This document shows positions 1 to 64,000 of a stretch of DNA of 64,000 nucleotides, piece after piece; positions within the stretch are counted from its first letter, which is position 1; each line of letters starts with the position of its first letter. Both the position numbers and the translations under genes were made by a program. The stretch is from Leptonemataceae bacterium (GTDB taxonomy: Bacteria; Spirochaetota; Leptospiria; Leptospirales; Leptonemataceae): the NCBI GenBank assembly GCA_965227295.1, contig OZ245742.1, forward strand, positions 4,608,001-4,672,000, written 5' to 3'. Under the pieces are notes generated by a model. The model made no database searches. It was not told the DNA's origin and saw nothing but the letters and a program-made list of their open reading frames with translations.

Positions 1-26
1 ACAGGCCTGCAGGAGCACCCCGGCCC

Positions 27-2847
<2,821 letters not shown>

Positions 2848-2873
<26 letters not shown>

Positions 2874-3477
2874 ACGATTCCCCGGACGGCAGCTCTTCCC
2901 ATCCCATGATCATCGCTTTGATGTTGGCGAGCGGCGTTGTGCCGGTCGTCGTTAAGTAGACGTGAGCGATGGTGAACGCCACCAGGGCGAACGCCCCGAG
3001 CGTGTGAAACCAGGCGACGGCCCCCAGGTCGAACGGCATCCAGCCGCTTGCGTGCAGTTTCTTGTAGTACATGTACAATAACCCGCTCGTAACCATTACG
3101 GGGATGACCAGGATCTTGAGGCCCAGGTACGCGAGCTTCTGCAACGGGTTCAGTTTATTCAGCACGGTCTTTTTCGTCGGATGCGGTTCGTCCCGGAAGA
3201 TTCCGGTCACATAGTAACGAACCTGCTCCCGCAGGAATTTCCGGGTGGGCACGTACTGCCGCCATTCGCCGGTGGTGACGTGCCAGAAGACGGCAAAGGC
3301 GATCAGGGCCATCAACAACCAGGCCGCCGTATTGTGGAAGGCGACGGCCTGGGCGAAGCCGAAGAACTCGAAGGTACCGTGAATCTCGAAACCGGTAAAG
3401 ATCAGCAGGAGAATCAACGTCGCCTGAGACCAGTGCCAGAAACGTTCGAAGCCCCGGTAAATGTACACCCGGCGCAC
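2848..3477 (-). CDS. Di-heme cytochrome b membrane subunit (PhsC / Ni-Fe hydrogenase cytochrome b family)
   Basis: 209 aa, 4 hydrophobic helices, four His (ERFWHW, FHNT, WFHT, IAHVY), KLNPLQKLAY motif; GTG start 1 nt after the upstream stop; 3' end overlaps sucA convergently. Confidence 0.88.
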
Positions 3478-3478
3478 G

Positions 3479-4675
3479 TTAGCAGCCCCCCTGGACTTTT
3501 TTGATCTTTCGTTTCACCGGACTGGAGAATCGTTTGAGCGCCTCTTCCAGATAGCGCAGACGTTGCGCCGCATTCCGCCGAAAGCGATAGTTGAGCATTT
3601 CATCCCGACCGGCCCCGGCCGGCGGGGCTTCGCTTTCGTAAAACATCTTTCGAAATTCCGCCGGCGATTCGGTGATGTAGTAGCTCTCGGTTTTGCCGAT
3701 CAGGTTCGCCAGGAGGGCGGCGCGCACGGCCTCGGACGGGTCGTCGGAATAGAAGACGTTTTTCAGGTTCACCCGGGTGTAGTAGTGACTCCAGGCGCGC
3801 TGCTGCATTTCGTCGAACGGAATGTGCACCGCCAGCGGTAGGTGAAACTCATCGTAAGCTTGTTTGTCGCGGACATCGATGAGATTAATGCGATAGTGGT
3901 CATGCATGAGGTCGTAGGCGAGCTTGTCGATGCTGATGTGCCGGTGTTCGTTTTGCTTTTGATAGGCGGGATCCTGGACGCGATTGCGGATACTCTCGGC
4001 CCGGGTCGGCTTGATGGCAACGAAGGCCACGATCAAGACGGCCGCACCGAGGACGGCGGCAAATCGGTTCCGAAAGGCCGGCGAGAAGCGCGCCGGCTCA
4101 CCGTTTACTTTTTTTTCGATGAGGCCCGTAAGCCAGAAGGCCAGCGCGGCGATCACCGTGATCACGAAAGCGAAGAGTTCCAGCGACCATCCCAAGAGTT
4201 CGTTGAAACGCAGTGCGCCCCAGTTCTCGCTCGTGTACAGGCTTTCCAGGAGCGGATAACCTTCCGTAAATCCGAGGATGCCGATCAACGCCCCGCCCAC
4301 GAAAACAAAAGCGTCCAGCCGCCCGATCGACAGCGCGCACAGGCTCGTGCCCGGACAATAGCCGCCGATGAGAAAGCCCACGCCCATGATCGCTCCGCCG
4401 ACCAGGGCGGACCAGAGAAACGTCGGGTTTACGTAGACGAGGCTGAGATCCAGCAGGCCGAAGTTATGAAGCAGCAGAATGCCGATCATGGCCGTAACGC
4501 CCGCGGTAAAAAAGACGCGCAGCACGGTGAAGTCGTAACCGTAAAACAAACCGACGAGTTTACGGCTCGACGAGAAGCCGGCCTGTTCCAGAAAAAAACC
4601 GAAGCCGATGCCCGAAAGCACGGCGATCAACAGGCTGAACTCTTCGCTGAAGACGTCCGGTACCAACGGTCCCAT
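3479..4675 (-). CDS. YeeE/YedE sulfur-transport membrane protein fused to a rhodanese-like domain
   Basis: GIGFGFFLEQAGF, GGYCPGT in the N-terminal TM part; IDVRD..YDEFHLPLAVHIP rhodanese signature; ends VQGGC. Confidence 0.88.
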   Translation of the reverse strand: MGPLVPDVFSEEFSLLIAVLSGIGFGFFLEQAGFSSSRKLVGLFYGYDFTVLRVFFTAGVTAMIGILLLHNFGLLDLSLVYVNPTFLWSALVGGAIMGVGFLIGGYCPGTSLCALSIGRLDAFVFVGGALIGILGFTEGYPLLESLYTSENWGALRFNELLGWSLELFAFVITVIAALAFWLTGLIEKKVNGEPARFSPAFRNRFAAVLGAAVLIVAFVAIKPTRAESIRNRVQDPAYQKQNEHRHISIDKLAYDLMHDHYRINLIDVRDKQAYDEFHLPLAVHIPFDEMQQRAWSHYYTRVNLKNVFYSDDPSEAVRAALLANLIGKTESYYITESPAEFRKMFYESEAPPAGAGRDEMLNYRFRRNAAQRLRYLEEALKRFSSPVKRKIKKVQGGC

Positions 4676-4676
4676 C

Positions 4677-5204
4677 TTACTGCTTCCCTCCGATCCACAA
4701 ACGCCGGCCGAAGTATGCCACCGCGTACGCCGATCCGAAGATCGCCATCATGGTGACGATGCCCCCGAACGACATGACCGCCATGCCGCTGAGAGCCGAA
4801 CCGCTCGTGCAGCCGCGCCCGAGCTGCGCCCCGAATCCGAAGAGCGCCCCGCCGATCAACGCGGCGATCATGCGGCTGCGATTGCTTACTCCCGGCCCCT
4901 TGTTCACCGAGAAGCCGATGCGGCCGCTGATCACGCCGGAGAGGAACGCGCCGATGAAAACGCCGAGCACCTCGAAGACCAACCAGGAGTGCAACGGTCC
5001 CTTCGGATGCGTTTCCTGATAGTCCTTATAAAAAGCGGTGTCGGCGTAATGCTCCGGCGCCGCCTGTTCCACCCCGCTGATCACGAAGCTCTTGAGGGCG
5101 CCGCTCGCGCCGAGCCCGCGCCCGGTTACGTAGAAAGTAAGCAATAAGACCAGGCCCAGATACAGACCGGCCAGGTACGGATTCATAAACGGTTTTGTTT
5201 TCAC
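4677..5204 (-). CDS. Half-size YeeE/YedE family protein
   Basis: NPYLAG, GRGLGASG, GGALFGFGAQLGRGCTSG motifs; GTG start overlaps the upstream TGA (GTGA). Confidence 0.9.
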   Translation of the reverse strand: MKTKPFMNPYLAGLYLGLVLLLTFYVTGRGLGASGALKSFVISGVEQAAPEHYADTAFYKDYQETHPKGPLHSWLVFEVLGVFIGAFLSGVISGRIGFSVNKGPGVSNRSRMIAALIGGALFGFGAQLGRGCTSGSALSGMAVMSFGGIVTMMAIFGSAYAVAYFGRRLWIGGKQ

Positions 5205-6817
5205 GGCTCTCCTCCTTTGCGATTCCCGAGCGGCGCCGTCGCGGCGGACGCCTTTCTTCGATACGCACCGCGCACACGCAGGCTCGCGTGCAACAGAACG
5301 GCAATGAGCGTCAACAGAACGAGGCCCTTGCCGACGATTTCCACGAACGGGATCGTATCCCGCCCGGGAAGATAAAATCCTTTCAGCTTCGCCAGGCGAC
5401 CGGCATCGCTCCGGCTATGGCAATCGTTGCAGGCGAGCGACTCCTTCGCCGGGCTGACCATATGATTCACGGGCCAGTACATTTCCGTTTCGACAAAATC
5501 GAATTTCCCGCTGTACGGCAGACCGACTCGCCGCATCCCCTCACGGGCCGCACTGTCCCAATCAAAATCTTTCCAGAACGCACCTTCGCCTTTATGCGCG
5601 GCCACCAACTTCGGCTGAATCAGCATACGATGTTCCGGATCCCAGATCTGATCGCCGCGATGAATTTTTACCGGAAAGATCTTCGACTCCGGATCGTCGT
5701 GGCTGCCGTTCAGCGTGTTGATTTGCACGGGAATGTCTCCGGGTTCCACGCGATCTCCCAGGAAGTAGTGGTCCGCGGTACCATTGAACCAGAGATAGTC
5801 CGGCTTCAGATTTTTGCCCCACTGGAAGCGCCCCTTTTTTGAGAGATAGGTGATGTTACCGTCCTCGTCTTTCTCCGTGAACGGTTCCCCGTCGCGCAAC
5901 TCGCCCGCTGCCGACCAACGCCAGTCCGTTTTCGTCGCGTTCACTTTCGCGTAGTACGGAATATGGCAGGTCTGGCATGCCACCTTTTCGTAGTGCCGGT
6001 TCAACAGTTCGTTCGTGTGCGGTACTTCGCCGTGACACTGCGCGCAGGTCGCGCGGTTGACGTTCTCCGAGGAAACCGAGTAGAGCTTCCCTTTCATGAC
6101 GTGATTCTCCGCGGTATGACACGTCACACAGGACATGTCCATGCCGTTGGCGGCCATGTGCACGTCCACATCCCGGGTGGTCGACAGCAGCGCCTCTTCC
6201 AGATCGCCGTGCTTTACGTTGTTGCCGCCGCCCGAGTAAAAATGACACGAGCCGCAGTTCATCTTTTGCGGAGCGCCTACGCTGCGCGCGACGTTGGTAA
6301 GATTCACCCGCCGATCGGGATAGCCGGCAACCTGCGAACCTTTTTGATACTCCGCGCTGTTGTCGTGGCAGACCATGCAGTCGACGTTGGCGCCGTTTCC
6401 GAAATCGAAGGCGGCGGCGTTCGCCATGCCGAAGCCGATGTGACACTTCGCGCAGGTTTGTTCGTTCGAAGACGCGCTGATGCAGAAGTTGTTGAACGAA
6501 TTCTTTTTTCCGCCGGCCACCAGACCGCGGCCCTCGATGTACTCCACGCGCTCCCAGTTCCAGTGCGAGGAGGCCATCACCTCCTTGTGGCGTTCCGTGT
6601 GACAACCGATGCAGGTCAGCGTAACTTCCTGCGGGCTCGCAAAGTTTCGATTGAGTTGCGGCAGACGCGCATGGTCTACGGACGGCACCGGAAAGATCGC
6701 GTACTCCTGCTTGAGCCGTTCGAGTTTCAGGTTCGGCTCTTTGCCGCGGAAGATCACACCGGCCAGCCCCAATAGCAAAGCCGTGCAGGTAAAAATGAAG
6801 GCAAGGCGTCGGTTCAT
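5201..6817 (-). CDS. otr: Octaheme c-type cytochrome, tetrathionate reductase (Otr) family
   Basis: Eight CxxCH motifs (CIGCH, CAKCH, CMVCH, CGSCH, CVTCH, CAQCH, CQTCH, CNDCH), GKKN..NNFC segment before heme 2, GGGNNVKHGDL, N-terminal signal/anchor and C-terminal TM helix; start moved to ATG 6817, which has a GGAGGGA RBS. Confidence 0.9.
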   Translation of the reverse strand: MNRRLAFIFTCTALLLGLAGVIFRGKEPNLKLERLKQEYAIFPVPSVDHARLPQLNRNFASPQEVTLTCIGCHTERHKEVMASSHWNWERVEYIEGRGLVAGGKKNSFNNFCISASSNEQTCAKCHIGFGMANAAAFDFGNGANVDCMVCHDNSAEYQKGSQVAGYPDRRVNLTNVARSVGAPQKMNCGSCHFYSGGGNNVKHGDLEEALLSTTRDVDVHMAANGMDMSCVTCHTAENHVMKGKLYSVSSENVNRATCAQCHGEVPHTNELLNRHYEKVACQTCHIPYYAKVNATKTDWRWSAAGELRDGEPFTEKDEDGNITYLSKKGRFQWGKNLKPDYLWFNGTADHYFLGDRVEPGDIPVQINTLNGSHDDPESKIFPVKIHRGDQIWDPEHRMLIQPKLVAAHKGEGAFWKDFDWDSAAREGMRRVGLPYSGKFDFVETEMYWPVNHMVSPAKESLACNDCHSRSDAGRLAKLKGFYLPGRDTIPFVEIVGKGLVLLTLIAVLLHASLRVRGAYRRKASAATAPLGNRKGGEP

Positions 6818-7063
6818 GTCCGTCTCAGATTCCCTCCGTGACAGTATGGAGTGTCGAGACTCTCCGTCGCACGCCAACATGAGACGGCCAGTAAAATCGC
6901 CGGCCGGCACTGCATTGTAGTAGGGATCGAGACGCGGTCTCGTCTCCGCGAATCCCGGCCCGGCGGCAAATTCTACGCCTCCGAGAGCCCCGAAAGCCCG
7001 GCGGATTTCCGGTATACAGATTTTCCCCGCGCCGACAAAACGACTCCGTCGTGTGACTTCGAC

Positions 7064-7091
7064 TTGTCGCACCGGCAATCATCGTTAACTT
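7064..7091 (+). promoter_or_regulatory. Possible sigma70 promoter for sucB-lpdA
   Basis: TTGTCG-16 nt-TAACTT about 30 nt upstream of the sucB ATG. Confidence 0.35.
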
Positions 7092-7119
7092 ACACGAAAG
7101 ACGTATTCAGGAACGGAGC

Positions 7120-8436
7120 ATGGCAGAAATCAAAGTCCCTCAGATGGGCGAATCCATCACCGAAGCAACCGTGGCCGACTGGCACTTCCAGCCAGGCGAT
7201 AGTTTCAACAGCGGCGACATCATTGTCGAACTGGAGACGGACAAGGTCACCATGGAAGTCCCCGCCCCGGAAGCGGGCACGCTCAAAGAAATCAAGAAAG
7301 ACTCCGGCGAGACCGTAAGCATCGACGAGGTCCTGGCGGTCTTCGAGGCCGGCGCGGGTTCCGGCGACAGCGGCGGTTCCGCGAAATCCGAAAGCAAATC
7401 CGAAGCAAAGTCCGAAGAGAAAAGCGAAGCGAGCAGCAGTTCCTCTTCGACGGCGAGTTCTTCCGGCGGCGGCAATCAAAGCGGCAGCGGCCCGCTGAAC
7501 GATACCGTTCCCCCCGGGGCGCGGCGCCTGGCCGAAGAAGAAGGCGTCGACCTTTCGAAGGTCACCGGCACCGGCAAGCGCGGCCAGATCACCAAAGAAG
7601 ACGTGGTCAATTACATTGAGCAACGCTCCAGTTCGAAATCATCCGGCGGGAGCGGTTCTTCGTCGGACTCGTCAAAATCGTCCGGCTCTTCAAAATCTTC
7701 CGACAGCGGACCGAGCCGGCCGCCGAAGCAACCCGGCGAACGTGAGACCGTGGTGCCCATGTCCCGCCTGCGCCAGCGCATCGCTGAACGTCTGGTGGAA
7801 GCGCAGCAGACCGCGGCCATCCTCACGACCTTCAACGAGGTGGACATGCACAATCTCATGTCCATGCGTTCGAAGTACAAAGAGTCATTCAAAGACAAAC
7901 ACGAGGTCGGGCTGGGCTTCATGTCGTTCTTCGTGAAGGCTTCCATTGAAGCGCTCAAGGCCTATCCGGCCGTCAACGCGGAGATCCGCGACGGCAGCAT
8001 GGTCTACAAGAACTTCTACGACATCGGCGTGGCCGTCGGCGGACCGAAGGGCCTGGTGGTCCCGGTCATCCGCGACGCGGACGAACTCAGTTTCGCCGGC
8101 ATAGAGCAGGAGATCGGCCGCCTGGCAGGCAAGGTCAAAGACGGCTCCATCGGCCTGGACGATCTCCAGGGCGGCACGTTCACCATCTCCAACGGCGGCA
8201 TCTACGGTTCCATGATGTCCACGCCCATCCTCAATCCGCCCCAGAGCGGAATTCTCGGCATGCACAACATCACGAAGCGGCCCATGGTCATCGGCGACGA
8301 AATCAAGATCCGCCCCATGATGTACGTGGCCCTCTCCTACGATCACCGCATCATCGACGGCAAAGAGGCCGTGAGTTTCCTGGTGCGCCTCAAAGAGTGC
8401 ATCGAGAACCCGGAACGCATGCTGCTGGACATCTAA
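7120..8436 (+). CDS. sucB: Dihydrolipoamide succinyltransferase (E2)
   Basis: Lipoyl domain ETDKV, E3-binding [13 protein letters not shown], catalytic YDHRIIDG. Confidence 0.97.
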
Positions 8437-8490
8437 GAACACGGCGACTCAGCGCGCCGGCGCGCGCTTAACTTTCAGGAACTTTACTTT

Positions 8491-9903
8491 ATGAGCGACA
8501 AACACGATCTCGTAGTCATCGGCGGCGGCCCTGGCGGGTACGTCTGCGCCATCCGCGCGGCCCAGCTCGGGCTGAACACGGCCATCGTGGAGAAACGCAG
8601 CACCCTGGGCGGCACCTGCGTCAACGTGGGCTGCATCCCCTCGAAGGCGTTGCTGGATTCCTCGCACAAGTATCACGACGCAAAAGAGGGTTTCGAGGCC
8701 CACGGCATCAGCGTGAAAGACGTCAAGATGGACGTGAAGAAGATGATGGAACGCAAGGTCCAGGTCGTCAAAGAACTGACCGACGGCCTCGACTTCCTCA
8801 TGAAAAAGAACAAGATCAAAGTGTATCGCGGCCACGGTTCTTTCGAAAGCGCGGAACCGGACAACATCAAGATCAAGGTCGAGGGCGAAGACTCGGGCAC
8901 CGTGAACACGCGACGCGCGGTCATCGCCACGGGCAGCGACGTCATCCGCCTGCCGAACATCGAGATCGACGAAGACAGCATCATCACCTCGGATCAGGCC
9001 ATCGCCCTGGAAAAAGTGCCCGAACACCTGGTCATCATCGGCGGTGGCGTAATCGGCCTGGAACTGGGCAGCGTATGGAACCGCCTCGGCGCGAAGGTTA
9101 CGGTCATTGAAATGTTGCCCGGAATCTTAATGGGCATGGACAAGAAGTTACGCGATCTCAGCACGCGCGTGCTGAAAAAGCAGGGTCTGGAATTCCTGTT
9201 CGAACACAAGGTGACGCGAGCCGAAAAGAAAGGCAAAAAGGTCAACATTACCGCCGAAGGTAAAGACGGCAAAGAACAGAAAATCGAAGCCGACAAACTC
9301 CTGGTCGCCGTCGGCCGCCGCCCGTACACCGACAAACTCAACGCCGAGAGCATCGGCGTGAAACTCACCGACCGCGGCCGGGTGGTCGTGGACCACGAAA
9401 GCCTGGAGACCGACTGCCCCGGCGTCTACGCCATCGGTGACGTGATCGACGGCGCCATGCTCGCGCACCGCGCCGAAGAAGAAGGCGTGAAGGTCGCCGA
9501 CATACTCGCCGGCAAGGCCGGACACGTGAACTACGATGCGATCCCCTGGGTGGTCTACACCTGGCCGGAGATCGCCTGGGTCGGCAAGTCCGAGGAAGAT
9601 CTGAAAAAAGACGGCGTCGAGGTTCGCACGGGTCAGTTCATGTTCAAACCCAACGGTCGCGCGAAGGCCATGAACGAGGGCGACGGCCTGGTCAAGTTCA
9701 TCGCGGACAAACGCACGGACAAGGTCCTGGGCGTATTCATCGTCGGCCCCAACGCTTCGGAGCTCATTGCCGAGGCGGCGGTGGCCGTGGAGTTCGGCGC
9801 ATCGGCGGAAGACATCGGCAAATCCTTTCACGCGCATCCGACGCTTTCAGAGGCGATGAAAGAGGCCGCCCTGGATGTCGGCAAAGAGTCCATCCACCAA
9901 TAA
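8491..9903 (+). CDS. lpdA: Dihydrolipoamide dehydrogenase (E3)
   Basis: GGGPGGY, GGTCVNVGCIPSK, GGGVIGLE, HAHPTLSE. Confidence 0.98.
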   Translation: MSDKHDLVVIGGGPGGYVCAIRAAQLGLNTAIVEKRSTLGGTCVNVGCIPSKALLDSSHKYHDAKEGFEAHGISVKDVKMDVKKMMERKVQVVKELTDGLDFLMKKNKIKVYRGHGSFESAEPDNIKIKVEGEDSGTVNTRRAVIATGSDVIRLPNIEIDEDSIITSDQAIALEKVPEHLVIIGGGVIGLELGSVWNRLGAKVTVIEMLPGILMGMDKKLRDLSTRVLKKQGLEFLFEHKVTRAEKKGKKVNITAEGKDGKEQKIEADKLLVAVGRRPYTDKLNAESIGVKLTDRGRVVVDHESLETDCPGVYAIGDVIDGAMLAHRAEEEGVKVADILAGKAGHVNYDAIPWVVYTWPEIAWVGKSEEDLKKDGVEVRTGQFMFKPNGRAKAMNEGDGLVKFIADKRTDKVLGVFIVGPNASELIAEAAVAVEFGASAEDIGKSFHAHPTLSEAMKEAALDVGKESIHQ

Positions 9904-9981
9904 CAAGCCCGGGCCGGAAGATCCTTCGTCTCGCGCCGACTCGCGGACCGTCACGACGACATAGGCCGGCACGGCTCATTT

Positions 9982-10710
9982 TTAACGCTCTATTCTCAAC
10001 ACCCCCGCCGCCGCCACGGCCACTACCGCCGCCGTCTCCACGCGTAAGATCGTCTGGCCGCAGGTTAAGATATCGACGCCCGTATGCTGCAACGCCGCGA
10101 CCTCATCCTCACTGAAACCTCCCTCCGGCCCCACGAAAAACGCCGCCGGCCGATCCGCCACCGACTTTTGTAGGAACTCCGACAATGGCCGTTCCCCCCG
10201 CGGGTCCAGGGCAAACCAGGCCTGGTCGCCCGGCCCGCCGGCCAGGGCGTCTGTAAGAGGTACTACATTTGCCACCGACGGCAGCCGGAACCGCCGGGAT
10301 TGCACGGCGGCTTCATAGACGATGCGCTCCGCCCGCTCCCGGGCAAAGCCGCGCTTCTGGCTATGCTCCGTCACAATGGGCCGGATTTCGCTAACGCCGA
10401 CTTCCACGGTTTTTTGCAACAACCAGTCCAGGCGTTTGCCCTCGGGCACGGCGGTGTAGAGGATGATGTCCGGTTCGTCGCGGACGCTCTCGGCGCCGTC
10501 GCCGCCTGGACTTGTAGGAGTTCCTACAATTACTGCAGGAGCATCGGGCGCGTCGGCCACTACGTAGCGCCGCCGCCGACGCCGTCCGTCTCCGACGAAA
10601 ACGACGTCCCCGGGCTGAAGCCGTCGGGCCCGGGCGTGCCGGTACTCGTCCGGTTCGAGGCGGAACTCCGGGGGAAACTCGTCGGGAATGTCCCGAAATA
10701 TCAGGAACAT
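9982..10710 (-). CDS. rsmE: 16S rRNA m3U1498 methyltransferase
   Basis: LQKTVEVGV, EAAVQSRR, VGPEGGFS, ILRVETA SPOUT motifs. Confidence 0.93.
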   Translation of the reverse strand: MFLIFRDIPDEFPPEFRLEPDEYRHARARRLQPGDVVFVGDGRRRRRRYVVADAPDAPAVIVGTPTSPGGDGAESVRDEPDIILYTAVPEGKRLDWLLQKTVEVGVSEIRPIVTEHSQKRGFARERAERIVYEAAVQSRRFRLPSVANVVPLTDALAGGPGDQAWFALDPRGERPLSEFLQKSVADRPAAFFVGPEGGFSEDEVAALQHTGVDILTCGQTILRVETAAVVAVAAAGVLRIER

Positions 10711-10757
10711 GTCTTTTTACTTTACACCGAACCGCGGCGCGGAATTCTTGCGGGCGC

Positions 10758-10841
10758 GCCGAAGTGGCGGAATTGGTAGACGCAGCGGATTCAAAATCCG
10801 CCGGGAGCAATCCCTTGTCGGTTCAAGTCCGACCTTCGGCA
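10758..10841 (+). tRNA. tRNA-Leu(CAA)
   Basis: Acceptor GCCGAAG/CTTCGGC, anticodon arm GCGGA-TTCAAAA-TCCGC, long variable arm GGGAGCAATCCC, GTTCAAGTC T-loop; CCA not encoded. Confidence 0.97.
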
Positions 10842-10846
10842 CAATC

Positions 10847-11047
10847 CTACAGCAGCTTCTTAATGCAGTTCTGATTCGGGCAGCGCGAGTAGTCGATCAG
10901 ACACTCCCGAAATTGAATGCCGGTCAGCGCGTCGTCGGGGCGCAGTTCCACCAGGCAGTCCAGGCCCTCTTCTTCCCCCACTCGATCAAAAGCGGAAAGT
11001 TCACCGGCGGTGCGCGCGTGTGTGATGAGTTGTTCTTCGGTAATCAT
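10847..11047 (-). CDS. Small hypothetical protein with 4 Cys (66 aa)
   Basis: GGAGGG RBS just before the ATG; fills the gap between the DGC gene and tRNA-Leu. Confidence 0.7.
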   Translation of the reverse strand: MITEEQLITHARTAGELSAFDRVGEEEGLDCLVELRPDDALTGIQFRECLIDYSRCPNQNCIKKLL

Positions 11048-11175
11048 ACGACCCTCCGTGGTCGCCGCGCCCTGAAACGACGCGGATCTGGCATTCGTGT
11101 GCAGTGGTGCGACTCCGGCACCGGATCTGTATAGGCGGACGCCTCCGGCGTCCTGGTGTTGTGTTGATTATCGGC

Positions 11176-12270
11176 TCAGTCCATGGTGGGACTGTAGAGC
11201 TGGATCTGGTTTCTACCGTTGCGTTTGCAGTGGTAGAGGGCCTTATCGGCGCGTTCGATCATGATTTTGCCGGTCTTTGCATCGGTCTTGCGATCGAAGA
11301 TGGTGACGCCGACGGAGAGCGTGACCTTCATCTCTTTGCCCTCGTGCATCACGGACATGCTTTCGATGGTGCGACGGATGTCCTCCGCCATCTTCATGGC
11401 AGTTTCTTCGTCGGCGCCGGGCATGATCATGCAGAATTCTTCGCCGCCGTAGCGCGCGGCCGTGTCCGACTTGCGGGCGGCGGCGTTGAGCACCCGGGCC
11501 ACGGCCTTGAGGACCTCATCCCCGGCCTGGTGACCGTGGGTGTCGTTGAAGACCTTGAACTTGTCGACGTCCGTGAGCATGAGCGCCAGGGGCGTTTTGC
11601 GTTTGATGGCTTTTTCCCGTTCTTCCCGAAAACGGCTCTGAAAGTAGGCGTGGTTCTTGAGCCCGGTCATCATGTCTACGGTGGCGCGTTCGTAGAGACG
11701 GGCATTCTCGACGGCAATGCCGGCCAGGGAGGCCAGGTCCACCAGGAAGGCGCGCTCGTCGTCCGGATACTCACCACCGACGACCTTCTCGCCGAGAACA
11801 ATGAGGCCGATGACCTTGCCTTTCACGCGCAGGGGCACCACCAGTTCGGAGCCGATCTCCCGCAGCAGACGAACCGAAGGGTCCTTCGGCACGTGCTCTT
11901 CCATTTCGCGCATGTTGAGGGACTTGCCCTGATTCTCGAAGTACTGCACGAGCGGCGAGGTCAGCGGCACCCGGTACTCATCCAGCCCCTTGATGAGCTC
12001 GAAGCCCTTGTAGCCGTGGACCAGGGCGATGACGTCCGAATCCATTTCCGGCGTCAAAAAGAGTGCGGCACTCAGGGTCTGCACCTGAGCCAGACACATG
12101 TCGAGGACGGCCTGGATGAGGTACTCGTAATCAAGCGTGGAGTTGAGCGCGCGAGAGATCTCCAGCAATTGCCGGAGATCGAAGATCTTTTTTTCGTAGT
12201 GCTGGATTTCCTCTGGGAGAGAGAGCGACATAGGCACGCCTGCAATGAAGGCCGGTTCAGAAGCATCCAT
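11176..12270 (-). CDS. GAF-GGDEF diguanylate cyclase
   Basis: GAF domain, DMMTGLKN, DVDKFKVFNDTHGHQAGD, RKSD inhibitory site followed by RYGGEEF; alternative start ATG 12231. Confidence 0.95.
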   Translation of the reverse strand: MDASEPAFIAGVPMSLSLPEEIQHYEKKIFDLRQLLEISRALNSTLDYEYLIQAVLDMCLAQVQTLSAALFLTPEMDSDVIALVHGYKGFELIKGLDEYRVPLTSPLVQYFENQGKSLNMREMEEHVPKDPSVRLLREIGSELVVPLRVKGKVIGLIVLGEKVVGGEYPDDERAFLVDLASLAGIAVENARLYERATVDMMTGLKNHAYFQSRFREEREKAIKRKTPLALMLTDVDKFKVFNDTHGHQAGDEVLKAVARVLNAAARKSDTAARYGGEEFCMIMPGADEETAMKMAEDIRRTIESMSVMHEGKEMKVTLSVGVTIFDRKTDAKTGKIMIERADKALYHCKRNGRNQIQLYSPTMD

Positions 12271-12364
12271 ATTTTCCCGCTGGAATTTCAGCTACTACCA
12301 AATTTCGAAAATTTTCTGGTTTCCCCGATTTCGGGCCGGAAAGCTGCTCACGCATGAATCCGTC

Positions 12365-12392
12365 TTGACCGGCAACCGCATTTCGAAATAAT
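12365..12392 (+). promoter_or_regulatory. Sigma70-like promoter of the tRNA-Met pair
   Basis: TTGACC-16 nt-AATAAT ending 11 nt before tRNA-fMet. Confidence 0.55.
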
Positions 12393-12403
12393 GGCCTGAA
12401 CAC

Positions 12404-12476
<73 letters not shown>

Positions 12477-12479
12477 ATT

Positions 12480-12538
12480 AAACCGGCCGAAACTTCCGAC
12501 AATGCCGACGACGGCAATCAGGGACTTTCGGCCGGTTT
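12480..12538. repeat. Long inverted repeat filling the inter-tRNA spacer
   Basis: AAACCGGCCGAAA (12480-12492) perfectly complementary to TTTCGGCCGGTTT (12526-12538); inner TGCCG-ACGA-CGGCA hairpin. Confidence 0.85.
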
Positions 12539-12546
12539 TGTGTTAC

Positions 12547-12620
<74 letters not shown>

Positions 12621-12712
12621 CATTCTTTTTTCTGCTGAAACGGGGAAGTGTTGATGTTGCTTGCGGTGCCGCCGTGCGGCACGCGAGCTTTCCGGAATAG
12701 GCGGCGCACGAC

Positions 12713-14653
12713 TCATTGCTTCAGCGTGTCTGCTTCGATTCCCGCCCTGCCCACAGGCAAGAACCATTCAAACGGTCCGGACAGAAACCGCCGGAATAAA
12801 ATCCACAGCAGCGCCCGTCCCTGTCCGAACGAAACGTCCCGCGAACGAAACGTAACGTACAATGTCAGGCCGAAGCTTACGAAGAAGTTCACGAAACCGA
12901 TCCCGATGATGCCCAACATCACGGAATAGACCACGCCCAGGTCCACCAGCTCAGGAGCATCCAGTACGACGACACCGAAGTGCGACGCCGAGAACGCGAT
13001 GTGCCGGATGTCAAAGGGAACACCGAAGATGATGCCCACGGTTCCCGCTGAGCCCAGGAGAAAGCCGAGTGCGGTGTTGCCCACGACACCGCTGGCATGT
13101 TTCACGACGAAACGAATAAAACGATCGCGGAACCGGCCGAGAAATTGCAGGCCTGGATGCACCTTGAGCCGCTCTTCAAATCGAACGTAGACGATTCTGT
13201 TTTCCACGGCCCCCTGGATCACCCCGGCCACAAAAAGAAAGACACCGGCAAAGGCCGCGTACAGCAGGGCCGGTGATTCCAGGGGATGGTTTTCGCCCAG
13301 GAGCTTCAGCGCCTTTGCGTCGTCCGCCGCGCGAATACCCAGGCTGTGCTCCAGCAGATAGCCGATGCAGAGGGCCGCGGGAAAGGCGCAGAGAATATTT
13401 CCCAGGAACGAAACGAACTGAGAGCGCCATACGAGAACGATGGTATCCGCAATACGCCGGAGGGCGGTGGTTCGTTCCGACGAGCCGTCAATCAATCGTG
13501 CGATCGTGGAAGCGGTGACGGCCGGTTGTTTGGTCGCCAGGATGGCGCCGGTCACGTAAATCAGAATAAAACATATGCTGTAGTTCAAGCCGTAGACGAC
13601 GGCTTCGGCGGCCAGCGGAAGATCGAGACCTGACAGAAACAGTTTCAGCACGGCGAACACTGCGACCAGGGCACCCCCGCCCATGGCAGCCATGAGAAAG
13701 GCCAGATACTCGCCGACCGTTCGACCGATGTACTTCTCGCCCTTGTCGGCGGTGTGTTCCGTCACCTGGAACGCAAGCAGGTCGAGATTTTGATCCACAA
13801 GACGCCGGAGGTCGCCCATGGTCTGCTCCGCCTGAATCAGATCTTTCATCAAGGGTACCACGGCGCGGACAAAGTCCCCGGACTTTCGCGGATGCACAAC
13901 ACACAGCAGTAAGTCGAAGCGATTCAGTTGCTGCAGGAGACGGCGGGTTACGCCGGTGAGTCGGACGCTGGTACCGTAGACCGCCTTGTGCGTTCGGAGG
14001 TACATGACCGTTTCGCGGCAGGCCCGGGAGATGTCGGCCACGGCTCGAAAGGTCTTCTTGCTCCCCGCCCCTCGACGATGGTCTTCCAGGAATCGTTGGG
14101 TGGAGGCCGAGAGTTCCAGGAAGGGGGAATCATAGGTGCCGATGCGTTGCAGGACTTCCTCGTCGATCCCGGTGGCGCCGATCTTCTGCGCCAGGGCTCG
14201 CAACGCGAACGCCGTGTCTTTATGCGGCCAGCCCTTCGTATCCCGGGCCTCCACGACGAACTCCAGCAACTCTTCCCAGAGAGAATCGGGAACGGCCTGG
14301 ACCCATTCCCAATCCGAACGGCGCGAAAAAATCTTCAGCAGGACCGGACGTAAATCGTCGTCGGGAGTAATCAGCGGCAGGACGGCCGCACCGAGTTGTT
14401 TCCGGATGCCGGCCAGAACTCCCCGCTCCGGCAAGACGCCGCTTTCCACGAGGGCGCGAATGAAACGCAGTCCCCCCGCGGTCTCACGTACGGTCTGTTT
14501 GAACTTCCGGGCACACTCCCGGTTTGCACGGAGAAAACGAATCAACTCACGCAGGCCGGCCTCGCGCTGCAACTCGCGACGGGGACGAATGAAGTCCACC
14601 AGGCGGCGGAGCAGATCTACGCCGTCATGATTGCGAAAGAGAGTTTCCGGCAC
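12713..14653 (-). CDS. Gcr-like polytopic membrane protein (family usually labelled 'site-specific recombinase')
   Basis: TEH...GEKYI, LNYSICF..LATKQPAVTA, RSQF..LGN, DIRHIAFS motifs; soluble N-half and multi-TM C-half. Confidence 0.8.
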   Translation of the reverse strand: MPETLFRNHDGVDLLRRLVDFIRPRRELQREAGLRELIRFLRANRECARKFKQTVRETAGGLRFIRALVESGVLPERGVLAGIRKQLGAAVLPLITPDDDLRPVLLKIFSRRSDWEWVQAVPDSLWEELLEFVVEARDTKGWPHKDTAFALRALAQKIGATGIDEEVLQRIGTYDSPFLELSASTQRFLEDHRRGAGSKKTFRAVADISRACRETVMYLRTHKAVYGTSVRLTGVTRRLLQQLNRFDLLLCVVHPRKSGDFVRAVVPLMKDLIQAEQTMGDLRRLVDQNLDLLAFQVTEHTADKGEKYIGRTVGEYLAFLMAAMGGGALVAVFAVLKLFLSGLDLPLAAEAVVYGLNYSICFILIYVTGAILATKQPAVTASTIARLIDGSSERTTALRRIADTIVLVWRSQFVSFLGNILCAFPAALCIGYLLEHSLGIRAADDAKALKLLGENHPLESPALLYAAFAGVFLFVAGVIQGAVENRIVYVRFEERLKVHPGLQFLGRFRDRFIRFVVKHASGVVGNTALGFLLGSAGTVGIIFGVPFDIRHIAFSASHFGVVVLDAPELVDLGVVYSVMLGIIGIGFVNFFVSFGLTLYVTFRSRDVSFGQGRALLWILFRRFLSGPFEWFLPVGRAGIEADTLKQ

Positions 14654-14711
14654 CGGACCAGAGACCGCTGCAATGGAAAATCCGCAACTACGAACGGCAC
14701 GCTTACGACGC

Positions 14712-15398
14712 CTACACCGCCGACTTCGCCTTTCGCCCCGCGGGTTTTTCGAACGGGTACTCCAGGTGACTCAAGCGCGCGATGTCCAGCATGCACTCAT
14801 GCAGGAACTCCTCGGGATCTTCGCGCCTTGAGTACAGGCGCACCGGTCCCGCGCGCAGGATCAACTCGGTGCGGCGAAAGCGACGCTTGCGGTACTCAAA
14901 GCCCAGGGGCAACACCTGGATGGGATCGACTGGTTTGCCGGCAATGAAGCGAAAGCCAGGTGAACGTCCGCGCCCCATGCGTTCTTGATAGAGGGTTTGC
15001 TCCGGAAAGAGGACGAGTACGTTACCGTCGTGGAGGACGCGCCGACCGAGCAAAAGATCACGTTTGCTCTTCTCGGGATTTTTTCGATCGATGGGGACGC
15101 CGCCGCACTTCAGGAAAAAACCACCGAAGATCGGCTTCGTGAGCTCGGTCTTCATGACACACCAGACGTCTTTGCGTCGACGCATGAGAACGTTGGCGTA
15201 TCCCAGGGGGATGTCCTCAAGCCGCTGGTGTTTGGGCAGGACCAGCAGCGGTCCGTCCACCGGGACGTACTCCAGGCCCTCCACGCGGATCTTATAGAAG
15301 AGCCGCAGAATCCAGCGGCCGAAGAAACTCAGCGCGTATGAGGGAAAGCGGCGTTTCCCGGGATGTCCGTCGTATTTTCGGTAGATTTTTTCCGACAC
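14712..15398 (-). CDS. PlsC-family lysophospholipid acyltransferase
   Basis: KHQRLED (HxxxxD), GGVPIDR, LFPEQT; start uncertain (GTG 15398 chosen; the ORF runs to 15440). Confidence 0.88.
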   Translation of the reverse strand: MSEKIYRKYDGHPGKRRFPSYALSFFGRWILRLFYKIRVEGLEYVPVDGPLLVLPKHQRLEDIPLGYANVLMRRRKDVWCVMKTELTKPIFGGFFLKCGGVPIDRKNPEKSKRDLLLGRRVLHDGNVLVLFPEQTLYQERMGRGRSPGFRFIAGKPVDPIQVLPLGFEYRKRRFRRTELILRAGPVRLYSRREDPEEFLHECMLDIARLSHLEYPFEKPAGRKAKSAV

Positions 15399-15451
15399 AG
15401 GGAGACAGCCTGTCGATCGGGCTCCCGCGGGCAAGCACATTTTATTTAACG

Positions 15452-16405
15452 ATGTTAGAATACTCCCTGGCCATCCTGGTTCTACTGCTGATCGTGCTCC
15501 AGGTTCTCTGTGCCGGGCCGATTCTCGAAAGAGTCCTCCAGTTCCTGCTGCGCCGCCTGTTTTACCGGGACGTCTCCCTGGGATTTCGCGGACCGGGTCT
15601 GATCCTCCCCCTGCTCCGTTTCCAGGCCCGGGACTTCCGGCTCATGTTCCACGGCGAAATCGCCCACGACCGGGTCTATCTCGGCATCAAACGTCTGACC
15701 TTCCGCGTGGATCCGTTCTTTTTGCTGATCGGACGGCTGCGCATCACCCGCCTGGATCTCGTGGAACCGTACCTGGAGTATGTGAACCGCATGGAGTCGC
15801 ATCGCAAGAATGCGTTCTTGCCCCGGCGCCATCGCGTGGAGTTCAAGAATGCGCGCATTCAGAACGGCCGGCTCTTCATTCGCGACGACACCATGACGCC
15901 GACGTACCGCCTGGAGATGCGCGACATCGACGTGGAGAACATGGACGTGGACATCGCCACGTCGGTGGACTTTCTGTTTCGCACCGAACGCGGCGAGGCG
16001 TTGCTCGCCGGCGGCCGCATCGAAATCGGCACGCGTCGGGATGAAGGTTACATTCGCCTGCGCGACGTGAGTCTGCCGGGCATCGCTTCGATGGACAACA
16101 TCCCGTTCGTCGACGGCCGCATCTCGCTGACAGTCGCACATACCGGCGGTTCTTCCGGCCGGCACGTCCAGGGGGTCCTCGGGCCTTCCGCCGGCCTGCA
16201 CGATTCCTTTCGGGATCCGCATGAAGAGGGCGTCTTTACCTTCGAGTTCGATATCGACTGGAACGATTATCGCATTACGCTGGACCTGGGCATCCAGAAG
16301 TTGATTGAACGTTTGCTCATCAACGCCCGGGCCGGCTGGCTCGGCCAGGGCATCGTCCTCGGTTCGCGCGGGGTATTCGAGATGCTGAAGAAACCGGAAG
16401 CATAG
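15452..16405 (+). CDS. Membrane-anchored hypothetical protein, AsmA-like N-terminus
   Basis: N-terminal TM helix, 'VDPFFLLIGRLRITRLDLVEPYL' and 'RIQNGRLFIRD' beta-strand pattern; ATG 15452. Confidence 0.6.
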   Translation: MLEYSLAILVLLLIVLQVLCAGPILERVLQFLLRRLFYRDVSLGFRGPGLILPLLRFQARDFRLMFHGEIAHDRVYLGIKRLTFRVDPFFLLIGRLRITRLDLVEPYLEYVNRMESHRKNAFLPRRHRVEFKNARIQNGRLFIRDDTMTPTYRLEMRDIDVENMDVDIATSVDFLFRTERGEALLAGGRIEIGTRRDEGYIRLRDVSLPGIASMDNIPFVDGRISLTVAHTGGSSGRHVQGVLGPSAGLHDSFRDPHEEGVFTFEFDIDWNDYRITLDLGIQKLIERLLINARAGWLGQGIVLGSRGVFEMLKKPEA

Positions 16406-16428
16406 GTACGCAGACCGCTAACTTACGA

Positions 16429-17577
16429 TTACTTCGCATTACGCAGGCGACGAATGACCGACATGCGTTGTTCCACGATGTAGACCACGAAGCCCTGCAC
16501 CTTCGCCTCGCTGATGGGCCAGCGAAAGTAGTGGTCGTTGCGCCAGGAAACCCAGGTGACGGCGTTCGGCATGGGCAGGTCGCCGATCAACGAGATGCCG
16601 TCGTTCGGCCCGTACCGCACCAGATACTCGTAGTACGGTCGCGCACGATTGCTCACCGTCCGCCAGATCGGCACGCCGATGACGTTGATGACCAGCGTGT
16701 TCTCGGGCACGTCGGCCTCGAAGTTCAACGGTGAGTCTTCATCGAAGCGCATGGACATGAGGCCGTCCCAGTCGTAGCCGTTCAGACAAAAATAGGTGCG
16801 CGCCTCCCACTTGTTCGACCAATCGTCGTTCAGGGCGTTGACCAGGCGGCTGCCCCGATTGATGCCGCCGATGTTGTACCAGCCGATCACCTTTTCGAAG
16901 TACGGCTCGTGGCCGCAGAGCTTTACGGCGTACTTAATGTCGCTGGAACCCTTCGATACCGAAGACAGGATGATGGCGGTAACGTCGGTGCGGTTCTTAA
17001 GGTACTCGCAGACAAACTTTGCGTTCTCCTGCACCGTGCCGGTCTGGTCGACCTTTACCAGGTCCGACTTGAGGCCGATGGCTTCTACCAGGGTCCGAAG
17101 CTTCGCCCCGTCCGCCCCGATGTCGGGGTTGTCCGCGTAAAACATTCCCGGAACGTGGGCCAGCAGGATGTTCAGATCGCTGTAGTCCGGCGGGTTTTTT
17201 CCGATTTGTTCCTCTTTGCGTTCGAGGAAATCGTAAAAGGCCTTGTTTTTCCGGTCACGGAGCACCCGCGTATAAAAAACCGCGGCGGCCTTGTCTACGT
17301 CCTTGGTCTCCTGGGTGATCTCGTGCAGGACCTGGGCGTTCAGATCTTCCAGGCGCGGATTTTCTTTGTAGTCCTCCGCCCATTGCAGATACTCGAGTTC
17401 GTCCTCACACAGGTTCTCAATGTAGTAAGCGTCGGTTTCGCACTTTACGCTGATCTGCCGGTTTTGCGGGTCGTCGTGCTTGCGATCCACGCGGCAGGCG
17501 ACGGCGAACAACACCAGGCCGACGACGATTCCCACGCGCAGTACTGCCCGCATGAGATTGTTTTCGATGCGTTTCAT
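16429..17577 (-). CDS. Lipoprotein, alpha/beta-hydrolase-like
   Basis: Lipobox FAVAC; HVPGMF, VSKGSSD nucleophile-elbow-like motif, NDG, DH near the C-terminus; ATG overlaps upstream TAA. Confidence 0.7.
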   Translation of the reverse strand: MKRIENNLMRAVLRVGIVVGLVLFAVACRVDRKHDDPQNRQISVKCETDAYYIENLCEDELEYLQWAEDYKENPRLEDLNAQVLHEITQETKDVDKAAAVFYTRVLRDRKNKAFYDFLERKEEQIGKNPPDYSDLNILLAHVPGMFYADNPDIGADGAKLRTLVEAIGLKSDLVKVDQTGTVQENAKFVCEYLKNRTDVTAIILSSVSKGSSDIKYAVKLCGHEPYFEKVIGWYNIGGINRGSRLVNALNDDWSNKWEARTYFCLNGYDWDGLMSMRFDEDSPLNFEADVPENTLVINVIGVPIWRTVSNRARPYYEYLVRYGPNDGISLIGDLPMPNAVTWVSWRNDHYFRWPISEAKVQGFVVYIVEQRMSVIRRLRNAK

Positions 17578-19019
17578 TATGCCGCCTCCGTCGCCGCGGC
17601 GGCCTGGGCCCGCGGCCGGTGGTTGTATGTATAGAATGCAAAAAAGACCAGGGCGAATCCCGCCAGATCCAGAACGCTCTGCGGCCAGACGAATGTAATC
17701 AAGACCATGGCGACGAGGATCAGGCCCACGCGGAACAAACCGTAACCGAACTGAAGTTTGCGCCAGGCCGCCGGGTCTTTCGTTTTCGCGGCGTTCCGAA
17801 AGAGCAGAATGTCCAGCGGAAAGAAGATCAGGGGCGTGAGGGTGCCGTCCATGAAATGAAAGAAGGTACCGAAGCGAATGAGCGTGGCCCAGATGCCGGC
17901 CATTCCGAAGATCACGGCATAGGCCCGTTCACCCCAGATTCGATAGCGATCGAGAAAAGCGAGCGGCAGACACACCGCCAGGATGGCGATCATCACCGCC
18001 GACAGGAAGCGTTTGGAGCTATAAGTAGCGTTCCCGAACTGGTTCAGGCCGGGTGGAAAGAACGCCGCGAGAAACTCCGCATCGAAGATGCGCAGAAAGC
18101 GATGGTAGAGCAACGGATGATGATTGTGGCGATGCGGCACGATCACCCGGGTCTCACCGGCGATACCGTTTTGATGCAGGGCCAGCAGCAGATCGTCCGG
18201 TAGAAAGACCAGTTCTTCCCCGTTCTCCCGGACCAGGTCCGTATCGGGATCGAAGAGCAGGTTTTCGTTGATGTAGAGCCAGAAGTTTTCGTTCGAGTAA
18301 ACCAGTTCCCGGCCGCGCCAGGTATTCTGAGCGCCCTCGAAGATGTCCGGCGACACCTTCGAATCGTCGAAGGGATCCAGGTCGATCGGTTGGCCCACGG
18401 CCGCGCCGAGCACGTCGCGGATGTAGGTCACGCAGTTGTTCGTGAAGTTGTCGTAGTCGTAGCCGTCGCCCCGGTCCCGGACCTCGGTCAGCGCGCGCTG
18501 GATGAGTTCGTATTTCTGCTCCGGAGTGAGATTGATGTCCGTGACCATCATGCCCCGGGCCGCGGCGTCCCAGGCGTTCACCGCGCCGGCGGTGGGAATG
18601 ACATGCACGTAGAAGCGCTGTTTACCGCGCAGAAAACGATAAAGAAACTCCAGGGACGGGGTGTATTCGCCGAAATCAACGTAGAAATCTCGCGGTCCGT
18701 ACTCCTCCCCGGCAATGACCCGCAGGGCCGAGTGACCGAACGCCGTGGCCACGATCACGCCGGGACCGACCGTGACCAGTTGGAAACGGAGCCGGGCCGC
18801 CCCGGCCCGGTCGATGCCGCCGGCGAACTCGACAAAATCACTCTCCACCTGCTGGCGCCACTCGGCGATCTCCTCGTCGGTGGGCACGACCTCCTCACCG
18901 CTATCGGCCTGGGCCAGGATCGGAGACGGGGCGGTCAGAAGGACAACCGTTAACAAGAACAAAGATGTAAAGAGAACAAGGTTACGCGCGCGCTGCTTCG
19001 AAGGAACTGGAAACACCAT
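17577..19019 (-). CDS. DUF4105 / Lnb-like membrane protein (putative lipoprotein N-acyltransferase)
   Basis: Signal peptide, VTVGPG..AFGHSALRV, YDYDNFTNNCVT, FLPDDL, four C-terminal TM helices. Confidence 0.75.
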   Translation of the reverse strand: MVFPVPSKQRARNLVLFTSLFLLTVVLLTAPSPILAQADSGEEVVPTDEEIAEWRQQVESDFVEFAGGIDRAGAARLRFQLVTVGPGVIVATAFGHSALRVIAGEEYGPRDFYVDFGEYTPSLEFLYRFLRGKQRFYVHVIPTAGAVNAWDAAARGMMVTDINLTPEQKYELIQRALTEVRDRGDGYDYDNFTNNCVTYIRDVLGAAVGQPIDLDPFDDSKVSPDIFEGAQNTWRGRELVYSNENFWLYINENLLFDPDTDLVRENGEELVFLPDDLLLALHQNGIAGETRVIVPHRHNHHPLLYHRFLRIFDAEFLAAFFPPGLNQFGNATYSSKRFLSAVMIAILAVCLPLAFLDRYRIWGERAYAVIFGMAGIWATLIRFGTFFHFMDGTLTPLIFFPLDILLFRNAAKTKDPAAWRKLQFGYGLFRVGLILVAMVLITFVWPQSVLDLAGFALVFFAFYTYNHRPRAQAAAATEAA

Positions 19020-19177
19020 ATGCCCATATCTCTGCGCCAGGAATTCCGGAAAACCAGAAATTGGTGCGATGCACGGGGACGTCGCGCAATACCGGACGGC
19101 CGGTCAAATTGCAAACACTACATGGGAGAAAGCTTGCCTGAATGATGGAAAAGATGAGGAAAAAAGGAGGGAAGGGA

Positions 19178-19212
19178 AAAACGGAAAACCACCAGCCCCG
19201 AAGGGCTGGTGG
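19178..19212 (-). terminator. Intrinsic terminator of the TRL lipoprotein gene
   Basis: On the minus strand CCACCAGCCC-TTCG-GGGCTGGTGG followed by TTTTCCGTTTTT, starting 10 nt after the stop. Confidence 0.9.
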
Positions 19213-19222
19213 CAAGGGTTTA

Positions 19223-19549
19223 TCAGTCACCGTACACGATGGTGCACGTGTTAGACAGAACGGATCCGAGCAGGTTGTCGGTCCGGTAATCAACAGCTTT
19301 AACGGTGGTGATACCACCAGCAGCAGCTGCAGCTTTGACGCCAGCGTCACCACCAGAGATGATGCCAACGGTAGCGCTAGCGCAAGCTTCACCGGTCTTA
19401 CCACCGAGGTCCGTCGGTTGACCCAGGGAACCTTGATGCATAACGGTGTTCTGGATGATCGATCCAGACGGGGCTTCATATCCGCCGCCGGAGCAAGCGA
19501 TAGCGATCGCTACTGCGAATGCTACTGCGAGAGCTAAAAATTTATTCAT
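19223..19549 (-). CDS. TRL-like family lipoprotein
   Basis: Lipobox AIAC; KTGEACA..GIISGGDAGVKAA..GGITTVKAVDY..CTIVYGD; GGAG RBS before ATG 19549. Confidence 0.88.
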   Translation of the reverse strand: MNKFLALAVAFAVAIAIACSGGGYEAPSGSIIQNTVMHQGSLGQPTDLGGKTGEACASATVGIISGGDAGVKAAAAAGGITTVKAVDYRTDNLLGSVLSNTCTIVYGD

Positions 19550-19698
19550 TCTTTTCTCCACTTAATTTGGGAAATTTTTATGCAATGTGAATCCTTCCAG
19601 CGCCAATGCAACCAAAAATTCTTTTTTTTTATTGCCAGGGGCTTCCCGAACGCAAATTTTTCACCACCCGCGAGAATGCGGTGTCTCCAGGCCGGCGC

Positions 19699-20532
19699 AT
19701 GACCGTACCTCAAGCGTTTTTATCTACATTTATAATAGGAACACGGGGCCCCACCCGTCTGCGACTCTTCGCCTGGCTAATTCTCCTTGTCCTTCCAGTC
19801 GGTATCATGTTTTGCACTCCAGCTCAGAAGCTGGTAGTGCCGGGAAACTTCGAACCGCGTGGTATCTCCATCGACACTGAGTTTGCGCGGCAACTTGTAG
19901 AATATTACGCGCGCATTCCGGAGGCGGAACTCACGAAACTCCGGAACACGGTTGCTTCTTTTTGTAACATTGACCGCGCCGGGCGCTTTTTGCACTACTC
20001 CAGCCGCCATTACTACCTCGGCGGCTACCAGCCCGTGGAGACACGGGGCCGGTTTTGCGTCTGGAACGCGGAAGAAGAACTGATTGAGTACGGTGAGTAC
20101 GCCGCCGACGGCCGGCTGGTCGGCCGTCATGCAACCTTTTACCATGGAAATGTCCGCAGCCTCACCGTAGCATACCCTGAACAGAATCTACGGGTAGCCC
20201 GGGCCTGGGACTACATATTAGAAAACGGAGTCAACCACGTCACTCTATCCTGGTTGCGCTTTGACTATCTTAAAGAAAATCGCTCCGTGCGGTTCCTTTT
20301 CGAACGACAAACCGGCTTGCTCATTCAACGCGAAGATTATCGCGGTTTAGACTCCGATCGCCGCAAGATCGGCCTGCGCTACATCGGCGTGCCGTCTCCG
20401 AAGGGAGATTACGAACAATGCGTCCGGATTCAGCCGAACGGGCGCGAACAGGTCATTCGGGATTTCTGCCCGATTGCGGTGGAAATTCCGGCCAACACGA
20501 ACCTGCTCCCCGCCCCCGAATACCCGAATTGA
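19699..20532 (+). CDS. Hypothetical lipoprotein with a MORN-like segment
   Basis: Hydrophobic stretch ending GIMFC; 'GEYAADGRLVGRHATFYHGNV'; start uncertain (ORF open from 19606). Confidence 0.6.
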   Translation: MTVPQAFLSTFIIGTRGPTRLRLFAWLILLVLPVGIMFCTPAQKLVVPGNFEPRGISIDTEFARQLVEYYARIPEAELTKLRNTVASFCNIDRAGRFLHYSSRHYYLGGYQPVETRGRFCVWNAEEELIEYGEYAADGRLVGRHATFYHGNVRSLTVAYPEQNLRVARAWDYILENGVNHVTLSWLRFDYLKENRSVRFLFERQTGLLIQREDYRGLDSDRRKIGLRYIGVPSPKGDYEQCVRIQPNGREQVIRDFCPIAVEIPANTNLLPAPEYPN

Positions 20533-20573
20533 AGTTTATTTTATTCCATAAATAATTAGCAGGAACTCAGTAT

Positions 20574-21083
20574 ATGTTAACAAAACTCCCCTTCCCGGTT
20601 CTCCGTCGGACTGCCACTTTGCTCGCCGTCCTGAGCGCCGCCGCCATGATCCAGGCCTGTTGTACGAAAAAGATTCGAATCCCCCCGCGGGTTGACGGCG
20701 TGCACATCACCCTGGATAACGCGAAGCGGGGCTATTATCACTTACTTGTGAACTTTGAAGGCTGCGAACTCTGCGACCAGGACAAAGAGGCGGCGGATGC
20801 GATTATCGAAAACGCGGAGGAACTGTTCGCCCTGCGCGTCGATGAGCGGCTGACGAACGAGCAGTACAACGGATACGTAGAACGCATCCAGGCGAAGCTC
20901 CTGATTGCGCGGAAAACTTGCAATACCTACGCCATCCCGGACACGGGTGCCGAACTGCCCGGCACGACCACGAAGTACACGAAATCCCAGAAGGCCCGCG
21001 ACGTGTCTCTACGCATCCAGGAAGCCCGTGAGAATTCGAACGAGGTCCTGGCCGAAGCCAAACAGGCGGCCAACGAAAGCTAA
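20574..21083 (+). CDS. Hypothetical lipoprotein
   Basis: Signal ending IQACC, AGGA RBS, CELC motif, helical C-terminus. Confidence 0.7.
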   Translation: MLTKLPFPVLRRTATLLAVLSAAAMIQACCTKKIRIPPRVDGVHITLDNAKRGYYHLLVNFEGCELCDQDKEAADAIIENAEELFALRVDERLTNEQYNGYVERIQAKLLIARKTCNTYAIPDTGAELPGTTTKYTKSQKARDVSLRIQEARENSNEVLAEAKQAANES

Positions 21084-21091
21084 CGGCGGAT

Positions 21092-21754
21092 TCAGGAATT
21101 TCCTTTCGGCGGCGCAGGACGATCGTCTTCTTTTAAGTACGTCGTCGTGTACAATTCCACCGCTTCCAGAATGACGCTGCGCGCCGTTTTGGCGCCGGCG
21201 AATTTTTCCACGGTTACCATGCGGCCCTCGTACTCGAGGGCCTTGTAGTCCTGAAAGAACCGGCGCAGTTCCTTGAGCTTATGCGGGGGAAGATCGTCGA
21301 TGTCCTGGTAGTGATTGTACTCCGGATCGCTGGCGTGCACCGCGATGATTTTATCGTCACGTTCGCGGTTGTCGATCATGGTCATGACGCCGATGGGCTT
21401 CGCCCGCATGAGCGTCGAAGGATAGACGGCTTCCTGTCCCAGGACCAGGACGTCCAGGGGATCGTCGTCGTCACAGAACGTGCGCGGAATGAAACCGTAG
21501 TTGGCCGGATAATGAACGGCGCTGTGCAAGACACGGTCGACCATGACGAGGCCGGTGGGTTTGTGCAGCTCGTACTTGTACTTTGAGCCCTTCGGAATCT
21601 CGATGAAACAGAAGATGCTTTCCATGCTGCCGACGTCCACGGTATGCCATGGAGTACCTTCGAGGTAGTCGGGACGTTCCCAGGGTGTCAGATGTTCCGG
21701 ATCGATAACGCTCACGCCGATGGTGTACGCGAAGCATGCATACGCCGCAAGCAA
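21092..21754 (-). CDS. ppa: Family I inorganic pyrophosphatase
   Basis: [44 protein letters not shown]; true start probably a little downstream of 21754. Confidence 0.95.
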
Positions 21755-21823
21755 TTAATTCACACGCAATGATCACTACGGTTTCCGCTTGCCGTTTCTA
21801 CGGCGCAAGTTAGAGTTCGTGCG

Positions 21824-24487
21824 GTGGAACGTGAGAAGCATCCTTCCCGTACCGGCAAACCCGTCCTGTGGTACCGGAGCCTCGCGTTCCTGGGATTGCT
21901 CGGCTTAACGCTGATTCCCCTCTGGGACATGGCGGGCATCGCCGTCATCATGCAGACCCGGGGTCATGACCTGGTGGTCCGCGAATCGTCCAAACTCATT
22001 GAAGAACTGGGCAACACCGCCATCGCCGAAATCGGTCGGCGTTCCCGGGAGATCAGCGCCCTCACCCGCAGTCTGGCCATCGTCGGCGAAACTCTGCCGC
22101 GCAACGAAGCTCTCTTTCGACGCGTGCTGCCCGGCGTCCTGAATTTTCACGGCGACCAGAACATTGCCGGCGGCGGCGTGTGGCCGGAGCCGTACGCCTT
22201 CGCGCCCGGTCGCGAACTGCGCAGTTTCTTTTACGGCCGCGATTCCGAAGGCATCCTGCGTTACTACGAAGACTACAACAGCGGTCGCGGTTATCATCGC
22301 GAGGAATGGTATCCCGTCGTAAAGTACTCGGAGCCCGGACAGTGTTTCTGGTCGCGCTCGTACATGGACCCGCACACGCATCAGCCCATGGTGACATGTT
22401 CGGTGGCCATGCGGGCGGACGGCGAGTTCTCCGGCGTGTCTACAGTAGACCTGAAACTCGAAGGCCTGCATGATTTCATGGAACGCATTCGCGTAAAGAC
22501 CGGCGGCTACGTCTTTCTCTTAGATCGCAATAATAAGTTCTTAACGTTTCCGTTTCCCGAGCGGGTGCGGCGCATCGGCACCGACGCGGACGGCGATCCG
22601 GTGCGAGAGTTTCTTACGGCCCGGGACTTCGCCGATGAAGAACCCCTCTTCGGTCCCATCGCCGACGCGGTGGAGGCCATGAACGCACAGATCATCGAAC
22701 TCGCGCGGCGCAGTCCGAATTACCGCTCGGAGATCGTCGAACGCATCGACCAGGGCAGCGACCAGATCAATACGGCTGAAGCGGAGTACATCGCCGCGAT
22801 CATCGCCGATCCCCTCGGACAAAACGTCGACGGAGGACCGGACGACGGCCATCTCTTTCGCAAGTTTCAGATTCCGAACGACTCCATCACCGGCGAAGAG
22901 TCCATCGTGTTCATTTTTCACGTACCGGACTCGTACTGGAAACTCGTAGCGGTAAAACCCATGTCCGAGGCGCGGGCCGTGGCCGGCGCCATCACCCGGG
23001 TGATTTTGATTTTGATTGCCGGTACGATTCTACTCGGCGTCGTCCTGGCCGCAATTCCGCTGTACCGTTTCTTCACGAAACCTCTGCGGGAGACTACTGC
23101 CGCCGTGCAAAGACTCGGTGCCCTCGTAGGCCGCCGCCAGTTCGATCAGCTCGAAGACCATCTCATCGATTACCCGAAGGACAACGAACTCGGCCGTCTG
23201 GCCGCGGTCATCAATCAACTCGCGGCGGATCTCAAAGACTCGTACTCTTCGTTGTTGGACTTGAACGCCAACCTGGAAGCCCGGGTGGACGAACGCACGG
23301 CGGAGATTCAGCGCAACTTAGAGGAAATTCGCACGTTGAAGTTTCAGCAGGACGGCGACTACTTTCTTACGGCGCAACTGCTCAAACCTCTGGGCGGCGG
23401 AAGTTACCAGAGCGAGATGGTAAACATCGAGAGTGTGGTCTCGCAGAAGAAGAAGTTTCACTTCAAACGCTGGAGTGACGAGATCGGCGGGGACATCTGC
23501 ATTGCGCGCAGCGTACGCCTGCGGGACCGGGACATGACGGCCTTCCTCAACGCCGACGCCATGGGCAAGTCCATCCAGGGCGCCGGCGGCATCCTGGTCC
23601 TCGGGGCGATCTTCAACGCTTCCGTGGAACGCACGCGCCTCTCACGCTCCATGCAACGCCTGTCCCCGGAACGCTGGCTGAAGACCATGTATCTGGAAAG
23701 CCACAAGGTCTTTCAAACATTCAACGGGTTTATGTTAGTGAGCGCCACCCTCGGTCTTGTGGACGAAGCCACGGGGTCGCTCTACTTCCTCAACGCCGGT
23801 CATCCAGGTCTGGTATTGTATCGCGACGGCCGCGCGCGTTTTCTGGAAAACCGCATGCCCGCTCATAAGCTCGGGTTTCTCATGCCCGGCGACATCCCGC
23901 ACATCCAGACTTACGCCCTGGAACCCCTGGACGTGATCTTCGCCGGCTCCGACGGCCGGGACGACCTTGCCGTAGGCCGCGACGACTCCGGCAATGCCAT
24001 TCTCAATGAGGATCTCGACCTCTTCTTGCAGCACGTCGAAAACGGCGGCGGCAAACTGGACGCGGTCTATGATGAGATTCTGAAGACCGGCGACCCCACG
24101 GACGACATTTCGTTGATGCGCATCGAGTACGGCGGCATGCATCTGCTGAAGCCCATCGGAGAACCCGACAGCACGCCGCACAAACGTAAAACGGAAAACG
24201 CGTACGCCGAGTATCGCACGCGTAACTACGAGGTGGCGGCGGAGTACGCCCGGGAGCATGTTGAATCGCATCCCCACGATACGGACTTCCTCTACTTCGC
24301 CTCGCTGGCATTCTTTCGAGCGGCGCGGTACAACGAGGCCGCTGACGCCGGCGAACGATACCGCATGCGACGCCCCGATGAGGTGCGGAACTTACGCAAC
24401 CTGGCGCGCATCTACGATCGCCTCGGAGACCCCGACCGTTGCCGGGCCATGCTGGCAGAGGCGGCGGCGCTACGGTCGCGAGCATAG
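21824..24487 (+). CDS. Cache sensor - HAMP - SpoIIE/PP2C phosphatase - TPR protein (paralog 1)
   Basis: Two TM helices flanking a Cache domain (EWY, WSRSYMD..MVT), NELGRLA, IGGD, DAMGKS, NAGH, SDGRDD, DDISL, C-terminal TPR-like helices. Confidence 0.9.
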   Translation: MEREKHPSRTGKPVLWYRSLAFLGLLGLTLIPLWDMAGIAVIMQTRGHDLVVRESSKLIEELGNTAIAEIGRRSREISALTRSLAIVGETLPRNEALFRRVLPGVLNFHGDQNIAGGGVWPEPYAFAPGRELRSFFYGRDSEGILRYYEDYNSGRGYHREEWYPVVKYSEPGQCFWSRSYMDPHTHQPMVTCSVAMRADGEFSGVSTVDLKLEGLHDFMERIRVKTGGYVFLLDRNNKFLTFPFPERVRRIGTDADGDPVREFLTARDFADEEPLFGPIADAVEAMNAQIIELARRSPNYRSEIVERIDQGSDQINTAEAEYIAAIIADPLGQNVDGGPDDGHLFRKFQIPNDSITGEESIVFIFHVPDSYWKLVAVKPMSEARAVAGAITRVILILIAGTILLGVVLAAIPLYRFFTKPLRETTAAVQRLGALVGRRQFDQLEDHLIDYPKDNELGRLAAVINQLAADLKDSYSSLLDLNANLEARVDERTAEIQRNLEEIRTLKFQQDGDYFLTAQLLKPLGGGSYQSEMVNIESVVSQKKKFHFKRWSDEIGGDICIARSVRLRDRDMTAFLNADAMGKSIQGAGGILVLGAIFNASVERTRLSRSMQRLSPERWLKTMYLESHKVFQTFNGFMLVSATLGLVDEATGSLYFLNAGHPGLVLYRDGRARFLENRMPAHKLGFLMPGDIPHIQTYALEPLDVIFAGSDGRDDLAVGRDDSGNAILNEDLDLFLQHVENGGGKLDAVYDEILKTGDPTDDISLMRIEYGGMHLLKPIGEPDSTPHKRKTENAYAEYRTRNYEVAAEYAREHVESHPHDTDFLYFASLAFFRAARYNEAADAGERYRMRRPDEVRNLRNLARIYDRLGDPDRCRAMLAEAAALRSRA

Positions 24488-24644
24488 AATTGCGTGACGC
24501 CGCGCTGTTAAAACTACAACAATCAATAAAACAACCGGCGGAAATCTCCGCAGGGCGCTCAAAAATTCCCAACAACGGCTGCGCGAAATAAAAAATCTTT
24601 ACTATTGAATCCTGCCCGCTACGGAACGGTTCCAGAGGCGCAGC

Positions 24645-27374
24645 ATGAGTCAGGGCAATTCCGGAGTTCGTAAAGTTAAGTGGTATCGCAGCCTGAGCTT
24701 TCTCGGATTGATCGGGCTTACGCTCATTCCCCTGTGGGACATGGCCGGCATCTTCGTGATCATGAATACGAAAGGTCGCGATCTCGTGGTCAAAGAATCG
24801 TCGCGGCTCATTGAAGAACTCGGCAACACCGCCATCGCCGAAATCGGCAAACGTTCCCGGCAGATCGGCGCGCTGAGCCGCAGTGTCGCCATCATGGGCG
24901 AGTCCATGCCGAAGGACGATCGCATCGTGCAGAGCATTCTCCCGAACGTCCTGGATTTTCACGGCGACATGGACGTGGCCGGCGGCGGGATCTGGCCGGA
25001 ACCGTACGCCTTTCACCCGGGCAAGGAAAAATACTCGTTTTTCTACGGGCGCGACGAAAGCGGCAAACTTAAGTTCTACGACGATTACAACAGCGGCCGC
25101 GGTTATCATCAGGACGAGTGGTATCCTGTGGTGAAGTATTCGAAGGGCGGCAGTTGTTTCTGGAGCCGCTCGTACATGGATCCGTATTCCTATCAGCCGA
25201 TGGTTACGTGTACGGTGGCCATGCGCCGCGGCGAGAAGTTCATCGGCGTTTCCACGGTAGACCTGAAGCTCGAAGGTCTGCACGATTTTATGGAACGCAT
25301 CCGTACGAAGACCGGCGGTTACGTATTTCTCTTAGATCGCAATAATAAATTCTTAACGTTTCCGTTTCCGGAAAAGGTCAAGCTCGTTGAAACGGACGAC
25401 AAGGGCAATCGTACCGAGGAATTCATGACCGCCGAACGTTTCGCGCAGGACGAACCGTTGTTCGCACCCATTGCCTCCGCCGTGGAGCGCATGAACGAGT
25501 TCATCCTCGACAGCGCCCAAAAAATGGACCACTACCGTCCGGGCATCGTCGATCAAATCGACGCGGACAGCGACCAGATCAATCGCGAGGAGGCCGAGTT
25601 CATCGCCGCCGTTATCGCCGATCCCCTGGGGACCGACGACCGAAAAAGCAATCTCTACGAACAGTTTTCCATTCCCGACGACTTCATTACGAACGAGGAG
25701 TCTCTGGTGTTCGTCTTTCACGTTCCGGAATCGTACTGGAAAGTCGTCGCCGTAAAACCGATGTCCGAGGCCCAGGCGGTGGCGTCGGCGATCAGCAACG
25801 TCCTCATGTCCTTGATCGCCGTAACCATTCTGGTGGGCGTCCTCCTCGCCGCGGTGCTCCTGCACTATTTTTTCACGAAACCGATCAAAGAAACAACCCA
25901 GGCCGTGGAAGCGGTCGGAGAACTCGTCGCCGCCAAAGACTTCAGTCGATTGAAGGAGCACCGCATTGAAAACCCGGCGGAGAACGAACTCGGTCGTCTG
26001 GCAACGATCATCAACTCCCTCGGATCGGAACTGCAACAGAGCTACACGTCGCTGCTGGACCTGAACACGAATCTCGAAAAGAAAGTCGAAAAACGCACGG
26101 CGGAAATTCGCAAGACCCTCGACGAAATCCGCGAACTCAAGTACCGCCAGGACGGCGATTATTACTTAACTTCCCAGTTACTCAAACCGCTCAGCGGGAA
26201 TTACAGCGAGAACGACGCCGTAAGTGTCGAGTTTGTGGTATCGCAAAACAAGAAGTTCGAGTTCAAAAAGTGGAAAGAAGAAATCGGCGGCGACATATGC
26301 ATCTCTCACGACATTGAACTGCGCGATCGCCCGCTTACGATCCTGCTGAACGCCGACGCCATGGGCAAGTCCATCCAGGGGGCCGGCGGAATTCTGGTGT
26401 TGGGTTCGATCTTCAGTGCCACCATCGAACGCACGCGTTTGTCGGGACCGGTGCAGGCGCTGTCGCCGGAACGCTGGTTGAAGAACGCCTTCGTCGAAAT
26501 GCAAAAGGTCTTTGAAGCCTTCGATGGTTCCATGTTGATCTCGGTCTTCCTCGCCGCGGTGGATCAGGCCACCGGTACGATGTACTACATCAACGCGGAG
26601 CATCCGCCGGCCGTGCTCTATCGCGACGGCCGGGCGGCGTTCGCCGAGGAAGGCCGGCCGTTGCGCAAACTCGGCGTGGTCCTGGGCGAAGCCGGAAGCC
26701 TGCAAATCCAGGTGCTGCGACTGCAGTCCGGCGACGTGTTGTATCTGGGATCCGACGGCCGCGACGACCTGGAGATCGGTACCGATGAAAAAGGCCATCG
26801 CATCATCAACGAGGATGAGACGTTGTTCCTGCGCCATGTGGAACGCGGCGGCGGTCGGTTGCAGGACGTACTCACCGAAATTTACAACACCGGCAGACTC
26901 GCCGACGATCTATCGTTGATGCGCGTCGAGTTCGCCGGAGACACGCTTGCCGTGAGTCCCAGGACCAGGGAATTCCTGGAAGAAGCGCGCGAACTTACGG
27001 GCAAGGGACGTCATCGCGACGCCCTGTATCGCCTGGAAGCGGCGGTGGCCGGCGGCGAATCGAATCCGTTGATTGATCGCGCCCTCGCGCGGGTGCACTA
27101 CAAACTGGGTGACTTCCGACGCGCCGCGAATCACGCCGATCGTTACCTCGTCGCGCATCCGCACGACACGCGTTTTTTATTTTTCGCGTCGATCGTAATG
27201 TTTAAGGCCGGACGGTTAGAGGAAGCCGTGGATCTCGGGGAACGCGGCCGCATGCGACGACCGGGCGAGCGCAACAATCTCCTGAACCTGGCGACGATCT
27301 ACGAGAAACAGGGGAACCCGCGGCGCGCGGAGACCATGCGCGCAGAAGCGGAAGTACTCGCCGCGGATGAATGA
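24645..27374 (+). CDS. Cache sensor - HAMP - SpoIIE/PP2C phosphatase - TPR protein (paralog 2)
   Basis: Same architecture and collinear with 21824-24487; NAEHP, SDGRDD, DDLSL. Confidence 0.9.
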   Translation: MSQGNSGVRKVKWYRSLSFLGLIGLTLIPLWDMAGIFVIMNTKGRDLVVKESSRLIEELGNTAIAEIGKRSRQIGALSRSVAIMGESMPKDDRIVQSILPNVLDFHGDMDVAGGGIWPEPYAFHPGKEKYSFFYGRDESGKLKFYDDYNSGRGYHQDEWYPVVKYSKGGSCFWSRSYMDPYSYQPMVTCTVAMRRGEKFIGVSTVDLKLEGLHDFMERIRTKTGGYVFLLDRNNKFLTFPFPEKVKLVETDDKGNRTEEFMTAERFAQDEPLFAPIASAVERMNEFILDSAQKMDHYRPGIVDQIDADSDQINREEAEFIAAVIADPLGTDDRKSNLYEQFSIPDDFITNEESLVFVFHVPESYWKVVAVKPMSEAQAVASAISNVLMSLIAVTILVGVLLAAVLLHYFFTKPIKETTQAVEAVGELVAAKDFSRLKEHRIENPAENELGRLATIINSLGSELQQSYTSLLDLNTNLEKKVEKRTAEIRKTLDEIRELKYRQDGDYYLTSQLLKPLSGNYSENDAVSVEFVVSQNKKFEFKKWKEEIGGDICISHDIELRDRPLTILLNADAMGKSIQGAGGILVLGSIFSATIERTRLSGPVQALSPERWLKNAFVEMQKVFEAFDGSMLISVFLAAVDQATGTMYYINAEHPPAVLYRDGRAAFAEEGRPLRKLGVVLGEAGSLQIQVLRLQSGDVLYLGSDGRDDLEIGTDEKGHRIINEDETLFLRHVERGGGRLQDVLTEIYNTGRLADDLSLMRVEFAGDTLAVSPRTREFLEEARELTGKGRHRDALYRLEAAVAGGESNPLIDRALARVHYKLGDFRRAANHADRYLVAHPHDTRFLFFASIVMFKAGRLEEAVDLGERGRMRRPGERNNLLNLATIYEKQGNPRRAETMRAEAEVLAADE

Positions 27375-27430
27375 TGCCGCGAGCGCGCGGCGTTTCAGGC
27401 GACGCGGTCGCGCGGTCAGCGCGCCATACG

Positions 27431-28360
27431 TTAGAACGGTTCCGCGTTCCGGATGGCCTCTTCGATTTCCTTGAGCTGCGTGGAGATGCGCGCGTCGATG
27501 GAGCCGACGTCGGTTTCGATGACGCAACCACCGCGGTCGATGCGGGAATCCTCGTAGATGTTGACCTTGCGGAGGGATTCCATCATCTTGATGAGTTCGT
27601 CTTTGTGTGCCGTGGTAAGTTCCAGGTCGGCAAAGTTAACGCGGATATCGACGCGGTCGCGATCCTTAATGCGTTTCAGGGCTTCGCGGATGTTGTTGAG
27701 AACGACCTCTTTCCGTTCGACGACCTCGTCTTTGATGACCTTGCGCGCGATCATGAGGATCATGTCCACCATCTGCTTTTCGGAAGCGGCGATGATTTCT
27801 TCGCGCACGTCGATGGCCTGGCCGACGATGGTGCCGAGACGATCGATGAGACGGCGAACCTCGGCCTGGCCTTTCTTGAAACCCACTTCCCGGCCGGCGT
27901 CGTAGCCCTTCTGGTAGGCCTCGTGTTCGATCTCGGCGACGCGCATCTCGGCTTCTTTGACCATGCGCTCGACTTCGAGTTTCGCGCGTTCGATGATCTG
28001 ATCGGCGTTGAGGCGCGCGGCCTCGTCTTCACGCTTGGCTTTCTCTTTGGATTCCTGAATTAAGTTAAAGGCGACGGCCTTGCCTTCTTCTTCGATTTGT
28101 TTCGCGCGTTCGTGGGCTTCTTCAAGTTCCTTCTGGATACGCTCTTCGGTTTCCTGGCGATAACGTTCCAGCTCGGCTTCGATCTCTTCGATCGTCGGAC
28201 CGTGGTACTGCTCAATGACGTTGCCCTCGGCGTCGACCTCGTACTCGTCGGCCTCGTCGATGCCCTGATACTTCTTGTACTTGTCGGGGATTTCCAGGTC
28301 GACGGAGTCCTGGATGTTGGAGATTTGAACGGGTTTGAAGACGAGATTCTGTGTGGCCAT
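27431..28360 (-). CDS. fliH: Flagellar assembly protein FliH
   Basis: AYQKGYDAGREVG (AxxxGxxxG), coiled coil, IRVNFADL, RGGCVIETDVGSIDAR. Confidence 0.95.
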   Translation of the reverse strand: MATQNLVFKPVQISNIQDSVDLEIPDKYKKYQGIDEADEYEVDAEGNVIEQYHGPTIEEIEAELERYRQETEERIQKELEEAHERAKQIEEEGKAVAFNLIQESKEKAKREDEAARLNADQIIERAKLEVERMVKEAEMRVAEIEHEAYQKGYDAGREVGFKKGQAEVRRLIDRLGTIVGQAIDVREEIIAASEKQMVDMILMIARKVIKDEVVERKEVVLNNIREALKRIKDRDRVDIRVNFADLELTTAHKDELIKMMESLRKVNIYEDSRIDRGGCVIETDVGSIDARISTQLKEIEEAIRNAEPF

Positions 28361-28565
28361 AGACCGTGATCCGTTTAGTACGAGATTTCGGCGCGCGCTT
28401 GCAATGCGAGACGGCGCACTGTGTACTTTATCGGTACATTTCGTCCAGGAAATAGCAAGAGTTTCGGCGGATGAGCGAGGAAATATTTTCGGGAACTTAC
28501 GTTAAGTACTGCTCGTTTTTTGGGGAACCGGGAGGGGACATAATGTCATAGTACAACGGATCTGA

Positions 28566-29057
28566 TCATCCGGATTTACGCCGCGCCGCGTTCTTCTTTT
28601 TACCGGCCGCCTTTTTCTTAACTTTCTTGCCCGGCTTCTTAGCGCCGGCCTTCTTCTTTTTCGCGGCCGCTTTCTTCTTACGTTTCGGCACCGACAACTC
28701 GTAGCCCGCGCGCAGAATTTTCTCCAGCTCCATCCAGTCCACCTTTACCGGCCCGTCCTTGCTTTCCAGGCGCACACCGACCCATCCCTTCGGCCCCATG
28801 TACGGCGGCCGGAAAAACCGCGCCGGATTTTTTTCGATCAAGTGCTCCTGCGCGAGCGGCGGCGCCTTCACCCACACGGCAATGTGTCCGCTGTCGTGAT
28901 GATCACAATCGCTCATGGCGAACATCGTCCCGCCGTCCACCCGGAACGTGGCCTCACCCCACGCTTCTTTTTCAAACGCATCCGGAAACGCAAGGATGAT
29001 CGTACGCAGTCTCGCGATTAACTTGTTACTGGAATCATATTTACGAACATGTGCCAT
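28566..29057 (-). CDS. MmcQ/YjbR family protein with Lys/Ala-rich tail
   Basis: WGEATFRV..MFA, FFRPPYMGPKGWVGVRL, VDW.EL; KKKAAAKKKKA tail. Confidence 0.85.
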   Translation of the reverse strand: MAHVRKYDSSNKLIARLRTIILAFPDAFEKEAWGEATFRVDGGTMFAMSDCDHHDSGHIAVWVKAPPLAQEHLIEKNPARFFRPPYMGPKGWVGVRLESKDGPVKVDWMELEKILRAGYELSVPKRKKKAAAKKKKAGAKKPGKKVKKKAAGKKKNAARRKSG

Positions 29058-29108
29058 ATCTGAGTACCTCTACCCGCGTGCTCGCGATGGGATTTGCGAC
29101 GTCTACGG

Positions 29109-30113
29109 CTAATCCTCCGTAGGATCCAATCCCTGAAACGAACCCTCATCCAACGTCAACGTATCTCCGCGCCATAACATACACGTCGTCTGTTCCTCCG
29201 CGCGCACGGGACAAACCGGCATCGAACAAAAGTTACAGTGCTCGCCGCTGCACGGATCGCTGTGCCAGGTCGCAAAGAGCGGCCGCCGCAGTTCGCGTTG
29301 CAGACCGGCAACGACTTTCGACTCGAGTTCGTGCAGTTCTTCTATAGTATAGTATCGCGGCACGATCATGTGAAAATGCAATTCCAGGCGCGGACCGGTT
29401 TCACGCAGGCGCAGTTGATGCGGCAGAATCATCTCCGGGCGGCGCACGGCCTGAAAGGCTTCCGCCGTTGCGGCCAGGGCCTCCGGTCGCACGCGGTCCA
29501 TGAGACGATCGAACGACTGCTTCAGGATTCGCACGCCGCTGCCGAAAATCCAGAGCGCCATGATCACCGCGAGAATCGGATCGAGGATCGCGAGATCCGT
29601 AAAGTATACGAGCAAGAGACCGCCGACCACCCCGGCGGATGTCACAACGTCCGAAAGCACGTGTTTGCCGTCGGCGACCAACGCATCGCTGTGCAAGCGC
29701 CGCCCGCGCCGAACTAAAAACCAGCCCAGGCCGAGATTCAACACCGACGCCCCCACGAGCAACACCAGGCCTTCGTCGAGACGATGCAGCGTTTGCCCGC
29801 CGATGATCTTCGGGATACTTGCGTAGAGAATAAAGATCGCCGCGAGTACAATGAGCGCGCCCTCGAAACCGGCGCTGAAGTACTCCAGACGTCCCTTGCC
29901 GAAGGGATGTTTTTGATCCGGGGCGTGGGAGCTCTGCCAGATCGCGTAGGCCGAAAACATCGCCGCCACGATGTTGTTGATGCTTTCCACGGCATCGGAA
30001 AAGATCGCCGCCGAATCGCTAACCACGTACCCCGCGAACTTAAGCCCGCAGATCAACAGGCCGCCCGCGACGGAAATTAACGCGGCACTCAGTTTTGCTC
30101 GATTGCTTTTCAT
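29109..30113 (-). CDS. Cation diffusion facilitator (FieF-like) with Cys-rich C-terminus
   Basis: SAAIFSDAVES, PDQKHPFGKGRLEY, ADGKHVLSD, ILDP; HSDPCSGEHCNFCSMPVC tail. Confidence 0.92.
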   Translation of the reverse strand: MKSNRAKLSAALISVAGGLLICGLKFAGYVVSDSAAIFSDAVESINNIVAAMFSAYAIWQSSHAPDQKHPFGKGRLEYFSAGFEGALIVLAAIFILYASIPKIIGGQTLHRLDEGLVLLVGASVLNLGLGWFLVRRGRRLHSDALVADGKHVLSDVVTSAGVVGGLLLVYFTDLAILDPILAVIMALWIFGSGVRILKQSFDRLMDRVRPEALAATAEAFQAVRRPEMILPHQLRLRETGPRLELHFHMIVPRYYTIEELHELESKVVAGLQRELRRPLFATWHSDPCSGEHCNFCSMPVCPVRAEEQTTCMLWRGDTLTLDEGSFQGLDPTED

Positions 30114-30165
30114 CTATCAGTATTGATTCGTAAAATTGCGACCCTTCGCAGGCCTCACGCTCGAC

Positions 30166-30361
30166 ATGCACGGCTCTTCGCGCGAGCGATGCGGAGGGGG
30201 CCGCGAAGCGGCCGACTCGCCGCAGGCGAGGCCGAGCGATGAGCGACGCCGGCAAGGTCCCGCTTGTCGGGACCGCGGCAGTTCGTATTCCCCCCGGAGC
30301 AGCGCGGTCGCCGAAGGTGACGCGCCCAAAAAATCACCACCTCTTCTTATCCAGCTCGTGC
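30166..30361. repeat. Multi-hairpin intergenic element (copy A of a dispersed structured family)
   Basis: Hairpins GGCCGC-GAA-GCGGCC, CTCGC-CGCAG-GCGAG, GGTCCCG-CTTGT-CGGGACC, GTCGCC-GAA-GGTGAC; shares motifs with 63254-63468. Confidence 0.7.
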
Positions 30362-30413
30362 CGGAAGTACAAATCGTACTTGCCGTGGCGGGCCGAGAAG
30401 TCAAGTTGTCGTT

Positions 30414-31217
30414 ATGTCGCAGCCCCCCTTGATCGTCGAGGAACACCCGAGCGAGTTCGGCGGTCGCGTGCTGACACTGAGATTCAATCGCCCCGAAGCG
30501 CGCAACGCCGTATCGTTCGCGTTGCTCGAAGAACTTGAAAAAGCCGTAGCCACCTTCAGCGCAGACGCCGGCGTTCGCGGCCTGGTCTTTACCGGCACGG
30601 GCATGGCATTCAGCGCCGGCGCCGATTTAAAAGAACGCGCCACCATGAGCGATGCCCAGGTGCGCGACTTTCTGAAGCGCATCAACAAACTCTTTCGAAA
30701 CATCGAAGACCTGCCGTATCCCACCGTCGCCGCGATCAACGGCTTTGCCCTGGGCGGCGGCCTGGAACTCGCGCTCTGCTGCGACTTTCGCTTTATGCAG
30801 GATACGGCCACCGTGGGTCTACCGGAAACTTCCCTGGGCATCATCCCCGGGGCCGGCGGTACGCAACGGCTCACGCGACTCATCGGCCTCGCCGCCGCGA
30901 AAGAACTCATCTACACCGCCGCGCGCATCGACGGCAAACACGCGTTGCAGATCGGCGTGGCCCAACGTTCGCTGCCGGCCGGCGATCCGGTGGACGCGGC
31001 GGCCCGGGCCTTTCTATTGCGCGAGGTCTGTCACAACGCGCCCATCGCCGTGCGCCAGGCCAAACTTGCAATCAATCGCGGTTACGACGCGAAGGACATC
31101 GACGCGGCGCTCAAAGTCGAACACGAGGCTTACGCCGTCACGATCCCCACGCAGGATCGCATGGAAGCCCTGGCCGCATTCAAGGAAAAGCGCAAGCCGA
31201 AATTCACCGGCGAGTAA
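30414..31217 (+). CDS. Enoyl-CoA hydratase/isomerase family protein
   Basis: NRPEARNA, FSAGADLKE, NGFALGGGLELALCCD, GLPETSLGIIPGAGGTQRL. Confidence 0.95.
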   Translation: MSQPPLIVEEHPSEFGGRVLTLRFNRPEARNAVSFALLEELEKAVATFSADAGVRGLVFTGTGMAFSAGADLKERATMSDAQVRDFLKRINKLFRNIEDLPYPTVAAINGFALGGGLELALCCDFRFMQDTATVGLPETSLGIIPGAGGTQRLTRLIGLAAAKELIYTAARIDGKHALQIGVAQRSLPAGDPVDAAARAFLLREVCHNAPIAVRQAKLAINRGYDAKDIDAALKVEHEAYAVTIPTQDRMEALAAFKEKRKPKFTGE

Positions 31218-31238
31218 GTTGCGCATCTAAAACACGTT

Positions 31239-31769
31239 ATGATTCTGACCGGACCCGAAATCAAGAAACACCTCGGCAAAGATATTATCATCGAACCTTA
31301 CGATGAAAACCTGCTGAACCCGAACTCCTACAACCTGCGTTTGCACGACGAGTTCCTCACTTACACGGAAAAGACCCTCGACATGAAGTCGCCCAATCCC
31401 ACGGAAAAATTCACCGTGGATCCGGAAGAAGGCCTGCTGCTGGAACCGGGCCGCCTGTACCTGGGCCGCACCATCGAATACACCGAGACTCACAACTTCG
31501 TCCCCATGCTCGAGGGCCGTTCTTCCGTGGGTCGCCTGGGGATGTTCGTGCACGTCACCGCCGGTTTCGGCGACGTCGGCTTCAAAGGCTACTGGACGCT
31601 GGAAATTTCGGCCATCCATCCCGTGCGCATCTACCCGGGCGTGGGCATCTGCCAGATCTTCTACCACGCGATTCAGGGCGACATCATCGAGTACAAGTCG
31701 AACAAGTACCAGAACAACCGCGAGATCCAGCCGAGTATGCTGTACAAGGATTTCTCGAACAAAAGTTAA
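31239..31769 (+). CDS. dcd: dCTP deaminase
   Basis: NPNSYNLRL, EGRSSVGRLG, TAGFGDVGFKGYWTLE, KYQ. Confidence 0.95.
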   Translation: MILTGPEIKKHLGKDIIIEPYDENLLNPNSYNLRLHDEFLTYTEKTLDMKSPNPTEKFTVDPEEGLLLEPGRLYLGRTIEYTETHNFVPMLEGRSSVGRLGMFVHVTAGFGDVGFKGYWTLEISAIHPVRIYPGVGICQIFYHAIQGDIIEYKSNKYQNNREIQPSMLYKDFSNKS

Positions 31770-31786
31770 GGAACCGGTGGCGCCCC

Positions 31787-31816
31787 TGGACGCGGCGGGC
31801 CGATCGTGCTTATAAT
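31787..31816 (+). promoter_or_regulatory. Sigma70 promoter, probable leaderless start
   Basis: TGGACG-18 nt-TATAAT; ATG 7 nt after the -10 box. Confidence 0.6.
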
Positions 31817-31822
31817 AAAGGC

Positions 31823-32476
31823 ATGGCTGCCCCCGCATCACAAAACGAGCACTGGCGCCGCGCCGCGAACCTGGCCCTTGCCCTTGCGATTCTCACCATC
31901 GTCTACAATCTCATCGAGGGCGTCATCGCCGTATACTTCGGCGCATCCGATGAAGCGCTCACTCTCTTCGGCTTCGGCGTGGACAGCTTCATCGAAGTAC
32001 TCTCCGGCATAGCGATCATTCAACTCATCCTGCGCCTCAAAGCCGGCGGCACCGAAGACACCGACCGCTTCGAAGCCGCGGCGTTACGCATAACCGGCAC
32101 GGCCTTTTTCATTCTTGTGGCCGGCCTGGGAATCATGGCCGTTCACAACATCATCACCGCGCACCGGCCGACCCCGTCCATCGTCGGCGTGATCATCGCC
32201 GCAATTTCCATCGCTACGATGGGTGGGCTGATGCGAGCGAAACAACACGCCGGACGGCGCATGGGATCGGCCGCCGTCCTGGCCGACGCGAACTGTACGA
32301 AGACGTGTTTGATCATGTCGGTGATTCTGCTCGTCGCCGCGGGTGCTTACACGTATCTACGGTTGCCGTACGTCGATGCCGTCGGCGCGCTGGGCCTCGC
32401 GTTCTACTCGTTTCGCGAAGGTCGGGAATGTTTCGAGAAGGCCCGCGAACCGGAAAAGCACTGCGGCCAGTGCTGA
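31823..32476 (+). CDS. Short CDF-type cation transporter lacking the cytosolic domain
   Basis: YNLIEG, LFGFGVDSFIEVLS, AVLADA..T..C, VDAVGAL..REG; ends HCGQC. Confidence 0.85.
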   Translation: MAAPASQNEHWRRAANLALALAILTIVYNLIEGVIAVYFGASDEALTLFGFGVDSFIEVLSGIAIIQLILRLKAGGTEDTDRFEAAALRITGTAFFILVAGLGIMAVHNIITAHRPTPSIVGVIIAAISIATMGGLMRAKQHAGRRMGSAAVLADANCTKTCLIMSVILLVAAGAYTYLRLPYVDAVGALGLAFYSFREGRECFEKAREPEKHCGQC

Positions 32477-32619
32477 TTTCTACTGCGGCATGGCGGTCAT
32501 GACGAAACTTTGCGATTGCGCAAGAGATCTTTCCGGATAGCATGACGCGCGCAGTGAGTCTCTTTCACGCCGCCCGCAATCACCCGATACTCACATTGCC
32601 GGCGCAACCGTAGACGGCC

Positions 32620-33417
32620 CTGGATCCGCTCGACAAAAGCATACTGTATCTCTGGAACAGTCGCGTGATCTTCGCGACCAACCGCATGCAGACGGACTTT
32701 CACGCCCATTACGCGGCCACCCTCGCCATCTCCCCGACGCGCAAACAGTTTCACATTGAAACGAAGGACGGCCGCGGCTCCTACCAGGCCGTACTGGTTA
32801 CGCCGAACACGTATCATCGCACCATCTCGCCGGGAGTCGAGATGATCGCCCTGCTCATCGATCCGGAGACCGACGAATACGAGGCCATCGGCGGCATGGC
32901 CGCCCAGGGCGAAGTGCGGCCGCTGCAACTCAGCGCGTTCGAACCGCTGCTCGATCGTCTGCTGGAACTCTACTACGGAACCTTAAGCGCCGCCGCGGCC
33001 TGGGAATTGCAGTTGGATGTCCTGCGCACCGTGCATCCGTTGCCGCAACTGAAAAAGATCACGGACGATCGCATTCTCAGCATCATTCGCAGGATTCGTA
33101 CGGAGCTGCCGGATCGCATCAACATGAAGGAACTCGGCCGCGATCTCGATCTTTCCGAAGATCGCCTCACGCGCATCTTCAAAGAAAACCTGGGCATTCC
33201 GCTGCGTCGGTATCTCTTATGGGTGCGCTTGCTGCATTCGGTCCGCCTGCTCAGCCGCGGACTCAGCGTCACCGAGGTCGCCCACGCCGCCGGCTTCGCG
33301 GATTCGGCACACTTCACGCGCACGTTCAAAGAAAACTTCGGTTTCGTACCTTCGCTCTTCATCGGCCATCTCAAGTCCGTGGAGGTCCGCGATTGCGAAG
33401 CCGACGACGATCGCTAA
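32620..33417 (+). CDS. AraC family transcriptional regulator
   Basis: LSEDRLTRIFKENLGIPLRRYLLW, TEVAHAAGFADSAHFTRTFK; frame open from CTG 32620 (first canonical start GTG 32665). Confidence 0.92.
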   Translation: MDPLDKSILYLWNSRVIFATNRMQTDFHAHYAATLAISPTRKQFHIETKDGRGSYQAVLVTPNTYHRTISPGVEMIALLIDPETDEYEAIGGMAAQGEVRPLQLSAFEPLLDRLLELYYGTLSAAAAWELQLDVLRTVHPLPQLKKITDDRILSIIRRIRTELPDRINMKELGRDLDLSEDRLTRIFKENLGIPLRRYLLWVRLLHSVRLLSRGLSVTEVAHAAGFADSAHFTRTFKENFGFVPSLFIGHLKSVEVRDCEADDDR

Positions 33418-33495
33418 AAAAACGCGCGCATCCCGAAATCATTCAAGCGACGCCCAGGCCCCCGGGGTATGATCCCCGCACTGAGGAGTCGCATC

Positions 33496-34386
33496 ATGCC
33501 CGTAGAAACGCGCGGGGGCTGGTTGTCCCGACTGTCCGCCCGCATATCACGATTTCATTCCAGTTCCGTACACGAACCTGCCGAAGAGGAACGAGCCGGC
33601 TTTCGTCGCGCCCAACGCCTGGCCTATGACTGCGTACTCGCCGTCGAACAGGAACTTCAGCCGGGCTGGACCGAACAGCAAACCGCGCGCCTCATGGACA
33701 CCTATCTTCGCGATCACGGCGTGCATGTATATCTGCACCGCCCCTTCGCCTGGTTCGGTGAGCATGCCCGCTTCGACGGCTACAAACGCTTCACGGACTT
33801 TCATCCAGGCAAACGTCGCCTGCAGGCCGACGAACCGTTCATCCTCGACGTCTCGCCCGCCGTCGACGGATACATCGGCGACATCGGTTACTCGTCGTGT
33901 CTGCAGGCCAATGCGGAGCTCGACGCCGGCATGGAGTACTTACTGGAACTGCGCGAAGCCTTACCGCGCTACTTCGCGTCTTCCATGAGCGCGGCCGAGA
34001 TTTGGATGCAAGTCGACCGCGACGCCGCGGCCCGGGGCTTCGATAACATCCATGCTCGTTATCCGTTCGCAGTCCTGGGTCATCGCGTCTATCGCCTGCG
34101 ATTGTGGAAGTGGCGCCTGCCGCGCATTCCGCTGACGTTCGCAAGCTGGTTCAGTCTCCAGGGGGGCCTCGAGTTCACCACCCACAAGGTGCTGCCCGAA
34201 TTGCTCACACCGGATCACGAAGGTGATAAGACCGGGCTGTGGGCGATCGAACCGCACTTCGGCCGCGGCCGCGTCGGCTTCAAGTTCGAAGAGATCCTGG
34301 TCGTCGAAAAAGAGCGCGCCTACTGGCTCGACGACGACGTTCCCCACGTGCGCAAGTATCAGCGGCGCCGGGAGTTGGCACGATGA
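33496..34386 (+). CDS. M24-family (pita-bread fold) metallohydrolase
   Basis: Metal ligands ILDVSP, GDIG, LGHRV, IEPH, KFEEI; GAGGAG RBS before ATG 33496. Confidence 0.85.
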   Translation: MPVETRGGWLSRLSARISRFHSSSVHEPAEEERAGFRRAQRLAYDCVLAVEQELQPGWTEQQTARLMDTYLRDHGVHVYLHRPFAWFGEHARFDGYKRFTDFHPGKRRLQADEPFILDVSPAVDGYIGDIGYSSCLQANAELDAGMEYLLELREALPRYFASSMSAAEIWMQVDRDAAARGFDNIHARYPFAVLGHRVYRLRLWKWRLPRIPLTFASWFSLQGGLEFTTHKVLPELLTPDHEGDKTGLWAIEPHFGRGRVGFKFEEILVVEKERAYWLDDDVPHVRKYQRRRELAR

Positions 34387-35642
34387 AACTTAAACATGTT
34401 ATTTTAATTGGGGCGGTGCTGCTCCTGGCGCTGATTCTGCTCGGCGGACCACCCGAGGGCGTCCGGATCGGACCGGCGTACACGGCCGGCGCAGTCCCGG
34501 CGTCCATCCAGGCGGTGGAAGCCCCCGGTGATCCCCTGGCAACGGTCCGCAAAGAAATTCCGCAACTGCCCGGCCATGACGACCTCGTCTTCGCATCCGA
34601 CGGCCGCACGGCTTACGCCTCCGGCATGGACGGCTGGATCTGGAAACTCGATCTGCATCACGGCACGGCCGAGGCCTGGGTCCGGCCGCCGGTGAACCCG
34701 GCGGGCATGCGCTTCGCAAACGCGCGGGAAGATGATCTGCTCTTCTGCGCCTCGCGTCTCGGCGGCGAAGAGTACGGCGCCGAAAACCGCGTAGGCCTGT
34801 ACGAAGTAAACCTTCGCAGCGCGAAAGTTACGCCGCTCCTGCTCGATCTGCCGCTCGGTCCGGACGACGACGGGGAACAGGTCTACGCCGCCGCCAGGCA
34901 AAGCGCGGTGTCCCTCGACGAAATGAACGCGAACAACTCGCGGCCGTTCGCGTTGTGCAACGACCTGGCCGTATCCGCCGACGGAAAACGCATCTACGTA
35001 ACCGAACCCTTCGTGCGCCCGCATGCCGCCATGGGCAGCGGCGCCGTACCCGAGGCGATCGGCCTGTATCCGCACGGTAAGCTGTGGCGCTTCGATCGCG
35101 AACAACGCACGGTCGCCCTGGTACTCGACGGTTTCACCTTCGTCGACGGCATCCTGCTCGAAGAACGCAACGGGGAAGAAGAGTCCGTCCTGATTACCGA
35201 GACCACGAAGTTTCGTCTGCTGCGCGCCCATCTCACCGGCCCGCGCGCCGGCACAACCGAGGTGCTCTTCAAAGATTTACCGGGCCTCGCCGACGGCCTG
35301 GACCGCGATGACGACGGGCGCATCTGGATCGGCATCATCAAGAAACGCTCCGGCCTCATGAACTTCGTGCACGCGAATCCCTGGATCAAACCGTTGCTCT
35401 TACGTATACCCCAGGCGATGTTACCGGTTTCAAAGACCACCGGCATCCTCGTGCTGGATCGGCACGCCCGACAACCGCTCTACTTCACAATGCACGACGG
35501 TTCAGCCGTCGCGGATATTTCCGTCGCCGTCCCGTACTCCGGCCGCGCATATCTGCCGACCTTCGATCGACACGCCCGCGGTCTCTACTCTCTCTCCATC
35601 GACGACATCTTAAACGCGCCGAACCAGGAGCGCGAACCGTGA
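34383..35642 (+). CDS. Strictosidine synthase-like / SMP-30 beta-propeller (paralog 1)
   Basis: N-terminal anchor, PGHDDL, NDLAVSADG.RIYVTEP, FVDGI, LPGLADGLDRD; ATGA overlap with the upstream gene. Confidence 0.85.
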   Translation: MKLKHVILIGAVLLLALILLGGPPEGVRIGPAYTAGAVPASIQAVEAPGDPLATVRKEIPQLPGHDDLVFASDGRTAYASGMDGWIWKLDLHHGTAEAWVRPPVNPAGMRFANAREDDLLFCASRLGGEEYGAENRVGLYEVNLRSAKVTPLLLDLPLGPDDDGEQVYAAARQSAVSLDEMNANNSRPFALCNDLAVSADGKRIYVTEPFVRPHAAMGSGAVPEAIGLYPHGKLWRFDREQRTVALVLDGFTFVDGILLEERNGEEESVLITETTKFRLLRAHLTGPRAGTTEVLFKDLPGLADGLDRDDDGRIWIGIIKKRSGLMNFVHANPWIKPLLLRIPQAMLPVSKTTGILVLDRHARQPLYFTMHDGSAVADISVAVPYSGRAYLPTFDRHARGLYSLSIDDILNAPNQEREP

Positions 35643-36910
35643 AACGCATACGATATGTCCTGCTCGCCGTCGTTGTCATCATAGGCATCGTGCTGTGGAG
35701 TTTTTCCGCGACACCCGAACCATACTTCATCGAGCAAATCGGCGCCGGCGTGGACTTTCCCACGAATCATTCCATAGAAAAAGTCCGGGCGAATCTGGAC
35801 ACGGTCGGGCTGCGAACGCTCTACGAAAACGTGCCGGCTCAGGATGAGATCCTGCTGCAGGAAGCGCAGGGCCGCGCCTTCGTGGCCGCCATGGACGGTG
35901 CCATCTGGATCATCGACCTGAATTCGCAAACGGCGCGCCCCTTCGTAACGCCGCCGCTCATGCCGGCCGGCATGGTCGCCCATCCGCGTGATCCCGACCT
36001 CATCTACTTCTGCGCATCCCGAAAAAAACCGGACGACCCGGTACAGGAGAACGGTCCCGGCATCTATCAACTACGCGTTTCCACCAGGCAGGTGACGAAA
36101 ATCGGCGATCGTGTTCCCGCCATCCCGGACGGCGAACCGGCAGCAAAGCAAAGTACATTCGGCACGCTCTATGCCGACGGAACCCAACCGCGGTGGCGCA
36201 TCGACGAGATGCACGCCGGCAACAGTCGGGCCGTGGAGAAGGCGGACGACCTGGCCATCAGCAATGACGGCGAACGCATTTACTTCACCGAACCCTACGA
36301 TCATCCCGGGGCCATCCTGGGCGTAAGCGATCAGTCCCGCAACGAGGCCCTCAGTCTGGGCCGGAACGGCAACATCTGGAAATACGATCTTCGCAACGGA
36401 ACCGCCGCCCTCGTCGCCCACGGCTACTCGTACGTCGACGGCATCCTCCTGGAATATTCCGCGGCGGGAGAACGGGAAACCGCGCTTCTGGTCAACGAGC
36501 TCTCACACTTTCGTTTGCTTCGACTCCACCTGCGCGGGGCGAACGCCGGACAGGATGACGTTGTCATCGAAGGTTTGCCGGGCTTCCCGGACGGCATGGA
36601 CCGCGATCCCGCCGGTCGTATCTGGGTGGCTCTGGTCGTGGAGCGATCCGTGCTCATCAACTGGCTGCATCGTCACCCGTTCTGGAAACGTTTCGTGATG
36701 TACATCCCGCAGCGCTATCAGCCGGTGTCACGCCGCACCGCATTGCTGGTGCTCTCCCCGGACGGAGGGACACCGCTTTACTACGGCGTGCACGACGGCT
36801 CGCGTTTTTCAACGTTGATCGTCGTGATCCCGGGGAGTGAACTCGTCTACCTCGCCGTGTATGCACCGGACCGGCGCGGCATCGAAGTGATGCCCTATCC
36901 GTCCCTTTGA
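35639..36910 (+). CDS. Strictosidine synthase-like / SMP-30 beta-propeller (paralog 2)
   Basis: DDLAISNDGERIYFTEP, YVDGI, LPGFPDGMDRD; GTGA overlap. Confidence 0.85.
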   Translation: MKRIRYVLLAVVVIIGIVLWSFSATPEPYFIEQIGAGVDFPTNHSIEKVRANLDTVGLRTLYENVPAQDEILLQEAQGRAFVAAMDGAIWIIDLNSQTARPFVTPPLMPAGMVAHPRDPDLIYFCASRKKPDDPVQENGPGIYQLRVSTRQVTKIGDRVPAIPDGEPAAKQSTFGTLYADGTQPRWRIDEMHAGNSRAVEKADDLAISNDGERIYFTEPYDHPGAILGVSDQSRNEALSLGRNGNIWKYDLRNGTAALVAHGYSYVDGILLEYSAAGERETALLVNELSHFRLLRLHLRGANAGQDDVVIEGLPGFPDGMDRDPAGRIWVALVVERSVLINWLHRHPFWKRFVMYIPQRYQPVSRRTALLVLSPDGGTPLYYGVHDGSRFSTLIVVIPGSELVYLAVYAPDRRGIEVMPYPSL

Positions 36911-37006
36911 AACGGGAGCATCCGACCGCACCGACGCCGTCCTGCGATCATAAAAAACCCACACGATATCCTTGACAACCCCACCGCGTATCGAGCACCC
37001 TGGGCC

Positions 37007-37492
37007 ATGGCGCGACGCATGTGGAAGTCCTCCTTCACGTTCTACGTGCTGCTGCTCTCGTTCCCCAACGTAATCATCGGACTCTGGCTCGCTGTTTATC
37101 CGCCGTCGCTCTTGCCCTACATCTTTCCCCAGGAAAGCAGTCTTATGTCCGATCATCCGGCGGCGGAAGCATCGGCCGCGGAAACGGACGAAGCGCCGGC
37201 ACCGAGTCTCACCGAACTCGCCGCGGCCGAGCGCAATCTGCTCGCCCGCCTGGCCGGCCTCGGCATGTTTCTCGTGAGCGTGCTGTTGCTCACGGGACGC
37301 CGGGAACCCGGCCGCAACCGCGAGTTCATGTTCTGGATCGCGCTCTATTTTCTGGGCCTGTCGGTGCTCACCATCGCGGCGGCCTACTTCGGCGAGGCGA
37401 GTCTCTGGATTCTGATCGGCTCCGTCTACTGGCTCGTGGCGGCAATCTTCCTCATGATGTTTGCATCGCGCAATTTGTTGGTCAGAGAGTAG
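37007..37492 (+). CDS. Hypothetical membrane protein (about 4 TM)
   Basis: Four hydrophobic segments and an acidic/Ala loop. Confidence 0.7.
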   Translation: MARRMWKSSFTFYVLLLSFPNVIIGLWLAVYPPSLLPYIFPQESSLMSDHPAAEASAAETDEAPAPSLTELAAAERNLLARLAGLGMFLVSVLLLTGRREPGRNREFMFWIALYFLGLSVLTIAAAYFGEASLWILIGSVYWLVAAIFLMMFASRNLLVRE

Positions 37493-37513
37493 CCGGGTCG
37501 TTACCATGGTCCA

Positions 37514-38134
37514 ATGACGATTCGTCTCGTCGAAGACATCAAAGCCATCTTTCGGAACGACCCGGCGGCGAAGGGCCTGGAATTCCTCGTATATCCATCC
37601 CTCCACGCCATCGTCATGCACCGGCTCATCTGCCGGCCGCTCTATTGCCTGCGCCTGAGATTTCTGGCGCGGCTGTTCTCCCAGATCTCGCGCTGGCTCA
37701 CGGGCATGGAAATCCATCCCGGCGCGAAGATCGAAGGCGGATTCTTCTGTGATCACGGCATGGCCGTGGTCATCGGCGCGACGGCCGAGATCGGCAAAAA
37801 CTGCGTCATGTTCCACGGTGTCACCCTGGGCGGTACCGGCAAACACGAGGACCAGCGCCATCCCTGCATCGGCGACAACGTTTTCATCGGCACCCACGCC
37901 ACGTTGCTCGGCCCCATCAAGGTCGGCCACCATGCGAAGATCGGCGCGGAGACGGTGGTCATCAATCGCGACATCCCGCCGCACTGCACGGTGGTCGGCG
38001 CGCCGGGCATGATCGTCCGCCGCGACGGTAAACGCGTCGATCCGCCGCAGGAATTACCGGTGAGTGACTATCGCGTGAGCGAGAAGGAACTTGAGGAGCG
38101 CGAAGAAGCGCGGGCTGCAGCTCAGATGAATTGA
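37514..38134 (+). CDS. cysE: Serine O-acetyltransferase
   Basis: DPAA, TGMEIHPGAKI, DHGMAVVIG, GVTLGGTG..RHP, TVVGAPG. Confidence 0.93.
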   Translation: MTIRLVEDIKAIFRNDPAAKGLEFLVYPSLHAIVMHRLICRPLYCLRLRFLARLFSQISRWLTGMEIHPGAKIEGGFFCDHGMAVVIGATAEIGKNCVMFHGVTLGGTGKHEDQRHPCIGDNVFIGTHATLLGPIKVGHHAKIGAETVVINRDIPPHCTVVGAPGMIVRRDGKRVDPPQELPVSDYRVSEKELEEREEARAAAQMN

Positions 38135-38159
38135 TCGTTGGAAGTGCAGGACGTAACAT
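38131..38159 (+). promoter_or_regulatory. Sigma70 promoter of the small protein / nucleotidyltransferase pair, probably leaderless
   Basis: TTGATC-17 nt-TAACAT; ATG 38165 lies 6 nt downstream. Confidence 0.5.
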
Positions 38160-38164
38160 CCGGT

Positions 38165-38389
38165 ATGAAAGCGCAGGAACAAGACGCCGCGGAATGGGCT
38201 CGCCACATTCGAGCGAATGTGGATCGGATCTGTGCGAAGCATCCGGACGTTGACCCGGAATATGTACGACTTACGTTGATCATGCTGGAACTTACGCCGG
38301 AAGAGAGATTGGAAAGGAGTTTACGCCGTGGTCGAATCGCTCTTTTCAGAAAAGGAACAACAATTCCTGGCGATACTGCTCAAGAATGA
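38165..38389 (+). CDS. Small helical protein, partner of the downstream nucleotidyltransferase
   Basis: 74 aa with 'LELTPEERL' motif; overlaps the next gene. Confidence 0.65.
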   Translation: MKAQEQDAAEWARHIRANVDRICAKHPDVDPEYVRLTLIMLELTPEERLERSLRRGRIALFRKGTTIPGDTAQE

Positions 38390-38792
38390 GGTCCGTTTCA
38401 TGGTCGTCGGACTTACCGCCGCCGCGCTACAGGGTGCTCCGATTGTCACCGAGGATGTCGATCTCTGGTTCGAACGTCCGGGCAATCCAGCCTTTCTCCG
38501 GGCGTGCGACGAGGCTGGTGTCACATATATACCGCCCGAGGGGCATCACCCTCCCATGTTCTCAGGACCCGGCGCCGTACTTCTCGATATTGTAACGCAT
38601 ATGCATGGGCTCGGGTCGTTCAGCGAAGAGCTGGAAAACGTAACGCGAATCCAAACCGGATCAATTGATCTGCCGGTCCTTTCATTGGAACGAATCATTG
38701 CGAGCAAAGAATCACTTGGAAGACAACGTGATCATCTTGTATTGCCCGCATTACGAGCTACTCTTGCGGCATTGAGAGGCCAGGAAGAATAA
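38328..38792 (+). CDS. Minimal Pol-beta-type nucleotidyltransferase
   Basis: VVGLTAAALQGAPIVTEDVDL (G..A..G...T.DxD), VLSLERIIASK..GRQRD. Confidence 0.8.
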   Translation: MVESLFSEKEQQFLAILLKNEVRFMVVGLTAAALQGAPIVTEDVDLWFERPGNPAFLRACDEAGVTYIPPEGHHPPMFSGPGAVLLDIVTHMHGLGSFSEELENVTRIQTGSIDLPVLSLERIIASKESLGRQRDHLVLPALRATLAALRGQEE

Positions 38793-38840
38793 GGCCTCGC
38801 CTCCCTGTCTCCTCACGTAAAAAAAATCCAGCCACATCCA

Positions 38841-39464
38841 TCACGTCATCATCATAATCTGCTGAAACGACACCACGCCGCCTTCTTCGGAGAAAGCGTG
38901 CAGATAATAATAGCGCGGGTCCAGGTGATACCCGGCCGTCGGTAACTCCGCCACGAAGCCCGGCCCGTCTTCCGGCTCACCCCAGGTCGATTGCACGTAA
39001 ACGGGATAGCCCCCGCCGATGCGCAGGCGCCCCATGGCGTCTTCGATTTCCAGATCATTGCAAAGATCGGAGAACACGCTGCCCCAGCTTTCTTCGTACT
39101 CCGACGGCTCGCCGATCTCGATCTCGTACTCTTCGAACCTCAGGTAGCCGCCCAACTCCGCGCGGATCTTCGCAAGGTCCGGCGGGTCCTGGAACGGATC
39201 GATCTGCTGCCAGTCTTTGATCTCTATAATCAGGCCTTCTTTCGTCTGCCACGACAGAAAGTCCGGCTCCACGTCGTCGTAGTGCAGAAAGACCGCGGGG
39301 CCGGCATCGCCCTCACCGGCCCGGCTCAGGTCGAACGCGGCCACCGGGAGAATGCGCGCGGCCAGGTCCTCGTTCCAGTCGGCAAAAATTCGACGCGGGT
39401 CCGGGAAGAGTTCGCAATCCGTGGGCTCCGCGGAGGGCACGGCAAATTGCACCCGACGTTTCAT
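38841..39464 (-). CDS. Acidic hypothetical protein with DUF1963/YwqG-like C-terminus
   Basis: 'RIGGGYPVYVQ...FVAEL' pattern; start uncertain (ATG 39464 or 39542). Confidence 0.55.
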   Translation of the reverse strand: MKRRVQFAVPSAEPTDCELFPDPRRIFADWNEDLAARILPVAAFDLSRAGEGDAGPAVFLHYDDVEPDFLSWQTKEGLIIEIKDWQQIDPFQDPPDLAKIRAELGGYLRFEEYEIEIGEPSEYEESWGSVFSDLCNDLEIEDAMGRLRIGGGYPVYVQSTWGEPEDGPGFVAELPTAGYHLDPRYYYLHAFSEEGGVVSFQQIMMMT

Positions 39465-39593
39465 GACATGTGTATGATGAAACGCCCCCCGGACGTCAAG
39501 GCGGCTCTTTCCGAACACCGCGGAAACCTGCAAATCATGCACATTTATCTATTTCTACGATTCTTCCCGCGTCCAATCCTGCCGGAGCAGTTC

Positions 39594-39622
39594 TTGACGG
39601 ATGGCCCCGGGAGCGATATTCT
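39594..39622 (+). promoter_or_regulatory. Sigma70 promoter, probable leaderless start
   Basis: TTGACG-17 nt-TATTCT; ATG 39629 lies 7 nt downstream with no SD. Confidence 0.7.
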
Positions 39623-39628
39623 GAATCC

Positions 39629-40447
39629 ATGCTGGAATTCGAGCGCGGGGGCGCGGAAAATCCCACCGGGAATCTGCTGTGCTACTGCACGGTGGAAGGC
39701 GTGAACCCCGTCCAGCCCGGCGGCGACATCATCGTCTGCAACGTGGTGGTGAGTTACGTCTCGGCGCGCTCGAATCATTTCCCCGTCGTCATCTTTCCGC
39801 CCGCGGCCCTGCCGACCCGCGCGGACCTGGACATCCTCATCGAACTCGGCGACAACTACGATCTCGTCCGCATGGAGGACTTCCTCGTACCGCCCGGCGT
39901 CGACGAGGACGAGTACATCCGCGAACGCCTGGAAAGCTTCAACCGCTACGTCATGGAGTACGTCGAACTCTGCCGGGATCGTATCCAGCGGGACCTGCGG
40001 GCCCGGGCACTGGAATTCAACATCGATCCCGACGCCGAGCCCACGTTCGAGTTCCCCGCGGAGTCCCGCGGCTCCGAAGCCGTCGACGAAGGCGGCGAAC
40101 GTCGCCGGAGTTCCCGGGAGCGCCGTGCCGCCACGAAAAACGAAGACCCGCTCACGGACGAAGCCTCGGCCATCGACGGCCTGGAAGACCTCGTCGAAAA
40201 CCTCAGCGCCAGCCCGGACGACGAACAAAAGCGCATCGAAATGCGCCGGCTCATTCGGTTCATGAAGAACCACTACCCGCGCTACGACGTGCACAACTTC
40301 GAGCGCATCATGAAGAACCAGGCCGAGCGCAGCGACGAACTGCCCCGCCTCTACGTGCAGAAGTTTCGCGCTATTTACGATGAGGCCTACGAGCAGGCCG
40401 CGCAGATCCAGCACCAGATCCAGCGCCTGGAATCGCCGCAGTCGTAA
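39629..40447 (+). CDS. Hypothetical protein with C-terminal UVR-like motif
   Basis: Genome-typical codon usage; ends AIYDEAYEQAAQIQHQIQRLE (UvrB/C-type pattern). Confidence 0.7.
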   Translation: MLEFERGGAENPTGNLLCYCTVEGVNPVQPGGDIIVCNVVVSYVSARSNHFPVVIFPPAALPTRADLDILIELGDNYDLVRMEDFLVPPGVDEDEYIRERLESFNRYVMEYVELCRDRIQRDLRARALEFNIDPDAEPTFEFPAESRGSEAVDEGGERRRSSRERRAATKNEDPLTDEASAIDGLEDLVENLSASPDDEQKRIEMRRLIRFMKNHYPRYDVHNFERIMKNQAERSDELPRLYVQKFRAIYDEAYEQAAQIQHQIQRLESPQS

Positions 40448-40469
40448 CCAAGCGACGATCACCTGACCT

Positions 40470-42005
40470 ATGGCCGTTGCCGGTTCTTCCCGCCTCATCT
40501 CCGGACGCGCGGACTACGAAAGCACGCACGCGTACTTCGAAGACCGTCGGGGTTCCTACCACGATTACAAAGATTCCTCCTGGCTGACGGATACGCCCGG
40601 CGGCGAGTACCGCGTTTCTCGCCTGGGCTTCGGTACGTATCGCGTGCAGCGCGGCGTACGTTCGTTCTTCGACGCCCTGCGCGAGGCCCTGCTCGCCGGA
40701 ACCAACGTCATCGACACCGCGGCGAACTATGCCGACGGCGAGGCCGAGTCCCTCGTCGGCGACGTGCTCGCCGAACTCCTGGACGTCGGCCGCATCCGCC
40801 GCGAGCACGTGGTGATCGTCAGCAAGGCCGGTTACATCCAGGGCCGCCTGCTCGATCACTACCGCAAACACACCGAACGATACCACGAGGCCCTGCGCTT
40901 CGGCCCGGATCTGCTGCACTGCATCCAGCCGGAATTCTTAAGCGATGAGATCGACTTCAGCCGGCGGCGCATGCGCCTGGAATCGGTGGACGTCTTTCTT
41001 TTGCACAACCCGGAGTACTTTTTGCGCTACGCCCTCGCCGCCGGCATGAGCGCCGAAGAAGCCCGCACGGAATTCGAACGACGATTGGGCCGCGCCTTCG
41101 CATGCTTGGAGGATCTCGCCGATCGCGGGCGGCTCAGCTACTACGGCATCTCTTCCAACACGTTCGCCGTGCCGGAGGAAACTCCCGACGCCCTGCACCT
41201 GGACCGCGTGCTGGCCCTGGCCGGCCCGCGCTTTCGAGTGATTCAGTTTCCGGCGAATCTCGTCGAGAACGACTTTCGATTTTCACGGCTGTCCGGCGGC
41301 GGCAATCTTTGCGAGCAGGCGCGCGCCGCAAAGCTCTGGACGCTTTCCAATCGTCCGCTGAACGCGATGATGGCCGGCCGTGGTCTGGTACGCCTGGCGC
41401 GCATGGCCCAACCCCCGCCGGACGACGGGGCAAGCACCGTGGCGGAGTTCCAGCGCCTGGCCTCGCGTCTCGAAGAAGTCGAGGCGGAGACCCTGCGCAT
41501 CTTCGGCGATCGTCACTTTCGTTTCGACGAACGCACGCCGTCTCCGGCGGACATCGTACGCCACTATCGCCACGCCTTTTCGAACAAGGAAAGCTTTCGG
41601 CGCAATCGCATCCCGCTTACGGAAGAGATCCAGCGCACGGTGAATCATCTGCGCACGGTGGCCGAACGCGAGGAGGAACGCTACGCCGTGGAGAGCCTGG
41701 TGCGTCTTTCGAATGCGGTCTTCGGCATCTGGGAAAAGTTCGCGGACATGCGGTATCATCATCGCATGGAGTATCTGGAGCAGGCCCTCTCCGGTAGTTC
41801 GCCGGCGCTCCAGGGCCGGCCCCTGGCCCGGCAGGCCGTTTTGTTTTTACTCTGCCGCCCGGAGCCGGCAACGGTCCTGGTCGGTATGCGCAACACGGCC
41901 TACGTCCGCCAGTTGCACGAGATATACGCGGAGGATTTGCCCGGCTCCGAAGAAGCGTTGCCCATCGTCACGGCGGCGGAGCAGGCATTAGAGGAGATGC
42001 CGTAA
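40470..42005 (+). CDS. Aldo/keto reductase with large insertion
   Basis: SRLGFGTYR, NVIDTAANY.DGEAE, VSKAG, FLLHNPE, YGISSN, VLVGMR. Confidence 0.9.
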   Translation: MAVAGSSRLISGRADYESTHAYFEDRRGSYHDYKDSSWLTDTPGGEYRVSRLGFGTYRVQRGVRSFFDALREALLAGTNVIDTAANYADGEAESLVGDVLAELLDVGRIRREHVVIVSKAGYIQGRLLDHYRKHTERYHEALRFGPDLLHCIQPEFLSDEIDFSRRRMRLESVDVFLLHNPEYFLRYALAAGMSAEEARTEFERRLGRAFACLEDLADRGRLSYYGISSNTFAVPEETPDALHLDRVLALAGPRFRVIQFPANLVENDFRFSRLSGGGNLCEQARAAKLWTLSNRPLNAMMAGRGLVRLARMAQPPPDDGASTVAEFQRLASRLEEVEAETLRIFGDRHFRFDERTPSPADIVRHYRHAFSNKESFRRNRIPLTEEIQRTVNHLRTVAEREEERYAVESLVRLSNAVFGIWEKFADMRYHHRMEYLEQALSGSSPALQGRPLARQAVLFLLCRPEPATVLVGMRNTAYVRQLHEIYAEDLPGSEEALPIVTAAEQALEEMP

Positions 42006-42022
42006 TAGCGCCCGAATCGGAG

Positions 42023-42050
42023 TTGTCAGAGAGTGCCCGCCGTGCACAAT
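42023..42050 (+). promoter_or_regulatory. Sigma70-like promoter
   Basis: TTGTCA-16 nt-CACAAT upstream of ATG 42068. Confidence 0.45.
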
Positions 42051-42067
42051 CGCCGCAAGGTACTCCT

Positions 42068-42301
42068 ATGTCACTTACGGCCGATCAGCAGAAGCTCCTG
42101 GAGCTCTACAACAACGCCATGGCGCTCTACAAGCAGCGGAAATGGCAGGACGCCATGGCGGGTTTCAAAGAAGCCCGCAAGCTGGAGGAAGATCCCGAAG
42201 GCATGAGTCCGTCGAAGGTCTACATCGAACGTTGTGAGGCCTACATCAAAGATCCGCCCGGCGACGATTGGGACGGCGTCTTTACCATGAAAACCAAGTA
42301 A
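42068..42301 (+). CDS. Stand-alone TPR-like module resembling the C-terminal tail of class III adenylate cyclases
   Basis: 77 aa: ALYKQRKWQDA..F..PSKVYIERC..PP.DWDGVFTMKTK. Confidence 0.8.
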   Translation: MSLTADQQKLLELYNNAMALYKQRKWQDAMAGFKEARKLEEDPEGMSPSKVYIERCEAYIKDPPGDDWDGVFTMKTK

Positions 42302-42355
42302 TTCGGCGCAGCCCTCCCGTGCGCTGCCGGCACCCCTGACCGGCCTCGTTTCCCT

Positions 42356-42724
42356 ATGGCAAAAAAGAAAGACAGCATCATGCCCGAGATCACGGAAGGC
42401 GGCAGCGTATCCACCGTGCTCGGCAAAGAAACCAGCTTCGAAGGCGTACTGGAGTTCAAGAAACCCCTCCAGATCAACGGTGCCTTCGAGGGCGAGATCA
42501 TAACCGAGGGCGTCCTGCTCATCGGCGAAACGGCGACGGTTAAGGCGAACATCAAAGCCGGCACCGTGGTCGTCGGCGGTCAGGTCTACGGCAACATCGA
42601 AGCCCGCAATCGTCTGGAGATGCTCGAATCGGGGCGGGTGCACGGCAACATCAAGACGGCGAAGCTGCAAATTGCCGACGGCGTGGTCTTCGACGGCAAC
42701 TGTGAAATGATCGATCCGTCGTAA
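42356..42724 (+). CDS. Bactofilin (polymer-forming cytoskeletal protein)
   Basis: TVLGKETSFEG..LQINGAFEGEI..VYGNIEA..HGNIKTAKLQIADGVVFDGNC beta-helix repeats. Confidence 0.95.
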   Translation: MAKKKDSIMPEITEGGSVSTVLGKETSFEGVLEFKKPLQINGAFEGEIITEGVLLIGETATVKANIKAGTVVVGGQVYGNIEARNRLEMLESGRVHGNIKTAKLQIADGVVFDGNCEMIDPS

Positions 42725-42735
42725 GCGCGGCGGAC

Positions 42736-44424
42736 TCAGCCCTTGCCGGGCGCGATCTTTTTCTTCGACGTTTTCTTCGAAGCGGTCTTTGCAGCCGATT
42801 TCTTTGCGGATTTCTTTGCCGGCTTCTTCGCGGCTTTCTTTTTCGAAGCTGATTTCTTCTGCGCCGATTTCCCCGCCGCTTTCTTTTTCGCGGCCGTTTT
42901 CTTCTTCGGAGCAGTCACCTTCTTCTTCACCGGCGCCCCGGGCTGCATGCGTTCGTCCGTTTCTTCCGGCGCATAATCGTCGCTCCCGTCTTCCGGAATC
43001 AATGCGAGCTGCTCATCCGCCCCTGTATCGACCGACTCCGGCGGGGCTTCGGGAACGGGGATGACTTTTTCGTCGACGGCCTCTTGCGCATCGGCGCGAT
43101 CCATTCGATCCGCCGGCTCGTCCCGCACGGTCTCAACGCCGTCCGTGCTCGCATCCGCATCCGCATCCGCATCCGCATCCGCATCCTGCGCATCCTGTTC
43201 ATCGTTCGCATCTTCCGAACGCGGCTCCAGGATCTCCACGAACGCGCGATGATAGACCGCCGCCGTGCGATCCCAGTTCCAGTCTTCCGCGGGAAACTCC
43301 ACCCGCGGCCCCGGACGCGGTTTGCGAGCGGCACTCGCGGCGAGGCTGTCCTCGGTGAACTCTTCGAGAGCCCGCGCCCACTCTAAGGTTTCACGCGGAG
43401 AAATGTAGCGCACGGCATCGCCGCCGATCTCGTGAAAGCACGGAATGTCCGACGCGACGGCCCGGCGGCCGTGGCACAACGCTTCGAGCAACGGCAGGCC
43501 AAAGCCTTCGTACAACGAAGGCATCACAAAGAACGCGCAACTGCGATACAGTTCGTTTAAGTGGCGATCCGAAAGCGACTCCAGGTTGTAGATCTTACCG
43601 CTCTCACGCTGATAATCCTTTAAACGATCGTAAAACTCGTCGCTTTCCCAACCGCGGCGCCCGGCAATCACCAACGGCAAAGCCCTTAGCTGCATGCGGC
43701 GATAGTAACGAATGTATGCGTCGATCAACGTACCGTAGTTCTTACGCGGTTCAATGGTCGACACCGCCAGGATGTAGTTTTCGTTCGGACGAAAGCCCAG
43801 ACGCATGGCGATCTCGCCGTGCAGTTGTTCGCGTTCCGCGCGATCCGGCACCGGCGGTATGTCGTAGCCGAGTAAGGCGACCCCGGCCTGCTCTTGCGGA
43901 TAGTCGAATTGTTGGACCATGTCGTCCCGGGTCTGCGTGGAAATCCCGAAGATGCGTTCCGCGCGGCGCACGCTCATTTGCATGACGGCGCGCTGTTGCA
44001 TGCGCGCCAGGGAACGCATGGTCTCCGGATAAAAGTACAACACAAGATCGTAGGCTGTAAGTACCGAAGGAATTTCGCGCGGCATGCCAGGCGGTGTTAC
44101 CTGCTGCGAACCCCAGAAAAGGTCCACGGGTTCCCGGCGTAAAAGAAACGGCAGGGAGATGTTAAACCAGAGGCCCGCCCGACCGGCAGTCCAGCCCTCG
44201 CCCTGAACCCATTCCATGTTGGGAAGGTCGAGGAGATCGCGGAAGTCCGCGTGTACCGGACGGCTCGCGTAAAGTACGAAGTGAAAGCGTTCCGGTTCCG
44301 GGAAGTGTCGCAGCACGCTGGAGATAACCCGGGCCACGCCGGACATGGGAGAAGTAAGCGGACGCGCGTCTACGCCGATGCGATAGACTCCTGACGTTGT
44401 GGCATCGTCCCGGGCTTGCTCCAT
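42736..44424 (-). CDS. GT4 glycosyltransferase with acidic and histone H1-like C-terminal extension
   Basis: RIGVDARPL..SGV, STIEPRKN, PSLYEGFGLPLLEA, EIGGDA; start ATG 44424 chosen (ORF open to 44460). Confidence 0.9.
   Translation of the reverse strand: MEQARDDATTSGVYRIGVDARPLTSPMSGVARVISSVLRHFPEPERFHFVLYASRPVHADFRDLLDLPNMEWVQGEGWTAGRAGLWFNISLPFLLRREPVDLFWGSQQVTPPGMPREIPSVLTAYDLVLYFYPETMRSLARMQQRAVMQMSVRRAERIFGISTQTRDDMVQQFDYPQEQAGVALLGYDIPPVPDRAEREQLHGEIAMRLGFRPNENYILAVSTIEPRKNYGTLIDAYIRYYRRMQLRALPLVIAGRRGWESDEFYDRLKDYQRESGKIYNLESLSDRHLNELYRSCAFFVMPSLYEGFGLPLLEALCHGRRAVASDIPCFHEIGGDAVRYISPRETLEWARALEEFTEDSLAASAARKPRPGPRVEFPAEDWNWDRTAAVYHRAFVEILEPRSEDANDEQDAQDADADADADADASTDGVETVRDEPADRMDRADAQEAVDEKVIPVPEAPPESVDTGADEQLALIPEDGSDDYAPEETDERMQPGAPVKKKVTAPKKKTAAKKKAAGKSAQKKSASKKKAAKKPAKKSAKKSAAKTASKKTSKKKIAPGKG
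43151..43186. repeat. (GCATCC)x6 in-frame hexamer repeat encoding (DA)n
   Basis: Six perfect tandem copies read directly. Confidence 0.95.
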
Positions 44425-44470
44425 CCAGCACCAGCATTTTGGTGCCGGATGCGAAGGCAAGCGGAATCGC

Positions 44471-44707
44471 TCAACGGTGCGGTCGGGGGGCGCGCGGTTG
44501 CTGCAACCGCGCAGGGAAGAGTGACGTTACCGAGTGTTTGTACACCAGGGTGCGGTTCCGGTCCGTCTCGATGAGGATGGTGAACGTATCGTGGGCGAGC
44601 ACCCGGCCCTTGATGTGCACACCGTTCTTGAGATAGACGGTGACGTTCTTCATCTTCTGTACCGAATGGTCGAGAAGACGGTCCTGGTAAAGGCGCGAGG
44701 ACGACAT
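44471..44707 (-). CDS. hfq: Hfq-family RNA chaperone (divergent)
   Basis: QD, VTVYLKNG..KG....D.FTIL (Sm1), LVYKHSVTSLFP (Sm2); ATG 44707. Confidence 0.85.
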   Translation of the reverse strand: MSSSRLYQDRLLDHSVQKMKNVTVYLKNGVHIKGRVLAHDTFTILIETDRNRTLVYKHSVTSLFPARLQQPRAPRPHR

Positions 44708-44750
44708 CTCGTTCAAGAGACGACGCGAGCGGATGGGCGCCAATTACTTT

Positions 44751-45620
44751 TCAATCGTAACTGTAGCGCAACCGCAGTTTTTTCTCGCGAACGTAACGCT
44801 GGAGCTGCTCCACGAGAACGGCCGGCCCCGCGGCGAGGCCGATGCTGCGGGGCTCTGCGCAATTATATCTCTGCGGCGTACCCGTTTCCAGTTCCACGAT
44901 GGTGCCGTTCGGTCGGCCGAGGACCAGGGCCGCCCCGCCGCAGATGTCCCACTCGTTCTTCGGATACAGCGAAAGCACGCCGTCCGCCCGGCCCGCGGCC
45001 AACAGCGCCAGCTTGCGCGCGATGGAGCCGGTGGGTTCCCAGTGCAGATCATTCACCACGCTCTCGTAGGACTTACGCTTCCACTCGGTCCGGCTGACCA
45101 GAATCTTCGCCCGACGCAGATCATCGCATGCGTACACCGTTTCACCGAGTCGTGTTTCGCGAAACGATCCCTCGTCGTCGTAGGTCCAGAGCGAAAGGCC
45201 GAGGTCCGGGCCGCCGACCAGAATCTCGCGGTTGACCGGCAAGGCCACGCAGCCGAGTACCGGCCGGCCGTTTCTGGCGAGCCCCGCCGAGATCGAGTAA
45301 CCGCCGGTGCGTTCTACGAACTCCCGCGTCCCGTCAATGGGATCGACGATCCAGACGCTTTCGCATTGCAATCGATTGTGCGGCGAGTCTCCGGAAGTGT
45401 CGTCCACGGATTCTTCCGACAGCCAGCCGGCGGCCGCGTCGATGCGCCCGAGTTCTTCCTGTAAGATTTGATTCGCCTTCAGGTCGGCGGTGGTAACAGG
45501 GGTGTGATCCGCTTTCGTTTCGACGTCGAAGCTGCGATCTTCGTACAATGCCTGCACGGCCACCGCCGCACGATGTACAGCATCGCGCAGCGGAATCAGA
45601 TACGAAGCAAGATCAGGCAG
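44751..45620 (-). CDS. cysQ: 3'(2'),5'-bisphosphate nucleotidase / inositol monophosphatase family
   Basis: KADHTPVTTAD, LSEE, WIVDPIDGTREF, EWDICGG; start probably CTG 45620 (first canonical start GTG 45563). Confidence 0.88.
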   Translation of the reverse strand: MPDLASYLIPLRDAVHRAAVAVQALYEDRSFDVETKADHTPVTTADLKANQILQEELGRIDAAAGWLSEESVDDTSGDSPHNRLQCESVWIVDPIDGTREFVERTGGYSISAGLARNGRPVLGCVALPVNREILVGGPDLGLSLWTYDDEGSFRETRLGETVYACDDLRRAKILVSRTEWKRKSYESVVNDLHWEPTGSIARKLALLAAGRADGVLSLYPKNEWDICGGAALVLGRPNGTIVELETGTPQRYNCAEPRSIGLAAGPAVLVEQLQRYVREKKLRLRYSYD

Positions 45621-45641
45621 CGTGAAAGACTCCGGTGAAAA

Positions 45642-46124
45642 TCAAGGGGTCGGCTGTTCTTCTTCGCTTTCGTGCTCGGGCTGACCTTCGCTGATGATCA
45701 AGAACTTTTCGTAAGCCGGCGCCTGAATGTAAATCTCGGGATCGCGAATGAAGTCGAAACGTACGATGTAGTTGTCGTACTTCACGTAATAGACGAGTTC
45801 CGAGGTGGGGTTCTCGTACTGGAAGGTTTCCGGCGAAAGATTTTCGAGGATCTGGGTCTTCTTCCTGTGGAAGCGCCGGCTGATGGCCAGGGTGAGCGCG
45901 CGCTGCAGGTTTTCTTCAAGGGTGCGCTTGCGGGCTTCCGGGGTTTTCTGGCGGCTGCGAATGGCCTCTTCCACTTTGCGAAACTCGGCCATAATGCCCT
46001 CGGCCCGACCGGCATAGACATCTTGCGGGAGTGCAAAGAGAATCGCCAGCGAGAGCGCCGGAACGAGCCGGAGCGCGCGCCGGCCTGAGGAAATCGCAAT
46101 CGAAGAAATGACGTTGTGGTTCAT
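45642..46124 (-). CDS. Exported hypothetical protein
   Basis: Signal peptide ending VYA; NPTSELVYYVKY..RFDF.RDPE segment. Confidence 0.7.
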   Translation of the reverse strand: MNHNVISSIAISSGRRALRLVPALSLAILFALPQDVYAGRAEGIMAEFRKVEEAIRSRQKTPEARKRTLEENLQRALTLAISRRFHRKKTQILENLSPETFQYENPTSELVYYVKYDNYIVRFDFIRDPEIYIQAPAYEKFLIISEGQPEHESEEEQPTP

Positions 46125-46252
46125 GTAAAAGGACTCCGCGGGTACTCTTCCAATGATTCGGCAATCGGGAGCTCAATGTTGAGCCGCACGACGCCGGAAT
46201 TCTCGGTCGAATCGCTCGAAAAACGAGCGCTCGAGCGCTCCACCGTTACGAC

Positions 46253-48568
46253 TCAAAGTCGTTCCAGCGGCGTGTATATAGCCAGAAACTTACGCTCCCG
46301 GGCCTCCCGGTCAAACAGAATCGTGAGCTTCTGGCCGGTGGGCGTATCCGCCACGGCCGTCACGACTCCGTCCCCGTACTTCGCATGACGCAGGCGTTCG
46401 TTCACGGCATAGGTTTCGTCGCCGCTCTGCTGCGCCGGGGAACGCTGCCACTGGAGCCGGCCGCTGCCGAGCGATGCGCGCGGAGTCCCGAAGCTCGAAC
46501 CACTGCCGAAGCCGCCGTCGTAGCCGTCCCGGTCGAGGGCCGTGGGATCGATCTCCTGGAGAAAGCGTGAAGGCAAACGATCCTGGTACCCGCCGTGGAC
46601 CCGCCGCCGCCGGGCCCCGCTGAGAAAGAGGCGCTCCCGGGCCCGGGTAACGCCCACATAGACCAGGCGCCGCTCCTCTTCGATGTTGCCCTCATCCAGC
46701 GAAAGCGAATGCGGCAGATAACCTTCTTCAAGTCCGCTCAGGTACACCACCGAGAACTCCAATCCCTTCGCGTTGTGCAGGGTCATGAGATAGACGAAGG
46801 CCGTTTCGGACTCCGGATTGCCGACACCGCTTTCGGTATCGCTGGTGTAGAGAGAAATGCGCTGGATGTAGTCGGCGAGGTTCGGCCGCGCCGGGCCCTG
46901 CTGCTTCGCCGTGTCCGGATCGAAGTGATCGGGATCCACCCCGGGATCGTAGGCGGAGAGTTCGCGTTCGTCGAATTCCTCTTCGTATTGTTCCAGCGAG
47001 GCGATGAATTCCTCGAGGTTTTCCAGGCGACCGGGCGCGTCGGGATTCGGATCGTTCTCGAGCATGGCCAGATAACCGGTCTCCTCCAGGATGCGCGTGG
47101 CGATGATGGACGGCAGTTCCCCGTTCTCGTTCAACGCACGCCACCCGGCAAATAGGTCGTGCAGGTGCTCCATCTTTTTCGCCGCGCGGAAGTTCGGGAT
47201 CTCCCCCGCCCGGGGCAGCGCGTCCATCAACGGCAGACCCTCGGCGCGCGCGACGTTGCGCAGGCGTTCCAGGCCGGTATCCCCGACGCCGCGCGCCGGC
47301 ATGTTGATGATGCGTTCCAGGCTGAGATCGTCCGCCCGGTTGACGACGACGTTTAAGTACGCGAGCAGGTCTTTGATTTCTTTGCGCTCATAAAACCGTA
47401 GCGCACCGACGAGCACGTAGTCGATGTCGTTCTCGCGTAAGATCTTTTCAAAGATGCGCGACTGGGCGTTCGTCCGATAAAAGACCGCCATGTCGTTCAG
47501 TTTGTAACCCTGGGACTTCATGGAACGAATGCGCGAGACGATGCTCCGCGCTTCCTCGGTATCGTCGTCGTAAACGGAGTACTTCACGAGGTCGCCCTCG
47601 TCGCCCTTGCTGCTGAACAGCGTCTTCTCCCGGCGCTCCTCGTTGTTTTGAATCAACGACGCGGCCGCGCGTAGAATCAGCGGCGTGCTGCGATAGTTCT
47701 CTTCGAGTCGCAGGATTTTTGCTTCGGGATAGTCCTGTTCGAAGCTCAGTATGTTCGAGATGTCCGCGCCGCGCCAGGAGTAGATGGACTGGTCGTCGTC
47801 ACCGACGACCATGATGTTCCGATGTTCCGCAGCGATCAGACGTCCGAGCAGGTACTGCACGTGATTCGTGTCCTGGTATTCGTCGATCATGAAGTGACGC
47901 CACAGCGCGCGGTACTCGTCGAGCACGTCCGGGTGTTCTTGAAAGATGCGCACGGTTTCGTATTGCAGATCACCGAAGTCCACGGCGTTGGATTCCCGCA
48001 GGCGTTTCACGTACTCCACGAAAACGTCGCCGATGATAGACCCGTAAAAATCGTTAGCGTGTTGTTCGCGATAGCGTTCCGGTGAGATGTACGCGTCGCG
48101 CGCGCGGTTGATCTCCGCGGAGACACTCTGCACGGCGAGCTGCTTCGGGTCGATGCCCCGCTCTTTCAGGATGCGCTTGAGCAACGACGTCTGCCCCTGC
48201 TGGTCCGCAATCGTAAAGCCGGACTTCAGGCCGATGCGATCACCGTGGCGCGACAGCACGTAGAGACCCAGGGAGTGAAACGTGCGCACGAAAACGTTCT
48301 GCGCCATCGGTCCCATCAACGTTTCCAGGCGTTCGCGCATTTCCCCGGCGGCCTTGTTCGTAAACGTTACGGCGGCGATCTTCCAGGGAAACACGTCGCG
48401 AATCCGCGCGAGATACGCGATGCGATGGGTGATGACCCGCGTCTTCCCGGAACCGGCGCCGGCAACGATGAGCAGCGGCCCGTCGTCGTGCAACACGGCC
48501 TCCCGCTGGACGTCGTTGAGCTTGCCGACCAGTTCAGCTTCGATGCGTTCTTTCAGTGCAGAGGACAT
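46253..48568 (-). CDS. uvrD: UvrD/PcrA SF1 DNA helicase
   Basis: AGAGSGKT, VTFTNKAA, DEYQDTN, GDDDQSIYSWRG, LMTLHNAKGLEF, EERRLVYVGVTRA. Confidence 0.97.
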   Translation of the reverse strand: MSSALKERIEAELVGKLNDVQREAVLHDDGPLLIVAGAGSGKTRVITHRIAYLARIRDVFPWKIAAVTFTNKAAGEMRERLETLMGPMAQNVFVRTFHSLGLYVLSRHGDRIGLKSGFTIADQQGQTSLLKRILKERGIDPKQLAVQSVSAEINRARDAYISPERYREQHANDFYGSIIGDVFVEYVKRLRESNAVDFGDLQYETVRIFQEHPDVLDEYRALWRHFMIDEYQDTNHVQYLLGRLIAAEHRNIMVVGDDDQSIYSWRGADISNILSFEQDYPEAKILRLEENYRSTPLILRAAASLIQNNEERREKTLFSSKGDEGDLVKYSVYDDDTEEARSIVSRIRSMKSQGYKLNDMAVFYRTNAQSRIFEKILRENDIDYVLVGALRFYERKEIKDLLAYLNVVVNRADDLSLERIINMPARGVGDTGLERLRNVARAEGLPLMDALPRAGEIPNFRAAKKMEHLHDLFAGWRALNENGELPSIIATRILEETGYLAMLENDPNPDAPGRLENLEEFIASLEQYEEEFDERELSAYDPGVDPDHFDPDTAKQQGPARPNLADYIQRISLYTSDTESGVGNPESETAFVYLMTLHNAKGLEFSVVYLSGLEEGYLPHSLSLDEGNIEEERRLVYVGVTRARERLFLSGARRRRVHGGYQDRLPSRFLQEIDPTALDRDGYDGGFGSGSSFGTPRASLGSGRLQWQRSPAQQSGDETYAVNERLRHAKYGDGVVTAVADTPTGQKLTILFDREARERKFLAIYTPLERL

Positions 48569-48614
48569 AATACCAGATACACAGCCGTGCGCTTCCCGGG
48601 TAACGGAAAAACAC

Positions 48615-49886
48615 TCAGGAATTCATGCGGCGCATTTCGAGGAGGTCGTCACCCAGATCGTAGCGCGCACAGGATGTGGTACGACTCTCGAAGAAGTCCG
48701 GCAATCGCACCCGCTCCTCTTCCGGTAACGCGGCCGCGTCCGGGGCCAGATCGGCCAGGGTGCGGCGGGACCGCAGCACGTAGATCCGATCTTCCCCGGT
48801 GAGCCCCTGCTGTAAAGCATGGAACAGACCCGCCCCGCCCTCGACCAGGACCTCGTTCCATCCCTGGACGGCCAGAAAGCGTCGAAACGCGGCCGCAAAG
48901 CCCGCATCTTCGAGGTCGGGCAGGCGATCCACCGGTTGCGGCAAGCCCGGCGATTCCGCATGTCCCGGCAACGCCCCGCAGATGGCTTCCCGTCCCGTCG
49001 CGACGGCCAGGTCCGCTTGTTTTTGTAGGAACTCCGACAATTCTTCAAAGTGCCGGCCGCAGAGAAAGACGCGGGCTGGTTGGTACGATCGAGGATTCGC
49101 GAGCAGAGCCGCCTCGACGGTCTCCCGGGAAAGCAACAGGCCGTCCCAGAACGGGTCCGCCCCGTCGATCTTGCGCATGGTTAGAGTTCCTACCAGTCCC
49201 GCCTCGAAGCGCAGTTCCAGGCCGGGCCGGTCCGCCGCGATCGTCCGCGGGCCGACAACAACGGCATCGAGTTTCGCGCGGAGAATCATCCCCACACGCA
49301 GACCGGCCGGCGATGAGATCCGCAACCGGCGTCGGCGGAGACCGATGTAACCATCCGCCGTGACGGCGACTTTTAAATGCAGGCGCGGGCCGCGGCCCAC
49401 AATGCGATCCAGAAAACCCCGCAGGAAAAATGCGGCGTCCCCGATCGGCGACGGGCCGAGGGCAACGCGACGCCCCGCTTCCCGGAGCAGGCTGGCCCCG
49501 CTCTTCGAAAGCGCGGGGTCCGCCGCGAACACCCGCAGGCGTTTCAACTGCGGATACTGTAAGATGCGATCACTGCACGGCGGTGTGCGGCCGTGATGCG
49601 AACAGGGCTCGAGGGTTACGAACATGCGCGGCACGCGCGCGCTGGAATTTTCGGCGAGTGCATCGAAATGATCGAGGGCAACGATCTCCGCGTGTCTTGA
49701 GCCGGGAGGTTCCGTGGCGCCGGAGATCAGCGCAACATCGGCCCCATCGGACCGCACAACCAGGAGCACCGCAGCGACCGGAGGATTCGGAGCGGTGCGG
49801 CCGAACGCGATCAGGGATGCGGCCACTAGTTCGTCGTGCACGTCGCGCCGCAGACTACGTAGAGACTGCAAACGTCCCGCAGACAT
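48615..49886 (-). CDS. ribD: Riboflavin biosynthesis deaminase/reductase
   Basis: PNPPVAA, HAE, VTLEPCSHHGRTPPC, LKVAVTADG, LVEGG. Confidence 0.9.
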   Translation of the reverse strand: MSAGRLQSLRSLRRDVHDELVAASLIAFGRTAPNPPVAAVLLVVRSDGADVALISGATEPPGSRHAEIVALDHFDALAENSSARVPRMFVTLEPCSHHGRTPPCSDRILQYPQLKRLRVFAADPALSKSGASLLREAGRRVALGPSPIGDAAFFLRGFLDRIVGRGPRLHLKVAVTADGYIGLRRRRLRISSPAGLRVGMILRAKLDAVVVGPRTIAADRPGLELRFEAGLVGTLTMRKIDGADPFWDGLLLSRETVEAALLANPRSYQPARVFLCGRHFEELSEFLQKQADLAVATGREAICGALPGHAESPGLPQPVDRLPDLEDAGFAAAFRRFLAVQGWNEVLVEGGAGLFHALQQGLTGEDRIYVLRSRRTLADLAPDAAALPEEERVRLPDFFESRTTSCARYDLGDDLLEMRRMNS

Positions 49887-49921
49887 ACACGAGGCTCCGC
49901 AGTGTCCCGCGCGACCGGCGC

Positions 49922-50917
49922 TCAGCGAGCGCGCAGGCGGCTGCGGAACTCCTCGTAGAACTGTACGAAGTGTGATGCGATGAAAATCGAAGAGTACGTG
50001 CCCACGGCAATTCCGAAGATGATGACATAGGCGAAGTCGTAGAGCGAGTCGGCGCCGCCGAAGACGATGGCCAGCAACGACAGCAACGTCAGCAACGACG
50101 TGATAGTCGTCCGCGACAGAGTCTGCGTGATGGCGAGGTCCACCGTCGCGCCGATGGTTGCCTGCTGACGATCGCTTACGTTCTCACGAATGCGGTCGAA
50201 GATCACGATGGTGTCGTTGATGGAATAACCGAGGACCGTCAGCACGGCGGCGAGTACCGGAATACTCGGCTCGATCTGGAAGGCACCGATAAACGCCAGG
50301 GTCATGAGTAAATCGTGGACGAGCGCCAGGGAAGCCCCCACGGCGAACGGGAAATCGAAGCGAAACGTAAGATATAAACCGATCACGATGATGGTGTATA
50401 CCAGCGTACGCATGGCGAGGCCGAAGAGATCCGAGCCGTAGCTCGCGGCGAGGGCTTCCTGGGAAACGACGCGATCCTCCTGGATACCCAACTCGGGCAA
50501 CAGGCGATCCTTGATGCGTTCCCCCACCGTGGGTTCGCGGCGTAACTCGTCCGGAAGTTCATTTAAGGATTTTCCCGAATCCTGCCATGCCTGGATCTTC
50601 GCACGACGCTCCGCCGAGGCTTGTTCGATTTCCGCGCGAATCTTTTCGCGTACGTCCGGACCCAATTCCAGGTCGTACTTATTCGAGAGGACGTCGGTCT
50701 GGCGGACCTGCGGGTCATCCAGGCCGGCACGTTTCGCGGCCTCCGTCAGCTCCGTCTGGCCCATACCCGGCGGGAGCAGCAACGACAGGCGAATGCCGCC
50801 GTTAAACGTAACCGAACGGGCGAAGCCGCCGTGCACTCCGTAAGTAACGCCGAAGAGCGCAATGAAAGCGATCACCGAAAGGCTCAGGAAAAGGATTCTG
50901 TACTTCGAAAAACTCAT
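49922..50917 (-). CDS. secF: Protein translocase subunit SecF
   Basis: GYSINDTIVIFDRIREN, QTLSRT, GTYSSIFIA. Confidence 0.96.
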   Translation of the reverse strand: MSFSKYRILFLSLSVIAFIALFGVTYGVHGGFARSVTFNGGIRLSLLLPPGMGQTELTEAAKRAGLDDPQVRQTDVLSNKYDLELGPDVREKIRAEIEQASAERRAKIQAWQDSGKSLNELPDELRREPTVGERIKDRLLPELGIQEDRVVSQEALAASYGSDLFGLAMRTLVYTIIVIGLYLTFRFDFPFAVGASLALVHDLLMTLAFIGAFQIEPSIPVLAAVLTVLGYSINDTIVIFDRIRENVSDRQQATIGATVDLAITQTLSRTTITSLLTLLSLLAIVFGGADSLYDFAYVIIFGIAVGTYSSIFIASHFVQFYEEFRSRLRAR

Positions 50918-50938
50918 AAATGTTTCAGCCGGCGCGGG

Positions 50939-52861
50939 TTACTCTTTCAGGCCCCACGCAATGGACATGCTCTTGTAGCGGAAGATGTACTGGGACCAAT
51001 CCAAAAGCAGCTTCGAAACCACCAGCGCGGTGAACATCGAAGAGACGAGACCGAAGAACAGGACGATGGCGAAGCCCATGATCGGCCCGTCTTTCGGCAG
51101 GTAGAGAATGACCGCGGCAATGAGCGTCGTTACGTTCGCGTCGAGGATGGTCCAGAACGAGGCGTTGAAGCCGTTCTCAATGGCCACCGAAGCCGACTTC
51201 CCGGCGCGCAGGTCCTCTTTGATCTTCTCGAAGATGATAACGTTCGCGTCGACGGCCATACCGACGGTGAGGATGGCTCCGGCGAAACCCGGAAGCGTCA
51301 GCGTGAATTCCATGAGACTCATGATGGCGGCCATGATCAAGAGGTTCAGGAACAGTGCGACCACGGCGACCAGCCCCGACGTACGATAGTAGCCCACCAT
51401 GAACGCATTGATCACAATGAAGCCGAGCACGATCGAGATAACGCCCGCGATGATGGACTCCTGGCCCAGGCTCGGTCCTACAAACGAAACCGAGAGTACT
51501 TCCAGCGGCATGGGCAGTGCGCCCTCGCGAATGACCCCGGCAATCTCGGTGGCCTGGGCTTCATCGAACTGGCCGGTAATCTGGCCGTGGCCGCCGTAGA
51601 TGGGTTCGTTGATGTTCGGATCGGAGACGACGCGATCGCCCCAGAGGATGGCCAGGCGACGATCGACGTTGCGTTCGGTGACGTCACCGAAGAGCTTCGA
51701 ACCGGTGTCCGTCAACGTAAAGGTAATCATATACCAGGCGCTGCCCGGATTCACCGAAGCCGCGGCGGACTTCATGTCCCCGCCGTCGAGTTCCGGCGGC
51801 CCGAGGACCAGCAGATCCCGCGGCAACAGCGGCGAGGCCGGGTTGTTGTTCGCGCGACGCCAGTAGAGAAAGATACGTCCCTCTTCCGGTTTCAGGTTTG
51901 CCCGTTCTTCCATGCGGGCGATGATCTCATTCACTTCGAACTCGTCGACCTTGCCCTCGCGATACAACTGCATGATGGTACGGAGGTCATCGATGTTTTC
52001 GGGAATATCGCGTACGCGTTGGGTCGGACCGTCCTGCACGATGCGATACTCCACCGTAACGACGTCCTGAATGCGGGCGAGTACCTCGCCGGAGTTTGCC
52101 ACACCGGGCATGTCTACGGAGATGCTGTAACTTTCCGGCTGCGCCCGCACCTCCGGTTCGGTGAGGCCCTGAGCGGCCAGGCGTTTGTCGATGATGGACT
52201 TCGCTTCGTCCAGAAGTTGCTGTTTGCGAAACTCGGTAAGATTCAGTTCGTCATTCACGGCGTCGAGGCGCTGTTCGAGATCGCTGCGTTCCGTGGCCGG
52301 CAGATCGGCCCGGCCCAGTTGTTCGTTCAGGCGAACCACCTCGCCCTGGTACTTTTCCCGGAGGCGCGCCTGGTACGAATCGAAGTCCGCGCGAAAGATG
52401 GCGCGCATGCCGCCCTGAAGGTCCAGGCCGAGTTTGATCTTGAGGCGCTTGAAGTCACCTTCGGTAAGAAAGCTGAAGAAATTCTCGATAGGATGCGGCG
52501 CCACGCCGGAATCGTATTCGTCGATGAGACCGGGAAAGGCCTGCATGAGTTCGTTAACCCGGGCCGTAGTAATGAAACGCGCGTTCAGCACGCAGCGGTA
52601 CTCTTTCGGGACGTCGCCGGCGGCCTCGGGCTTGCACGGTGAATCCGGAAAGAAGAGGCGCAGCCCGTTCTCCCGGTCTCGAATGAAATCCGCAATACGC
52701 TCCGGTGAAACCTGCACGCGCTGCCCGTCTTCGGTGCGCACGGTTTCGTGAAAGACCAGAACGAGTTTCTGCTTGAGAAAGTTCGGCGCCGCCAGGAGGG
52801 CGCACGTAAGAACAACGACGCCTACGAGAACGGATCGGCCAATGAGATTGTTGAGGTCCAT
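50939..52861 (-). CDS. secD: Protein translocase subunit SecD
   Basis: KLGLDLQGG, GALP, VGPSLG, TLTLPG, GMAVDANVIIFE, ILDANVTT. Confidence 0.97.
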   Translation of the reverse strand: MDLNNLIGRSVLVGVVVLTCALLAAPNFLKQKLVLVFHETVRTEDGQRVQVSPERIADFIRDRENGLRLFFPDSPCKPEAAGDVPKEYRCVLNARFITTARVNELMQAFPGLIDEYDSGVAPHPIENFFSFLTEGDFKRLKIKLGLDLQGGMRAIFRADFDSYQARLREKYQGEVVRLNEQLGRADLPATERSDLEQRLDAVNDELNLTEFRKQQLLDEAKSIIDKRLAAQGLTEPEVRAQPESYSISVDMPGVANSGEVLARIQDVVTVEYRIVQDGPTQRVRDIPENIDDLRTIMQLYREGKVDEFEVNEIIARMEERANLKPEEGRIFLYWRRANNNPASPLLPRDLLVLGPPELDGGDMKSAAASVNPGSAWYMITFTLTDTGSKLFGDVTERNVDRRLAILWGDRVVSDPNINEPIYGGHGQITGQFDEAQATEIAGVIREGALPMPLEVLSVSFVGPSLGQESIIAGVISIVLGFIVINAFMVGYYRTSGLVAVVALFLNLLIMAAIMSLMEFTLTLPGFAGAILTVGMAVDANVIIFEKIKEDLRAGKSASVAIENGFNASFWTILDANVTTLIAAVILYLPKDGPIMGFAIVLFFGLVSSMFTALVVSKLLLDWSQYIFRYKSMSIAWGLKE

Positions 52862-52898
52862 AATATTCAGTGAATCAAAGTTAAGCTGTTCCCGCGAT

Positions 52899-53669
52899 TC
52901 AGAAGTATCCCTTGCGGCTGCCTCCGGTACGCAGGCGATAAACCACGAAGATGACGATCAGCAGAATTACGATGAGTCCGTTGCGCACCGTCGGATCCCG
53001 GCTGATGCTGTCATAGAGATCACCGAACCAGGATGAACCGTCGTCGGCACTGCCATTGTCCGCGGTCTCGCGTTCCGGCGGCGGCTCCGGATCTTCGTCG
53101 GCCGCGTCCAGGTGCGGGTAGGACGGGGCCGTCGGTTCCAGGCTTTCGTACTCCGGCAATACCCGACGATCGAAAGAAGGCAGGGCGTCGATCATGGCCT
53201 CGGCCGGATCGGTGGCCGGAACCGGAGCGGCCGGTCCCCCGGGTGCGCCGGCGGGGGGATCTTCGGTATTGCGCGGTGTTTCGGTTTGTTGCGGGGCGGG
53301 AGCCGGATCGCGGCGCACGGGTTCCCGGGCCGGTTCCGAACGGGGTTGTTCGGTGCGGCGTTCCGGCTGCTTCTTAACGGCAGGCTCCGGTTTCTCCTGC
53401 GTTTCCTTTTTTACCGCCGGTTCCGAAACGGGCTCTTTGCCGGAATCCTCCGGAGCAGCGGCCGGCTCCGCGGTTTTCTCGGGCGATGCCGGCTCCGACT
53501 GTTTCGGAGCGGGTTCTTCGGCCGGAGCCGGGTCGGGCTCTGCATCCTGCGCCGCGGCCGGCACGAAACAGAAGAGAAAGACGGCCAGCGAAACGGCCGC
53601 GCGCGGCCATCTCCAGGTCCGTGTAACGTACCGCGCATGCACGCGGCGTGACTGTACGCAAACTTGCAT
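52899..53669 (-). CDS. Pro/Glu-rich exported protein with C-terminal TM anchor between yajC and secD
   Basis: Signal peptide (..PAAA|QD), low-complexity PEPA-rich body, TM GLIVILLIVIFVVYRLR; start may be GTG 53642. Confidence 0.75.
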   Translation of the reverse strand: MQVCVQSRRVHARYVTRTWRWPRAAVSLAVFLFCFVPAAAQDAEPDPAPAEEPAPKQSEPASPEKTAEPAAAPEDSGKEPVSEPAVKKETQEKPEPAVKKQPERRTEQPRSEPAREPVRRDPAPAPQQTETPRNTEDPPAGAPGGPAAPVPATDPAEAMIDALPSFDRRVLPEYESLEPTAPSYPHLDAADEDPEPPPERETADNGSADDGSSWFGDLYDSISRDPTVRNGLIVILLIVIFVVYRLRTGGSRKGYF

Positions 53670-53679
53670 AAACGCCGGG

Positions 53680-54075
53680 TTACTTCTTCACCGATTTTTC
53701 GCGGATGCTGCTGATGGCGGACTTCAGGAATTCGACGCGGGTGTTGTCGCCGATATTCAGGACGACGATGTCGTCTTTGACGTTGGCAATGCTGCCGATG
53801 ATGCCGCTGCTCGTGACGACCTGGTCGCCCTTCTTCATGAGCGAAAGCATTTCCTTCTTACGCTTCTCTTCCTGGCGCTGCGGGCGCATGATGAAGAAGT
53901 ACATGAAAACAAAGACGCCGGCGAACATCAGCAGGATGCTCCAGTCAAACGGCGGGGATGATGGTGCCGGTCCGGAGCCGCCCGCCGGTTCCGACGGGGG
54001 CGCAGCGCCTTCGATTGCCTGCGGTGCGGCGCCTTCACCTGCGGACTGCTGCGCCAGATACTCAAGCCAGTTCAT
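53680..54075 (-). CDS. yajC: Preprotein translocase subunit YajC
   Basis: MYFFIMRPQ, KKGDQVVTSSGIIG, KSAI. Confidence 0.96.
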   Translation of the reverse strand: MNWLEYLAQQSAGEGAAPQAIEGAAPPSEPAGGSGPAPSSPPFDWSILLMFAGVFVFMYFFIMRPQRQEEKRKKEMLSLMKKGDQVVTSSGIIGSIANVKDDIVVLNIGDNTRVEFLKSAISSIREKSVKK

Positions 54076-54129
54076 GATTGCATCACTGTGGAGCGCGGCG
54101 CGGGTGTCCAGTAGAATAGCTTCTGAGCA

Positions 54130-55134
54130 TCAACGCGCCCATTTCTTGAGTAATTCCAGCGCCTGCCCGGATCGCAGCGCATCCAGGCACAGTGCCGCGG
54201 AGGATTTCAGGTCTCCGCCCTTCGTCAGGGAGTAGACCAGGCCGGCGTTCATGGCGATGGTCTGATTTTCCGCGGGTTGGCCGGCGCCTTCCAGAATCAA
54301 CTGGCTGCGTTTCAGGGCCTCTTCACGACTCACGGTGCGAAGCTCATCCAGGGAAACCGGCGAGAAACCGAAGTCCTCGGGCTGCATCTTGCCCTGCTCC
54401 CGGACCTCTCCGGCTTCGATGCGAATGAAGTGCGTCGGTGCGGCCGGGGAGAGCTCATCCAGGCCGTCCTCGCTGTGCAGGACGTAGGCGCCTTTACGGC
54501 CCAGCAGGGCGACCGCCGCGGCCATGCGTTCCATAAACTCCTGCGAAAACACGCCGATGACCTGGTGTGTGATCGGAGCGGGATTGGTCAGCGGGCCGAG
54601 CAGATTGAAAACCGTGCGAAAGCCGAGGGCCTTGCGCACCGGCGCCGCGTATTTCATGGCCGGATGCCACATGGGGGCGAAGAGAAACGTAATGCCCGCG
54701 CGCTCCAGTTCGTTGGCCGTTTCTTCGTGCGTGAGATTCAGGCGCACGCCCAGGCCTTCGAGCAAATCGGCCGAGCCGCTCTTGCTGGACACGGCGCGGT
54801 TGCCGTGCTTGGCCACGGGGATTCCCAACGACGCGAGCAGCATGGCGGTCAGCGTGGAAATGTTCAGCGTACTCGCCCCGTCACCGCCGGTGCCGCAGGT
54901 ATCGGCCAGGATTTCGGGAGAACCTCCGGGCCAGGATACAGCGGCCTTACGCATGGCCCGGGCAAAGGCCTCGATCTCGGTGCCGGTCTCGCCCTTGAGT
55001 GCCAGGGCGGTGAGCAGGCCGGCGGTGCGGGCCTCTCCGGCCTCCCCGGTCATTACGGCGGTCATGGCATGGGTGGCCTCATCGCTCGTAAGATCTTCAT
55101 TGGCCATCAGCTTCTTGAGTATCTCGGCAAACAT
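54130..55134 (-). CDS. trpD: Anthranilate phosphoribosyltransferase
   Basis: DTCGTGGDG, NIST, KHGNRAVSSKSGSAD, RTVFNLLGPL, DGLDE; ATG 55134 with GGAGG RBS. Confidence 0.96.
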   Translation of the reverse strand: MFAEILKKLMANEDLTSDEATHAMTAVMTGEAGEARTAGLLTALALKGETGTEIEAFARAMRKAAVSWPGGSPEILADTCGTGGDGASTLNISTLTAMLLASLGIPVAKHGNRAVSSKSGSADLLEGLGVRLNLTHEETANELERAGITFLFAPMWHPAMKYAAPVRKALGFRTVFNLLGPLTNPAPITHQVIGVFSQEFMERMAAAVALLGRKGAYVLHSEDGLDELSPAAPTHFIRIEAGEVREQGKMQPEDFGFSPVSLDELRTVSREEALKRSQLILEGAGQPAENQTIAMNAGLVYSLTKGGDLKSSAALCLDALRSGQALELLKKWAR

Positions 55135-55147
55135 AGAATCCTCCGGT

Positions 55148-55897
55148 TCAGGCCCGGTCCTCCGGGTGACGGATGTACGGGGGCAACAGCAGGCGATAGT
55201 TCGTAACGAGATAGCGCAGCCCCGAAATGACGGTGATGATCGTGGTGAATAACATGAGATAGTACGGCCCGAAGCTCGCCAGGTCAAAGGTGATGCTATC
55301 GCTGCCCTCGCTGAAGAATCGCAGCATGGAATCGGTGGCGACGACGAAGGCGCCCTGCCCGCCCTCTTCGAAGGACGTACGATACATCTCGTTGATGGTA
55401 TCGCGTTCGCGGTGGGAGATCGCGAGAAACGAGATGAGAATCATGGTGATGCAGAACATCTGGAAGGCCGTTTTGACTTTGCCGAAGACGGACGTCCGCA
55501 GGCTGGCGCCCTGATGAATGGCGAGCCAGCGCAACGCGGTAATGAGCATGTCCCGACCGATGATGATGCCCACCATCCAGAGCTGCACCTGCTCCGAAAG
55601 AAAAATGAACGTTAAGAAGGCCGCGACGACGAGGGCCTTGTCGGCCAGGGGATCCATGAACTTGCCCAGTTCACTTTCCTGTTTGAAGCGCCGGGCAATG
55701 TAGCCGTCCACCAGGTCCGTTATCGAAGCCAGAGCAAAGAGCGTAAACGCAATGAGGCGACTGGTGAAATCCTTCTGGAGCAACAGGAAGATGAACACGG
55801 GAATCGAGATCAATCGAAGGATGGTCAGGATATTCGGGATCGTCCAGATGGTTTCGTTCTTCCCTTTCGGGTCTGGATCTTCTTGCGCTACGGTCAA
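55148..55897 (-). CDS. pgsA: CDP-diacylglycerol--glycerol-3-phosphate phosphatidyltransferase
   Basis: IPNILT, TDLVDGYIAR..LGKFMDPLADK, GKVKTAFQM; TTG start overlapping the rimO stop. Confidence 0.92.
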   Translation of the reverse strand: MTVAQEDPDPKGKNETIWTIPNILTILRLISIPVFIFLLLQKDFTSRLIAFTLFALASITDLVDGYIARRFKQESELGKFMDPLADKALVVAAFLTFIFLSEQVQLWMVGIIIGRDMLITALRWLAIHQGASLRTSVFGKVKTAFQMFCITMILISFLAISHRERDTINEMYRTSFEEGGQGAFVVATDSMLRFFSEGSDSITFDLASFGPYYLMLFTTIITVISGLRYLVTNYRLLLPPYIRHPEDRA

Positions 55898-57276
55898 ACG
55901 TGTACCCTCTCGCCTGCAATGCGGCCGGTCATATCGTACTCGTAAAAACCGGTTATCTCCACGTCCAGAAGTTCGCCCGGCCGAACTTCGGAAATTCCCG
56001 CATCCGCGCGCTCCACGAAAACGACCTCGTCCACTTCCGGCGCGTCCTGGGGTCGGCGCAGAATCCAGTTCACACCGTCCGCGCCGTCGACCAGACATCG
56101 GTAGCGCTGGCCACGACGGCTGACGTGCAAATCCTTTAAAACGTCCAGGTGTTCCTGGCGAACCGCGTTCACCCGGTCGGCCTTATCTGCAGCGGACACC
56201 GGATCTCCCAGGTCGAAACCGGGCGTGCCCTCTTCCTGGCTGTACGCAAAGAGCGCGAGCTTCTCCGGCCGCACCCGATGTATGAAATCGATCAGTGCAT
56301 CCACATCCTCCTGAACTTCGCCAGGAAATCCCAGCAGGAACGACGTGCGAATCTCCAGGTCCGGAAACAGTTCCCGGGCCAGGCCGAACAAATCGGCGAA
56401 GCGATCCGCATCGCCGTAACGCCGCATCGCGCGGAGTACTTTTGAAGATACGTGCTGCACCGGGCTTTCGAGGTACGGCACGATGCGTCCGCCGGCGGCG
56501 AGACCCAGGCCGCGCTCGTGAATGCCTCGCAAGATTTGTGCGGTCCGTGGATCCGGGTAGAGATACAACAAACGAATCCAGGCGAGGGAAGCATAGTCCG
56601 CGCCGTGCAGATCTTCCAGTAAATCCAGCAACACGTCGACCTTGCCGCCGTAACGATTGGTGTCCTGGCTTACCAGGCAGAGTTCGCGCACGCCCTCATG
56701 CTGCACAAGCTGCCGGCATTCGTCGAGGATGCTTTCCCGCGGGTTGTCCTGAAAGGCGCCGCGAAAATTCGGAATGGCGCAGAAGGCGCAGCCGCGATCG
56801 CAGCCGTCGGAAATTTTGACGGCAGCATACGTACCGGAACGGCCGCCCTCCTCGTGAGCCGCGGCGATCAGTTCTCCGGCTCCCGGGGCGCTGTCGCCGC
56901 GCAACTCCGCCGGGGCCCCGAAACGATCACTCAGAATCTCACCGGCGCGGTGATACATGCCCGTGCCGAAACTCAGATCCACTTCCGGCAGTTCGTCACG
57001 CACGGCCGTGGCGTAGCGTTCACTGAAACATCCTGCCAGGATGAGTTTCTGATCGGCGCGCTCGCGTTTGAGATCGGCGGCGTCGAGAACCGTGCGGATG
57101 GTCTCCTCCCGCGCGGACTCGATGAACGAGCAACTGTTGATGAGATGATAATCGCACTCTTCCGAAGAGCGGGCGCGCACGAAGCCGCGGCGCACGAGAC
57201 TGCGCTCCATTTCCCGGGAGTCCGCCTGGTTCTTGGGACAACCGAGCGTCGTAATGTAAAACGAAGCGTTCGGCAT
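55894..57276 (-). CDS. rimO: Ribosomal protein S12 methylthiotransferase
   Basis: LGCPKN, NSCSFIESAREE, GCDRGCAFCAIP (CxxxCxxC), WIRLLYLYP, DAPEVD TRAM domain. Confidence 0.93.
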   Translation of the reverse strand: MPNASFYITTLGCPKNQADSREMERSLVRRGFVRARSSEECDYHLINSCSFIESAREETIRTVLDAADLKRERADQKLILAGCFSERYATAVRDELPEVDLSFGTGMYHRAGEILSDRFGAPAELRGDSAPGAGELIAAAHEEGGRSGTYAAVKISDGCDRGCAFCAIPNFRGAFQDNPRESILDECRQLVQHEGVRELCLVSQDTNRYGGKVDVLLDLLEDLHGADYASLAWIRLLYLYPDPRTAQILRGIHERGLGLAAGGRIVPYLESPVQHVSSKVLRAMRRYGDADRFADLFGLARELFPDLEIRTSFLLGFPGEVQEDVDALIDFIHRVRPEKLALFAYSQEEGTPGFDLGDPVSAADKADRVNAVRQEHLDVLKDLHVSRRGQRYRCLVDGADGVNWILRRPQDAPEVDEVVFVERADAGISEVRPGELLDVEITGFYEYDMTGRIAGERVHV

Positions 57277-57307
57277 GATGCAAAGAGCGCGAGCGCGCGG
57301 GTATCGT

Positions 57308-58438
57308 TTAGCGCGCGACCTGGATCGATTCCTGAATGACGAAGCGACTCGGATCCAGGGGATCCGGGACGCGGCGGTACTCGATGTTTACGATCTTGCT
57401 GGGCGGACCGGCCACACGCGGCTGCGCCCCTTCGCGATAGATGCGTACTCCGCCGCCGTTGCCGAGGCGAATCTCCAGGCGGTTCTCGGCTTCCAGGCTG
57501 CGGCTCTCTCCGGCGGGGACGTTGCGCGGACGATGGGACGTGCCGTCGGTCACCCAGGCCAGGTACGAATCACTGATGAACTGCAGGCGCACCTGAATCT
57601 CACCGGCGGTGCGCGGCGGATCCACCTCGGGATTCACGGCGACTTCGACACCGGCCGTTTCCAGGGCCACACGCGCGGAGTTCTCGCTGATGACGACGGG
57701 CGTGATGTAGATCTCGCGTTGCAAACCCTCGAAACCGCGGATGTCGGAGGACAGCGTGGCCTGCTCGCCTTCACTCACGCTCAGCTCGTAGTTCGTTTCG
57801 TCGTTGATGCGCACGTGAAAAACGCCGCGCGGCGCTTCCTCGGGATTCCGTACGATGCGTGCCAGGCAGAACTTGAGGCTCATGCTGTCCGCGTTGAAAC
57901 GCAACGCTTTGAAGGTGTTCAGGTCCTCGCGCCTGGGCTCGGTGCCGGCCTGGGGCAGCGTCGTGGAAACGATTTCTCGATCGTCGCAGTAGGCGTCCGC
58001 GGTGCTCGCCGTCGAGCCGCTGCTGAACGACGGCAGGGACAACGTGCCGGAAACGAACAGCGCCACGATGCCCGCGATGATGGCGATGCCCGCAATGCCG
58101 GCGAGCAGCGCCGGGGGAATCTCCGGCAAACGAAAGCTCATGCTCCCCATGGAAGACGTGGGTTTGGTAAGTTCTTTCAGCGGCGCCTCGGAGAGATCGA
58201 TCTGGTGGCCGCGGTACAGACTCAGCAGATGATCGGTGTCGAGGTTCAGGTACTCGGAGTAGCTGCGCAGAAATCCCAGCAGATACGTCTCGCCGGGGAA
58301 CTGGGCGTAGTCCTCGTTTTCGAGGGCATCGATGTACTTCGGCGTGATGTTTGTTTCTCGCGCCACTTCTTTGACGGAAAGTTTGCGTTCTTCCCGCGCT
58401 TCTTTCAGGATCGTTCCAACTCGTTTCGAAAGCACCAT
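57308..58438 (-). CDS. RodZ-like HTH membrane protein
   Basis: [33 protein letters not shown], single TM helix, C-terminal LGNGGGV. Confidence 0.85.
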
Positions 58439-58466
58439 AAATTCGTATCGATGATCGCGGCGGCGA

Positions 58467-59237
58467 TCAGTCCTCTTTCACCAGGGGATTCAGTACGACG
58501 CGTACTCCGTCGTCCGGCTGGTACTGGAAGAGTTTGCCTTCGAGCTTGCGTTGCGTATTCATATCTGAAAAAGTAATCGTAGTTTCTTTGCCGTAGCCGT
58601 CCGCGGCTTCCGCGCGTTTCACAAGATAGCTTTCCGCGTCGACGAAGAGTTTAATGCGTTCGTAGCCGCCGATCTTTTCCCGTTGTTCCATGTCGAGGAT
58701 GAAGAACCGACCGCCGTTCACGTCGCGCGGTTGCTCGGGGGTATCGAAGCTGTAATGGTACTTGCGGAACAGGCGCTTGAGCCCGCTCTGGGGATCCGCC
58801 GTAAAGATGTCCCGGCCGCTCGCGTTTTGTTTCTTGAGTGTGAGTTCCTGTTTGCCCACGGCGTTCAGCCGGCGAATGTAAAACCACATGATGCGTCCGT
58901 CGGAGACGATGAGGTTGCCCGCCGGCCGGGAGAACTCGTACCGAATTTTGCCGGGTTTCTGGTAGTAGACCCGTCCGCTGAGGCTCTTCGAGCGGCTGCC
59001 CTCGCGGGTGGTCATGTCAAAACTCGCCGTGAAGTGATCCAGGTCTTCGAAGGTTTTCTGGACCTTGCGGGCCACCTCCGCGTGAGAGTACCAGGCGCGA
59101 TCACCCGCGCCGTCCTGGGCCGGGCCGCCTTGCTCGTCTTGAGCGGGGGCCGGCGCAACCCAGAACAGGGCGGCCGCGAATACCACGAGGCCGATCCGGC
59201 CGGCCCCGACCGCTGGAAATGTGTGCATGAAGTTCAT
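58467..59237 (-). CDS. lolA: Outer-membrane lipoprotein carrier LolA family
   Basis: Signal peptide; [32 protein letters not shown]; directly downstream of ftsK. Confidence 0.85.
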
Positions 59238-59346
59238 AGAATGTGATGCAGAACTGGTAGTATGAGACGAACGCGCGAGGAAAATCCGCGTTTATTCCGC
59301 TTTTAAGGGACGTAAGTCTGACAGGGCGCTGTCAAACTGGCCACCG

Positions 59347-62300
59347 TCAAGATCTTTTCAGGATTTCCCGCGGCTTGTTCCCCACCGCCGGCCCGAGCAG
59401 GCCCTTGCGTTCCATTTCTTCGATAATGCTCGCCGCCCGGTTGTAGCCGATGCGCAGTCGCCGCTGGATGTACGAGGTCGAGGTCTTGCCGGACTCCAGG
59501 ACGATCTTCCACGCCTGCTGGAACAGCTCCGCATCCACGCTCTCATCCGACCCGTCGTCATCGAGATCGTCGAAGTCGTCGAGGTCCACGTAGACCGGCT
59601 CCCCGAAACGCGCTGATTCCAGGACGATATCCTCGATCTCGGCCTCGGTAATGAGCGGGGCCTGAATGCGCGTGAGCGAGGTGGCGCTGGGCGAACGATA
59701 CAGCATGTCGCCCTTGCCGAGCAGGGTTTCCGCGCCGTTCATATCCAGGATCGTGCGCGAGTCGGTCTTCTGCGCGACGTGAAAGGCGATGCGCGCCGGG
59801 CAGTTGGCCTTGATGAGCGCGGTAATGACATCTACAGACGGACGCTGAGTGGCCATGACCACGTGGATGCCCACGGCGCGGGCCTTCTGCGTGAGGCGAA
59901 TGATCGAATCTTCCACGTCCTTGGCGGCCACCATCATCAGGTCGGAGAGCTCGTCGATGAACACGACCAGGTACGGCATCTTCGTCGCCGCGCCGTTCGC
60001 TTCTCCCATTCCCGGCAGGCGCGCCTGGGAGGCCATACGTTCGTTGTACGATCGAATATCGCGACACTTATGATGTGAAAGAATGGCGTACCGTTTTTCC
60101 ATCTCCCCCACGACCCAGGAGAGCGCCTTCGAGGCCTGACGCACGTCGGTGATGACCGGCATGATCAAATGCGGAATGCCCTCGTAGAGTTTCAGCTCCA
60201 CCATCTTCGGATCAATCATCAGAAAACGAACGTCTTCCGGCGAACGCGTGTACAACAGCGACGCGATGATGGAGTTCATGTAGACGGACTTACCGGCACC
60301 CGTCGCCCCGGCGATGAGCAGGTGCGGGAGACGCGTAAGATCGACGTACTGCTTTTCGCCGGCGATGTTTTTGCCGAGGACGACGCACAGATCTTTGCGC
60401 ATCATGACATCGCGGTCGAGCATGTCGCCGAGCACGACGCCCTCGCGGTTCCGGTTGGGGATCTCGATCCCCACGGTCGGCTTGCCGGGAATCGGAGCGA
60501 TGATCCGCACGGACGCCGCCTCTAAGTTCATCTTAATTTCATCGGAGATGCTCAGGATGCGATTCACGCGCACGCCCGGTTCCAGTTTCACTTCGTAGAG
60601 CGTAATGATCGGGCCGCGCTGGGTGCTCACAACCCGCGCCTGGATACCGTAGTCCTGCATGACCTTTTCCAGACGCTCGCGGGTCTGTTCGATCTCCCGA
60701 CTGACATCTTGCGGCAGCGGTCGCTCCGGTTTGCTCAACACGTTCATGGGCAGATGATAACGTTTCGCCTTCATGCGAAACTCGGGCACGCCCGACGTGG
60801 GCGGACGTTTCGCTTTACGGGGCGCGGGCGCCGCCGCGGCGACGGGTCCTTCGTCTTCGAAGTCGTCGTCGGATTCGGCGTCCTCGAATGCGTCGGCGAC
60901 GCCGGCATCGTCGTCCGTTTCGTCGCCTGCCTCGGCGTTGTCCATCTCCACGGAAACATCCGCAGCTTCCGACGCTTCGATGGTATCGTCTTCCGCATCA
61001 AAAGCGTCTTCTACCGGGAGAATCTCCGCCGGGGGCGCTTCGTTAGCTTCCAGGGAATCATAGTTAGAATTCGGCCTGGTTTCGAAGGCGGCCTCGGTGA
61101 TCTCGTCGCGATTCAACTCGACGCGTTCCGGCAGCTTGCGTTCCGCGACCCGGCGCTCCCGGCGTTCCAGCAGGTTCAGATCCATGGAACGCATCAGCGA
61201 TACGTCGTGTTCACGGCCCTCGTCACGATTGCGCAGGAACGAGGCGGCCTCCCGGCGCGGTCGGCGCGGCTCGGGAACCGTCGTGCGAAAATGAAAGCGG
61301 CTTTCGTCGTCGTTAAAGAATCCGCGCAGGGATTCGTCGTCCCCACGGCGCATCCGGGCGGCCGGGGCGGCCTCACGACGATGGTAGGAACTCTTACGCG
61401 ATTCGCTGGAATCTCGCGCGTCCGATTTCGGATGCCCGGCCGGGCGCACGCTCCGCGGTTCGTTCTGCCCCAGCAGGCGTTCCAGATTTTCTTCAAGACT
61501 GCGCGCGTTGCGGGAAACGGCCAGACGCTTTTGATCCACCCGGCCCCGCGCCTCGCGGACTCCACGGGGATCCAGGCCGTCGAATTCGTCGTCGAAGTCC
61601 GCGTCCTCGTAAGACTCCGACCAATCATCCACAACGTAGGACTCCTCGTCGTCGGTGGCTGCGCTTTGTTTGACTGATTCCACGGCTTCCGGGTCCGGCA
61701 GGATCACCCGCTGAACCCAGGGTCGCCGCTGCCCGCTTTCCAACCGCACCAGTTCCGGTTTCGCCGGAGTCGCCGCAGCATTTGTAGGAACTCTTACATT
61801 TTCCGATTCGGGCGCGGCGGCCGGAGCCGGAGTCCCCGAACCAGCGGGGTTGCCCTGCGCCGCGGCGGCCCAGGCCGAACGAAAGCCGTAGGCCCCGTCG
61901 CCGCTGAGCGCGTCGGAGTAGTTGCGCAGGCTTTGCATGATACGCATCTGCAACTGCGCGAGAAAAATCGGAATCGGAATGCGGATCGCCAGGAAGAGAC
62001 CCGCCGTAAAGATCGCGAACGAAACCAGAAAACCGCCATAGTAACCGAACAGAAACTGGAAGCCCCGCCCCAGGCGCGAGCCGATGATACCGCCGGCCGC
62101 TTCAGAAGGTCGGCCGTCCAGATGATACAGAAACGCGCCGACGAGCGAGGTGCCGGCCATGACCACGAGCACCGCCACGATGCGCGACAGCGGGTCGGTA
62201 AAACCGCCGCGGTAAAAGGTAAGGCAGCCGAGCAGGAACAGGTACGGCCCCAGCAGGAACGCCGATTTCCCGAACAGAAAGAAGAGCAACTCGGAGGCGT

Positions 62301-62487
62301 AGTGACCGACCGTGCCGATCAGATTGGCCTCGGGCAGCGGCGCCTCCCCGGCCTGGAGCTGGGCCTGGAACGACGCCAGGGCCAGGAAGACCAGCACGCC
62401 GACGAGAATCAAGATCGTACCGAAGAGCTCGGTGAGACCGGACTTTTTCGGGAGATTCGGGGACGGATTGACTGCGGGTTCCTCCAT
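59347..62487 (-). CDS. ftsK: DNA translocase FtsK
   Basis: N-terminal TM domain, PHLLIAGATGAGKS, IDPKMVEL, ATQRPSVDVIT, gamma domain IQRRLRIGYNRAA. Confidence 0.97.
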   Translation of the reverse strand: MEEPAVNPSPNLPKKSGLTELFGTILILVGVLVFLALASFQAQLQAGEAPLPEANLIGTVGHYASELLFFLFGKSAFLLGPYLFLLGCLTFYRGGFTDPLSRIVAVLVVMAGTSLVGAFLYHLDGRPSEAAGGIIGSRLGRGFQFLFGYYGGFLVSFAIFTAGLFLAIRIPIPIFLAQLQMRIMQSLRNYSDALSGDGAYGFRSAWAAAAQGNPAGSGTPAPAAAPESENVRVPTNAAATPAKPELVRLESGQRRPWVQRVILPDPEAVESVKQSAATDDEESYVVDDWSESYEDADFDDEFDGLDPRGVREARGRVDQKRLAVSRNARSLEENLERLLGQNEPRSVRPAGHPKSDARDSSESRKSSYHRREAAPAARMRRGDDESLRGFFNDDESRFHFRTTVPEPRRPRREAASFLRNRDEGREHDVSLMRSMDLNLLERRERRVAERKLPERVELNRDEITEAAFETRPNSNYDSLEANEAPPAEILPVEDAFDAEDDTIEASEAADVSVEMDNAEAGDETDDDAGVADAFEDAESDDDFEDEGPVAAAAPAPRKAKRPPTSGVPEFRMKAKRYHLPMNVLSKPERPLPQDVSREIEQTRERLEKVMQDYGIQARVVSTQRGPIITLYEVKLEPGVRVNRILSISDEIKMNLEAASVRIIAPIPGKPTVGIEIPNRNREGVVLGDMLDRDVMMRKDLCVVLGKNIAGEKQYVDLTRLPHLLIAGATGAGKSVYMNSIIASLLYTRSPEDVRFLMIDPKMVELKLYEGIPHLIMPVITDVRQASKALSWVVGEMEKRYAILSHHKCRDIRSYNERMASQARLPGMGEANGAATKMPYLVVFIDELSDLMMVAAKDVEDSIIRLTQKARAVGIHVVMATQRPSVDVITALIKANCPARIAFHVAQKTDSRTILDMNGAETLLGKGDMLYRSPSATSLTRIQAPLITEAEIEDIVLESARFGEPVYVDLDDFDDLDDDGSDESVDAELFQQAWKIVLESGKTSTSYIQRRLRIGYNRAASIIEEMERKGLLGPAVGNKPREILKRS

Positions 62488-62552
62488 ACCCGTAGATTAT
62501 CGGAGGTTGCGCTCAATCGCTTCGGTAGAAAACCGGCGGCGATCGAAGCGTT

Positions 62553-62672
62553 TTCACCGCGGAGGCGCAAAGGACACGGCCGTCGCGCTTCTACCAGTCT
62601 TTAGCCTCGGTGACCTCGGAGTCCCGGTGGTTCATTCACTCTTCTTCTCTCGGCGCCTCGGTCCTCGGAGTC
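62553..62672. repeat. Degenerate 9-nt-periodic palindromic intergenic repeat
   Basis: TTCACCGCGGAGGCGCAAAGGACACGG facing CCTCGGTGACCTCGGAGTCCCGGTGGTT, plus a third arm CTCTCGGCGCCTCGGTCCTCGGAGTC. Confidence 0.55.
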
Positions 62673-62681
62673 ATCTTCCTC

Positions 62682-63137
62682 TCAAGCAATCCCCGTAGAC
62701 CCGAAACCACCCGTCCCGCGCTCGCTGCCTTCCAATTCGGTGAGGCTCTCGACTTCCTCCCACTCGAAGTCGAGCCGCCGTTCCAGCAGCATCTGCGCAA
62801 TGCGATCCCCGTGCCGAATCCGCACCGGATCCCGGCCCAGGTTCATGACGATCACCCGCAGTTCGCCGCGGTAGTCCGAGTCGATGGTACCGGGGGCGTT
62901 CGGCAGGGTGAGTCCCTCTTTCAACGCCAGGCCGGAGCGCGGGCGGAGGGAGATGAAGTACTCGTCGGGAATTTCGAAGGTGAGCCCGGTGGGGATCGTC
63001 GCCCGTTCGCCAGGGGGAACGATCACGTAAATGTCGGGTTCGAGGCAGGCACAAACGTCCAGCGCGGCCGAACCGGGAGTGGAACGCTCCGGGAGTTTCG
63101 CCCCCGGAGCACGATGGATTTTGACGCGGGGATTCAC
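62682..63137 (-). CDS. dut: dUTP diphosphatase
   Basis: SAALD, RPRSGLA, GTIDSDYRGE, DRIAQ, RGTGGFGSTG. Confidence 0.97.
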   Translation of the reverse strand: MNPRVKIHRAPGAKLPERSTPGSAALDVCACLEPDIYVIVPPGERATIPTGLTFEIPDEYFISLRPRSGLALKEGLTLPNAPGTIDSDYRGELRVIVMNLGRDPVRIRHGDRIAQMLLERRLDFEWEEVESLTELEGSERGTGGFGSTGIA

Positions 63138-63253
63138 AAAGACAGCTCACACTGTCGAAGCAGCGGACGCAAGAGTCTTTTTCGATGCTGAAATACGCTC
63201 GCGCACTCCCCGGACCATGAGGTAAGTGACGGTCAGTTTAGATTAAGAAGAAT

Positions 63254-63468
63254 ATGGTTACGGCTGGTTCGAGGGGCAAGGCCACGCTTGTCGTGGCCGC
63301 GACAGTTATTCCCCTCGCACGGAGGTCAGGCCGGGGAGCGTGTTCAGGCGCACCGGAACGGCGTCTTCGTCGCAAGAGTCGCCGGAACGGAGTCGCACCA
63401 GGCGCGTCCGGGTCGAAACGAGCGTTCTTTGCAAAACGAAATTCCACAACTCCGAAGAGCCGTAGCAT
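63254..63468. repeat. Structured MITE-like/ncRNA-like intergenic element (copy B)
   Basis: Imperfect terminal inverted repeat ATGGTTACGGCTGGTTCG / CGAAGAGCCGTAGCAT; inner CGAGGGG/CCCCTCG and GGCCACG-CTTGT-CGTGGCC stems. Confidence 0.7.
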
Positions 63469-63576
63469 AACAATCCACTTCAGAAAACCGCGGTTTACTT
63501 CCTGATTCTCACGGCGGCGTCCTGACGACGACAGGGTCCCGAAAGACCCTGCCGTTCGACCGTTCACCGCGCATGA

Positions 63577-64000
63577 TCAGCGCCGCGGGCCGCCGCGACC
63601 GCGGCCGCCGTCGCGACCCCCGCCGCCGCGCCGGGCGCCGTCACGGCCGCCGCGACCACCACGGTCGCCGCCACGATCCCCGCGGCCGTTGCTGCCGCCG
63701 GCGGGAATCTTGCCGTGCAGGTCCTTGTGGATGAGGTCCACGCGGCCCTGACGATCCACGCCGAGGACGACCACGGGCACGATGTCGCCTTCTTTATAGA
63801 GGTCTTCCACCGAACGCACGCGCTCTTCGGACATCTTCGAGATGTGCAGCAGGCCTTCTTTGCCCGGAAACAACTCAATGAACGCGCCGAATTCCGCGAT
63901 GCGTTTGACCACGCCCTCGTAGGTATCGCCTTCCGTCAGATCGCGGAAGATGTTCAGGATCATGTCCTCCGCGGCCTGGTTCGCTTCAGCCGACGGCGAA
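63577..64000 (-). CDS. pnp: Polyribonucleotide nucleotidyltransferase, 3' part (S1 domain; gene runs off the window)
   Basis: YEGVVKRIAEFGAFIELFPGKEGLLHISK S1 domain; RGG-rich tail; upstream of dut. Confidence 0.9.
   Translation of the reverse strand, partial: SPSAEANQAAEDMILNIFRDLTEGDTYEGVVKRIAEFGAFIELFPGKEGLLHISKMSEERVRSVEDLYKEGDIVPVVVLGVDRQGRVDLIHKDLHGKIPAGGSNGRGDRGGDRGGRGGRDGARRGGGGRDGGRGRGGPRR

Follow-up and report, generated by a model that had tools for sequence, protein, structure and literature searches.

The 398-residue protein obtained by direct translation of the open reading frame 3479..4675 (minus strand) combines, in this order, half of a YeeE/YedE channel, two extra membrane helices, a rhodanese fold without a catalytic cysteine, and a tail that ends in Gly-Gly-Cys. 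With moderate confidence, and by analogy with known sulfur carriers, we take this combination to be a tethered sulfur carrier that would serve a quinol-fed reductase in the periplasm as well as the channel's outer mouth. The first-pass annotation, which spanned 3479-3945 (residues 244-398 and the stop codon), had proposed a carrier arm: a tethered carrier cysteine is still the best reading of the tail, but the accompanying proposal, that the arm replaces the YeeD protein, is not supported, the arm being predicted to lie in the periplasm. The features discussed below are given as positions in the window, that is, the whole stretch of 64,000 nucleotides that was analysed.

2848..3477, minus strand: cytochrome b subunit (PhsC/cytochrome b561 type), 209 amino acids, PF01292 with E 1.2e-25
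3482..3538, minus strand: basic flexible tail and GGC, residues 380-398, ending in PVKRKIKKVQ and then Gly396-Gly397-Cys398
3539..3655, minus strand: helical stretch past the rhodanese fold, residues 341-379
3656..3943, minus strand: rhodanese-fold domain without catalytic cysteine, residues about 245-340
3731..3751, minus strand: pseudo-active-site loop Y309-S310-D-D-P-S-E, within the rhodanese fold
4010..4183, minus strand: two extra transmembrane helices, residues 165-186 and 204-222, with the basic loop 187-203 between them
4196..4675, minus strand: YeeE/YedE half 'b', PmpB-like, residues 1-160
4677..5204, minus strand: YeeE/YedE half 'a', PmpA-like, 175 amino acids, matching full-length YeeE in its C-terminal half
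5201..6817, minus strand: Otr-family octaheme c-type cytochrome, 538 amino acids from the homology-supported start

The Pfam matches of the protein are Sulf_transp (PF04143, residues 42-225, E 9.6e-13, profile positions 12-197), Rhodanese (PF00581, residues 256-334, E 2.9e-06, 28.1 bits where 22.2 is the cut-off) and DUF6691; the DsrC family is absent from them. A hydropathy plot of half b shows four hydrophobic stretches plus two re-entrant loops, and its assignment to the N-terminal half of YeeE follows from the Pfam profile positions and one paper: a phmmer comparison of residues 1-225 with the PDB sequences gave no match, and the YeeE structure 6LEO is absent among the Foldseek matches listed for the model of the whole protein. 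Its Cys107, in the motif GG(Y/F)CPG, is invariant in 78/78 sequences and, from the profile positions and an excerpt of PMC11582611, would be the counterpart of Cys91 of Spirochaeta thermophila YeeE. The AlphaFold2 model (mean pLDDT 82, pTM 0.70) places the extra helices at 165-190 and 199-221. Past the rhodanese fold it has helices at 338-346 and 357-379, a block with pLDDT 89-94 in which F341 and R366 are nearly invariant among full-length relatives; in the tail the pLDDT drops to about 60.

By its fold and its score the central domain belongs to the Rhodanese homology family: the model matches the single-domain rhodaneses 3o3w and TSTD1 6bev in Foldseek, with a target TM-score of about 0.66. 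The catalytic cysteine, however, is lost. Residues 306-312 read NVFYSDD, and the sole PDB sequence alignment that spans the loop, a weak one with Helicobacter pylori hp1203 (whole-sequence E 0.31, 14 bits), sets v-f-y-S-d-d-p-s-e over l-l-h-C-r-a-g-r-r, in a register consistent with the Pfam and fold matches. On this weak mapping, Ser310 takes the place of the catalytic cysteine and the basic anion-binding loop has turned acidic; the first-pass annotation had already pointed to VFYSDD where the cysteine would be expected. Cysteine occupies the catalytic position in 0/28 aligned homologs (23 Ala, 4 Ser, 1 Gly), and the consensus of the loop in stand-alone relatives is VFYSNG. Judged on its residues, the domain thus lacks both the cysteine that opens the six-residue loop of an active sulfurtransferase and the basic residues of that loop. 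An annotation as 'rhodanese' can in this way conceal a non-catalytic domain whose chemistry has shifted to the C-terminus.

The end of the protein, KRKIKKVQGGC and a stop, is read directly in the sequence: the TAA occupies 3479..3481, the codon of Cys398 3482-3484 and those of the two glycines 3485-3490, the GGC motif as a whole being 3482..3490. The check proposed in the first-pass annotation was whether this GGC is conserved despite a variable linker, and three sets of sequences show strongly that it is. Among the 120 best database homologs, 119 terminate in GGC, with at most one residue after it; the remaining one, P0059, diverges before its end. G396, G397 and C398 are invariant in the 78/78 aligned full-length relatives, down to 33% identity. 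Finally, in a set of 80 related loci, of which three are cut by a contig end, the 77/77 with a complete 3' end finish in GGC, GGCS or GGCG; some relatives end in GGCG plus one residue. The wider family contains stand-alone proteins of about 200 amino acids, with Lys-rich linkers that cannot be aligned, which always end in G-C; in 39 of them with a single helix, the sole invariant residues are D66, R68, G136, G204 and C205. The conservation of the terminal motif is far beyond chance. The tail holds one cysteine only, where the C-terminal arm of DsrC has two, and neither the 28 aligned homologs nor the 39 stand-alone relatives have a conserved His or Cys in the linker. Sorting signals of the GlyGly-CTERM kind were considered for the GGC end and rejected, because no hydrophobic segment follows the motif.

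The gene belongs to a four-gene cassette, in the order Otr octaheme cytochrome, YeeE half a, the channel-rhodanese protein and cytochrome b, whose members adjoin or overlap by 0-4 bases; the start of half a overlaps the stop of Otr. The cassette is inserted between sucA and sucB. Base composition carries no sign of foreign origin (GC 0.55-0.65 over 1-12000), though the synteny is that of an insertion. In the 80 related loci, Otr is found in 77, half a in 74 and cytochrome b in 78; both YeeE halves are present in 74/80 (in 5/80 half a was left uncalled by the open reading frame filter), and the order Otr > CytB > YeeEa > YeeEb-Rhd holds in 72/80, with unrelated flanks. These conserved neighbours, Otr and cytochrome b, went unmentioned in the first-pass annotation. 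Its remark that a YeeD carrier is absent from the cassette extends to the entire genome: PF01206 (TusA/YeeD) has no match in the protein, the cassette or the whole genome.

Sequence scores and residues assign the first cassette gene to the Otr family: it matches TIGR04315 with E 2.2e-168, scoring 560.8 bits where the cut-off is 375, and PDB 1SP3 with E 8.7e-121. A signal anchor at its N-terminus and a membrane helix at its C-terminus accompany eight CxxCH motifs, and homologs begin at Met88 of the longer open reading frame 5201..7078. Invariant in 52/52 sequences are the eight CxxCH motifs, K104, equivalent to Lys56 of 1SP3, and, 8 residues away, C112, equivalent to Cys64, a residue which we take to be located at the active site of the Shewanella enzyme. 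Lys56 is the ligand of the catalytic heme II (PMC3769277, in excerpt), so that this ligand is also kept. The two YeeE halves, adjacent, each with a PF04143 match and a loop cysteine, form by sequence a split YeeE/YedE of the PmpAB type. Half a matches PF04143 with E 1.5e-21 at profile positions 177-308 of 310; its sole cysteine, Cys132 in R-G-C-T-S-G, is invariant in 76/76 sequences and aligns, in a weak match (E 0.027), to Cys293 of S. thermophila YeeE 6LEO, a thiosulfate-binding residue of the periplasmic thiosulfate site (PMC7449682, in excerpt). The cytochrome b, which matches NF011582 (thiosulfate reductase cytochrome b subunit) with E 3.2e-32 but under the cut-off, is presumably the quinol-oxidising partner of Otr. 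Periplasmic, membrane-anchored Otr and this cytochrome b are then the likeliest partners of the arm, on the basis of gene linkage, which is not proof of contact; a complex prediction of Otr (residues 30-490) with residues 226-398, run without hemes or controls, gave scores of 0.02 and 0.00 (mark 0.32), which weigh neither for nor against contact.

The module also exists in unfused form. We collected 22 Bacteroidota loci around unfused rhodanese genes that end in GC: in 17/22 they follow PsrABC-type reductases, with a PhsA/PsrA-like molybdoenzyme beside the split YeeE, and 10 of those 17 have the clean order PsrA-B-C-YeeEa-YeeEb-Rhd. One of the 22 reads Otr-CytB-YeeEa-YeeEb-Rhd(GGC), and 4/22 have no recognisable reductase, either Psr-type or Otr, beside the module. 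Fused or unfused, the module is present in 36/201 sampled Bacteroidota genomes. Named isolates of Lutibacter, Roseimarinus and Saccharicrinis are among the carriers of the cassette. The combination of channel and arm thus moves between unrelated reductase families.

A mechanism can be sketched from this arrangement. The two added helices would hold the dead rhodanese fold, a docking or scaffold module rather than a sulfurtransferase, at the periplasmic face, and from it would hang the basic tail, some 19 residues long, with Gly-Gly-Cys at its tip. Cys398 would be the covalent carrier, loaded with persulfide/polysulfide or with S-thiosulfonate, as on SoxY; that it is covalently loaded, with which sulfur species, and in which direction the sulfur flows, we infer from the whole arrangement. 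At one end of its swing the arm would meet the active site of the quinol-fed reductase (Otr with cytochrome b here, PsrABC where the module is unfused), and at the other the channel's outer mouth, at Cys132 of half a, the putative equivalent of YeeE Cys293. Along the proposed path, Otr C112, arm C398, YeeEa C132 and YeeEb C107 are all invariant. The carrier reading is further supported by a genome with no gene that could substitute: PF13501 (SoxY), like TusA/YeeD, has no match in the protein or anywhere in the genome.

Invariant cysteines on all three proteins would also suit a periplasmic Cys398 with a redox or gating role, one that forms a disulfide with Cys132 or with Otr C112, and so plugs or opens the channel or acts as resolving cysteine for the reductase. 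Precedents can be found: the solved YeeE has a C22-C91 disulfide in crystals (PMC7449682, in excerpt), and the multiheme polysulfide reductase MccSep requires a heme-ligating cysteine and a selenocysteine at its active site (PMC13510729, in excerpt). We nevertheless consider this role unlikely. The linker is long, basic and variable in length and has Gly-Gly before the Cys, as is typical of an arm that reaches and delivers, not of a fixed plug, and the module's pairing with two reductase families that are unrelated speaks against a specific catalytic residue being provided in trans.

The side of the membrane on which the arm lies bears on a second alternative. In the solved structure, S. thermophila YeeE has its N-terminus outside and its C-terminus inside (PMC7449682, in excerpt), therefore its H1-H6 half begins and finishes outside; by comparison, half b would be the N-out half. 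The mean numbers of Lys and Arg per loop over 78 sequences, 0.01 / 1.99 / 0.08 / 1.00 / 1.31 (net -2.4) / 4.28 (net +2.5), are low at the N-terminus (0.01) and in the 73-84 loop (0.08) and high in the 187-203 loop (4.28). Under the positive-inside rule they fit an N-out protein whose 187-203 loop is inside: the extra helices would run from out to in and then from in to out, which leaves the rhodanese-GGC part outside. The stand-alone relatives have N-terminal signal anchors, the N side of the single helix being the more positive in 35/39, and one has a lipobox-like signal. The 15 residues past the last helix contain about 3 Lys and Arg (net +0.4, 78 sequences), so the charge signal is ambiguous at that end. 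Taken together, homology to the YeeE topology, loop charges and signal-anchored relatives indicate that the arm probably faces the periplasm.

YeeD acts at the cytoplasmic face of YeeE, and a periplasmic arm is therefore not a stand-in for it. The first-pass annotation had favoured such a replacement, which would amount to an arm in the cytoplasm that collects thiosulfate or persulfide at YeeE's inner mouth and passes it to cytoplasmic acceptors. The genome and the cassette indeed have no TusA/YeeD gene, YeeE depends on YeeD in the systems studied (PMC13047784 and PMC11582611, in excerpt), and the positive charges directly past the last helix point the same way. Against them stand the N-out homology of the half-channel, the alternation of loop charges that puts 187-203 inside, the signal anchors and lipobox-like signal of the stand-alone relatives, and conserved neighbours that are periplasmic reductases, the signal-anchored Otr and the PhsA-like enzyme; we judge a cytoplasmic arm improbable.

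Less probable again is the same architecture with selenium as cargo (selenide or selenotrisulfide), the cassette being a module for selenite or selenium handling. The selenium transporter YedE and TsoB, a rhodanese selenoprotein, do appear as weak NCBIfam matches, and a table in a review (PMC13188914) includes selenoprotein forms of YeeE/YedE and of TIGR04315 cytochromes. The scores are, however, far under the cut-offs (23.3 bits where 200 are required, 16.3 where 800 or more are), the reductase that replaces Otr as partner is of the PhsA-like thiosulfate/polysulfide type, and none of the 77 complete loci has a Sec codon in place of the terminal Cys. Finally, a lone terminal thiol beside glycines could ligate a metal or heme iron (as distal ligand or in a copper or zinc site; Cys-ligated hemes exist in the sulfur cytochromes TsdA and MccSep, PMC13510729, in excerpt) or be lipidated or otherwise modified so as to anchor the tail, but with no second ligand residue in the tail or conserved His/Cys in its linker, no conserved modification enzyme in flanks that vary between loci, and a protein already anchored in the membrane, this reading is highly improbable.

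We return to the carrier reading and its partner. Otr was crystallised in 2004, and excerpts of PMC12949373 describe its natural function as still disputed: nitrite and hydroxylamine are preferred in vitro, and an otr deletion in Shewanella sp. ANA-3 has no tetrathionate phenotype, the authors suggesting sulfite reduction. The chemistry of Otr being unsettled, the substrate of the partner cannot name the adduct on Cys398. An independent precedent for an arm beside Otr comes from lucinid symbionts, where a divergent soxY is located between otr and soxZ (PMC11237559, in excerpt). It is tempting, though tentative, to conjecture that Otr-type cytochromes reduce sulfur held covalently on a protein arm, the GGC tail here or a divergent SoxY in some Gammaproteobacteria, instead of free tetrathionate; split YeeE and GGC arm would then form a portable adaptor that presents substrate to Otr or PsrABC and imports the product. 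Such an adaptor would be a reductive, membrane-tethered counterpart to the Sox carrier system. In the main texts of largely open-access papers, our literature search found none that joins Otr with YeeE/YedE or reports a GGC-tailed rhodanese. The linkage of Otr to the arm makes the question of Otr function experimentally concrete.

Cysteine swinging arms, as in SoxY, DsrC and TusA-type carriers, are central to the cellular handling of reactive sulfur. SoxY carries sulfur on the C-terminal arm (V/I)KVTIGGCGG, and DsrC too uses a C-terminal Cys arm; the present protein would give the same device a new scaffold, namely a membrane channel joined to a dead rhodanese fold. With SoxY it shares a lone Cys, by our proposal reactive as in SoxY, at the tip of a flexible, Gly-flanked C-terminal peptide preceded by K-(V/I)-x, a periplasmic location (here predicted) and service to c-type cytochrome enzymes (here proposed from gene linkage). 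The protein differs in having neither the immunoglobulin-like SoxY fold nor its Pfam match, nor a SoxZ, no SoxZ-like gene being found in the cassette by Pfam scan; the scaffold is instead a dead rhodanese on a channel half, the cysteine is the last or next-to-last residue, and the partners are reductases (Otr, Psr), not oxidative Sox enzymes. The end itself (GGC here; GGC, GGCS or GGCG plus 0-1 residue in relatives) resembles, but is not identical to, the GGCGG with sulfur-binding Cys at the C-terminus of SoxY (PMC6067878, in excerpt).

As in the YeeE-YeeD (TsuA-TsuB) systems, in so far as excerpts describe them, a YeeE-family channel with a conserved loop Cys is combined with a small Cys protein that takes, or here would take, the sulfur species; PDB 8j4c is a fusion of YeeE and YeeD. 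Here, however, the channel is split in two genes, the Cys protein has a rhodanese fold and not the TusA fold with its conserved Cys near the N-terminus, its arm is predicted on the outer face, and the genes belong to a respiratory cassette instead of an operon for assimilation. PmpA and PmpB (YedE1/YedE2) correspond to the C- and N-terminal halves of YeeE and, as here, are encoded by two adjacent genes; some four helices and a single conserved Cys make up each of them (PMC11582611, in excerpt). PmpB-type halves are about 130 amino acids long and unextended, whereas half b is followed by two helices, the rhodanese fold and the GGC tail.

Sud of Wolinella succinogenes is a periplasmic rhodanese-fold polysulfide-sulfur transferase, thought to pass sulfane sulfur to the quinol-linked polysulfide reductase, and the unfused relatives are likewise located in Psr-type operons. 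Sud has a canonical active-site Cys; the present protein has lost it and bears its thiol at the tip of a tail, and it is tethered to the membrane and has a channel as partner. Lastly, the neighbouring cytochrome shares with OTR of Shewanella oneidensis (1SP3) the eight heme motifs and the equivalents of Lys56 and Cys64. The Shewanella protein is described as soluble (PMC12949373, in excerpt), whereas the Otr of this cassette has a membrane helix at its C-terminus, comes with its own cytochrome b and is consistently joined to the channel-arm module.

The rhodanese segment described in the first-pass annotation forms the last 155 codons of a longer reading frame, called here YeeEb-Rhd, which joins half of a sulfur channel to a rhodanese fold and a Gly-Gly-Cys tail. 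It belongs to a cassette of four genes on one strand, whose junctions abut or overlap by 0-4 bases.

Genes of the cassette (window positions)
5201..6817, minus strand: Otr-family octaheme cytochrome (TIGR04315, 560.8 bits against a cut-off of 375; PDB 1SP3, E 8.7e-121)
4677..5204, minus strand: YeeE half a, or YeeEa (Pfam)
3479..4675, minus strand: YeeEb-Rhd, 398 residues
2848..3477, minus strand: PhsC/b561-type cytochrome b, or CytB (Pfam/NCBIfam profiles)

Direct reading confirms that residues 306-312 are NVFYSDD and that the protein ends in KRKIKKVQGGC, followed by TAA. Pfam places the YeeE/YedE sulfur-transport family on residues 42-225 (E 9.6e-13) and a rhodanese domain on residues 256-334 (E 2.9e-06, which exceeds the curated cut-off); six hydrophobic segments precede the rhodanese part in the hydropathy profile. 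In an AlphaFold2 model computed from 78 relatives (mean pLDDT 82, pTM 0.70), the membrane part is helical and is followed by a rhodanese alpha/beta unit, a long helix at 357-379 and a low-confidence tail; Foldseek aligns the soluble part of this model with single-domain sulfurtransferases. The protein belongs to the split YeeE/YedE family and, without the defining catalytic feature, to the rhodanese fold family; by fold, it matches none of SoxY, TusA/YeeD and DsrC.

The loss of the catalytic cysteine, claimed from the sequence alone, holds in the family. In a weak sequence alignment (E 0.31), the motif Y-S-D-D-P-S-E lies opposite H-C-R-A-G-R-R of the H. pylori rhodanese hp1203, which puts Ser310 in the place of the catalytic cysteine and turns the basic cradle acidic; among 28 aligned homologs, this position holds 23 Ala, 4 Ser, 1 Gly and never Cys. 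The family counts 2718 proteins at E <= 0.001 among 8000 scored candidates, and GGC or GGC plus one residue closes the sequence in 119 of the 120 best homologs. Residues G396, G397 and C398 are invariant in all 78 full-length relatives, at identities down to 33%, and in all 77 genomic loci whose 3' end is intact the protein terminates with GGC, GGCS or GGCG. Searching 1.8 billion cluster representatives with the C-terminal 173 residues alone yields 171 matches (E <= 0.001), among them 41 clusters of stand-alone proteins of ~190-235 amino acids: these have one N-terminal hydrophobic segment, a Cys-less rhodanese fold, and an unalignable, Lys-rich linker that leads to a final Gly-Cys. The end of the protein, which had been read as a carrier arm, is thus kept despite a variable linker, so that the check proposed in the first-pass annotation is passed. 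Just past the last helix, ahead of the rhodanese fold, most homologs have another cysteine in the motif Q-x-K-C-x-F-K-E (homolog alignment A1, residues ~238-246 of the window protein); the window protein (…KQNEHRHI…) lacks it, as do the two relatives closest to it, and this cysteine is thus not essential to the family.

We collected 80 related loci in Bacteroidota, Ignavibacteriota and other groups. Otr is found in 77 of them, cytochrome b in 78 and YeeEa in 74. The genes stand in the order Otr, CytB, YeeEa, YeeEb-Rhd in 72 of the 80, between unrelated flanks; in 5 more, YeeEa is not called by the ORF filter, and 3 are truncated by the end of a contig. Only the place of cytochrome b sets the window cassette apart: there it is last rather than second. 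Otr carries a signal anchor, and basic residues follow its C-terminal membrane helix; its start, Met88 of a long ORF, is set by the homologs. The longest ORF begins at a TTG located 87 codons 5' of this common start, and the extension (6818-7078), which has no counterpart in relatives, is probably not translated. Two Ignavibacteriales loci have a second, shorter Otr paralog (L037:11198-12559 and L058:11198-12559; 453 amino acids, ~44-45% identity to the window Otr) ~4 kb downstream of the cassette.

The 4.2-kb cassette (2848-7078) separates sucA from sucB in the 2-oxoglutarate dehydrogenase operon (flanks 27-2873 and 7120-8436), and the 3' ends of the cytochrome b gene and sucA overlap by 26 bases. 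In three relatives, two of the same genus and one of the same family, the two suc genes are adjacent, sucA ending 50-195 bases before sucB: the cassette was thus inserted here. Otr and Rhd-GGC are each encoded once in the genome. A search of 2 same-genus genomes did not find the protein, and of 18 same-family genomes only 3 gave a match, just one being full length, at 41% identity. Despite an unremarkable GC content across the region, the insertion probably came by horizontal transfer.

Fused or unfused matches (E <= 1e-20) occur in 36 of 201 sampled Bacteroidota genomes. Two Bacteroidota genomes have operons with a PsrA/PhsA-like molybdoenzyme, PsrB, PsrC (NrfD), YeeEa, an unfused YeeEb and one or two stand-alone rhodanese genes ending in Gly-Cys.

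Psr operons and regulators in relatives (locus coordinates)
L103:3520-9711: Psr operon
L104:8508-14078, minus strand: Psr operon
L134-L153: also such operons, L148 being an Otr version
L016:2747-3187 (MarR); L030:2636-3082, L141:3562-4002 and L143:2350-2793 (all three MerR): regulators of ~146-148 amino acids directly 5' of the operon

The stand-alone Cys-less rhodaneses of L103, L104 and L134-L153 are signal-anchored and end in GGC or EGC. The latter frequently replaces GGC in Psr-linked forms, so that the fixed element is a Gly-Cys at the extreme C-terminus. Around the unfused genes, we examined 22 Bacteroidota loci: a PsrA-like gene adjoins the module in 17, with a clean six-gene order in 10 of these; one (L148) reads Otr-CytB-YeeEa-YeeEb-Rhd(GGC), the unfused form of the window cassette; and 4 have neither Otr nor a PsrA-like reductase. 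In relatives, Otr-linked and Psr-linked operons alike have MerR- or MarR-type regulators upstream; none is present next to the window cassette.

The solved YeeE of S. thermophila is described with its N-terminus outside, its C-terminus inside, and a second half reversed by helix 7, so its H1-H6 half begins and finishes outside (PMC7449682). The channel part of YeeEb-Rhd covers Pfam profile positions 12-197, the first half, and the 175-residue product of the upstream gene covers 177-308, the second half; this coverage mirrors the PmpB/PmpA split, as outlined in PMC11582611.

Mean number of Lys and Arg (K+R) per loop of the YeeEb-Rhd family, over 78 sequences
N-terminus: 0.01
Loop A: 1.99
Loop 73-84: 0.08
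Loop B: 1.00
Loop 138-164: 1.31 (net -2.4)
Loop 187-203: 4.28 (net +2.5)

This pattern predicts an N-out protein whose fifth helix runs inward and sixth outward, leaving the rhodanese-GGC part in the periplasm. The argument is weaker at the end of helix 6, because ~3 K+R (net +0.4) fall within the next 15 residues. Independent support comes from the stand-alone relatives, in which the residues on the N side of the single helix carry more positive charge than those on the C side in 35 of 39 cases, as in a signal anchor; one relative has a lipobox-like signal. We consider a periplasmic location of the rhodanese-GGC part quite likely. The first-pass annotation had the arm replace the TusA-like carrier YeeD: this carrier is indeed absent, the whole genome having no TusA-family gene, but the replacement fails on the predicted membrane side.

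In Otr, K104 and C112 are invariant (52/52) and align opposite Lys56 and Cys64 of Shewanella OTR; Cys64 reportedly lies at the heme II active site in the 2004 structure. Lys56 is reported to ligate this catalytic heme (PMC3769277). The single cysteine of YeeEa, C132, invariant in 76 of 76 sequences, lies in a weak match (E 0.027) opposite Cys293 of the solved YeeE, which holds thiosulfate in a periplasmic indentation (PMC7449682), and C107 of YeeEb is invariant in the 78 full-length relatives. It is plausible that Otr C112, C398, YeeEa C132 and YeeEb C107 form a thiol relay from heme site to channel. In a review table, selenocysteine forms are listed for the YeeE/YedE family (GUxSG) as well as for the TIGR04315 octaheme family, which hints that the conserved cysteines of these two families are nucleophilic catalytic residues (PMC13188914).

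From conservation and gene linkage, we propose that Cys398 would bear a sulfane or thiosulfonate adduct, and that the basic, glycine-hinged tail would bring it to the reductase as well as to the mouth of the channel, with the dead rhodanese fold as docking scaffold. Quinol would supply the electrons, which cytochrome b (or PsrC) would pass on to the periplasmic enzyme, and the arm might present substrate to the reductase, collect product for import, or both. Two observations count for this mechanism: lucinid symbionts are reported to have a divergent soxY between otr and soxZ, so that Otr is paired with a Cys-arm carrier in a second, unrelated case (PMC11237559), and a pentaheme cytochrome is described as reducing polysulfide with the aid of an active-site Cys and a selenocysteine (PMC13510729). 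Counting against it, the substrate of Otr itself is disputed: deleting otr in Shewanella sp. ANA-3 gave no tetrathionate phenotype, the authors suggesting sulfite reduction (PMC12949373). A 36-fold rise in otr transcripts with tetrathionate is reported from sediment microcosms (PMC8528874).

Full-text searches, which covered main texts and few subscription journals, yielded no paper linking Otr to YeeE/YedE or describing a GGC-tailed rhodanese. In role, the protein may be Sud-like. In design it is like SoxY (PMC6067878): predicted periplasmic, with a glycine-flanked terminal cysteine on a flexible peptide. YeeEb-Rhd would be a sulfur carrier of the cysteine-arm type, built on a new scaffold and with new partners.
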